From Diadema antillarum (Eukaryota): 64,000 nt of DNA. The notes under the pieces were generated by a model that saw only the letters and a program-made list of their open reading frames with translations, made no database searches and had not been told where the DNA came from. The stretch covers positions 1,674,001 to 1,738,000 of the forward strand of contig NW_027271384.1 of NCBI RefSeq assembly GCF_040938485.1, read 5' to 3'. A program made the position numbers and the translations under genes. Below, in pieces: positions 1-64,000 of this stretch. How positions within the stretch are numbered: the stretch's first letter is position 1; each line of letters begins with the position of its first letter.

Positions 1-59
1 ATAGGCAGCTAAGTAGCACTGCACTGGGCATCTGTTTGCAGATCTGCACATCTCTTCCA

Positions 60-230
60 TTTTGCAATCCTCTTCTTCATCCTTCTCCTCAGCTTCCTCC
101 TCCTTCTCCTCTTCCCCCTTCTCCTCAGCCTCCTCTTTCTCCTCCTTCTCTTCCTTCTTCTCTTTGCAGAAGAAGGAAGCTTTGCAGCTCAGCTTTGCAG
201 TTGCCTCAGCTTTGCAGTTGCCTCTAACAG
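60..230 (-). repeat. Purine-rich (GAG/GAA/AAG) low-complexity tract; reads as a Glu/Lys-rich run on the minus strand, coding status unresolved
   Basis: Minus frame gives KEKKEEKEEKEEAEEKGEEEKEEEAEEKDEEED with no stop to the window edge. It is flanked by a 17-bp tandem repeat (agctttgcagttgcctc x2) whose length is not a multiple of 3. Confidence 0.5.
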
Positions 231-291
231 AAGAGTGCATGAGAGCTTTGCAAAATATGAGTACAGGTCTAACACTCAGATATCTACTTAC

Positions 292-343
292 CAGAGTATG
301 CCCTGTGCAGAGTCTGAGATCCGTAAGCCATTGCAGCTGGAAT
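292..343 (-). other. Candidate 52-nt exon of an unidentified minus-strand gene divergent from FXN
   Basis: On the minus strand, acceptor ...gacccctcttgcag and donor TG|gtaagt; all three frames are open. Confidence 0.3.
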
Positions 344-3300
344 CTGCAAGAGGGGTCATTAAAGAGGACACTTTATGAGGAGACTTTGCCTTACAGATAA
401 CTAGATAATTTAAACCAGTGCTTTCACTAACAGTACTTTTATGATTTCATCTTACTGAACAACTCTATGTTTTAGATGTGTTCGCAAGAAGACGAACTGA
501 TCTACAGGTGACAATCTCTTCAGAAAAACAACACATACATTGCACAACACTGAACAGTTAAACGGGAACACAATAAATCAAATAAATCCATTGCAATGTG
601 AAGATCTGGGCCACTATGTGACCACAAACATCAACCTCCTGCCCCCTCCCCCCCCCCAAAAAAAAAAAAATAATAATAATAATAATAACAATTATTCTTC
701 AGTCCACTGTATGGACAGGCTGAAAAGAAACAAAAAGTTATAATAATGACATAGAAATCACCACCAAAAAAATACTGATGAAAATCTGAATTTTCACTAA
801 TTCTCATTTTTAGTCCAGGGCCTCTTTACTTATTACTAATGCAATGTCTCAGGAAAATATCTTGGTCAATGTTTACATTGTGCCAAAAACAGAGTTACCG
901 TACTGAAAATGCATTTCAAGTATTGAGCCTCCTTAGAATTACATGTAGACTCTAGTCAATTATGTGAGACACGATGTACATTGTAACTTCCTAAGAAAGC
1001 ATCATTATCATGTAGGTGTTGGGGGAGAAACAATGCCAAGTTTTTCAACTAACAATATGAATAATGATTTACATGAAAAAAAAAGGAGGCAGATTTCTTG
1101 GTTTTGCAAATGAATGTAAGGCAACGCTGCAAACAGGCACTGGTCTGATGGTCCGGGACCAGTAAAAATCACTGTCGGACCAGTAACTTTTTCAGGAATG
1201 GACCGGCAAAAAAATAGAAAAACTTGGTACCTACTGGCCTGGCAGACAAGTCGGACTAGTACAAAAAAATGTGTAAGGGGTGAAAATGAATGATTAAAGA
1301 ATGACAAATTATTAACTCATGGAAGACTGGAGTGACTTCTTCCTCCTTTTTGGCTTTCTGTTTTCTGGTTTGTTTGTTTGTATGTTGTTGTTGGTTTTTT
1401 TTTCTCTCTCTCTTCATCAAGATTAAAACAATGATATTTACATATATTTCCATATTGATTATGTTGATTATTAATGCATAGAATTTAAATCATAATGCTA
1501 GTTGCCCTTTCACTTAATGTGAGAAAAATATTTTCATTCATTGTGGATGCCAAAAGCATCCACACCAAGTGCTAAACTTGGATGAAATGGACCCATGCAT
1601 GCTTTACAAAGATCCACTTGACCACTGAGCCAAATCGATTGGGATTTCTGCAAGATATAGGGAACAAGTTATACATGTACCTATGATGTAGTTACATACC
1701 CTGAAATAGCATCTAGATTGTTTGGTTATTATGACAGTTATCAGATGCAGAAAGTCCAATGACAATTTTTTTTTTTTTTTGCGCAAACTGTACGCTAAAA
1801 TTTTCACAGTGGTTTTCACTGTTGCATATTGAATATCAATGATTATATTCCCCTTGGCTGTGAAGTATATATGCATGTTGCCTGGCTCCAACCGGCAACT
1901 ACTGTATGCTGCGCGGTGGTGTACATCATGTAACCCCTTGCTCATCAATGTGCCAGTGCATGTAAAACAGTGTACATACATACACACACACAAACACACA
2001 CACCCTTACGTACCCCTGCCCTGCAAGCACGGTGCACTTCCTTATTTGTTGTAGTAACCCGCATCTCGCATCAATATTGACAATTAAAGTGGGTAACCCA
2101 GTTCAGCGGATTTGGGTTGCTGGACTCTTCCCCCCCCCCCCCCCCCATCCACACTAAGGTTAGCTAGTATATGTGGGTGACCCGCACCTCGTCATAGTTA
2201 ATATTTATGCATATTTGAATCACATTTAGTCACTGAAATTCTATGAAATCCCATTCACATACAGGCAAAATGCTGAAGATTCCAATAGAATCTCAAGTTC
2301 ACTGATCGATACCGGAAATTTGCAGCTATCGTCGTCAAATGCAAACGATGCGAAATAGTTGTGCGCTAAGAAGGGGGCCCGCAACTCGTCACCCGCGCTC
2401 CCATAGACAAAGCACATAAAAGACGTGTGCGGGTGACCGTGATGCTCCCATAGACATACACGTCAAAGATGCATGCGGGTAACCGTAATGATACTTATAA
2501 CACGTATTCCTAATATAAATTTCAGATTTTCGCGAAAAACTCTTCGGTTTTCACCACAATTTGCTTGGTTGTGGTAGTCCTGCCAAGTTTCAAGTGTACT
2601 GAACACAATCCCAGGCATGAATTAGGCCTATATTCAGTGCGTTCGTAACAATTTTAAACAGGGTGACGGTATTCGGGCCCCTGGCGAGATGCAGGCACCT
2701 CACTATAAATTTAGTCTGTACTTTTAGTGCCTCTTTGATTTTATCATGTTTTGCAAGGCACTCGTAGTCGTAGCAGCCACCCTGCGAAATATTACAAATT
2801 TCGCAAATAGGCTCTCATTGTCTCAATCATCAAAATATTTAACAGCACCCACCCAAAAATACCGACAGAAATTTAAAATTTGCTCTCTGCACGCACTGCC
2901 AGCAAATCTTTGTAATGTTAATTTAATGCGTTTTAATAATAGAAACCATCTAGGCCCGCATACTGTTAGTGTTACTGGATCTGTTTTTGTTTTTGTTTTC
3001 CTGAGATTTGATCACATTTATCACTGTTTAGGTGTCTGAGTTGTAGTCTAACATTAGCAATTTGATTAGTTAAGTTAGACAGTCCCACAGGCCACACTTT
3101 GTCACTTGCACTTCCTTCTGAACATCAACTTCAAGTGTGTCACTGTCAGTGTGTGTTTGTTTGTTTTTTTGTTTGTTTGCAATTATCATGAAAAAGCCGA
3201 CAAAGTGCAAAATAAACAACCTGCAAAGAATTACACTTATAATTGCAAATTGCAGTTACATTCTGTGAGCTATGTTTATCAATTATTTATTCTACCTTGT

Positions 3301-4022
3301 GGGCACCTACCTTCTGCACCATGAAACAACAATCACTTCAAACACAGCCTGCAGTCCTGTCTTGCCTTTTTGGGGTTGTAACGAACGATTCAGGTAAAGT
3401 AGAATCTATATAATTACAGATTCTAATAGCATCTAGACCATCTTAGATGATAGAAACAGCGACAATGTGATGAATATCATCTATGCAAAAGGAGCTTAAT
3501 ACCATTCATTCATGATGATACCTACAGCACTTCTTCGGCACTCGACTCACTGCTTCACACACACTGTGTAATAGCATTTCGTATAGAGCTAGCTAGCTAG
3601 CTGCATAGGGTTTTCAGCTCGTTCGTATGTTATTGCCAAAAATAGGATGTGTCATCACACTTGCTTGTACACTGTTTGTACATTAGCCTAAAACAACCTC
3701 GTCCGCATGAGCCGTAGCATCGGTAATAGCACTGCCGCGCAGCAGCACTGCCGCGCAGTAGCACTGCACTAGCTAGCTGGCTGCCATGCATGCATGTAAC
3801 GAACTTTCTGAAACCCCTTTCGTCCCCGGGGGCGAGGGAGGCAGTACAAGTGATTTATCGGTAGATGGCGTTGTTTGCTTTATCGTCTGCTGATGCTGAA
3901 CATACACACTAATAATATGCATGTACGTGCATGCACAATCTGGAGCAACAAGAACCAATTACCAAGCATCACTGCACTGATCGAGTATTTTACATCAAGC
4001 AAATTGTTAAGATTGGGGAAAA

Positions 4023-4145
4023 ATGTCTTTACAATTTCGACTGTGTACAATGTATGTAAAACGGAACCAAATCATATCAAAACAACTAGAACTATGTATC
4101 CGTATTTCATCATCACCACCATCGCCATCGCCAGCAGTGATGATG
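4023..4145 (+). CDS. FXN: Frataxin exon 1 (mitochondrial presequence-like, MSLQFRLCTMYVKRNQIISKQLELCIRISSSPPSPSPAVMM)
   Basis: aaaATG start and donor ATG|gtaagt at 4146. Phase 0 joins exon 2 in frame, giving about 212 aa in total. Confidence 0.7.
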
Positions 4146-4639
4146 GTAAGTAGAACACAAGATCCCATATGTTCAAATCCATGTCAGTATCATTCTTTAA
4201 CAGCTCAGTCGCGACTATTGACAGCTCTGCATTTTGCAACAGTTAACATGCAAACCCAGAAACAGGGACTTTCTCTAATCCCTCATATAGGAATCAATTG
4301 TTCTCTTTTGTGATGTGTAGTTATATAGTATAACTGAATTGTAGTGAAGTCAGATTTGTATTTCCGTAAACCGAGACATGAAATGAATGTTTATTTAATT
4401 TACATTTCCTTGGACCTTGGCTTTATTAGCTGCTGACTGTTTAGAATCTAATCTTTATTGACATGACAAATCAAAAGTTCAATGGTGTTTGGCTCTTGAG
4501 ACAAATGCTAATAAAATTATGCCGGGGCCAACTAGACAGGGGGTGCACTGATGATGGTAGTGCAGGGAGAAAAGTCAGTTGCTTTGCTCTTGGATGGATG
4601 TAGATCTAGTGAATCAAAGGGCTGCTGTATTGAAAGTAT

Positions 4640-5140
4640 CCTTGTTTGAAATGTCAGTGAGCGTTACAGTGACTGCTGATGGCAGTGCATTCAACTCTGT
4701 GATAGTCCTTGGTGATGTGAATGAGTACTTGTACTAAGTAGCAGAGGGCCGCCTCTGGAGAACCCTTTGGACGGGATGCGCGGCTTTTTGTACTGGAATG
4801 GATAGGTGACCTGCAAGCGCCTCGCGGAATACGGTGATGCATCCCACCCTGTGGCCTGTGTCGTGTTGCAGCATTTCCCAGTCCACCTCAGGCTTCATAT
4901 GATATCAGTGATGCTGCTGTGTCTGGAATAAATTGTGCCGCTTATGTTTGAGGAGCTTCTACTTCCCGTCTGTCTGTATCAAAATCTGGATGTGGGGGTC
5001 CCAAACTGTTGAGCAGTAGTTGAGTAACAGTCTTACAACTATACAAGAGTCTTAAAGGTCATGTCCTTGGTTTTCTTGGCGCAGTTATGTATTTCTCCTC
5101 AGGAATCCTAACAGGTATTTATTTGACTGAAAAAGCCATT
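4640..5140 (-). mobile_element. Decayed CR1/L2-group LINE 3' reverse-transcriptase remnant in FXN intron 1
   Basis: Frameshifted minus-strand pieces LGFLRRN..., LNYCSTVWDPH and YYKYSF..PRTITELNALP match RT C-terminal motifs of this group. Confidence 0.75.
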
Positions 5141-5360
5141 TCAGGTGAATTTATTCATCATTATGCCATTTACTATGCTTTGAAGTGACATGCAAAGCAA
5201 GGGTATTAAAATAAGTTTATTGGCAAGAGTTCCAATTGTACCCTTATTTAAATTGATCCTGCGCTGAGTGGTAGAGTTGGGTAAACCATGACACTTGAGG
5301 GTTGGGTTTGATTGTAAGTTTGCAGGGTTTAAATTAGGGTCTTAATCTCAGAGCGAGGTA

Positions 5361-5546
5361 CAGTGCACTCCCGTTATAACGAACATGGTTATAACAAAAT
5401 TCCGGTTACAACGAAATAAAACTTTAGACTGCAACATTATCGGCTTTATGTATTTCTATTGTATATTTGTTCGGTTATAACAAAGTTTCGATATAACAAA
5501 AGGAAAATGCCGGTCCCGAGGACTTTGTTATAATGGGAGTCCACTG
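5361..5546. mobile_element. Tc1/mariner (pogo-like) MITE, TA TSD
   Basis: TA|cagtgcactcccgttataac ... gttataatgggagtccactg|TA; internal gttataac repeats. Confidence 0.85.
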
Positions 5547-5971
5547 TACATATAAACTCTTTGCCAATAAATCCAAGACAATTGTACAATGGTGAGTCTG
5601 CTTTCACTCCATCTTTGTTGATGGTAAAAGGTATCGAAGTAAAAACATTTGTAGAGGGTAATTGACGAACTTCATCACATGGTTCATTCATTGTTGGTAT
5701 ATCTGCTTGCAAGACCTTATTGCCCCCCCCCCCCCCCCCCCCCCGACTCATACCCAGTATAGGTAGTACCCATGGTGCCACTTGCCAAATGCATGCAAGT
5801 GAGTGCATCTGTGCATAAGCTATAAAAAGGTTAGGGTAGTGTAGAATGGTTTGGCAAAATTAGTGGGGGACATAAGGAAGTCTTTCCTATCTGCTATCTA
5901 CATCTCTGTCTTCTTGTTTGACAATATATTTTGTTCTTTAAAAATCTCTCTTTCTTTACTACCCACTGCAG

Positions 5972-6123
5972 AGACAAATGTCATCATGGCAGAGAATGCG
6001 CATCATACACAATCAGGGCAAGGCATTAAATGCCATCTCCCGTACCAGACACCAAGCAGATGTTGACCAGTTGCATACATCAGGAATATTTGCCCAAAGT
6101 TTCAGAAATAAATCCACTCAGGA
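5972..6123 (+). CDS. FXN: Frataxin exon 2 (RQMSSWQRMRIIHNQGKALNAISRTRH...RNKSTQ)
   Basis: Acceptor ccactgcag, donor GA|gtgagt; 152 nt, phase 0 to 2, open frame, Arg/Ser-rich. Confidence 0.8.
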
Positions 6124-6975
6124 GTGAGTAATTTAAAAAAGAACGCCTGCAAGAGTTGCTTAGGTACATTCTGTACTGTGTATGATGTAAAACAATGTAA
6201 ATACATACATGAAGCAAAAATTGATATATGTATTATTTTTCCCTGGAGAAATTATCATTTTTAATTAGTTTCTGTAGAGTCCAAGAGAATAGGGAAATGG
6301 GTTGGAGTTTTGCAACTTTGTAATATTTGTATCAGTCTGTGTGTGGCCACAGAAGGGTTTATTGTGACAGAAAAAAAAATTGAGATGAGACTTCAAGTAT
6401 AGGATAGTACATGAACTGTGAAAAATGTAAACTTTTCACTCAATGATTTTTCTTCTACCTCTAGTCTATTTCAGCAAACTTTCCATGTTTATCTCTTCAT
6501 GGGTGGGACTATCCCTCACACATACACATACTGCAATAGGACATCTCCCCAAACTGTTCATGGATGACTCGACTCTATATGTGCTATTTCATAATGAAAT
6601 GCAGAATTCATGAAATTTTCTATCCCATGAAATATTCCACTTTTACAGGAAATAACACAGGCTATGAAATCACTGTTAATCTGACATTTCACACAGCTTA
6701 CATATTAAAGACTTTTAACCTGCTGAGGACAGTTTGATATTGCTACAAAATGCATTTCCGAAAGACACCTGCCCGAGTATACTTGGGACTCATCCTCAAC
6801 AGGGTTAATTACTCTTTACAATAAGTAATGTTGATAATTTTCTTATAACATTTACACAATGTCCAACTGATTATAATTTGCACTATTCTAGAAAATCTGC
6901 ACTGATTTCTTGTTGAATTGTTTGATTCATATACATGTATGTAGCTGTTTCTTTGCTCTTACAACATATTAACAG

Positions 6976-7096
6976 GGTCTTAACAGAGATGCAGTATGAG
7001 AAACTTGCTGATGAGGCTCTGGACTATTTGGCCGAGATGTTTGAAATTCTTGGAGATTCTGATGACAGCGCATCTGACTTTGACTGCACATTCAGT
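6976..7096 (+). CDS. FXN: Frataxin exon 3 (acidic helix 1: VLTEMQYEKLADEALDYLAEMFEILGDSDDSASDFDCTFS)
   Basis: Resembles the frataxin alpha-1 region; aacag acceptor and AGT|gtaaga donor; phase 2 to 0. Confidence 0.95.
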
Positions 7097-7352
7097 GTAA
7101 GATTAAGTGTTTGCTAGTAAGACATTGAAAGAAATGTTGTAGTATAAGTTGCTTATCTGCACGGGATATTTTGCATCATACTCATCAGGATTATCCTTTA
7201 CATAGAATCAGCATTAGTGCAACTGCATAATTATTTCCGTCATGATGGTTTTTCCTTTTCATATTGTTGAATGACTTCCAAGATTCAAAATAATCTAGTA
7301 CTTACTATTGTTTTATTTCCACATCTTCCAGAGTGCCCCAGATTGCGATTTG

Positions 7353-7395
7353 CATGATATAGATTTACATGATATAGATTTACATGATATAGATT
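7353..7395. repeat. 15-bp tandem repeat (catgatatagattta) x~3
   Basis: Direct inspection. Confidence 0.85.
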
Positions 7396-7471
7396 AGGCA
7401 CTTCAATACTGTATTGTAAATCATATAAATTTGTCCATTTTTTTTTCTTAAATTTTGTATTTGTTTTCTAG

Positions 7472-7594
<123 letters not shown>

Positions 7595-8202
7595 TAGCAA
7601 CTGAGGAAGATCTGATAGCATATTCAGGTTGCTTCGAAAGACTCCATGTTATTGTAACGCTATGTTCGCACATGGTGATTAAGAATGTTCCTTGTTAAGA
7701 TGTACCATTATGGACTAAAGTCAATGCATACACATGTTACAACATGCAAACAGACATTTGATGTAGGTTTATCGAGGGTTTTTTTTTTTCTTTTTTTCCC
7801 TGTTTTATTGTAAGCCCTACAGAGAAGTTACATACGCCATTCATGTCTATCTTTGTCACTTGAGCAAGGTTTCTGCATGAATCTGTTTAGATAAAATTTA
7901 TAATATATAAATTGAGGGGGAAAATATGGCTGTGTGCATGGTGAAGGTGACGTGTGTATGTATTCAGGCAGAAATATTTCAGATTGCTATTCGTAATTTA
8001 TGTATGGAAATATACATTTTTGTTGGTGGATTGTATTAAGGTATCAATTTCTAAATAGACTTTTCAGGGCTGTAATCAAGAACTTCTGACTTCCAACAGG
8101 GCTCACTTTTGTGCCACATCTGTTCATAGCATAATACTTGACACTTTCACAATTCTGTATGTGACATCTAAGCTCTGTTCTTCTCTCACCTTTGGTTTCC
8201 AG

Positions 8203-8347
8203 TGGTCCCAAGAGATATGACTACGTCGGCAACCGATGGGTGTACGCCCACGATGGCAAAGCTCTCCATGATCTCCTCACAGAAGAGATATCCACCACGT
8301 TTGGCAGGCACATAGATTTCACTACGGCGGAGCGATGGGATCCGTGA
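8203..8347 (+). CDS. FXN: Frataxin last exon (GPKRYDYVGNRWVYAHDGKALHDLLTEEISTTFGRHIDFTTAERWDP*)
   Basis: SGPKRYD...W-Y-HDG--LH-LL--E motif; tttccag acceptor; TGA at 8345-8347. Confidence 0.97.
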
Positions 8348-8537
8348 CAACAAAGATCTTGCACATGAACTCCAATCCCATTGCTATGATACCAGTTCAC
8401 ACTCTTCAGAGTCTGTGAATAACTTGATATGCATCTTTGCAATATATTCAATATAAAATGGTGACATCTTGTGGATTCAGAAATTGCCTTTAACAATTCT
8501 CTCATTATAAATACACTCACATGTATGTTAGTACATA

Positions 8538-8705
8538 CAGTGCACTCCCGTTATAACGAACACGGTTACAATGAAATAAAAATTCAGGCCACAAATTTAT
8601 CCTATCTTTGTTTTCTATTGTTCATTTGTTCGGTTATAACAAAATTTCGATATAACGAAAGAAAACTGTCGGTCCCAAGGACTTCATTATAATGGGAGTC
8701 CACTG
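8538..8705. mobile_element. Second copy of the 5361 MITE family, TA TSD, 190 bp after the FXN stop
   Basis: TA|cagtgcactcccgttataacg ... attataatgggagtccactg|TA. Confidence 0.85.
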
Positions 8706-10109
8706 TATAAAAGCATGTTTCTTGTGACCATAAAGTGGTGTGTGTCAACATACCATCTAGACTAAGGACTCCAAACTCTACTATATGATCTGGTCACAGC
8801 TTCTTGCATCATTAATTCATAGGCATTCGATAGGCCAGCAAAATCACTGTAAGTCCAGCTATGGTAAACAGAGGTGTTCTGTCTTATTTTGAACTGCCCG
8901 AGAGTACATGTATCAAGGTCAGAAGCTTCTACGTTCATGTGACAAGTGATTGGCATTATGGCAATGAAGCGAGAGACAATAAAAATGACATCCAATGCTA
9001 ATCCTATATCCCCCCCCCCCCTTTCCCCCTACCCATTCAGTTTTAGACGTTTGCCAAGCCATATAATGAGATGAGATATATATGACAGGACACAGAATAT
9101 ATCACTTAAATAGACAGTTATGTTTGGTCAAGCATTACATATGTCTCCAAGTGGAAGAGATGTATGCCCCTATGCTATCCTAGAATCTGTTACCTTTGCA
9201 TCCTGTCATACTTTGGGTAGGGATTGTTTTAGTATTTTTAACTGATTCCCTCCAAGATTCTGAAATCTTTATAGCCAATGAATAAAACCATCAGGCTTGT
9301 GCAGGCTATGCTGTATTGCTGGAGATTCTACAACTTCATTTTGGGTTCTATGATTTTGTAAATAGAAAATGATAATTGGTGTGTATGTGCTTTGTAATGA
9401 TATTACGAGAAGAAAGTCAATGGACCACCAGTCACTGACAGAAGAATATCATGGCCATAAGATGAATGATGTTATTGGTCTCAACGTTTGTTTTGTCTCA
9501 ATGCACTTGTCATTCTTGCCCTGTGTGTTATGTGACCAGTGTATGGAATATGCCAATAATTTTCCGGCACAAAGCACTAGTGTTGCAAAACATTACAATG
9601 TACTAGCTGGCCAGTGACTGCCACTCAACTCTGAGTTGCCTTTGGTTAAATGTTTTCCACTTCCTCTGCCCTCTGCTGTTGTTTACCTGTGAATAGCACC
9701 TTAAAAGCATGATTGATATAGAGATTGGTGAGTTACACAGACAAGTATGAATCTAATTCCACAATACCAGCCTTCCTCATTACATCCTTCCCCCCCCCCC
9801 CCCCCCCCATGATATCCCTACATGTTAGCCCTAACAAGGCCCGGCTACAATTCTAGGTAGATGATTGGGGTGGGGGGGGGGGGGGGGCTCCAAGGCACTC
9901 CCAGCCTCATTAACTATTAAAAAAAAAAATAGACAGTGGTACCATGTTCCCTTGGAACTAAAAACTTTCTGATTCATGAACAGGTTGGAAAGGATCTACT
10001 TACTTTCATTTTCCACTGATTAGTCTCCAGTGGGATTAATGTTATGTTGTTTGTGTGCTTGTGCATGACATGATTATGTGTATGTGAACCAAAGTGCTGT
10101 CCTCAAATG

Positions 10110-10330
10110 TTTTTGGTGTGATGCACTTTCACCCTCTGGTTGCCCAAATCAAAGCACAGTCTGAATGAACAACAAAGGCAGATCAGAGTGTCATCAGAAC
10201 ATCTGTACAGTCTTGGTCTGTAAGAGGAATTTGCTAAGAATGTCAGGTCTTGTAATTTGGTCATTTCAGCATCTATTTTCCCCTGAACCTCAACAGGACC
10301 ATCAATGCACAGCAGCATATCAGCGAACCA
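10110..10330 (-). mobile_element. Possible highly decayed LINE RT fragment
   Basis: LQDL...SSYRPRLYRCSDDTLI loosely resembles the INDL...RLYADDT catalytic region. Confidence 0.3.
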
Positions 10331-10934
10331 ATCAGCTGAGAGCAGTCAAGGTGCAGCTACGGTAGCTGCAAGCACATACCAATGGTATGACTTACCAAGG
10401 CAGTGAGCCAAAATCACACTCAACAGCATGGAGTCAATAGCTATGGCAAAGTTTCTAGAGAACATACTCAACTAAAAATATTTATAAAGAAAACAGTACA
10501 ACAGACATAGCTGCATCTCAACATATTGAGCTTCGTGTATGCACAAACGCAAGAAATCAAGTACACTTGTACCTCCACATGGTCACTCAGCAAGACAGTG
10601 ATCTGGTTTACACACCATAATTCAGTCATTTATTGGCATCTGTAGATGAGTTATTATGCATGTATTCCCAGTGAACGTGAATTCCACCACAATGTATAAT
10701 TAGTGTTACATTTGTACTACTGATATCAGACATTTTAACATTTTAACAACAAAGCGGGAGGAGTATACATACATCGTATAACATCCTACTCAGAACTTTC
10801 CTTTAATTCAGACCATTCAGTTTGCCTTTCTCTTTAAATATTGATAAATGTATCAATCCTAATATAACATGGGTGTGTATATATTTTATGACTATCCTCA
10901 TGACTAATTACATCATTAGATCCAAAATGCTTGA

Positions 10935-11294
10935 AGGGATGGTATAGTTTTGGTTCAGACGGAGCTTCAGGTTTCCAACTTTCTGGTGAAATCAAAACTT
11001 CTTATGAAATATGAAACAGCATACAATTCTACGAAGAATCCAAAGTTCAATGAATGAAAATTGGTTTTGGAATGGCTGAGAGGTCCTAATAAAAGATGGG
11101 ACTCACTTTTTACAAGGTCCACTTTGTTTTACTTTGTTTTTTTTTTATCTGAGCCATTAAAACCTATTTTCATCACATAAACTTCGAATTCATCTCAAAA
11201 TTGTATACTCTTTCATATTTCATCAGTGGTTTCTGATTACATTGCAAAAAGTTGAAATATGAATCCCCCTCTCAATCAAAACTACACCATCCCT
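10935..11294. mobile_element. Kolobok-type MITE (same family as 30653-31034, opposite orientation), degenerate TTAA flanks
   Basis: TIR agggatggtatagttttg / caaaactacaccatccct; internal similarity to the 30.6-kb copy. Confidence 0.75.
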
Positions 11295-11984
11295 GTAAAG
11301 ACTCTAGTTCTACACACAATTTCACAGTGCCCATAATGTACCTGTTACAGACCACTCAGCTCTACCTGCTGGGGATTAATGAGCAGAGCTTTGTTTATGG
11401 TGCTGTTACATTTAAACCATAATGCTGTCAAAGAAACATACTCGGCTCATCTTACTTTCACTATGTGCTTGGGCATTGATATACTTCTATCCATCGATCT
11501 CTGTAACAACATAAGTTTTTATGAAATCATGATCACATTGAAAAGGGTAATTCATTCAGCATGAAAAAAAAAGGTCCATGGTGTACCTGAATACCATTTA
11601 TTGAAGTGAGTTATTGTTTCTTTCACTGTTGCACAGACTGAGAGCCTGTAATGATTTTGTGTCGGCTGTTTTGTTTTCAAACACAAGAAACATACATTCT
11701 TGCCTTCACATATTTTCAGAAGTTGGCACATTCTCTGCATGCCAGTATTCTTGGTCAATACATGCAAATGAGAAAATGGACAGCTACAGAGTTACAAGGG
11801 CACCCAAGGAATGAAGCAATATAAGAAATATGCGGACACACCCTTTCAAGTTTCCCACTCATCGAGGAAAGTGGGTTAAGTATTGAGATTACTAAAAGAA
11901 AAGTGTCCCCCTGGGTGGTTTCATGGTAACCTGAGCTTTAAGACAAGTTCAGCCTAAATGCAACTTCACAGTGGTGCCCCTTAA

Positions 11985-12382
11985 AGATAATATAAAGTTT
12001 TGGTACCTCAAAAGTTTCCCTGAGTTTCGTTGTCTTAGTTTGTGTTTCAGGTTAAAGTACCTTTCATATAACTAACACTGTGAGACTTAATCGCCCCAAA
12101 GTGCTCTCATGTCTTAGTAATCATGCAATAATGGTTTCGTACAATACGTGTATCTTGATTGTCGCGGTAAAGCATCGAGTCAAACTAACGGCTCGTTCAT
12201 TTTTTCAGAGCCCGCTCTGCTCTGGTACGAAACCATTATTGCATGATTACTAAGACATGAGAGCACTTTGGGGCGAGTAAGTCTCACAGTGTTAGTTATA
12301 TGAAAGGTACTTTAACCTGAAACACAAACTAAGACAAGGAAACTCGGGGAAACTTTTGAGGTACCAAAACTTTATATTATCT
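11985..12382. mobile_element. Kolobok-type foldback MITE, TTAA TSD, 158-bp near-perfect arms
   Basis: TTAA|agataatataaagttttggtacc ... ggtaccaaaactttatattatct|TTAA; arms 11985-12142 and 12225-12382. Confidence 0.9.
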
Positions 12383-12578
12383 TTAACAGTATGTCAGTCA
12401 TCAAATTGAAACTACCGTACTTCAGGAGCCTTACAAAGTATCAAAGAATAGTATTTGGATAGAGTGAATCGAAGTATGAATATTGTCAAATATACTTGTA
12501 TCCAAGTATATGTATGTATGATCACTTCACCACAATGACATTTTTGCAATTAAAACTTTATTCTTAGCATTCATTTAA

Positions 12579-12685
12579 AAAGCTAAATCCTGGGCTTGTA
12601 TGTGTTTCATTAGTTTAAAACAAAATCAACTCAGAATTTGTGTTTTACACTAATGAAACACATACAAGCCCAGGAATTTACCTTT
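12579..12685. mobile_element. 107-bp hairpin mini-element with TTAA flanks, followed by a partial direct copy (12691-12759)
   Basis: cctgggcttgtatgtgtttcattagt / actaatgaaacacatacaagcccagg arms with a ~9-nt loop. Confidence 0.8.
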
Positions 12686-13419
12686 TTAATTAAATTCCTC
12701 GGCTTGTATGTGTTTCATTAGTTTAAAACATAATCAACACAGAATTTGTGCTTTACACTCTTTGTACCTAATTTTTCTGAGCTGATGACAAAAATCATGT
12801 TACTCAAATTCAATTTGGCTTTACACAATTGCAGCTGATGTCACCAGAGAAAATTGTGAGTTGAATCTGACAGAACAAGAAAATGACATTTTCACAAATC
12901 AACATCTCTTTCCAACATATTTATATGGCATATATAAAATACAAATTCAGATTAGGTAAGCAGAATGCTTGAGCAATATCTTTTTGGCCAATTTTCACAT
13001 GATGTAGTACAACTTTGCTCACAAAAATATTCAGATACATTTTTGTAACAGTTGCAAATTCTTCCTCCAACTTCTAGTATGCCAAAGAATTAGACACACA
13101 AAATAACCAACAAACACCATTATTTGACAGATAAAGTAAATTTACTGAATGTCATAAATCTGCTTACGAACTGTATTGCTGCATTACAATTTGATTAAAA
13201 CACATTTCAAATAACAAAATAAAACTTGCCTATAGTGATCGCGATTAAAACTTAGTAAAATTATACAAAAGAAGCTTACAATATAATACATGCATTTCAG
13301 GACTGCCATTAAATAAGCTTGATATAATTATGAATGGCAGCTAGTACCACATGGTATTCTATTCATAATTACATTGTACTAACTTCATTGCATGTAAAAT
13401 CACACAACTCTTCTGAATA

Positions 13420-13905
13420 TTAGTGTCAACCTTTCAATGTCAACACAAAATATTTACCTCTGAAATTTTCAGCTGTCAACACAACAGTTTTCATCAGGGG
13501 AATGATCCTTCCACACCCTGATCACATAATGGTCGATAAGCTGGTCATAGACTTTCAGAAGTTTTGTAGTTAACCCTTATGCCAAACTTGTTGAAGTTCC
13601 TATGCAAAGCATCAGAAACTCCTTTGATGTAAGGCAGTACAATCTGTCCTTTTGATGGAGTTGTAGAGTTCTGTGATGGTGTGTGACTCTTTCTTCTTGG
13701 GCTGGCTGATCTTATCAAAGGCCCACGGAGGATAGCCGCAGTTCAAGAGAGCCTTTTTGATGTCACGTTTTCCTTTCTCTACTACTTGCTTTAACCGCCA
13801 CATGATCAAGGCAAAGACGGATAATTCCACAGATGAAGGCTATAGCGTTAACAACTGAAAATTTGGGAGGTAATCACCTTGTGTTGACATCAAAAGTTTA
13901 ATGTC
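13420..13905 (-). mobile_element. 5'-truncated Penelope-like retroelement remnant with pseudo-LTR-like termini
   Basis: KKALLNCGYPPWAF and IVLPYIKGVSDALHRNFNKFGIRVNYK are typical PLE post-RT motifs. The terminal segment at 13420-13500 recurs inverted at ~13830-13900. Confidence 0.75.
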
Positions 13906-14717
13906 AATTTCAGATGAATTTCCAATACAGATGAGCTTCTACTCTAACACAGAAATCTTTTGAAGATATCTTGAGTGTCTATAGGTCTACCTCTTAAAGC
14001 TATAGCTCTACTACAGTCTACTATCAATCATCAATCACCACTGTACCACAAACAGAACAACTCATCCAATTTCTGGAACTTGTAAATAATTTTCACTGGC
14101 ATAGTGCCATATCAAGATTAGTGCATACACCTTTAAACTCACAGCAACAAGACTTCACCATCTAGTACATACAGTGCGTAGCAGAATACATGGTTTACTA
14201 TCATAAATACTAAATGCCATCTGACGATACAATGCTACTCTGAGATCATGAATTTCACAGTGGATGTACATGAAGGTATGGAACGATCACAAATAACTTA
14301 GCATCACACAAAACTGAGCTGGAAGAGTTGTCTTTGAAATGATAAAACTTTTTTCAGTTGATTTCAGCTGCACTTCACCTATGTAAATCATACATATCAT
14401 ACAAAGAACATGATGAAAACTTGTTTTGTGATCTTAGTTGCATAAACTGTCAAATAACAGCACTATGCTTTTGTCACTGCCACCTTTTGAAACCTGGAAA
14501 AGCTGGAAAGGTTTTGTTGGGGGGGGGGGGGGGGAGAGATATATATTCATGTATCAATTTTATTACATGTTTACATTTTTTTCTCCCTGCTAATAAGCGA
14601 TTCTTGGAGATACAGTGTACTCACAGTTAATATGTCTCTCACCCAGTGATATTATTAAATTAAATACCCAAATGCAGGGAGGGGGTTATCATACAGTGCT
14701 GTCAGCACACATTAGAA

Positions 14718-14962
14718 TACTGTATACGCCATATAATTCGCGAGTCTAAATTTTCGTGAATCAGGAATTCCTGTTGATCTCGCGAGTGGTTAAATTCGCG
14801 ATCGTGGAGTCATGTAACTGAACAGAGAAATGTACAGGCGTACGTCACATGCACATTTGGATTAGAGTCAATATTTTTGCGTGTTTTTAATTTCGCGAAT
14901 AGCATCGGACTAGTGAAATTCGCGAAAATAAGAACCTTGCAAAATGCTCGGTGTATACAGTA
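14718..14962. mobile_element. TACTGTA...TACAGTA MITE rich in ttcgcg motifs
   Basis: Terminal inverted repeat tactgtatac / gtatacagta. Confidence 0.8.
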
Positions 14963-15012
14963 ATCAATTTGCCATTGATCTTCCAGAATCACAGGGAAAG
15001 TTGGCAGGCCTG

Positions 15013-15124
15013 GGCCCTGTTTTATGAAGAGTTATAATTGATTATATAGTTGATTTCAATCATCAGTCTATTGCAGCCTGTGTGTTAAGGAAATTTAAAA
15101 TCGATCTTTTGATAAAACAGGGCC
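15013..15124. mobile_element. 112-bp MITE, 13-bp TIR ggccctgttttat, CTG TSD (Harbinger-like)
   Basis: CTG|ggccctgttttat ... ataaaacagggcc|CTG. Confidence 0.8.
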
Positions 15125-18100
15125 CTGGTTTATCAAGGAGTAGACCTTCAAACTATAAGAAGAAATGACATGCAAGGGTGTGAAATTGCAGTGGTCCAAA
15201 ATATACCACAGAAATGATGTATTGGTGAGCAAATTAATGCCTGACTAGTGAAAGCCTCTTTTGGGATATAGCATAAATCATGATGTGTTAGCAAACACCA
15301 AAACCTTCATATCAGGTGGTGATAACCACATTTTAATAACTACTTCAACATTCAATCAGGATCTGAGAACAGGTACATCTTAAATACTTGACTACTAGTA
15401 TCTTCTACTACACAGCTGTCAGCATGTCCTTGAGACATGCATGCATACATGTACGAATCTGTCACCTTGGCAAAGCTGCCACATGCACAGCTGGAGCATA
15501 TTCCTCGTTATGCTGACATGATTCTACATTTGATTAAATGTGAAACTTTTGCTGGGCCGAAACAAAATAGCTGACAAACGTAAAGGACAAAGTATGTCCA
15601 AACCCTAAATATGCTTTACCAACAGCTGTTTTTACAGCTAAAACCACAAACTGGTACATTTAACCATGAGTCATTTTGTTAGACATAATAATTATACATC
15701 AATAGCTGCCATAACATACTGTGCCATGACAACATCTACACAGTCTGCCAAGCATGGTAATAATAATAATAGTAATATTTTTTTTTCTTTTACATTGTTT
15801 TTATTGTAATTATAAACTGATCCATGAAGTTTTGTTACAGAGGTTATCAGGGACTTTTTGATTGTGTAGACAAGCACACCGTTCTCATTCTCTAGCAATG
15901 CCACGTGGCTGGGATCCACTAGGCACATCTACCTACTTAAAAACCCAATCTGATTTTTTTTTCGACGCATGTTCACCATATGAACGTCACGTCAACGTGG
16001 CACCGCTCCAACCCAGCCAGATTTTTACACCCGATGACATGATTCATCCTAAAATTGAGATACACAATTTGTAAGCATGAAATCTTTCGTGGAAGCATTC
16101 TTGATTCTGGTACTGAACATGCCAGAGAACATGAAGCATGCACAGTTTTTTTCAAAATGGCATCATCACGTCACAGTCCACTTTGTGGACATGCCAATCG
16201 AAAAGTCCTTATTGCACCTGAACAAAACAGTAACCACGTGCAAATGTGCCATGTGAGTATAAATTAATTGCCGTCTTCTTTATACACATCTTGCCTTGTG
16301 GCATCACTCCAACCCCTCTCTTTAAAATCACAATCACGTGTGTATGACACAAAATACAGTTTGTATATAATGTATTTTGCACATCACCACAAAACATGTC
16401 TTGGCGTTTGCATGCATTGCACATCTAGTTTTGCACAAATGCACTGCACTCGACATGCAGCATTTACTACTCCTACTGATTGCGGCAAGAAAAATGAACT
16501 TCAAAACAGACATGCCTTTCCATTTTGTATCTCTTCCACATACCAATACTGTTTATTTGTTGCTTTCCAAGTTTTCATTTTATCACAATATGGCAAGATC
16601 ATTATGGACAGCAATATCATAAGGTAAAAACTGAGAATAGAATATACAGAATTTAGATTTGAAAATTACTGGAAGGGTTACCTTATAAAGTCAGAAGCAG
16701 GGGTATTTGTTTAAATTCAAATTATATTACAGAAGACATAAATATATGCAAATGAAAAAAAAAAAAAATTAGCAGACACTAACCTGAGTTTTACTGCTAG
16801 CAGATAATCGAATACCAAGAAAATTAATGCCAATCTTTAATCGGTAAACGGAATACAGACTGCACTGTCAAACAGGATGTTGAAGCAGCAGTGATGCAAG
16901 CTTCAACCACCACATGATTATGGTCAGAACTGCTTTGAACTTCCTCCTTTGGCCACATGTTGCCAACATTGCCCCATCCCCCCCCCAAAAAAAAAAAAAA
17001 GAAAAGAAAAAAAAAATGCCTGAATAGCTTTTTAAACATCACTTGTGATCAATATCTGTATTTCTGTATAAGACTGCATGCATATTGCACTCGTGTAAAA
17101 ATCAGATAAGCCCTCAAGATGAACATGAAGGGACATCTATCGAGTTCTACATTATTCTTCCTTTTCATGACTATGTGGGCAAGAGATTGAAAATATTATC
17201 TGATACCAGTACACATATATTCTAGCACATCATCCATTAAACACTATAAATGGAAATGACTAATGGAAGAGATGCATAACACAGGCGAAAAATAGAGACT
17301 GATATTTTACACACTGACATATTATGGCATGACTTCAATTTGTGCTGCAGAGTAGAGGTGACTAAGGGAAACTGAAGAGGTGTGGATTAAAGGACTTTAC
17401 ATAATATCAAAAACTTCTGAGATGATTGAATTGAGTAATACTTGATTGTGATGGTGCTAGAGAGGTATATCAAATATGGAAACTTACAGGGAAACTCGCC
17501 TCTGTGATAATGACAACTGAAAAACACACACAAACCAAAAAATAAAAAATAAATATGATTAAACAAGAAGAGTGAAACTTCATTGAACTTGGGGGAAAAA
17601 GGGTGGCAATGGTGTCAATTTTTCAAGATTCTTAAAGATTGAACTTGGGCAAAAGAGTAACAAAGGTATCCATTTTTCAAAATTTCACCAAAAATTCCAA
17701 GCATATTTCTATCCCATTCATTTGGACACAAACTTTACTAAATTTCTTCATCAGTGCGAATGCAAGAAGTTACATGGGTCCTTCACATCATATTTTTAAT
17801 TGTTCTACAATTGTTACAATTCTAATTCTAATAGCAATGATGATTTGTAAAGGGAAAGGGTGTGAGCTACTGAATAATTAACAAAAAACAATGATTTATA
17901 AACTTTTCTTTTTATGACAAAGTCAGAGAGATATATGGCAAGAACATCATTCCCTTGGCATATTTGTGTCTGCAATTGTGACTCTAAATACCACTCTTTA
18001 CGGATTTTTTTTTTTTTTTTAAAGACTTCAAGAAGCCACAACTTTGTTGTTTGCTTTTTTCCCCAATTCAATCGAAGTTTTGCTCTTCTGCTGGTTGGAA

Positions 18101-18380
18101 CCATGATTTTCAGTTGAACTTTGACACACAGTGAAGTTTCCTTGAATTGACAGTGTCATACTTCAATCGTGCCAAATGACACACTAATAATTGCATAGTA
18201 CTGACTTACACTACATTCTTGTATTTACACAGGACAGGTGTTCTTCATACAGAGAGGAATGTTCAACCATGAACGATAGCTTGCTTCAAACAAATACACC
18301 CTTTAAAACCGAACAAGTTTTTAAGTAAAGATAGATGATACGCTCTGTTTGGTCAGCCAGCATACTACGTACAATACATA

Positions 18381-18573
18381 TACTGTATAAGCTGTTATTT
18401 TCGCGAATTTCGCGAATCTCAGTTGGATCGCGAATTTAACAACACGCGAAATATATCTCCATGCACTAGGGTAATAGCGCATTTACGTTAGCGTCGGCGT
18501 CAGTTCCCGAAAACAACATCTCGCGAAAATGTCTATGACCTCCTCACCCGCGAAAATAACAACGTATACAGTA
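18381..18573. mobile_element. TACTGTA-family MITE
   Basis: tactgtata..gttattttcgcg ... cgcgaaaataac..tatacagta. Confidence 0.8.
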
Positions 18574-19399
18574 TTGAGATGTCAGTTATCAAATTGATAG
18601 TACCTCAGTAGCTTTTTGTTTGTTTCTGTGCAAGTTCGTAACATGATTACAAAAGAGCAGTCCATGACGTCTACATATTTCATGCATACCTTTGTAACAA
18701 AAACTTTTCCTGATAAGTTTGCCAGAGGCTTGCTTGAGGTTAGCCTGACACAGCAGGAACTAAAATTGTCAAGTGAATTTCAATTCTTGATATGCATTGA
18801 GTATGATTATGAATGAGTGGATGGAATAGATTGCTATCAGGTCCTAAGAGAAAAGATATTCATAAAGTTGAATACACTATTTAACTGGCCTTTTACAAGT
18901 GAAAAATGCAAATCAAATACCAAGATCACACATACGGGTAATCACCATTCAATTATGTGATGCGACACTACGTGATTGAATCCACAAGTGTGTAAACAGA
19001 AGCATTTATTTTCTGAGAAACAATGCTTGTTACGGTTCTTCATCAACTATTTACACACAGTCAGAGCTGTGTGTGCACGCAATTCAAAGACATTCTGCTG
19101 AAGTATCAAAATAGCAAGGAAGACTGCACTGGCGCTATTATGCTAAAGCAAACATCACGATGCAAGTACTCTTTGATCGGGCATTGTAAATATGCTGACA
19201 GTGTTTGCCAAGTGATTATTTCTTTCGTTGATCAATCACTTCACAAGGGATGGGATTTTGACCTCTACATCAAATTACTGTTGCACAGCAAATTATACAT
19301 TCTCATTTTTTTTCTGTATACTTCGAAATGGGTCTCCTGTCCTTCTTGATCAGCCTTTGCCTGCAGCATTCCATTTTGGCATTTTTGTCGCGAGGTTGC

Positions 19400-19718
19400 T
19401 TAGTCACCAGCCGGCTTGCTTCCCGCGCAGCGAAGGGTGACGTAGGGAATGCCTGCATTCACCCACGAGTCCTTGGGCCAGTAGCGCAGGACGGGCCCCA
19501 TCTCGGGGCACTCGTTCATGGCGTCGAAGTAGGCAAAGAGCACGCAGGCTGTGTAGGCAGAGATGAAGACCATGATGTGCCAGGCGCAGTGCAGGTACGG
19601 CATCGACATCCGCTGCCAGAAGTCGCACAGGAAGCGGTCGCTGAGCCAGCAGCCGACCGACACGATCCACAGCACGGCGCACGTCCGCCCCAGCTTGGCG
19701 ACACGTGGACACTCCGTT
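19400..19718 (-). CDS. ACER2: Alkaline ceramidase last exon (TECPRVAKLG...CWLSDRFLCDFW...PYLHCAWHIMVFISAY...GPVLRYWP...GIPYVTL...*)
   Basis: CREST-family H-x3-H motif (LHCAWH); ttttaaaacag acceptor, phase 2; TAA at 19402-19400. Confidence 0.95.
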
Positions 19719-20953
19719 CTGTTTTAAAGCCAAAACAAAACAAAGCAACACTCGACTGATCAGCAGATGAAAAATATGTGCACTCTTACTATATGTTTGA
19801 AAGCTTTTAATGAAACTATTCTCTCATTACTAACGTACATTCACAGCTGGTTTTTTATTTTAATCCTCCTGATATGTAATGCTCCTGATAATAAAAATGT
19901 GAAATCAGAAAGAGGGACTATTGGTGAATGTTGCCTACATACAATGTACCTGTTATTCTACATGTGGCATAAAAATACATAGCAAATAGGCTTCTACATC
20001 TTGTATGATAATGCATTTATACTTTCCTTTGACCGATCGGGAAATACCAGTAAGTTCAATTTTCACTGGACCTCTCACAACACATGTAATGGGTACTTTA
20101 TCTACTACTGCACTTAAAGCTAAAATTCAGGAAGTCTTCAATTTCACTGTCAGAACTGACAACTGACATGGTCAAGTGACCAAACTGGAACAAAATGCTG
20201 GCTCTCACGCTGTGCAGCCAAATATGAGGGTAGGGGCCATTCACAGGTAATGTCCATGGGAGGAGAGTCACTATAAGACCCACCCTTAACCTCCCACCAG
20301 ACCTAATCCTTCAACTGGCTTTTTCACTTCTCTTTTTCGCATAAGAACTGGTTGGGGCTACTATTAAATGCACTGTCTATTTATCTGATGCTTAAGTTTT
20401 TGTAAAGATATACAAAAAACAAATAAAACACAACAAAGTACTGTACAATGTGTGCTTTCTTCAAAATCATGTGAAGTCATAAAATGAATCAGGAGGTCCA
20501 GCATGACTTTGGTAAGAAGTCCTCTTAAAGATTTAGAGGAAAATATTGCGTGTATAGAAATATGTCTTTCTCAACCTCAATAGCAAATCATACTCACATT
20601 ACTTTATCACGAGTACTTATAACTTTGTTGCAGGCTTTCATTTAACTTCTTGTTGCCTAATCTAGTTTGTGCATAATTGCTCATTCCAAGGAGCAGTATT
20701 TAATAGTACATCAGGTATCCATATTAATGACAAAAATCTTTGGTCATAATGTCATATGGCTATGGGGCCAAAACTATTTATATCTAAACAGTTTCAAATT
20801 AAATTTCTAGTTTGACAAGTGGTACAGCAAAGGTGGTTCCAATTTGCAAAGCACAGTGGGGATGTCCTACACATTGTTACAGATATTCAGCAGTTGGGTC
20901 AAAATATCACACCATCAGATCTATGTATCCTAGATCTATTATGATGTTGTAAT

Positions 20954-21133
20954 CAGGGGGCGGATCCAAGAATTCCGTTTAGAGGGTGCACCTTTACAAA
21001 ATTAAGGGGGGAGAGCACGCGCCCCCATTTTTTTTTCCATTTCTTTTGTTTTAACAAAAAATAAAAGGGAAGCGCACGCCCGGTGCGCTCCCTCCGCCCC
21101 CCCCCCCCCCCCCCCCCCCCCGATCCACCACTG
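20954..21133. mobile_element. CAG(G/T)GGCGGATCC-type MITE with 7-bp TSD TTGTAAT (hAT- or P-like)
   Basis: ttgtaat|cagggggcggatcc ... gatccaccactg|ttgtaat. Confidence 0.8.
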
Positions 21134-21463
21134 TTGTAATAAACCATAAAGCAAATCCAATCAACTTCAAAAACCATTGAATTAACCCGGTTAACAGTTT
21201 CGATACTTATAAACATATCAAACAGTAGCAGGGGTTCATGTCTTCTTGCATAAAGATAATACATCCTGGTGATCTTAAGACAAACTTATTTTATTTAAAT
21301 TCCCTATCACACCTTCTCATAATTATAAAAGGGTTTCAATAAACACCTTTTAGAACATACACAAGAAATCATTAATCTGCTGAGAAAAAAAAAATCACAT
21401 TAAACTCTGCTCGATATACTGTACAAACATTGTTTATTTAGTGGCATAATAAACTAATATTAA

Positions 21464-21820
21464 AGGGGATGGCTAGTAACTGATCAGTGGGAATCAGTGA
21501 GAATGCTGGAGGGTGATTGTTCCAATCCTTGTGGGATTCATTTAAGAGTACATTATATATCTACTGTTGTGTGAAAATTATTTGCTTCAGAATGGTCTCA
21601 TATTCAAGTAATGTGTAGTTTAATGTTTCCAGGTTAGCGTGCCTGGTCAGTGACGGGACATTAATCAGCACATTACTTAAATATAAGATCATTCTGAAGC
21701 AAATAATTTTCACACAACAGTAGATATATAATGTACTCTTAAATGAATCCCACAAGGATTGGAACAATCATCCCCTATCATTCCCACTGATTCTCACTGT
21801 TCGGTTACTAGCCATCCGCT
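21464..21820. mobile_element. Kolobok-type foldback MITE, TTAA TSD, 60 bp from an ACER2 donor site
   Basis: TTAA|aggggatggctagtaac ... gttactagccatccgct|TTAA, with ~140-bp arms. Confidence 0.88.
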
Positions 21821-21880
21821 TTAAGTCAGTGCAGTGACTCTCCCTTCTCCTCACTTAGTTCTTTTGTAGGACAGTCATAC

Positions 21881-22018
21881 CTTCTAAGTTCCAAGACCAG
21901 GACTACAATACAAGGACCGATGAAGGCCATCATGACAAAGGAGTTGACAGCAGGTCTTATGAGGGCCAGACCGGTGCTGGCAATGGTGAATAGCAGCATT
22001 ATCATCTTGAACTTCTTC
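21881..22018 (-). CDS. ACER2: Alkaline ceramidase coding exon 3 (KKFKMIMLLFTIASTGLALIRPAVNSFVMMAFIGPCIVVLVLELR)
   Basis: tgttgtag acceptor, AG|gtatga donor; 138 nt, phase 2 to 2; aligns with ACER2 KPAINN..GVPC..L..ELKR. Confidence 0.93.
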
Positions 22019-22430
22019 CTACAACACAAAGGAGAACAGAAGAAAAGGGACCACAGTTACAAGCCTACTTTTACGATACATTCGAAACTAGACCCGAGGG
22101 ATCTCAACTCCACGCTATGACCCAGGGAGCTTGTAGAACTTTCACAAATCAAGACTATTAAAAAAAAGAAACAATCCTATGGCGTCTTTAATACTAGTTT
22201 ATCGGGTGAAGCTTCATGTACATATTCAAGAAGTGTTCCATTGAATGATATAAAGAAGGAAAAAAAAACATAACAATGAAATGTATCATTTTACAGACGT
22301 ACAACTGTATAAATTCTGTTACTTTCAAGGACAAACAGTACCATATCAACACGCATGTCTGCATTGTAATCATGTCTGCAAGCGTGATTTACTGGCCCCC
22401 ACAGACAATCGCATGAAAACAAATTCACAC

Positions 22431-22597
22431 CAAAGGATGTAAATTCAACAGATCCATACATCGCTACCTGCCTGTCATATTCAAAGTGATTATTTTATGC
22501 CAACAAAGAAAACCATCAAAGGATAAATTCAACAGATCCATACATCGCTACAAGTCTATCACATTCAGTGATTATTTCATGCCAACAAAGAAAACCC
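22431..22597. repeat. ~85-bp tandem duplication
   Basis: caaaggat..aaattcaacagatccatacatcgctac...atgccaacaaagaaaacc occurs twice. Confidence 0.85.
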
Positions 22598-22780
22598 TGT
22601 TCTAATAAACAACAAGAAAAATTTACAAGAAAAATTAATATATGTTGATGTAGGGCAATTTGTCAATCAGTTGTATGAAAACATCTCGACAGAAGAATTT
22701 CATGAATTTGAATAATTACACAGTACCCGCTGCATGCTATACATGTAAGGATTAGAACCAACACTTGCTGTCGGGCGGAA

Positions 22781-22850
22781 GCTTTGTGGTCTAGTGGAGA
22801 TGATGCCTGTTCGGAGATCAGGAGGTCATAGGATCGAATCCTGCTTGAGT
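22781..22850 (+). mobile_element. tRNA-Pro(CGG)-like SINE head / tRNA pseudogene
   Basis: A-box TGGTCTAGTGG (22787), TTCGG anticodon region, GAGGTC variable loop, B-box GGATCGAATCC (22831); the acceptor stem does not pair. Confidence 0.65.
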
Positions 22851-22965
22851 ACGTACACCCATGATTTCTTTTATTATGGCTACTACTAAAACACTGATCA
22901 ATTCAGTGCTTTATAGGGCAGTTTGTCAATCAGTTGCAAGAACAAAGGGGAAGAGAATGTCATAC

Positions 22966-23222
22966 CTGCTGCCTCTGATGTTGGCAGGGTAGTACCTGCG
23001 GGGGTACCAGAGGGCCACCCCACAGAGGACGACCCAGATAATGGCCACTTCGTCCAGCAGCTGGCCAAACATGCTGAGGGTGGCATGGAAGTAACAAGAG
23101 AAGGTGCCCACAACCATGAGCAGGATCCACATGATGTTGATGTGCCAGTTGAACCAGAGGGCGTACTGGCGGAAAAGGTACAGCAGGAGGGGCGGAATGA
23201 CGAAGAAGAGCACATTGCTGAT
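22966..23222 (-). CDS. ACER2: Alkaline ceramidase coding exon 2 (ISNVLFF...YFHATLSMFGQLLDE...WYPRRY)
   Basis: S-x-x-F-H-A-T-L-S and GQ-LDE motifs; tcacag acceptor and AG|gtatga donor. Confidence 0.97.
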
Positions 23223-24193
23223 CTGTGATGCGGAAATGGATGCAAGATGGTTTGAGTGAGAGAAGATTAGCAATGGAGAGCAAGAACCCGTTAACCCAAT
23301 TCAGGCCAGCGCGAGAGCCATGCACAAATACCTCAGGTTACCATCCACCTTTCCATGTGAGCGAATACAAACCAACAGTTTTCAAAATGACTAGTACTCC
23401 CTATTGACAAAGAAATGATGAAACACAGGCAAGTTATGTACGGTATCATTAAATAAAGGAGAAAAATGTCTGTACATGTTCAATATTGTATCATGAATCA
23501 CTGTCATCAAAGATCTATATTCAGTGATTACAGCATTCAACAAAGTTGAACAGCTGCATCGCTGCTTTTTCACCTACACTACAGGCTATCCCATGTGGCC
23601 TCTGCGGGGGTTGTGCAAACTATAGGATATCCCATATCTGGGTTGATATGGGATAAAAGTCCATTCACACATTCTTCGCCAAAAGCATTCAGTAGGCCTT
23701 ATGTAGAGCCAGAGCTCTGAATCTATGAGTTGATCAAACTCAAGCAAACATGGGATGCCTGAGTAAAGATTTAAGCAGGATTTGACAAACATGTAAAAAG
23801 TTATACCCATGATTTTACTTTAACTGTTCATGTGACATCCATATCTCGTGCATCACATGACCATCTCATGGGGGTCAATTGATTAATATTGCATGTGTAG
23901 CACCCTTCCTTTAGTTTAAACATTATGCATTGCACTTCAATGCAAACAAGCAACATTTTCACATGTGGGCATGATACAGTACGTTTAAGGACAAAAATAC
24001 ACTCCATAATCATTTACACTGTATGAAGAAGTAAATTCCTTCACACATACATAGTATCCATGGAAAAGGGGGAAAACCCCAACACTTGTATACAATGAAA
24101 GTTTACTGTCAGTGGTGGTTTCTCATAAGAGCCTCCGGGGTAAAACTCTGAGGGTAAAAGAATTCAAACACTCTAAATACATACATCTGCCAG

Positions 24194-24336
24194 NNNNNNN
24201 NNNNNNNNNNNNNNNNNNNNNNNNNNNNNNNNNNNNNNNNNNNNNNNNNNNNNNNNNNNNNNNNNNNNNNNNNNNNNNNNNNNNNNNNNNNNNNNNNNNN
24301 NNNNNNNNNNNNNNNNNNNNNNNNNNNNNNNNNNNN
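24194..24336. other. Assembly gap (N run)
   Basis: 143 N. Confidence 1.
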
Positions 24337-24636
24337 ATTACATGATGTATGTACCCCGGGTATACACCACATACTGTATTATGTGAGACTGTTATTAATG
24401 ATTTCCTAGGCCTCACGAATAACGGCAGATTTCTTGTTTCCAGACCGTTAATCATATTTATACAAACATTGCTTTTGTTTTCTACATAGCAAGTATGGGT
24501 AGCTTTATCTGCGACAGACTTTTGTACGTGAGGAAACACTTATGAAGAAATTTATATTGAACTATTAAGACATCATAAGTACTGTAAGTGATTGGATCTA
24601 TTCTAGGAGTTGCGTCTGCCTCCCTAATCTACATTA

Positions 24637-25175
24637 GGGTGTGTTTATGCTCAATTTGCGAAGGAAGAAGCAGCGTTTTAAAACGCTGATTCATAACGCT
24701 GATTCAAAACGCCGTTCATGGGAGCACTGTTTATGCTCACTTTCTTCGAGCCTTGGAAAGAGCGTTTGCGATTGCTTCGCTGACCTCAGCAGAGGCAGGT
24801 CAAATTGGGGGGCGTGCTGCGATCGGTGGCCTGGCCTGGGAGAGCAGCTGGGAAAGAAATGCGTATGCCCAGTACATGGGAAAACTACACAGGCCAGGGT
24901 AGCTGGCTGGCCGGGCGCGTGCTTTTTCACGTGAACCGGAAAGGCGTTTACATGACGTCACTCTAAACGCGTTTAGAAACGCTGTTGCGTTTATGCTTCC
25001 GCATCAAACGTGATTAGTCAGAAACGCCGATCGTAAACGCATCTTTTTGTGCATTTTGGATTGGCGTTTTGAATCAGCGTTTCTGTCGAAGTGAGCATGA
25101 ACGCAACGGCATTTTGCACTTATAACCTTTCAAAACGCTGATTCTGGCCTGAAAAGGGGAAGCATAAACACGGCC
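24637..25175. mobile_element. Harbinger-like non-autonomous element with multiple subterminal aacgctgatt motifs
   Basis: TTA|gggtgtgtttatgct ... agcataaacacggcc|TTG. Confidence 0.7.
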
Positions 25176-37990: not shown

Positions 37991-38737
37991 ATGTTCATCA
38001 TGCAGAACATGATACTGCGATGTCTGACCAGCACACGAGGCACCAACCTCGCAGGAATAACAAGACAACTATCAATAGCAGGAAGGTCACAAGTGATACC
38101 TTGCAAATCATTACAGGACACGTTAAACCCCAAATTTGGGTGTTTAATCCCAAGGACATGTGTGCTGTATCAAATCTCAAACCAAAACTTCATGCGATGC
38201 CAACCTGTATCAACTCTTTTCATGAGGCACCAACAGGAGCAGAATGGTGTCCCCTCCCAAGAAACACTTCCAGAGTTCATCCCCTTCTACCGCCTCCCTT
38301 CTATCGTTGGGTTGCGGGTACTATCTAGAGTCAAGATCGCCCAGACCTGTCTCACTCTTGCAATACTCCCACCACTCGGCTACTATCACTCTCTTGGCGT
38401 GGTAGCAACTTGGCAGCTGCAGTTTTGTATTGGCACAGCAACATTTGCCCTCTTCATGCTGTATGCCATGAGCTTCTACCTTCGCAGAGTAATCGGAGCA
38501 ATGTACATGCACAAAAAAGGACATGTCATCAAAGTGTCGCACCTGAGTTTCTGGGGCACCCGACAGGATCTCCTTGTTCCAGTGAACGATATTGTTCCTC
38601 TTGGTGAAGGGGGCAATAAAGAAGGAGAAATCGTGAAGAAACTTGAACGATACAGCACCAAACAGACATTGTATTACACCTTGCGATATGGACGTGTGAT
38701 CAATCCAGAAGCATTTGAAGAGGCATTTGGGTCCTGA
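37991..38737 (+). CDS. TMEM186: Transmembrane protein 186 (mitochondrial complex I assembly MCIA component), single coding exon, 248 aa from the first in-frame ATG
   Basis: YRLPSIVGLRVLSRVKIAQT, two TM segments, RRVIGAMY...KVSHLSFWGTRQD, TLYYTLRYGRVINPEAF; acceptor tctatttgcag ends at 37968. Confidence 0.9.
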   Translation: MFIMQNMILRCLTSTRGTNLAGITRQLSIAGRSQVIPCKSLQDTLNPKFGCLIPRTCVLYQISNQNFMRCQPVSTLFMRHQQEQNGVPSQETLPEFIPFYRLPSIVGLRVLSRVKIAQTCLTLAILPPLGYYHSLGVVATWQLQFCIGTATFALFMLYAMSFYLRRVIGAMYMHKKGHVIKVSHLSFWGTRQDLLVPVNDIVPLGEGGNKEGEIVKKLERYSTKQTLYYTLRYGRVINPEAFEEAFGS

Positions 38738-38879
38738 CATTGTCACTAATCCTGTTTAAGAGAAGATGTCATGAAGGACTAACTCTCCATCTGTTTGGTT
38801 AAAGACAGTGATTCCTTATCAACTAAAAGTAGCAACAAAAAAAAAGCTGCAGAAAATGCTGACTAAATCAATAGTAGTG

Positions 38880-39290
38880 AGCCAATGGAGTGAAATGGAA
38901 TCAAAAGGGGCCTGAGCTTTCGATCCTAGCAGAATCAGCATCAGAGGCAAAATGACAAACAAACCGGGAAAGCAATCACATAATTATAAGGACTTCACAC
39001 AACAAGCACAGTCAGGAGAGGGCTTTAGGGACACCGAACAAAGAAAACAAAAGGGGTGGGTTTGAAGTCAAAGGCAGGGAGCCAAATGGGTAAGGGAGGG
39101 GGATTAAAGCAAGGGGTGAACAGACAAAAGGCAGAGGTGGGGCCCCCCAGATGATCCCAGAATCATTGGGGACAACCTGTGAAGGATATAGATGAATAGG
39201 GAGGCAACATCAAAAAAGATAAGAAATAATAGAATGATGAAGAATAGGAAAAGAGTGAATAGCAACAATATCAACTATTTGTAATGACCA
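38880..39290 (-). mobile_element. Penelope-like pseudo-LTR / 3' terminal remnant
   Basis: Pyrimidine-rich minus-strand tract ending in a hammerhead-type motif typical of PLE termini. Confidence 0.55.
38910..38948 (-). ncRNA. Minimal type-I hammerhead ribozyme motif with a core substitution (CUGAUGC)
   Basis: GCCT-CTGATGC-T-GATTC-tgcta-GGATC-GAAAGCTC-AGGC: stem I GCCT/AGGC, 5-bp stem II, palindromic AGCT stem III, UC cleavage site. Confidence 0.7.
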
Positions 39291-40041
39291 GTTGATGCTC
39301 TCAATGGCTGCTCAGAGGTTGTGTGTTTTTGCTTTTTAATGCTTTCATTCTAGAATTGTTTTTCATTTTATTAGTTTCTCTGATAAAGCCAGTTTTCTGT
39401 GCCTTAGCCTCTCCATTCATAAGCAAGTGTGAATGATGTGAGTCTCACAAATATTAAAGTTGTTCCTCATCTTGATGGGACCATGATGAAAGAAGCTTAT
39501 TGTTTGCTGGCTTGTTATGATTTTGTTTTATACACGTGTATATGATTATATCTGAGTAAATATACATACAATTTGTACATTGAATATAATGTTGATTGTG
39601 TGTGCAATTCTTTACACCTGTGGCAAATCTTTGGTTTCTTAATACTGAAATAACATACAGAGTAGCAAATGTTATGGAAAGATGTCATAGCAGTGTAGTT
39701 TTCAAATAATAAAAGTTGTCTTTACACATGTACAATTTGTACATACTGCATCATGTCTACATGAAGTATGCATGTATTTCTCTTCATAATTTGATTAAAT
39801 TACAGATGGTTTGTAGATACGTCTTAGTGTAAAAAGCAACAATGAAAACAAAACAACATTCAGGACAGCTTTGCAATCACTTCAAAATAATAGTCATGCA
39901 TGTACGTATAAGGAAATAGACAAATTAATACCATTTGGTCATCATCAGAGCTCTTGTAATTATTATTGTGTATCTTAGAAGTCCAGGGGTACATTTTATG
40001 AAGAATTTTGTCAGATATTTTGTTTCTAACAAATTTGCTCT

Positions 40042-40188
40042 CTCCCAATAAATGCAGGGATTTCAGTAGTTTATAACAGTGTGTCAGAAAAAAAAACCTG
40101 ACAAAATGCTTCATTGCTCCCCCAATAAATGAGGGGTTTCCGTAGCTATAACAGTTTGTCAGAAAAAAAATCTGACAAAATGCTTCAT
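40042..40188. repeat. ~75-bp tandem duplication
   Basis: aataaatg..gg.tttc.gtag..tataacagt.tgtcagaaaaaaaa.ctgacaaaatgcttcat occurs twice. Confidence 0.8.
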
Positions 40189-40639
40189 GAAGTGCCACCC
40201 CCCCCCCCCCCCCCAACTTAAAAAACAGAAATTAACATTTTAGGCATTTGTATTGCATTCTTAGCTATTCAGAACTTTTTTTGGGGGGGAGGGGGGGGGG
40301 TTTCATGTACACGTAGTTGCAAAGGCAGTACACTTTTGAGATTTTTCTTTCTCAATTTTTTTTTCCTTCAAATGTGATCTTCATGATTTATGTTTATTTT
40401 GCAATGAATGCCTCTGAAAAATCTGACAGACTAGCTTGTGCCAACTCACAAACTCTTTCTGAAAGCTGTGTAATATGAAATGAACTGACATGGATATGTG
40501 CAACACATGATTATGTGAGTGTCCATTAAAAGAAAGTCTTTTAAGCATTTTCTAAATACAGACATGCAATATACTTTGTGATGGTGTCACAAAATCATGC
40601 ATATGCTATGCTGCTTACACAATGCATTGTACTTTGTAT

Positions 40640-40642
<3 letters not shown>

Positions 40643-40692
<50 letters not shown>
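40643..40692. repeat. (CA)n microsatellite
   Basis: Direct inspection. Confidence 0.95.
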
Positions 40693-40694
<2 letters not shown>

Positions 40695-41624
40695 AAACAA
40701 ACTACATGTACATGCCATAAAAAACACTCGAATTAAAATTATGATTTATTGAATGAGAGTTCTGGGTACGGAACTGAAATTATATCAACCAAGAACTACT
40801 GTATAATGCTTTGTTTTTAAGAGCATGTTGAGTTTACAATATGACTCCATAATTACAATTGATTGATAAATTGCTCTATGACAACCTAAATCAGCACTGA
40901 TTATATATCATGGCTCATACTAAAACACTGAATAATTGGTGCTTATTTATATGGACAAAGGGCAATTTGTCAATCAATTGCAATAAAAAAACTTGGTGGA
41001 AGAATTCTTCTAATAACTGTAATGTCAAAGAAAATACTAATGCAATATTTTTTGTGTACAAAATATTGCTGATTCCATATTTTATTTTGATGAAATCAAA
41101 TACAGTGTAAACTATCTCCACAGCAGATCTTGCTAGACCTGAAAAATGGTGTCAATACATATGTATGAACAGGTGTGTATGCATGTATAAATGTGTGTGT
41201 GTGTGTGTGTGTGCATGTGTGTGTGTGTGTGCATGTGTGTGTGTGTGCATGGATATATTATTCATACTATATATATATACATACACGTAGGCCTTCATAA
41301 TTATATAATATAAGTAATTCGTAGTCCACATGTTGGTCAAACATACCACTAGCAGAGAACTGAAAAATTCCTCCAGAAACTTATCATGCTGTATACATAT
41401 TTTCTGGTACCTTGCCTTTTGTAAAGTGATTGACCAAGGGCAAGGTGCCCGAAATTTGTGTGCCACGTATTGAAAATACATTGTAAATTGTTGGTGTACA
41501 GCATGATAAATTTCCGGATTAATTTTTCTGTTCTCCTGTTATCTATAAATAATGTTTAGATGAATTAACCAAGTTGACTGATATCCGAGACATTAGCAAT
41601 TGACTAGACTATTGCCACCGGTAC

Positions 41625-41833
41625 TACTGTAAAACGAGAAATTTTCGCGTGCATTTTAATTTCGCGAATTTCGCGAGCGCCAAAATTCGCGAAATTAAAA
41701 TGCACGCGAAAGCTTTTGTCTACACTACATGCATTGAATGCCAGTAGCAATTCGCGAAAATTTCATGCCACGAAAAAGGCTTTCAGCTCCAATTTGCGAA
41801 AATTTCATGCCGCGAATATTTCATGTTTTACAG
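41625..41833. mobile_element. TACTGTA-family MITE
   Basis: tactgtaaaac...ttcgcg repeats...gttttacag. Confidence 0.8.
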
Positions 41834-41933
41834 AGCTGTACCACCATAACAAAAATGCGAAAATACTTTCTATGATGTGAAAGTTTACAGTTGCAAGTCC
41901 TGATCAGGAAATATATAAACTTTTGACATAGAA

Positions 41934-42393
41934 CAGTGGCGGATTCAGGTGGGGGCGCACCGGGTGTGCATCCCCTCTTTATTTTTTATTAAAACTAAAG
42001 AAATTTAAAAAAGAATGCGCCCCCTCCCCTTTAATTTTGTAAAGGCAATCCCCTTTTATGGAATTCCTGGATCCGCCCCTGCGCCCCTGTAGTATATGTG
42101 GGGATGTATCGTACGTGTACTAGTATAGAAATTATGTTTAAAATACTAGTATACACTCGTTGCATTAAAGCTCCCTCGCACCGGGTGTGCATCCCCTCTT
42201 TATTTTTTATTAAAACTAAAGAAATTTTAAAAAAAGAATGCGCCCCCTCCCCTTTAATTTTGTAAAGGCAACCCCCTTGTGGAATTCCTGGATCCACCCC
42301 TGCGCCCCTGTAGTATGCGGGGATGTATCATACATGTACTAGTATAGAAATTATGTTTAAAATACTAGTATACACTCGTCGCATTAAAGCTCC
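41934..42393. mobile_element. CAGTGGCGGA-type MITE (41934-42081) involved in a ~220-bp tandem duplication (41957-42177 / 42178-42393)
   Basis: Same family as 20954-21133, opposite orientation; the duplicated unit includes flanking DNA. Confidence 0.85.
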
Positions 42394-42529
42394 GGCATGC
42401 CAAAGCTCCCTCCCCGTCACCCCCACCACTCCACCCCCTGCCCCGCGCGCACCCCGCCCCATACCAGGTGCCCTGTCGAAATCGGCTCGCAATCGCTCGA
42501 CGTTCGTGCAATCATTCTGCCAGTACACC

Positions 42530-42601
42530 ATGCCAGCTCAGAGCGAGGCGATTCATCAATATGCGATCGAAATCGATAGTTTCGTGTCCACCATCATAGA
42601 C
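42530..42601 (+). CDS. ASB7: Putative ASB7 first coding exon (MPAQSEAIHQYAIEIDSFVSTIID), or a 38-aa uORF (42530-42646) if the distal donor is used
   Basis: accATG start; GAC|gtaagc donor in phase 0 with the acceptor at 43406; second donor TA|gtaagt at 42698. Confidence 0.4.
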
Positions 42602-43406
42602 GTAAGCAACAAAACACGTAAATTTCAGAGAGAAGTTGAGAAGTAATTCCCCCGTGAAGGCCTCATCTATGACCTAAACAGCTTCATCGTTTATGTAGTA
42701 AGTATATTTCACACCGTTTACTTTCATCTGTGCTTGTCTAGATCTACAGAGACGAGGCATAATGAAACAACACAGAATATCAAGCATCGGTCATCGCACC
42801 GATAAGTTAATGAGACGAGAGACATCCGATCTGTGTAGTCCCATATGCACACTTTTGTGTCTGTGTACTTTCATCTCGAGTTATTTGTAAATATGTAACC
42901 AGAAATTTGGGCTTCTTCTCCCTCAATCGTCTCCTAACCATGTCATGCCTCCGTAAATTAAATAGCCATTATTGATTTTAGCCACATTTACCATCAGTGT
43001 GTCATTCAATAAATGATGTATTAAAAGGGAAAGGAACAAGCTTCTTGTATTGTAATGTAAATAAGCTGACTCAGTGACTGCTTGGTGTAGGAACCTATTC
43101 ACGTTAGATCTAAACTATAAATTTTTAAGAATAAAGTTGATCATTCCTACCCTACAAAATTGACAAAGGCTCAAAGCATATTGCATAATTATAATTTTAT
43201 GTATTCTCCTACACTCGCATCATGACTTTCACAATACCATGTCAAAAAATGTTAGTTTGCTCTCACTAGGCCTATATCACTTATCAGCTCAGATGGCTGA
43301 AATGCTTGTGTTGATACGTGTTGTGGCAAACTTGTTGATGATTGATTTGGTAACCTGTGCAGTGTTAATTGCCTGAGTATGGTTGGTCCTCTGCTCACAT
43401 TGTCAG

Positions 43407-43635
43407 AGAAGGATGAGGGTTCTTACCCGGAAGGGGGCCCGGCGGCTAAGCTGCATGGACCCAATCAACCAGGAGGCGCGCCAGGCAGTCGCCGTGGGCA
43501 ACGTCAAGCGTGTGAAGGAGCTGCTTTCAATCGGCCTGTCTCCCAATGAGGCAGACTGTAATGGCTGGACCCTGCTACACTTGGCCTCTTCTCGTGGGAG
43601 GGAACGAGTCCTGAGGGCACTATTGGAGCACGACG
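43407..43635 (+). CDS. ASB7: ASB7 exon, first ankyrin repeats (in-frame ATGs at 43413 and 43455)
   Basis: QAVAVGNVKRVKELL..GLSPNEADCNGWTLLHLASSRGRERVLRALLEH closely matches human ASB7; G|gtgaga donor. Confidence 0.92.
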
Positions 43636-44169
43636 GTGAGAGATCGCTGCATATTTCAGCACACAACCATCTTGACAGCATGCTATTACAACATTATCAT
43701 CATCAAATCAAAGTCATGCCTCTGGCACTTTGGATCATATTCTCAATCACCATTCCCATGGTTATCAAGCAAGTGGAGAGTGCTTGGAGAGATTCTCACC
43801 ATATTAAAATCTGCCAGATCATGTCTCTGTAATCTCTTTCCCATAGATGATGTGAATGTATGCAATATGCTTTACACACTGATGAGAAAATGAGTGATGC
43901 TCTTCCAGTAAGGTCTTAGTTTCTTGAAGTCTTCACTGAACAGATATGTCTCTTTACAAATGTCCAGTACATTGATACTACAATAATTGTAGTTAGGCAC
44001 AATATTTTAGATATTGCTCACCAGTATAAAAACACTCTCATGAAGAGATATTGCTCACCGGTTTAAAAACACTAAATGTTACAATTTCTTTTGTGGCTGT
44101 CTTATGCATTATTATGTTATCCTACAGGATGTATTTCTTCTTCATGTATAACTTCTCATATTACCTCAG

Positions 44170-44781
44170 GTTGCCCTAGTGCTAAAGATGGTATTGGAGG
44201 ATTCACATGTCTGCACTATGCTGCGATGCATGGAAGAACAAGACTTGCCCAGCTCCTTTTGGAGTACGACATGGACGATAAGTATGATTTAGTGAACTCG
44301 CCCAGCTCAGACGGCTGGACACCGCTCCATGTGGCGGCCCACTATGGTAGGGAATCGTTCGTAAGGATGTTACTTCAACATGGAGCACGTGTGGAGGCGC
44401 TAAGCACAAAGGGTACCAGCCCTCTCCAGCTGGCAATCATTCGGGAGAAACTGCCATGCGTCAAACTCCTCCTGAACTACGGCTCAGACATCGACATACA
44501 GAGTGGCTTCCCGCTGCGGTACACCATCTTGAAAGGGAACACGGCCCTGGCCAGGCTCTTGCTGAATCATGGCGCAAACCCCAACCTGGGGAGGACTGAA
44601 GATGGGCAGACGCCCCTACATTTGTCGGCGATGAAGGATGATGTGGACTGCTGCTCATTGCTTTGTATGTTTGGGGCTGACAGTCATGCCCTCAACGACG
44701 AGGGGAAGACCCCATTGTCCATGTATAAAACCCTTATGGAAGATGCAGGACCTTGCATGTCAGTACTTACATCAGCCTCGA
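44170..44781 (+). CDS. ASB7: ASB7 main ankyrin exon
   Basis: GGFTCLHYAAMHGR, DGWTPLHVAAHYGRESFVR, KGTSPLQLAIIRE, LGRTEDGQTPLHLSA; phase 1 to 1. Confidence 0.97.
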
Positions 44782-45301
44782 GTAAGTAAAAAAAATAAAT
44801 AAATGCATCTGTTACATATTCTATGTTTTTACTTTCTCAGAATGAGTATCCAGTTCGGCAGACCAGTGCCCGTTTCAAGATAAATGTAGAATGTTTAATG
44901 TGGATTACAATAAGTTACAGCAGTAATGGTTGAATGAATAACTGTTTGTGAATGCCTAGTATACATTTAGTTGGAAAGTGGCATCATGTTTGATCTGTGA
45001 CTAAGAGTATATCTTGGTTTCAAGGGATATTTCAACAGCATGTGCTTAGTGAACTTTTGAAGTGATAAAAGAATAAGCGATCAAAATAACAATTAGCCAT
45101 CACCCTCCTTTTCAGAGGTTTCTAGCTACCTTTTCTCATCAGAAGAAAGATGTTCTGCTGTAAAGATGTTCTCCTGTATAAATCATTCAGTACATGACAA
45201 AGTTGACATATCTGATCATGCCACAAAGCCACTGTAAAAACTGAAAAGGAAAACCAGTATGATGCACTTGTTCATTGGTTTTGTATATTTTTGCCCACCA
45301 G

Positions 45302-45438
45302 GAAACCCGCGATCTCTCCAAGACCACTGTCGTCTCGTCATCCGACGGTCCCTAGGTCAGCAGCGACTTTGCCACATCAGCGACCTGCCCATAGCCAATG
45401 TTGTGAAGAGCTATGTCAGATACAAGGACGATTTTTGA
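45302..45438 (+). CDS. ASB7: ASB7 SOCS-box exon (RNPRSLQDHCRLVIRRSLG...DLPIANVVKSYVRYKDDF*)
   Basis: BC-box and cullin-box; ccaccag acceptor, TGA at 45436. Confidence 0.95.
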
Positions 45439-47281
45439 CAGACTGACTCCAATCGTACGCACTACGTCGCTGATGCCAAAGTAACTGCCAGAATGTCTGA
45501 AGCGCTGCAGAATGTATAGGTTGACTTATGAGCCTGTGTCTGTGATGGAACTGCAACGCAACACTTGCTGTGTAACAGTCCATAGGGCACATCGCGCAAC
45601 AGAGCTGGTTCTGGGCTTTGCTGAATGATGCTGAAATCGCTGCTGCTCGATGATCCATCTTCAACATCTCTGTGTTTTTGCATGCTTTATGATCAGCATA
45701 AAAAAATTGTATTGCATGTAGCTGAATTCCAGCCTGAATTATTGCTTCTATAAATATGACAAACTGTATGCAAATAAGCCTAACCCAGTAAACATTATTC
45801 ATCAACCCGCCTATTGATGAATATGCAAACCAGTAGATGTATGTACTGTACGAGCTGAAATTTTTGTGCGCAGATATAATCATCGCAAATTACAACTTGT
45901 CAGACATTTTTGCATGTTGTTAATTTGTGTTTCCCAAGGGTCTAGAAATCATTACTTCACCTTTCACAAATGAATAAAGATAAGTAACAAACAACAATAC
46001 TTGTATTGACCCTTTTTACTTGATAATTGTCTGTACATAAACAAGTACTGTCTTCTGCATTCAAAGTACTGTACTAGCATGTTATGCCCCAGATATCCCT
46101 GCGTCATGGCCCATGCAGCATGCTAAAACCACAGTAGTTACTAGTTGCACACGATCTAGAGGTGGCATAGCTTCGTTTCTTTTAGAAATGATATTTTTGT
46201 GCCTTTTAATATTCATGCATTGTTATTTTTTTGCAGTTTATAAGCTCTTTGCAAAATTCATAAAAATGAAACAACCACATAAATTTCAGCTTGTACAGTA
46301 TTGAACATTACTACTCTCTTGAATTGTTTTTATATATATAGAACAGACACACACAGGACTTCATGAGTGAACCAGTACCCATCCTTCTCAGACTTGACTT
46401 GCAAGTGTTCAAGTGTAAGAAGAGTGCTAGTGTCCACGTTTGTTATAATTGACCTATTATGGGCTTTGTTTCCATTTTGCAGTGTTGTTTCTTGTGAGTT
46501 CTACCCTTCTCAACAAGTTTTCACAGTGTATTAGGGTGGATATCCGAGTGCAGCATTGCATTCTTCCATCTCCTCCACTTTGCTTCTCATCAGATAGTGA
46601 GAATGTGTCAATGGTTGTCATGTTTGCGGGGGCTTGAACTCATAAATTCCTCAATATCAGACCCTCTTATAGCATGAAAGAACGCTGAGTATACACTTCC
46701 TGGATGATAAGCAATAAGGTCAGTCATTGTGGTCACACACACGCAACACAGATGAAGGAAGAATGAAGATCTTTGTATGTATGTCCTTCACAAAGCCCTA
46801 CCCTGCAAAGGATTTGACTATTGGTGTGTACTACTTTAACTGGCAAACTTAAAATATAATTTCCACCATACTTCAGCAGTCACATGAAAGAGACTATCCA
46901 GGAATGCCATTTGTAACAGTAATCGAATACAATGTACAACCACCTGGAAAACTTCACCTGTGGATCTTGCATGTCTGGAATTTAACAAGGAATGAATATC
47001 GCATTGCTTCATGCATATCCTGGTCTTTTTCTCATTAAGAAAAGTAGAAGAAAACTTGAAGACTGACAAAACAGTGATTAGACAGTGAAATGCAAAGAAT
47101 CATGCACAAAAAGAAAAGCAAAATTTGTGCGGTCATGGTACCCAATCCCAACATTTTGTGATATCAGTTGAAATATTACCTACCAGTATCTCTTGGTGAT
47201 AGATTTATTTCAAAGCAATTGAAGAATTTTTCTTGTAATAGCCAGTCCAATCACAAGTTGGTATTTGAATTCCTCTAAATA

Positions 47282-48143
47282 CAGTGTACAACAGAAGTGA
47301 GTACACCCCATGTGAACATTTAAAAATTTGAATGTAATTCTTTAAATTATTTGTTTTATCTCACAAGTCTAGCAGAGATTGTAAAAATGGCATTGACTGA
47401 TATGACTTGAGACAGAAAACTAGTATTTATAACCTTAATTTTGAAATATTATGCATACCTGAGAAAATACTGGCAACAAAAGTGAGTACACCCTGTGTAA
47501 TATTTGCATGGAAACATTGTTAAATCTGGGGTTTTGTGGTCAACAGCACTGGTCATAATTTTCCTTAGCACAAAAAACATGTTGATATATGACATGGCAC
47601 TGCCTTATAATGCCCCTCCGTATTCTTTTGTCTGTGTTTCACTCCTGTTTGATGACTTCTTGGAGTGGTCAGGGTTTGACTCACTTTAATTCTTGTATTC
47701 CTCTGTGCATTACTACTGGTGTGACTAGTGTGGTCAGGAGAAATCATCGAACATGCAACTGACTCCCTTGCTAACTTTTTAGAAAAGCAGTTACATGCAT
47801 GGAACACAAACTCAAGGTCACTACCATGTAATATCAACATGTTTTTTATGCTAAGGAAAATTATGGCAAATGCTGGGACCATAAAACTCCAGATTTGATC
47901 ATATTTAAATGCAAATATTACACATGGTGTACTTGCTTTTGTTGCCACTATTTTCATGAAATATGCATAATATTTCATAATTAAGGTTATGAATACACCT
48001 GTACTAGTTTTTGCCCAATTCCTATCACGCCAGGTCCTTTTTACAATCTCTGTGAGACTTGTTATCTAAAATCAACAACTTGAAGAATTACATTCGAATT
48101 TCCAGATGCTCATGTGGGGTGTACTCACTTCTGTTGGATACTG
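47282..48143. mobile_element. Tc1 IR/DR-type deletion derivative, ~330-bp TIRs, TA TSD
   Basis: TA|cagtg ... actg|TA; the aagtgagtacacc direct repeat occurs at the outer and inner ends of each TIR. Confidence 0.85.
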
Positions 48144-49403
48144 TATCAGTTCGCACAAGTGAAAAATGACAGCTGTAGTACAGCAATGTGCAAATTCACA
48201 CATAACATATTAATCCACCTCAACAATGCAGCTGATGTTGAAAATACATGGTAATACCTAGAGGATACAGTATAAACTGGCACTCCCCCAGAAAAGTGTT
48301 AATATCAACATGGTATGTTAGAGGTCAAAGGTTACCATGTGAAGAATATTGGGGGATATCAAATAAATGAAAGTTTGCAACTGATTGACAAATTGCCCTA
48401 CATCGACGGGAAAATTAAAGTTTATTTGTGAGAATGAACTGAGGAACGCACTGCTGAATTACTGTCAAATTTAGCTGCAAGAAAAGAACATTTCTTGCAT
48501 CATATTGTTGGCCTCATGAAGTCATTGTTCATGATGGTTGCATTTACAAATTGAAGAATTGAATGAACTGGTTATACTTCCCTTCATTATTTCTCTCGTC
48601 ATGATAATGTCAGCAGTTTGAAATGAGCTGGTCATGTGAATTGAATATTGCAATGTATAAAAGGTCCTTTTCATTTACCTGTCATGATATTATATTATAG
48701 TTTAGCCATGCTGATTTTCTGACAGAGATTAACCTCTAATTACATTTATACCGGGATACTTTATTTGGTTATTTACTGCTGAATTCAATTAAGTGTACCA
48801 ATGGTGCTCATTTGTCCTGCATTAACAAGGATCATTAATTTCTCTTTGAATTCTTGAATTCATTGTCATCTTCATCAGAAAATATCAAGTCTTTGTGTCA
48901 GCTGACTGTCATATATGAGAGTTTTCTGGGTAACTAGTAGAGGATAGACTCCTGCAGATTTTGGAAAAATTTGCAATATTTGATGTGCTCAATGACGACT
49001 GGTTGATATCAAGACTAGCTTGCCCCAAGAGGTATATCCTTTTTAAGTTTATCAGCAGAAATTAATGCATTTTTTCCCTGCAGAATGTGTAAATGACTTG
49101 CTCTGTCCAGCTTCATGGATTGCAGATGTTGCATTGGTGTATGTGTGTGAGCTGATAAATTGATCTGCCCTTGTGTTAGAAAAACGAAGCATATTGTCTA
49201 TTAAACTGTCATTCTCATTGTATACAACCATACTTCATCCTCTAGTAAAGTCATGTTACATGTATTAAAATTGTCTCTCAGTGCAATTCAGTTTTGTCTT
49301 TCTAACACGTACAGCCTGATAAGTATCAGTTAATGAGAGATATGTGAGAATCTTGTATTGATTCTTCATGCGAAGCGCTTTGAAAGGCAGATTGCTCGTA
49401 TGT

Positions 49404-49662
49404 ATATATGAAGGCTTTGTTTGCAAAAACCGATAAGTCCATTTTTGAAGATTTTTAAGTACGATCTCTGTCATAAAGTACAAAATAATACCTTTTAAAT
49501 GATATATTGGTCACTACATATAAAGGTATACTTTTTAAGTTATGGTAAAAAAAAACAACATTTTTCTTATTATTTTCTTTATTTTTCTTGACCTTTAATC
49601 GCAAATATCTCCATTTGGCAAATATGGACTTATCGGTTTTTGCAAACAAACTCTTCATATAT
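49404..49662. mobile_element. MITE with ~40-bp TIR in TA-rich flanks; right end abuts the gap
   Basis: atatatgaag..tttgtttgcaaaaaccgataagtccat occurs inverted at both ends. Confidence 0.75.
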
Positions 49663-49801
49663 NNNNNNNNNNNNNNNNNNNNNNNNNNNNNNNNNNNNNN
49701 NNNNNNNNNNNNNNNNNNNNNNNNNNNNNNNNNNNNNNNNNNNNNNNNNNNNNNNNNNNNNNNNNNNNNNNNNNNNNNNNNNNNNNNNNNNNNNNNNNNN
49801 N
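49663..49801. other. Assembly gap (N run)
   Basis: 139 N. Confidence 1.
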
Positions 49802-50041
49802 ACAAAATCAACCAAGGTGTAAAATCATACTAAACTTAACTAACCTTCAAGATATTCAATTCTATACATTCAAAAATATTTAAATATAACAATAACTACA
49901 AAACATATACAAAATTACAACACATTTCTAACAAATACCAAATGATAAAATCAAAATAATGTTATAATAATACAATCACAGAACGGAACTTACTCTGTTG
50001 CTGCTGAGTATGGGCTTATATGTGTATAATTATAATATATA

Positions 50042-50073
<32 letters not shown>

Positions 50074-50100
50074 GATATATAGATATAGATATATATAATG

Positions 50101-50756
50101 CACTCAACCAAAAAAGTAAGTTCCCCCTAGCATTTTTAGATATATCTCAAAAAGCATTTTACTGATTTTCATGATTCAAACGGAAATGGATAGGGAGTTT
50201 TATTACTCATAACATGAATGGCATATCATTGCCACCAGGTATCATTATTGGTGTGAAAAAAATGCATTTTATGTCGAAATGCATGGGAAAAAAGTTGCAC
50301 TTAACGTTATATGAAGCATATTGTGTACACATCCTATGCAAGTTAGCAAATGACCTTTTTAAATTGTTATGTAATTCTCAGGAATTTCTTCAGGTACAAT
50401 GTGCTTCCCTATTAAACAGATGTTATGCATACTTTTTAAACAATAGGCCTTTTCAATATGAAAATGTTGGTAGAAGCCATGTGCTTTTTAATTCCAATTT
50501 GGGTTGATCACATTAATGTGCTTATGGCCATTTTGCATCATGCCGCGTCTGCAAATTTTTGAAAGAGGGAGAGCTACAGTGTTCCTTGAAGCTGGGGTTC
50601 GGGTTAAGGAGGTGGCCAGGAGACTAGGGGTTTCGCTCAATGCCATAAGGAAACTTAAAAGTTCAGAATCATGAGTGATTGTTTGATTGACATAAAATGC
50701 ATTTTTTTTTCCACACCAATAGTGATATCTGGTGGCAATGATATGTCATTCATGTT
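50101..50756 (+). mobile_element. Tc1 deletion derivative retaining the transposase N-terminal HTH (50540-50674); right TIR truncated
   Basis: MPRLQIFERGRATVFLEAGVRVKEVARRLGVSLNAIRKLK; 50211-50275 is inverted at 50689-50756. Confidence 0.8.
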
Positions 50757-50931
50757 GTATGTAATAATAATGATAATAATAAATAGTAAATATAATTCAG
50801 TCATATGTTAACAGTCTTTCGTTTGTCATGAATTAGTGTCAGCACAATCTATATCCCTCATGCCTTCCGAAAGGTGTAGTGATACCAATCATGATTTTGA
50901 TGGAAATGTCGCCACAGTCATTTTTGTCCTG

Positions 50932-51097
50932 GGGCCCGTTGCATAAAACTTACCGTTGAATTTCAATGGTAACTACCGTCAAAATTAAGCACCACAGCCA
51001 ATCAGCATCAAGGATTATAAAATTTAACGCTAATTTGAAGACTTACCGCTAGAAAGGAGCGGTAAGTCCAGCGGTAAGGGTTGAATGCAACAGGGCC
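50932..51097. mobile_element. 166-bp MITE, CTG TSD (Harbinger-like), copy 1
   Basis: CTG|gggcccgttgcat ... atgcaacagggcc|CTG. Confidence 0.85.
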
Positions 51098-51173
51098 CTG
51101 ATCACAGTAGGAGTTCTGTGGCCCTGATCGATCAGCCATGACTGACGCATGTCGGTCGCTGCATGCAGACCTG

Positions 51174-51339
51174 GGGCCCGTTGCATAAAACTTACCGTTG
51201 AATTTCAATGGTAACTACCGTCAAAATTAGGCGTCACACCCAATCAGCATCAAGGATTATATAATTTACCGCTAATTTGAAGACTTACCGCTAGAAAGGA
51301 GCGGTAAGTCCAGCGGTAAGGGTTTTATGCAACAGGGCC
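51174..51339. mobile_element. 166-bp MITE, CTG TSD, copy 2
   Basis: Same length, near-identical to copy 1, with its own CTG TSD. Confidence 0.85.
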
Positions 51340-51353
51340 CTGGCGCGCCGGCG

Positions 51354-53360
51354 CACAGTGGGCCAGAATGAGCTCAAAGTGCGCCAGAATTATATTCCGT
51401 GGTTTCTTTTTACCCAAATTTGGTGTCTAGGGGTAATTTGGGGCGTAGAATTGATTGAACATAATTTCAAACTCATATGACGTCACTGTGATGCTGTTTT
51501 TTCATTGGCTACCAAAAATCTGTGTAAATGACGAATAAAGCAATGCAAATCTTAGGCTGTTATTTTTTTTCTTTAAAGATTAATATTTATCTTTTCACAT
51601 TCACTGACACTGCTTATATACTACCATTGAATACACGATGCTTACATGTCACAGAAAGTGTGTAAACATTCGGGTTTCGTTAAAAGAATCGAATTTATGC
51701 TGAAAGTTCCATATTACACACGTACTGCAAAATGATACTGTTGTCCGTGTAAACTAGTTACAATATAAGTTTATGATGTATGAACGCCGTACTTTTGGGT
51801 GAATTTTTTCACTTTATTCTAGCAGGACATAAAATAAAATATGCGATATAAAATCAATCTCCGATATAGTTCTTATCTCTCTACTTCATAATGATAACCT
51901 TAGGCCTATGCCATATCAATTCATGATTACAAGCGCAAAAACCATTTTGTCTAATTTTACTGGAAAAATAAAAAAAATGTGAAGTCAGTAATCAGGAAAA
52001 TGAAAGATTATGATTTAGCAGCCAAGAATGAGTCTGCCGTGTATAAAAGTTTACTTGGAAAAGCTTCTTTTTTTTTTTTTTTTGGATGAAAAATTTATCG
52101 GAATCACTATCATATGAAATTATTAATTCATCCACGTTCCACAATGATTTTTTTTTTTCTCATCAGTCGTCGGAAGCAAAGTTTTTTTTTTTCTCTTTTT
52201 TTTTGCTTCCGACAACCCATAAAGTGTATGGGATCACAGTCTGATGAATCCGACTTGTATTGGTCGCCTATCAGGTCAATGTCAGACATGTCAGGCATGA
52301 TCCGATGAGGCAAGATCGTCCGATGAGGATCACGCGAGCAATGTCTGACAATCACCTGCAATCGGATTCACAAACTGCGATCCTATACACTTTGCTGAGC
52401 GGCCGGAAAGCAACAGACTTTGTTTCCAACGAGTAATAGATGAGAATAAAATTTCTGTGTTTTGGTGTATAACGTTCTATCTGCATATGTCAAGAGTAGG
52501 ATCGAAGTATTTAGGTGTCCACACAGTATGTAACGCAGTGGAAATAGCTATGTTTACAGTAGTGGCTATGGCAATTATGAACAATAGGCTATATGGCCTT
52601 GGCTATGTGAAATTATGTACTCTTTTATCGTCTGAGGAGGGGTCTTTTAGGTGCCAGACTAGCCCTATACAATCTGTTTGCCTCTTTTTCAGTGTTATTC
52701 ATGTTTCTGTGCCTTTAACGTGCGAGAAAAAATAAATAAATTTTACAAAAAGTGCCGCCCTCATGCGGCCCCGTATGATATAACAGCATTCCTGAGCGGC
52801 TGCAAGGTCCAAAATAGACGTATTGTGTCGCGGAAAATCGGCTCTAACACAAAAAGTGGCAAAAGGTGGCAGCCAAATCTGGTATCAGCTTAAAGCTGAG
52901 ACATCAGGGAATGTGGTGGTAATAGAATTTAGTTGGAAATCCGTGGCAATCTAAACTTTTCATTAGGGTATATTAAAAAGACAAATAATTAGCCTCTTTT
53001 CCAGGATATTTAGCGTAAAATATTCATGAACATTAAGTTTCTTTGCATTTTTACGGCATTCATAACGTAAAATGAACTCTGAGAAATATGTGGGAGAAAT
53101 TACAGGTTGATATCTCAAAAACTACATGTTGACATTACTTATTTATTAAAGAGGTTACAATTTGCTTTGAAACTCTTAAAATATTGTATTTTGCTACTTC
53201 AGGTAGGAAATATACCCCTTTAATGTACATACCTGATTTAAATATTTCAATGATAAATTCCTCAAAGTATTGCCTCTCAAGGGCGCATGTCAAAAATTAA
53301 AAAATCCCAAGTGCCCAAAGTGACTTTTGGCGCACTTTGGTATCTCTCTGGCCCACTGTG
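51354..53360. mobile_element. Non-autonomous Transib/RAG-type transposon, 2007 bp, CACAGTG termini, 5-bp TSD CGGCG
   Basis: CGGCG|CACAGTGGGCCAGA...CAAAGTGCGCCA ... TGGCGCACTTTG...TCTGGCCCACTGTG|CGGCG; TIRs 30/36 identical. Confidence 0.88.
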
Positions 53361-53662
53361 CGGCGCCGTCCTACTATTTGTAGCGGAATGCTGCCCTCTC
53401 GTGTTGCGTCGAGTGTCAGCGAATGTCACCGCCATATTTCGTCGAACGGCTGAAAATACTCCGAGTACTCTTACGGGCAGAAAACAGAGCGATTTCTTCG
53501 TCGGGGTGACAGCAACGGAGTCTTTTATTACGAGTGTGCTACGATTCTAGAGTATTTTAAGGCTTTCGTGTATTTAGCGTTGTATCTGAATTCGTATATT
53601 GACCGCATTTTTACGATTACTGAAAGAGATATCCACGCTGTTCCTTGTCACAGCTGTGCAAG

Positions 53663-53920
53663 ATGTCAACGGAGGAAGCACAATCCGCGCCCGATGGATC
53701 CCCGGCAACGGAAGTACCAGCGCCCGCAGACAAACAAGAGGAGAGCATGGACACAAATCCACCGCCGTCATCTGAATCTCCAGCAGGAAAAACAGAGCGC
53801 GAAAACAATGAGTCAAGTCAAACTATTCCAAAGGATGGCTCTGAAAAAGTAACAAAATCGACACAGCCAGTAATTAAGCCGCCAGTACCAAAAACTATCC
53901 AGGACAGACCGTCAAAACAG
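53663..53920 (+). CDS. ENSA: Endosulfine exon 1 (acidic, disordered N-terminus, 86 aa)
   Basis: aagATG start; CAG|gtgggt donor, phase 0. Confidence 0.75.
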
Positions 53921-54627
53921 GTGGGTTCTTCTTTACTGCAGGCATGCAGTCTCCTCACACCCCCCCCCCCCCAAAAAGAAAGAAAGAAAAAGAAACAACA
54001 CAACAGTAGGGCTAGCTAGACAAAGTAAACCTAGATTTAGAAGAAGAACCAGTACTGGTATGTATGCAACATTGCTTTATTTTTACTTATGGACTAACAT
54101 TTCAGAGCCACTTTATTAGAGGGTGATTTTTAACAGTGCAGCTTGGATCATTTGTGACCACTTGAGCATTGAGAGAAAATAAGGGTGGCATCTTGATACA
54201 GTGACAACATCGAACATGGCTGTTCAGTGGTGACCCAAGAGGACTGGCAAATGGTGAATTGCATGTGTTGTGTTTGACCGACAAGTAGGCCCCCTATGTC
54301 TATTTCTGCGAAAAGCTTAATGACATTTGCTGGGTCAGTTTTTCGCTGGTTAGTAGACAGACACCATCGATACATACGCTATTGCAACGGTTTCAACCGT
54401 TCTAGTTAAACGCAACTTCGACTCAGTTCCCCCCGCATAAAATTGGTTATTGTTTTTCCAGCTTGGTTTTCAAGCCAATCTGGAAAATTATCTAGGATAC
54501 AGGATTAATCAGTAAACATTTTGACTCGCCTCTTCCACTGTTTTCTCCTGTTTTCTGGTTGTTTCCTCCACTTCTTTGCAGCGCTCCCCAATTCATCGCC
54601 GCCTTCGTTTGAAAAATGACTGCATGA

Positions 54628-54770
54628 ACGTCTATGGCAAGCCAAATGTTCCATACAATCACTACATGTATATCGGTACACTTAAGTTTATTGACTAAAG
54701 TACTAGTAAGTTCGAGCGCTAAATTTAACTTCGTAATATTGTGAATGAGCATTTGGCTTGCCATAGACGT
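54628..54770. mobile_element. Small element with 21-bp TIR acgtctatggcaagccaaatg
   Basis: Inverted copy at 54750-54770. Confidence 0.6.
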
Positions 54771-54984
54771 CTCAATATTTGTCTGTCCATTGTGTACATT
54801 CCCCACTAAGTCTAAAACTGGTGTAAAACACAAGTGTTCAATAGAATTTCAGTGCTGTTGTGATCATTTCTAACCAATATTGGGCCATTCAGCTGAAAAA
54901 CAAATTTCCAATAAATACTAATTATTTGACCTTCATATAAGTTAGTACATGTACACCGATGTTTGTCCAGTGTTTAATGTTGTA

Positions 54985-55110
54985 CCGTAGTTATGGGTAA
55001 ACTCGGCCTAGCGGGTAAAGTCGGCCACCAGCGCGCACAGTACATAAAATTGTACTGTGCGCGCTGGCGGCCGACTTTACCCGCTAGGCCGAGTTTACCC
55101 ATAACTACGG
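54985..55110. mobile_element. 126-bp hairpin MITE, TA TSD, 60-bp arms with one mismatch
   Basis: TA|ccgtagttatggg...gtaca-taaaat-tgtac...cccataactacgg|TA. Confidence 0.92.
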
Positions 55111-55679
55111 TATATTATCCTAAAAATTTAAATTTTGCAAAAATTCTAATAGATTGCTTCTTTGAATCAATTTTGGGGCAAAGTTATATCTCATGAAACT
55201 GTTCTAAAAGATTGTATTGTACAGTGAAACCCCGTCATAAGAAGTTTGGTTATAACGAGGAACCGCTTATAACGAGGTGATCGCGTCGGTCCCGTTTTCC
55301 TTTGTGTGTAAACCTATGGCAGAACGAATCGGTTATAACGAGTTCAGTTATAACGAGATTCCGGTTATAATGAGGACAATTTCAGTGCATCATTCATGAT
55401 AAAGAAAAACATAAGCAGTTTGATAGGATATAAGGAGGTTCCATTTCTTGACTTGCTGCTTTCAAACACGGGACAAACGAAACATTGAAAACCAAATTCA
55501 CGCTATCCATATCTCTTTCCCGTTTAGCAGAGTGCCATTTCTTCCGTGTTTATCCAACCCACGGAATAAGACACAGGAATACCTTGTGATGTTCCGACTA
55601 AGTTATTGAGTATTATTATTTCATTTTCTTTTTTTGCGAGATACGCGTGCGTGATAGAAGGTCGATCAGACCACACCAC

Positions 55680-55717
<38 letters not shown>

Positions 55718-56333
55718 AATGCATTCAAAAACTTTTCATGTAGCAGCACTCGTGACCAAATATGGACATATGGAATGCGTGTGTAACTCATCATTTCATT
55801 GTATATCCTTTCCATTTTTCGTTCCGAATTACACGTTTTGCTGGTTAGTACATATGAGTGTGTATGATTAAAGCCGAAATTAATGAAATCATCGCAATCC
55901 CGCCGGGTGACAGTAGTGTAAAATACTTGAATAACGCATGTTAATCTACTTGAGTCGGTGTTCAGAAAAACAAACGCATTCAGCGGTTTGAATAGATTTA
56001 GGTTTGTTCATTATCATTTAACAAATGATAATGTGTATGAGTGTGTATGATTAAAGCCAAAATAATTAATGAAATCAACGTGATCCCGCCGGATGACCGT
56101 AGTGTAAAAATACTTGAATGACACATGTTAATCTGCTTGAGTCGGCGTTCAGAAAAAGAAACAAATGCATTCAGTGGTTTGAATAGATCTGGGTTTGTTC
56201 ATTATCATTCAATACTGCATTTCACACAACGAAGATTTTTCTTTCTTTCAGAATGGTCTACGAGGTACAGATTTGCGTAAAAAGGATCACAACCTTCCAA
56301 ATTCCCTGTCGCATATTTTTCAAGAAGGGATGT

Positions 56334-57157
56334 GGTTAATTCCATGAAGTTGGGGCACAAAGTGTGACATTTTAGCATAACTCAATACTAATTATGCTAT
56401 ACATATATTGTTTATAGGCTTTACATTTGTATTGAGACCATACATTTTCCTGGAAATTTTGTGCCATTCAGACTCAATTTTGATGAAGTTATTTTAAAAA
56501 AGAGTAACGGTGTCCTGTAGCATCGTGACGTGTCCATGTAGCATCGTGATAGTTAAAATCTGGTCAAGACAAATTAATGCAATTAGCTTGACCAAAATTT
56601 GATATAATATGCATAATTACTTGATTAGTCAGATAGCTTAATATCTTTACTCTCCTTTCCACAGTTTTACTTTTACAAGAAAATTACACAATGTGTCACT
56701 ATGCTAGGCGGTGTCCACCAAATGTCACAAAAAAAGGACACCGCGTAGCATCGTGATACATTTTGTAATTTTCTTTTTAAATTAAAACTGTGTACAGGAA
56801 ATTTGAGATATATTTAGCTATCTGACTAATCTACACTGTATGTAGTAAATATGCATATTGCATCAAATTTGGGTCAAGCTAATTGCCATAATTTGTCTCT
56901 TAGGACCAAATTTTTAAATATCACGATGCTACATGGACATGTCACGATGCTACAGGACACCATTACATATTGTTTGATAACTTCATCAAAATTGAGTCTG
57001 AATGGCACAAAATTTCCAAGAAAATGTGTGGCCTCAATGCAAATGTAAAGCCTACAAACAATAAATGTATAGCATAATTAATATTGAGTTATGCTGAAAT
57101 GTATTTTTCAAATATCACGATGCTACATGGACACTGCCCCACTTCATGGAATTACCC
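56334..57157. mobile_element. Sola2-like foldback element, 824 bp, ~310-bp arms, 4-bp TSD ATGT
   Basis: ATGT|ggttaattccatgaagt ... acttcatggaattaccc|ATGT; repeated gtagcatcgtga motifs. Confidence 0.75.
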
Positions 57158-57209
57158 ATGTACAAAACGCGAAGAGATTTTCGGAAGAAAATAAAGAACG
57201 CATTTTTAA

Positions 57210-57778
57210 AGGACAAGTTCACCTTCATAAACATAAGGATTGAGAGAATGTAGCAATATTAGTAGAACACATCATTGAAAGTTTGAGGAAAATCAGACAA
57301 TCCGTTCAAAAGTTATGAATTTTTGAAGTTTTTTTGCAGTACCCGCTGGATGAGAAGACTACTGCAGTGTATGAATAACTTAGATGTCACATGCGTACAA
57401 CAATATAAGGAAAATATAAAGAGAATTTCACAAAATTCTATCTTTTGAAAAAAGTACACATTCCCCTGACTCGTTACCGATAGATGTTATGGGTAATATT
57501 ATTCCCCCTGCCTTTAGAAAGAGGCAAGTCAATTGCTCTTCTATTATGCGAAAAAAGTGAAAATATGTTGAATTTTCTTTTATATTTTCTTTATACTGTT
57601 GTACGCATATGACTCACAAGCTGTAGTAGTCTCCTCATCCAGCGGTTCCAACACAAAAATTTTAAAAATTCATAACTTTTGCATCGATTGTCCAATTTTC
57701 CTCAAACTTTCACTGATGTGTTTTACTAATATTGTTGCATTTTCTCAATCCTTATGTTTATGAAGGTGAACTTGTCCT
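57210..57778. mobile_element. Kolobok-type foldback MITE, TTAA TSD
   Basis: TTAA|aggacaagttcaccttcataaacataagg ... ccttatgtttatgaaggtgaacttgtcct|TTAA. Confidence 0.9.
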
Positions 57779-58956
57779 TTAATCCCTTCGGGCGCAACGA
57801 TCATATATTATATAAGATTACAGCCGAAATGATTCATGAAATCATCGCATTCCCACAATGCACCAACAGCGTAGAATACCTCGAAAGTTACGGTAAACAA
57901 TGCATAACTATTTGCGCTGGTGTTTAGAAAAACTTAACAAACGCATATTATACAATATGATTTTGTTCATTAATCATTTTACATTGTATTTCACAAACGA
58001 AAAATATACTTTCAGAATGGATCAATACAAGAGGAAGAGATAGGTGTAGAAAGAACCACAGATATAATATAGGCCTACTTGTCAAGAACATAATGTGTAA
58101 CTATTTAATGCGTAGAGATTTTCGGAAGAAAAATGAAAATTAACACATTTTCAACCACTACTTTTTTCCGTCTTTTTTGTATCAATTTACAAATAATTTC
58201 CCTTTATTCTCTCAATAATAATGATCCATAATTGTGTAGAAACAACGCAAAGGATGTTCTTAAGTTTGATTGATGGGTATATGACGTCGTGCTTTTGTTT
58301 TTCTTTGTTTTTGATGCGTACCGTTATAACGAGTTACCGCTTATAACGAGTTACCGGTTATAACGAGGTCATATCGCTGGTCCAATGGACCTCGTTATAA
58401 CAGGGTTTCACTGTATTTGGGGTAATGCCCATTCGTTGGAAACAAAAAACTACCCCACGATAATGATAATGATAATGATAATGAATAACATTTATATAGC
58501 GCTTAATACTGATGTTTCTAAGCGCATCAAATCGGGGAAAAAATAATATATATAACGTAAAAACAAAATACAGCATTATGTACATATATTATGATAACGA
58601 CAGCAACAACAACAACAGCAAAATTAACGATGATGATGATGATGAAACGGCATTTATATAGCACCATTAATCTGTTGAAACATTGAAAGGCGCCTGGCTC
58701 CCACAATGTGTCATGCATCATTCATAAAATTGCTTTAAAGGACAAGTCATCCCTGAAATGTCCCCCTTTACCTTGGAAATACCCATGTAGCAGGGACTGT
58801 ATGTAGAATAATCACATGTCATGCTTGCGTTGAAAAGTAGTCCAGAGTATACTAGGGCAGGTGTCTGGGGAATTGCATGTTATAGCAACAACAGTTTTAC
58901 AGATCAAACTTTGTATTGCTATATATTTTTCATCTTCATTGTTCTCTTTCTCACAG

Positions 58957-59055
58957 AGCATTGAGCAGATGGAAGAGGCCAAGCTGAAGGCAAAGTTTGG
59001 GGGACTTCAAAAGCCAGGAGGTTCACAGTTTCTGCAGAAGAGGCTAAATAAAGGG
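58957..59055 (+). CDS. ENSA: Endosulfine exon 2 (SIEQMEEAKLKAKFGGLQKPGGSQFLQKRLNKG)
   Basis: EEAKLKAK...KPGGS.FL.KRL.KG motif; ctcacag acceptor and GGG|gtcagt donor. Confidence 0.95.
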
Positions 59056-60291
59056 GTCAGTATTTTGGTGCTTTGCTGTTTCTTTTTTTTTCTTGTCAGT
59101 GTCAGTTTGTTAGCAAATAGCTTTACATCTTAGATGAATCTGCTTATAGAGATTTCTTCATAAAAAAATATATATATATTTACATTACGAACTTATGAGC
59201 ATTTAAAAGCCATTGATTTCCAATTTTAGATATCCGTAACATTTCTTTTATTTGTATTCTTAAAAAGTGAGTCTGATTTGTCGCTTGAAAGATAGATAAA
59301 CCAGTTTCTCTTATGGGCAATAAATGTGTTCTGAGCCAGGGAACTTGAATCTCCAATCCAGTGCAATCTTCACTACAAGGCTTCAACGACAGAACAATTT
59401 AGACCAAAAAAGTTCAGATTTTTCCCTATTATTTCATTTCATAATACATGATAACCATTAAAAAAACAATATTTTTTTGAAGGATTCTTTATCTTTGGCA
59501 AATACACAAATTGCCAACAGACGGGTCATTCAATTGTATTTGAGGTACACGTACACAACTGAACGTTGATGTTGTGTCTGTGGGTTTGAAATGAGCTGCT
59601 TGTTGTAAGTCTGTGCGCTGTAAGTGCTTTTCAAGTTTTGATATTGAAGTCGAATTAAATGTTGAGGGGTGTTGCACTTTAAAGAAAACTTTACATATAA
59701 GATCTTAGTCAGTGATTGGATGCAGTCCAACGTGCAAGAGTTCTGACCTCCCTGTCTTCTATGAACAAAGCAAGCTTTGTAAATATTGTGTCTTCTTGGC
59801 AGGAATTAGGTATGAGTGTTTATCTGAGGGTATTTAAAGGGCCTAGGGCTTAACATGGGAATGTTCTGTGGTTGAGATGCGAAGCAGTCTATTCCGATGT
59901 CTGGTCTGGACGAGTGTACATAATTATATTTATGTGTGGTTGTTTATCTATCTTGAATGTCATTGCCAAGCACTTTCTGTTGAACAATTTTATGTTTATC
60001 AGACATTACTCTTAAATCTACATGCACATGGCAGGTGTACAGTAAAATCTTGTCAGGTCATGTTGAAGCCACAGAAAGGGTCCATTTATCAATGTTTTAA
60101 TACCCCTGTGGGGTTGGGCTTCTAATTTTTAACAGTTTGATAGCACTGCCTTGTATTTACACCGGAAATGCACATGTGGAATTTTGATAAACTGCATCAT
60201 GAAACCCTCTCATTTGTATGAAGCTTCTTCCATATCATATTTGTCTTCAAATGCGCGCCGCGCGTGTGTGTGTGTGAGTGTGTTTGTGTGA

Positions 60292-60528
60292 GACCCCGTT
60301 TACAGTGAGTGAAAAGGCCGGGTTCGGCCGCTTATGAGCCCAGTCTTCATTTCATTGTAAACACGCAAAAGGCCAAATGCGGTACCAAAATCGGCCGCGC
60401 ATTTGGCCAAGCTCTGGAGCCCGGCCTTTTCTCACGGTAAACGCAAACTGGGCCAAATGCGGTACCAAATTTAGTCTGGGTTCCAGACCCTCTGCGGCTC
60501 GGCCCAGCCCCGCACTGTAAACGGGGTC
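60292..60528. mobile_element. Harbinger-like MITE, 16-bp TIR gaccccgtttacagtg
   Basis: Perfect TIR; internal ggccaaatgcggtaccaaa duplicated; TSD unclear. Confidence 0.7.
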
Positions 60529-61242
60529 CTTGTTTGTGTGTATGCATCAGCAAATCTAAAAATCAAAAGAAAAAAAGATAAAAACCTAGCAGGCCTTGTT
60601 GAATAATTAATGCATGTACAATGTAGATGTACACTGTATGTGGAGTGGTTGGATTCTTGCCAATTACCAGTACATTTTACAAATAAACAGTAAACCCTGA
60701 TTTCTTGGAAAAAAAAGATATTAGATCAAAGGAGTGTGAAAACTCTTTGGCCAGTCATTAGCAAGGTTTTCCATAGAGTCGCTGAGACAAGCACATTAGG
60801 TTGCAATTCACATGCACACTACCAGTCCCAGCATAGTGAAAAAAACACATGTATGTTGAATGGGCAGACATGTATTGTAACAGCTGGCTTTGTGAGCAAA
60901 TGTCACGTGAGTCACAAGAGAGCGGCTGCATCGTTGTCAGCAGACCCCCACAGTCATATTTGTGGTGCAGGAAATTGTACTTTCTTCACAAACACTGCTG
61001 TTGTCAAATGTGAAATGACTATCATGTGGCCATGTCATGTGATTTTGGTTGTTCCATTCCTTTCTAATTCTTGTGTTCCCTTCCTCTCTGTACTGTTTTC
61101 ATGTTATCCTTTCTGCCATGTTTAGTTCTGTGTCGCTGCTTTCTTTCTCTTGAAGAGGTGTCCCAGCAGTAAACAATGAGCTTCATTGTGTGTATTATCT
61201 AAAATATGTCTCATTTCTCTTTGACTTGCCAACATCCAGCAG

Positions 61243-61431
61243 ATGAAGTACTTCGACTCTGGTGACTACATGATGGCCAAGCAGTCCGGGAAGCTGAAGA
61301 TTCGGCCGGCCAGCGGCAAGCCAGGCATCCCACAGGCCCAGCAACCCAAGCCGACGGGGGAGGCCATCCCCACCGTAGATTCCATCCACCACAGAAAGCC
61401 CTCCTCGGAGATCAGCAAGCTTGCCGTGTAA
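61243..61431 (+). CDS. ENSA: Endosulfine exon 3 (MKYFDSGDYMMAK...RKPSSEISKLAV*); alternative acceptor at 61240
   Basis: Greatwall site FDSGDY and PKA-type RKPS motif (ENSA/ARPP19 family, PP2A-B55 inhibitor). Confidence 0.96.
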   Translation: MKYFDSGDYMMAKQSGKLKIRPASGKPGIPQAQQPKPTGEAIPTVDSIHHRKPSSEISKLAV

Positions 61432-63299
61432 AGGAAGGAGGGGGGTGGGGGGAGGGGGTAACAGGTGCAATCATCTGAGAAGTTCCAATCCCATGAGATG
61501 TTTCAAACCCTTGTCGAGTCTCTCTCCTCCCGGTGTCTCTTAAAGGACTTTCTGAGATTGAAGGGATTATTTAGTTCGCAACCAGTTATCTTGGCTGCTA
61601 CGTAACACGCGTGCTTGCACAAAGTTGATCGGGTGCGGAACATTTCTTTCACAGCTAAGTATGGAGGTGACTTGGGTCCATGTCCATTGTCTTACGCAAC
61701 GCGTAAATGCTCTAGTATATGTGTGTATACGTTTCCATCTGTTTTGTCTCTCCCTCTATCTTGCTCTTTTACTATTCTCTCCTGGCCTTGGTGTTTGTAT
61801 TTTTGAATATCCCCCATATTTTTTGCTATGTGCTACAGACTTCCATTAAAGCCAGTGATATGCACTTCTGCCATCAGTAGGAAAAAAAAAACCCTGTGTT
61901 TTATGTATCCACTAGTTGCTACCAAAGAAAAGAGATATAACCATCTGTCATCTGATCAAATAATCCTGACTGCAAAAACAAACAAAACGCAAAAGAAAAC
62001 TGACTGATATAGTTATGAAAGTTCAAAACCTACTGGTCTGAATATAGAGGTAGAGCCAGGAAGAAAGCAACTACCAGTAAAGAATAGGAGCAAAAAAAGA
62101 AGAAGAAAAGAAGAAGATGGGGAGTGATGGGAAGGGGGAATTCTGTCATACATTAAGTTAGCTGTTGTCGACAACTCTTGCATGTATATTGTGATGATAT
62201 GTGGAGACAATGGTAAACTTTCACTGATTGCATGCAGACTGATGTCTTACAAAAAGCATAGCTGTGCTGCATTGATCTGAATCATTTCCTGTGAGAAGTC
62301 TTCAATGAAATATATGTGGAAAGAAAGAAAATATATTATACAAGGAGTATCGAGATTCACCGATTAATCTACTCTCATACTTTCATATTTCTTTATGATC
62401 AATTCCAAGTGTTTATATTTTGTAGCTTCATGCCAAGCAAGTAATGAACTAAGGGTAAGCCAATATGGTAGAAGTACATGTAGCTGCCACTTGATTTTAC
62501 CCAGGACAGTAGGCACTGATTCATCCATATATTCGCACTATTGGTATATTGGTATGCTTTGAATGTTTAATGCCTTGCTTTTCTTATCTCTTTTTTACAA
62601 ATAGAATTTGATATGGTATGTCACTCTCACACAATCCTGTGAACTTTAACTTGCATATTGTCAGTCAAATTGAAACAACTTAACAAAGACATGTAAGAAT
62701 GAGGAAAATTTTGTTGTAAGTTACATTATAAGTTTCAAAACTTTGTTATATTAATGCCAATAATCTCAGTAGGAAATTTCATTAACTTTTAGCCACTGGG
62801 AGGTGGGAATTGCCAACAGATGCACAACAGCCAACTGTGCTAATCCACTTGTCGAATGTAGAGACTGCACATTATATCTGTACCACCGCATCAATATTTG
62901 GATGTTGTACCTCACGTGTAGTGTGTCGAGAGTTCTGTGTGTGTCACACTGTCTTGGATGGGTATAAAGGCTGATGAACAGGATTCACTTATGATTAGAA
63001 ATGATACTTAACACATACTTTCCATTGACCCCCTGTCTGATGCACAAGTGAGCATTGATGTAAAGTTATGTGAACCCCCCCCCCCCCCCACGCTAACTCC
63101 TTCATTAACTACTTAACCCTGCTGTTACCATCAGCCACTTGTTTCTATGTCTTGTCAATAGCATTGTGACATGGCGGTGCTGAGGAAGTTAAGGATAAGT
63201 GAGTACTCTTGGGGAATTGTCCAGAGATCGTGTATATGCATCTTATTTTGTACCACATGGGATTGAGAACGAAAGAGGAAGTGCGCTTGATAGGTAAGG

Positions 63300-64000
63300 G
63301 GGTTTGCTACACAGTATGCTTGTTAATTGTGTTTTGGGCAAATTATGGTTGGTACATATGCTTGCCATCAGTGTCATGGTAGAAATCAATGACAGAGGAT
63401 ATCATATACTCTCTGCCGTATGGTGTATCGTGATCGGGTGCACACAGTCCCAAGGATCCTGCTGGGCCAACTTTGTCACTCTCGTACTACCACGTACGAT
63501 ACATATCCATTATCAGAGATTTACCCAGTCATATAGGTTGTGCGACAGACGTGGGGAGGGTGTGCATTCTTCCTCTGTCTTGCATCTTATCTATTGCACA
63601 GGTAAACCATATTTTCATTCATTTCTAGTATAAGACTTACCAAAGGACCAGCAGGATCCACTCTTAGACACAACAAACATCCATACCGTGAGGCAGGTCA
63701 ATCACCTCCTGCGTGCATTCACCGATACATCTGATGCAGAAAGGTTTGTGTAAAAACGTTGTACGTGTAATGCAATGCAATAGGTTGTATGGCAGTGTAA
63801 CTTCCCCCAACAGTCGAAATGATGTTGTGGCTATGCTTTTGCCACCTTCTTCCCCCTTTTTTAACTTCAATGGAATGTTCCAGTCTGTCTGTAGTTGAGA
63901 TAATTACATGATTTCCATTGTGGAAATGTGATTGATAATTCTTTGATACTTCGCCCAGCTATGGTCTCAGCGCCTTCGGTATTTTGGCACTGTCACGTTT
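63300..64000 (+). mobile_element. Decayed RTE-like LINE RT remnant
   Basis: Frameshifted pieces TVPRILL..., ISIIRDL, VRQ..CIL.PL, NHLLRAF and SAFGIL..R appear in the correct order. Confidence 0.5.

What the first reader, a model, noticed from the sequence alone, without database searches (positions are those of the whole stretch)
51354..53360. Transib/RAG-type transposon with exact RSS heptamer ends inserted at the ENSA promoter
Both ends start with CACAGTG, the V(D)J recombination-signal heptamer, and are flanked by a perfect GC-rich 5-bp duplication (CGGCG), the signature shared by Transib, ProtoRAG and RAG-mediated transposition. The TIRs are bipartite: positions 1-14 and 22-33 are identical and the differences cluster at 15-21, like a spacer. 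On the right end, heptamer plus 23 bp gives CCAAAAGTC (6/9 to the nonamer ACAAAAACC) and heptamer plus 12 bp gives ACCAAAGTG (5/9); the left end matches more weakly. There is no transposase ORF, so it must be mobilised in trans. The intact TSD suggests a recent event, and the right end is only 302 bp from the ENSA ATG. Its partner could be a Transib transposase or a RAG1L-RAG2L system, which are known in echinoderms.
Basis: partly seen in the sequence, partly recalled or inferred. Interest (0 to 1): 0.8.

Follow-up and report, generated by a model that had tools for sequence, protein, structure and literature searches.

The report
Non-autonomous Transib transposon upstream of ENSA
This is a 2-kb passenger copy of a Transib jumping gene, a kind already known in sea urchins. 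It is moved by an ordinary one-gene Transib transposase, not by a RAG1/RAG2-like pair, and it landed in the GC-rich DNA just upstream of the ENSA gene.

Summary
Window 51354-53360 is a 2,007-bp element with CACAGTG at both ends and 31/39-matching inverted ends. Positions 1-14 and 22-33 are identical and 15-21 differ. It has an exact 5-bp CGGCG duplication, no ORF over 92 aa, and lies 302 bp from the putative ENSA start codon.

The partner is a plain Transib transposase. The same ends flank single-ORF elements of about 4-6 kb in Strongylocentrotus purpuratus and several metagenome or read-assembly contigs. A defective Diadema antillarum copy keeps one of them. Their roughly 700-aa proteins match the Helicoverpa zea Transib transposase (E 1e-99 to 1e-103) and barely match amphioxus RAG1L (E about 1e-3). 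None carries a RAG2-like gene.

The window element shares 605 bp at one end and about 190 bp at the other with the Diadema-type autonomous element. It is therefore an internal-deletion derivative.

Across 15 ends, the first 13 bases are invariant, positions 15-21 vary, and positions 22-36 are conserved. Both ends have the same spacing, so there is no 12/23 asymmetry. Eight of nine independent insertions sit at CGNCG.

Depth in contigs from four runs of two coded organisms is tens to about 100 times that of the flanking single-copy DNA. Contigs of the second organism lack the insertion at this site.

Verdict: a new member of a known kind. An earlier scan note records another CAC/5-bp-duplication element in this genome.

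The parts
51349..51353 (.). Left copy of the 5-bp target-site duplication, CGGCG
   Evidence: It is identical to 53361-53365 and fits the family target CGNCG.
51354..51392 (-). Left terminal inverted repeat, which is the 3' end relative to the transposase of autonomous relatives. It comprises an outer 14-mer (51354-51367), a variable 7 bp (51368-51374) and a conserved inner block (51375-51389).
   Evidence: It matches the 3' end of the intact autonomous element L012 at 43 of 44 positions. G51387 is private to this copy; nearly all other copies in the runs have A.
51354..51555 (-). 3' subterminal region shared with autonomous Transib elements
   Evidence: 76-81% identity to the 3' ends in Diadema antillarum L009 and in L012/L013.
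51556..52755 (.). Interior with almost no similarity to the autonomous elements (one 53-bp match to L009 only) and no transposase gene. It is nevertheless repeated in the runs, so it belongs to the non-autonomous family.
52159..52448 (.). Nested, more abundant palindromic MITE-like repeat inside the element (approximate limits)
   Evidence: Inverted repeats I2, I3 and I11. Depth is 4-8 times that of the neighbouring bins. End comparison.
52756..53360 (-). 5' subterminal region shared with the Diadema-type autonomous element, corresponding to the region upstream of its transposase ORF
   Evidence: 79% identity over 606 bp to L009 4644-5246. The transposase coding region in L009 starts near 5959.
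53322..53360 (-). Right terminal inverted repeat, which is the 5' end relative to the transposase of relatives
   Evidence: It closely matches the 5' end of the Diadema copy, including the 7-bp variable part at 6 of 7 positions.
53361..53365 (.). Right copy of the 5-bp target-site duplication, CGGCG
53663..53917 (+). Putative first coding exon of the ENSA/ARPP-19-family gene, 302 bp from the element
   Evidence: Open frame from an ATG with a CAG|GTGGGT donor. It is single-copy and present in both coded organisms. ENSA exons lie downstream on the same strand. The assignment to ENSA is inferred.

Best explanation
The element is a non-autonomous member of the Transib superfamily of cut-and-paste DNA transposons. 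It kept both ends of an autonomous Diadema-type Transib element (about 600 bp of the 5' side and about 200 bp of the 3' side) and lost the transposase gene. A roughly 700-aa single-ORF Transib transposase made elsewhere in the genome would bind the two ends. The expected mechanism, inferred from Helicoverpa zea Transib and RAG biochemistry, runs as follows. The transposase nicks at the CAC of each heptamer, releases the element by making hairpins on the flanking DNA, and inserts it with a 5-bp stagger. This family strongly prefers the target CGNCG. Such sites are rare in this 39%-GC genome and cluster in GC-rich gene starts, which explains a landing site next to the ENSA start region. Shown here: the ends, the duplication, the multicopy state, the cognate transposase family and the target preference. 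Inferred: the chemistry, the presence of an active partner in this particular genome, and any effect on ENSA.
For: Ends and duplication. A scan of metagenome contigs with the bipartite end found L001, which has the same end (32/33), the flank CGACG, and next to it a 444-aa open frame matching H. zea Transib transposase (6pqn, E 6e-35) and no RAG1. Homologues are echinoderm proteins (Amphiura, Diadema, S. purpuratus) and full-length proteins of about 700 aa. Their loci show whole elements with the same ends. These are S. purpuratus L002 (4,882 bp, duplication CGCCG), L004 (4,102 bp, one 707-aa ORF), L007 (CGGCG), L008 (CGCTG) and L010 (3,950 bp, intact 713-aa ORF). P0001 and P0005 match 6pqn at E 1.7e-99 and 5.5e-103 over nearly the whole core. 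Amphioxus RAG1L (6b40) reaches only 6e-4 and 4e-3 over short pieces. The window element shares 605 bp (79%) and about 190 bp (76-81%) with the ends of the Diadema copy L009 and of L012. The 3' end of L012, which carries an intact 697-aa ORF, matches the window's left end at 43 of 44 positions. Summed contig depth over the element is roughly 20 to over 100 times the flanking single-copy depth in four runs of two coded organisms. Organism-A run X1 has the right junction. Contigs of organism B run hundreds of bases past the site without the element. CGNCG occurs only 51 times in 64 kb, yet it flanks 8 of 9 independent insertions. The literature already records Transib and TransibN1_SP in sea urchin, and intact-ended Transibs in many echinoderms (PMC1131882; PMC10629977).
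Against: No autonomous copy was seen in the window's own genome, because only this window could be read. The closest intact partner (L012) comes from an unnamed run, and outside the ends its subterminal DNA is only about 81% identical. Depth from assembled contigs is not a true copy number. The absence in organism B rests on contigs whose alignment stops 15-26 bp short of the insertion point, so no precise empty site was read. This copy may no longer be mobile; it carries a private change at position 34 of one end.
Confidence: 0.93

Rival explanations
1. The element is a non-autonomous derivative of a RAG-like (RAG1L-RAG2L) transposon and is moved by such a pair.
For: It has an exact RSS heptamer, a 5-bp GC-rich duplication and an A-tract 23 bp from the heptamer. 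Earlier scan notes, not checked here, mention RAG1L relics and a possibly mobile RAG-like element in this genome.
Against: Every autonomous element found with these ends has a single ORF of canonical Transib type and no second gene. The window element shares hundreds of bases of subterminal DNA with such an element. The literature reports no RAGL element with intact ends in echinoids (PMC9885083; PMC10629977).
Confidence: 0.03
2. The insertion has been taken over by the host as part of ENSA regulation rather than being a neutral passenger.
For: It sits 302 bp from the putative start codon, at the upstream edge of the block that is single-copy and shared by both coded organisms.
Against: The insertion is absent from the related organism's contigs. 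The site fits the family's target preference. The DNA further upstream is packed with other repeats. No expression data could be obtained.
Confidence: 0.03
3. It is a chance inverted repeat, or an element of another superfamily such as CACTA/Chapaev or hAT.
For: None beyond the CAC start, which CACTA-type elements share.
Against: No match to the bipartite end appeared in any shuffle. The same ends and 5-bp duplications recur in other genomes next to a Transib transposase. Only Transib and RAG-type elements make 5-bp duplications among eukaryotic DNA transposons (PMC1131882).
Confidence: 0.01

Closest known systems
TransibN1_SP and Transib1_SP of Strongylocentrotus purpuratus (Repbase; Kapitonov and Jurka 2005, PMC1131882)
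   Same: They are Transib elements in a sea urchin, both autonomous and non-autonomous. They have a CAC-heptamer end, a 5-bp duplication and GC-rich targets. An S. purpuratus copy with the same 13-base terminus and a CGCCG duplication was read here (L002).
   Different: The window comes from a different echinoid: its TMEM186 is 64% identical to that of S. purpuratus, and its repeats are 88-91% identical to those of Diadema antillarum.
Helicoverpa zea Transib (Hztransib; PDB 6pqn; Carmona et al. 2016, PMC4840297)
   Same: The cognate transposases align over nearly the whole solved core (E about 1e-100). The alignment includes the KWGFDG, MVDQK and SEEAQEARNK stretches that line up with its acidic motifs. 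Both make invariably 5-bp, GC-rich duplications.
   Different: The echinoderm proteins carry about 190 extra N-terminal residues. The ends here carry the exact RSS heptamer plus a conserved inner block. PMC4840297 reports Hztransib ends as having little or no nonamer similarity.
RAGL transposons / ProtoRAG and the V(D)J recombination signals
   Same: They share a heptamer starting with CAC (here the exact CACAGTG), the 5-bp duplication, and an A-rich tract about 23 bp from the heptamer.
   Different: There is no RAG2-like gene and the transposase is far from RAG1L. Both ends have the same spacing, so there is no 12/23 or 27/31 asymmetry. The nonamer match is 6/9.

Membership tests
Transib superfamily (non-autonomous member) | 5-bp target-site duplication | tested here: met
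   CGGCG is exact on both sides. Exact 5-bp duplications also flank L002, L007 and L008, and L010 matches at 4 of 5.
Transib superfamily (non-autonomous member) | Inverted ends that start with a CAC heptamer (consensus CACAATG-like) and carry a second conserved A-rich block about 23 bp further in | tested here: met
   CACAGTG is invariant in 15 of 15 ends. Positions 31-36 read CCAAAA in 12 of the 15 ends. The definition is taken from PMC1131882.
Transib superfamily (non-autonomous member) | Same ends found on autonomous elements that encode a Transib transposase | tested here: met
   L002, L004, L007, L008, L010 and L012, plus the one surviving end of the defective Diadema copy L009. Protein matches to 6pqn reach E 1e-99 to 1e-103. 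Subterminal DNA is shared with L009 and L012.
Transib superfamily (non-autonomous member) | Preference for GC-rich targets | tested here: met
   CGNCG flanks 8 of 9 independent insertions, against a frequency of 0.0008 per base in the window.
Transib superfamily (non-autonomous member) | Nick-hairpin cleavage and transposition by the cognate enzyme | not testable with these tools
   Inferred from Hztransib biochemistry (PMC4840297 and the work cited there).
RAGL transposon (non-autonomous derivative) | Cognate autonomous element carries a convergent RAG1L-RAG2L gene pair | tested here: not met
   The complete elements L004 and L010 hold one long ORF and nothing else over 127 aa. RAG1L 6b40 scores only E 6e-4 and 4e-3.
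RAGL transposon (non-autonomous derivative) | CAC-heptamer ends and a 5-bp duplication | tested here: met
   These features are shared with Transib, so they do not discriminate.
V(D)J recombination signal pair (12/23) | Heptamer plus nonamer with a 12-bp spacer at one end and a 23-bp spacer at the other | tested here: not met
   The heptamer matches 7/7. However, both ends carry the conserved block at the same distance, and the nonamer match is 6/9 at 23 bp.

The most novel reading that the evidence does not exclude
These abundant elements carry the exact RSS heptamer and an A-tract 23 bp further in at both ends. They could therefore be natural substrates of the TIR-less, apparently domesticated RAG1L/RAG2L proteins of echinoids, which might cut or excise them as a defence against Transib. 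That would be a living example of the 'guardian of the genome' idea (PMC8355894). A second, smaller possibility concerns the inner block, which is a degenerate copy of the terminal 14-mer (CAC changed to CAA). It may show how a nonamer-type second binding site can arise by duplication of the cleaved end.
Probability: 0.05. Interest if true: 0.75.

Novelty: new member of a known kind. Interest (0 to 1): 0.25.

Why it matters
As a single insertion it is ordinary. Transib and non-autonomous Transib elements are already recorded in sea urchins, and intact-ended Transibs are known from many echinoderms.

Its modest value lies at the family level. The 13-base terminus includes the exact RSS heptamer and stays invariant while the transposases have diverged to 55-60% identity. 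The end has a defined two-block layout, the target CGNCG is sharp, and intact transposase genes exist in relatives.

This gives a convenient deuterostome Transib system. It could be compared at the bench with Hztransib, ProtoRAG and the echinoid RAG1L/RAG2L proteins that share the same genomes.

Tried and rejected
1. I searched the window for further ends. The only other hit was a 2-mismatch match to the 14-mer at 605-618. It has no inner block and is at the chance level (0.33 expected), so I rejected it.
2. I looked for a transposase remnant of this family in the window by tblastn. There was none; the only hit had E 0.017.
3. Pfam gave nothing for the echinoderm transposases. One distant relative, P0020, gave a sub-threshold RAG1 hit. 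The PDB sequence search was the informative test.
4. The supplementary figure of PMC1131882 that shows TransibN1_SP termini is not held as text. The Nature 2019 Hztransib structure paper is not held either. A direct comparison of the ends with those was therefore not possible.
5. A full-text search for the 13-base terminus returned only unrelated papers.
6. Looking up earlier findings by sequence gave nothing.
7. A precise empty site was not obtained. The organism-B joint at 50924/53387 ends in repeated DNA, so I take it only as absence of the element and not as a footprint.
8. I considered 12/23 asymmetry and rejected it.

Full report
**What is there.** The window holds a 2,007-bp element at 51354-53360. 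It begins with CACAGTG and ends with the reverse complement of the same heptamer. CGGCG lies directly outside both ends, at 51349-51353 and 53361-53365. The two ends match at 31 of their first 39 positions: positions 1-14 and 22-33 are identical and 15-21 differ. The 26 specified bases of this two-block pattern occur only at these two places in 64 kb, and no dinucleotide shuffle produced a match. No ORF inside exceeds 92 aa.

**The neighbouring gene.** The right end is 302 bp from an ATG at 53663. That ATG opens an 85-codon frame ending at a CAG|GT donor. Typical ENSA/ARPP-19 exons follow on the same strand. One, at about 58954-59055, reads EEAKLKAKF...GGSQFLQKRL. The other starts at about 61240 and reads KYFDSGDY (Pfam Endosulfine E 1.2e-6, just under the cutoff for this 41-aa piece). 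The gene is an ENSA-family gene. That the 53663 exon is its first coding exon is inferred, not shown.

**Copy number and presence elsewhere.** I laid Logan contigs of four public runs on 50400-54400. Two runs were of coded organism A and two of organism B, from four studies.
- Summed depth in the single-copy stretch 53482-54017 is 19, 5, 15 and 61.
- Summed depth inside the element is mostly about 950-8,500, 110-1,600, 260-4,200 and 1,350-14,000.
- The tool warns that this is not a copy number. Even so, the whole element, ends most of all, is clearly a repeat family in both organisms, at tens to about a hundred times single-copy depth.
- An organism-A contig spans 53338-53947 with one mismatch, so the right junction exists in an independent run. 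That run may, however, be the assembly's own sample.
- In organism B, two single-copy contigs from two studies align from the ENSA exon leftwards to 53387 and 53376. They then continue for more than 450 bases without matching the element.
- The insertion is therefore absent there. No exact empty site could be read, because the alignments stop 15-26 bp short of the insertion point and what follows is repeated DNA.
- High-depth family contigs differ from this copy by about 2-5% plus small indels in the segments listed. G51387 is private to this copy.
- Taken together, the insertion is younger than the A/B split (about 6% divergence at this locus) but is not brand new.

**The partner.** A scan of metagenome contigs with the two-block end gave one contig, L001. 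It has the same end (32 of 33 positions) and the flank CGACG. About 700 bp further in lies a 444-aa open frame running off the contig. That frame matches the Helicoverpa zea Transib transposase (PDB 6pqn) at E 6e-35 and matches no RAG1 or RAG1L chain at E up to 1.

Its homologues are echinoderm proteins (Amphiura filiformis, Diadema antillarum, Strongylocentrotus purpuratus) and full-length proteins of about 700 aa from metagenome and read assemblies. Further out come insect, rotifer and hydra Transib-type proteins at 32-40% identity.

Fetching the encoding contigs showed the same ends around these genes:
- S. purpuratus L002: a 4,882-bp element with an exact CGCCG duplication.
- L004: a complete 4,102-bp element with one 707-aa ORF and the flank CGGCG.
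- L007: duplication CGGCG.
- L008: duplication CGCTG.
- L010: 3,950 bp with an intact 713-aa ORF and flanks CGCCG/CGACG.
- L011: a further end.
- D. antillarum L009: one intact end with the flank CGGCG.

The complete elements hold nothing else longer than 127 aa, so there is no RAG2-like gene. The full-length proteins P0001 and P0005 match 6pqn at E 1.7e-99 and 5.5e-103 over nearly the whole solved core. Amphioxus RAG1L (6b40) reaches only 6e-4 and 4e-3 over short pieces. The stretches KWGFDG, MVDQK and SEEAQEARNK line up with the corresponding stretches of Hztransib. The first and last also line up with RAG1L. That these contain the catalytic acidic residues is my recollection of the RAG1 D/D/E motifs and was not tested here.

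**Relation of the window element to the autonomous elements.** Its right 605 bp are 79% identical to L009 4644-5246, the region between the 5' end and the transposase ORF of the Diadema copy. Its left 190 bp or so are 76-81% identical to the 3' ends of L009 and of L012/L013. L012-L014, from three runs, carry an intact 697-aa transposase that is 79% identical to the Diadema one. The 3' end of L012 equals the window's left end at 43 of 44 positions, including the 7-bp variable part; the one difference is the private G51387. The middle 1.2 kb shares only a 53-bp match with the autonomous elements and contains a nested, more abundant palindromic repeat.

The element is thus a deletion derivative that kept both ends. 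By transposase orientation it lies on the minus strand, with its 5' end next to ENSA. The Diadema copy itself is defective: the terminal 14 bases of one end are missing, there is a stop codon, and a 3.5-kb insertion splits the ORF.

**Anatomy of the ends across the family.** In 15 ends from 10 sources, positions 1-13 (CACAGTGGGCCAG) are invariant. Position 14 is mostly A. Positions 15-21 vary freely. Positions 22-36 are conserved as CAAAGTGYGCCAAAA. Read as heptamer / 23-bp spacer / nonamer, both ends give CCAAAAxxx at positions 31-39, which is 6/9 to the RSS nonamer. The ends are therefore symmetric and RSS23-like, as Kapitonov and Jurka described for most Transib families (PMC1131882), and nothing resembles 12/23 asymmetry.

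The inner block is a degenerate direct copy of the terminal 14-mer, placed 21 bp further in. It matches at 11-12 of 14 positions, with CAC changed to CAA. I infer two transposase contact sites per end on the same face of the helix, with only the outer one cleavable. This is inference only.

**Target.** Eight of nine independent insertions are flanked by CGNCG; the exception is CGCTG. The motif occurs 51 times in this 64-kb window, or 0.0008 per base, in a 39%-GC, CpG-depleted sequence. Several of those sites lie in the GC-rich block around the ENSA start region. A sharp, GC-rich target is known for other Transib families and for Hztransib (PMC1131882; PMC4840297). It is a sufficient explanation for an insertion next to a gene start. 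No special link with ENSA is needed.

**Host.** The window's TMEM186-like protein is 64% identical to that of S. purpuratus and 63% to that of Lytechinus pictus. Among all fetched loci, only the Diadema antillarum locus shares other repeats with the window, at 88-91% identity. The genome is therefore an echinoid outside the Strongylocentrotus/Lytechinus group. I did not identify the species.

**Comparison with what is known.** Transib1_SP and TransibN1_SP were described in 2005 (PMC1131882). Martin et al. 2023 state that no RAGL element capable of transposition is known in echinoderms, while Transibs with intact ends occur in many echinoderm species (PMC10629977). Yakovenko et al. 2023 found no ends around echinoid RAGL genes (PMC9885083). 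This finding fits that picture and adds one more non-autonomous family member.

I could not read the Repbase consensus sequences or the supplementary figure showing TransibN1_SP termini. Whether this is the same named family is therefore open. Earlier notes of this scan, which I did not check, list another CAC-terminated element with a 5-bp duplication and RAG1L relics in the same genome.

**Limits.**
- Only this window of the genome could be read, so the presence of an active partner in this animal is inferred from relatives.
- Read evidence came from assembled contigs, not raw reads.
- Organisms in the run table are coded.
- No RNA data were examined.

Noticed in passing
window 51354-51389 and 53325-53360; L002, L004, L007, L008, L010, L012 ends: Each end consists of two direct copies of a 14-base motif 21 bp apart. 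The outer copy is CACAGTGGGCCAGA and the inner one CAAAGTGYGCCAAA. The A-rich 'nonamer-like' tract is the tail of the inner copy. This holds across the whole family.
   Followed up: partly
window 52159-52448 (approximate): A nested palindromic MITE-like repeat lies inside the element. Its depth is 4-8 times that of the rest of the element in all four runs, and many contigs change strand within it.
   Followed up: partly
window 50936-51343: Extremely abundant short repeats lie directly left of the element, with summed depth up to about 3,000 times single copy. One has 22-base inverted ends at 51170-51191 and 51322-51343. The ENSA upstream region is a pile-up of small transposons.
   Followed up: no
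L012, L013, L014 (Logan contigs of three runs): They carry an intact 697-aa Transib transposase gene of the same subfamily, 79% identical to the Diadema copy. It lies in an unnamed organism and is a candidate live autonomous element.
   Followed up: partly
L004, L003 (TARA ocean metagenome scaffolds), L010, L011: Complete echinoderm-type Transib elements with open ORFs of 707-719 aa turn up in ocean and other metagenome assemblies. They presumably come from animal DNA in the samples.
   Followed up: no
L007 8526 and 12320: The same element end with the same 12-base flank occurs twice, 3.8 kb apart. This is either a local duplication or an assembly artefact.
   Followed up: no
L001 2139-2687 (minus strand): The DNA next to the L001 insertion encodes a beta-1,4-galactosyltransferase-type exon (Pfam Glyco_transf_7C, E 5e-22). 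This metagenome contig is therefore animal DNA.
   Followed up: partly
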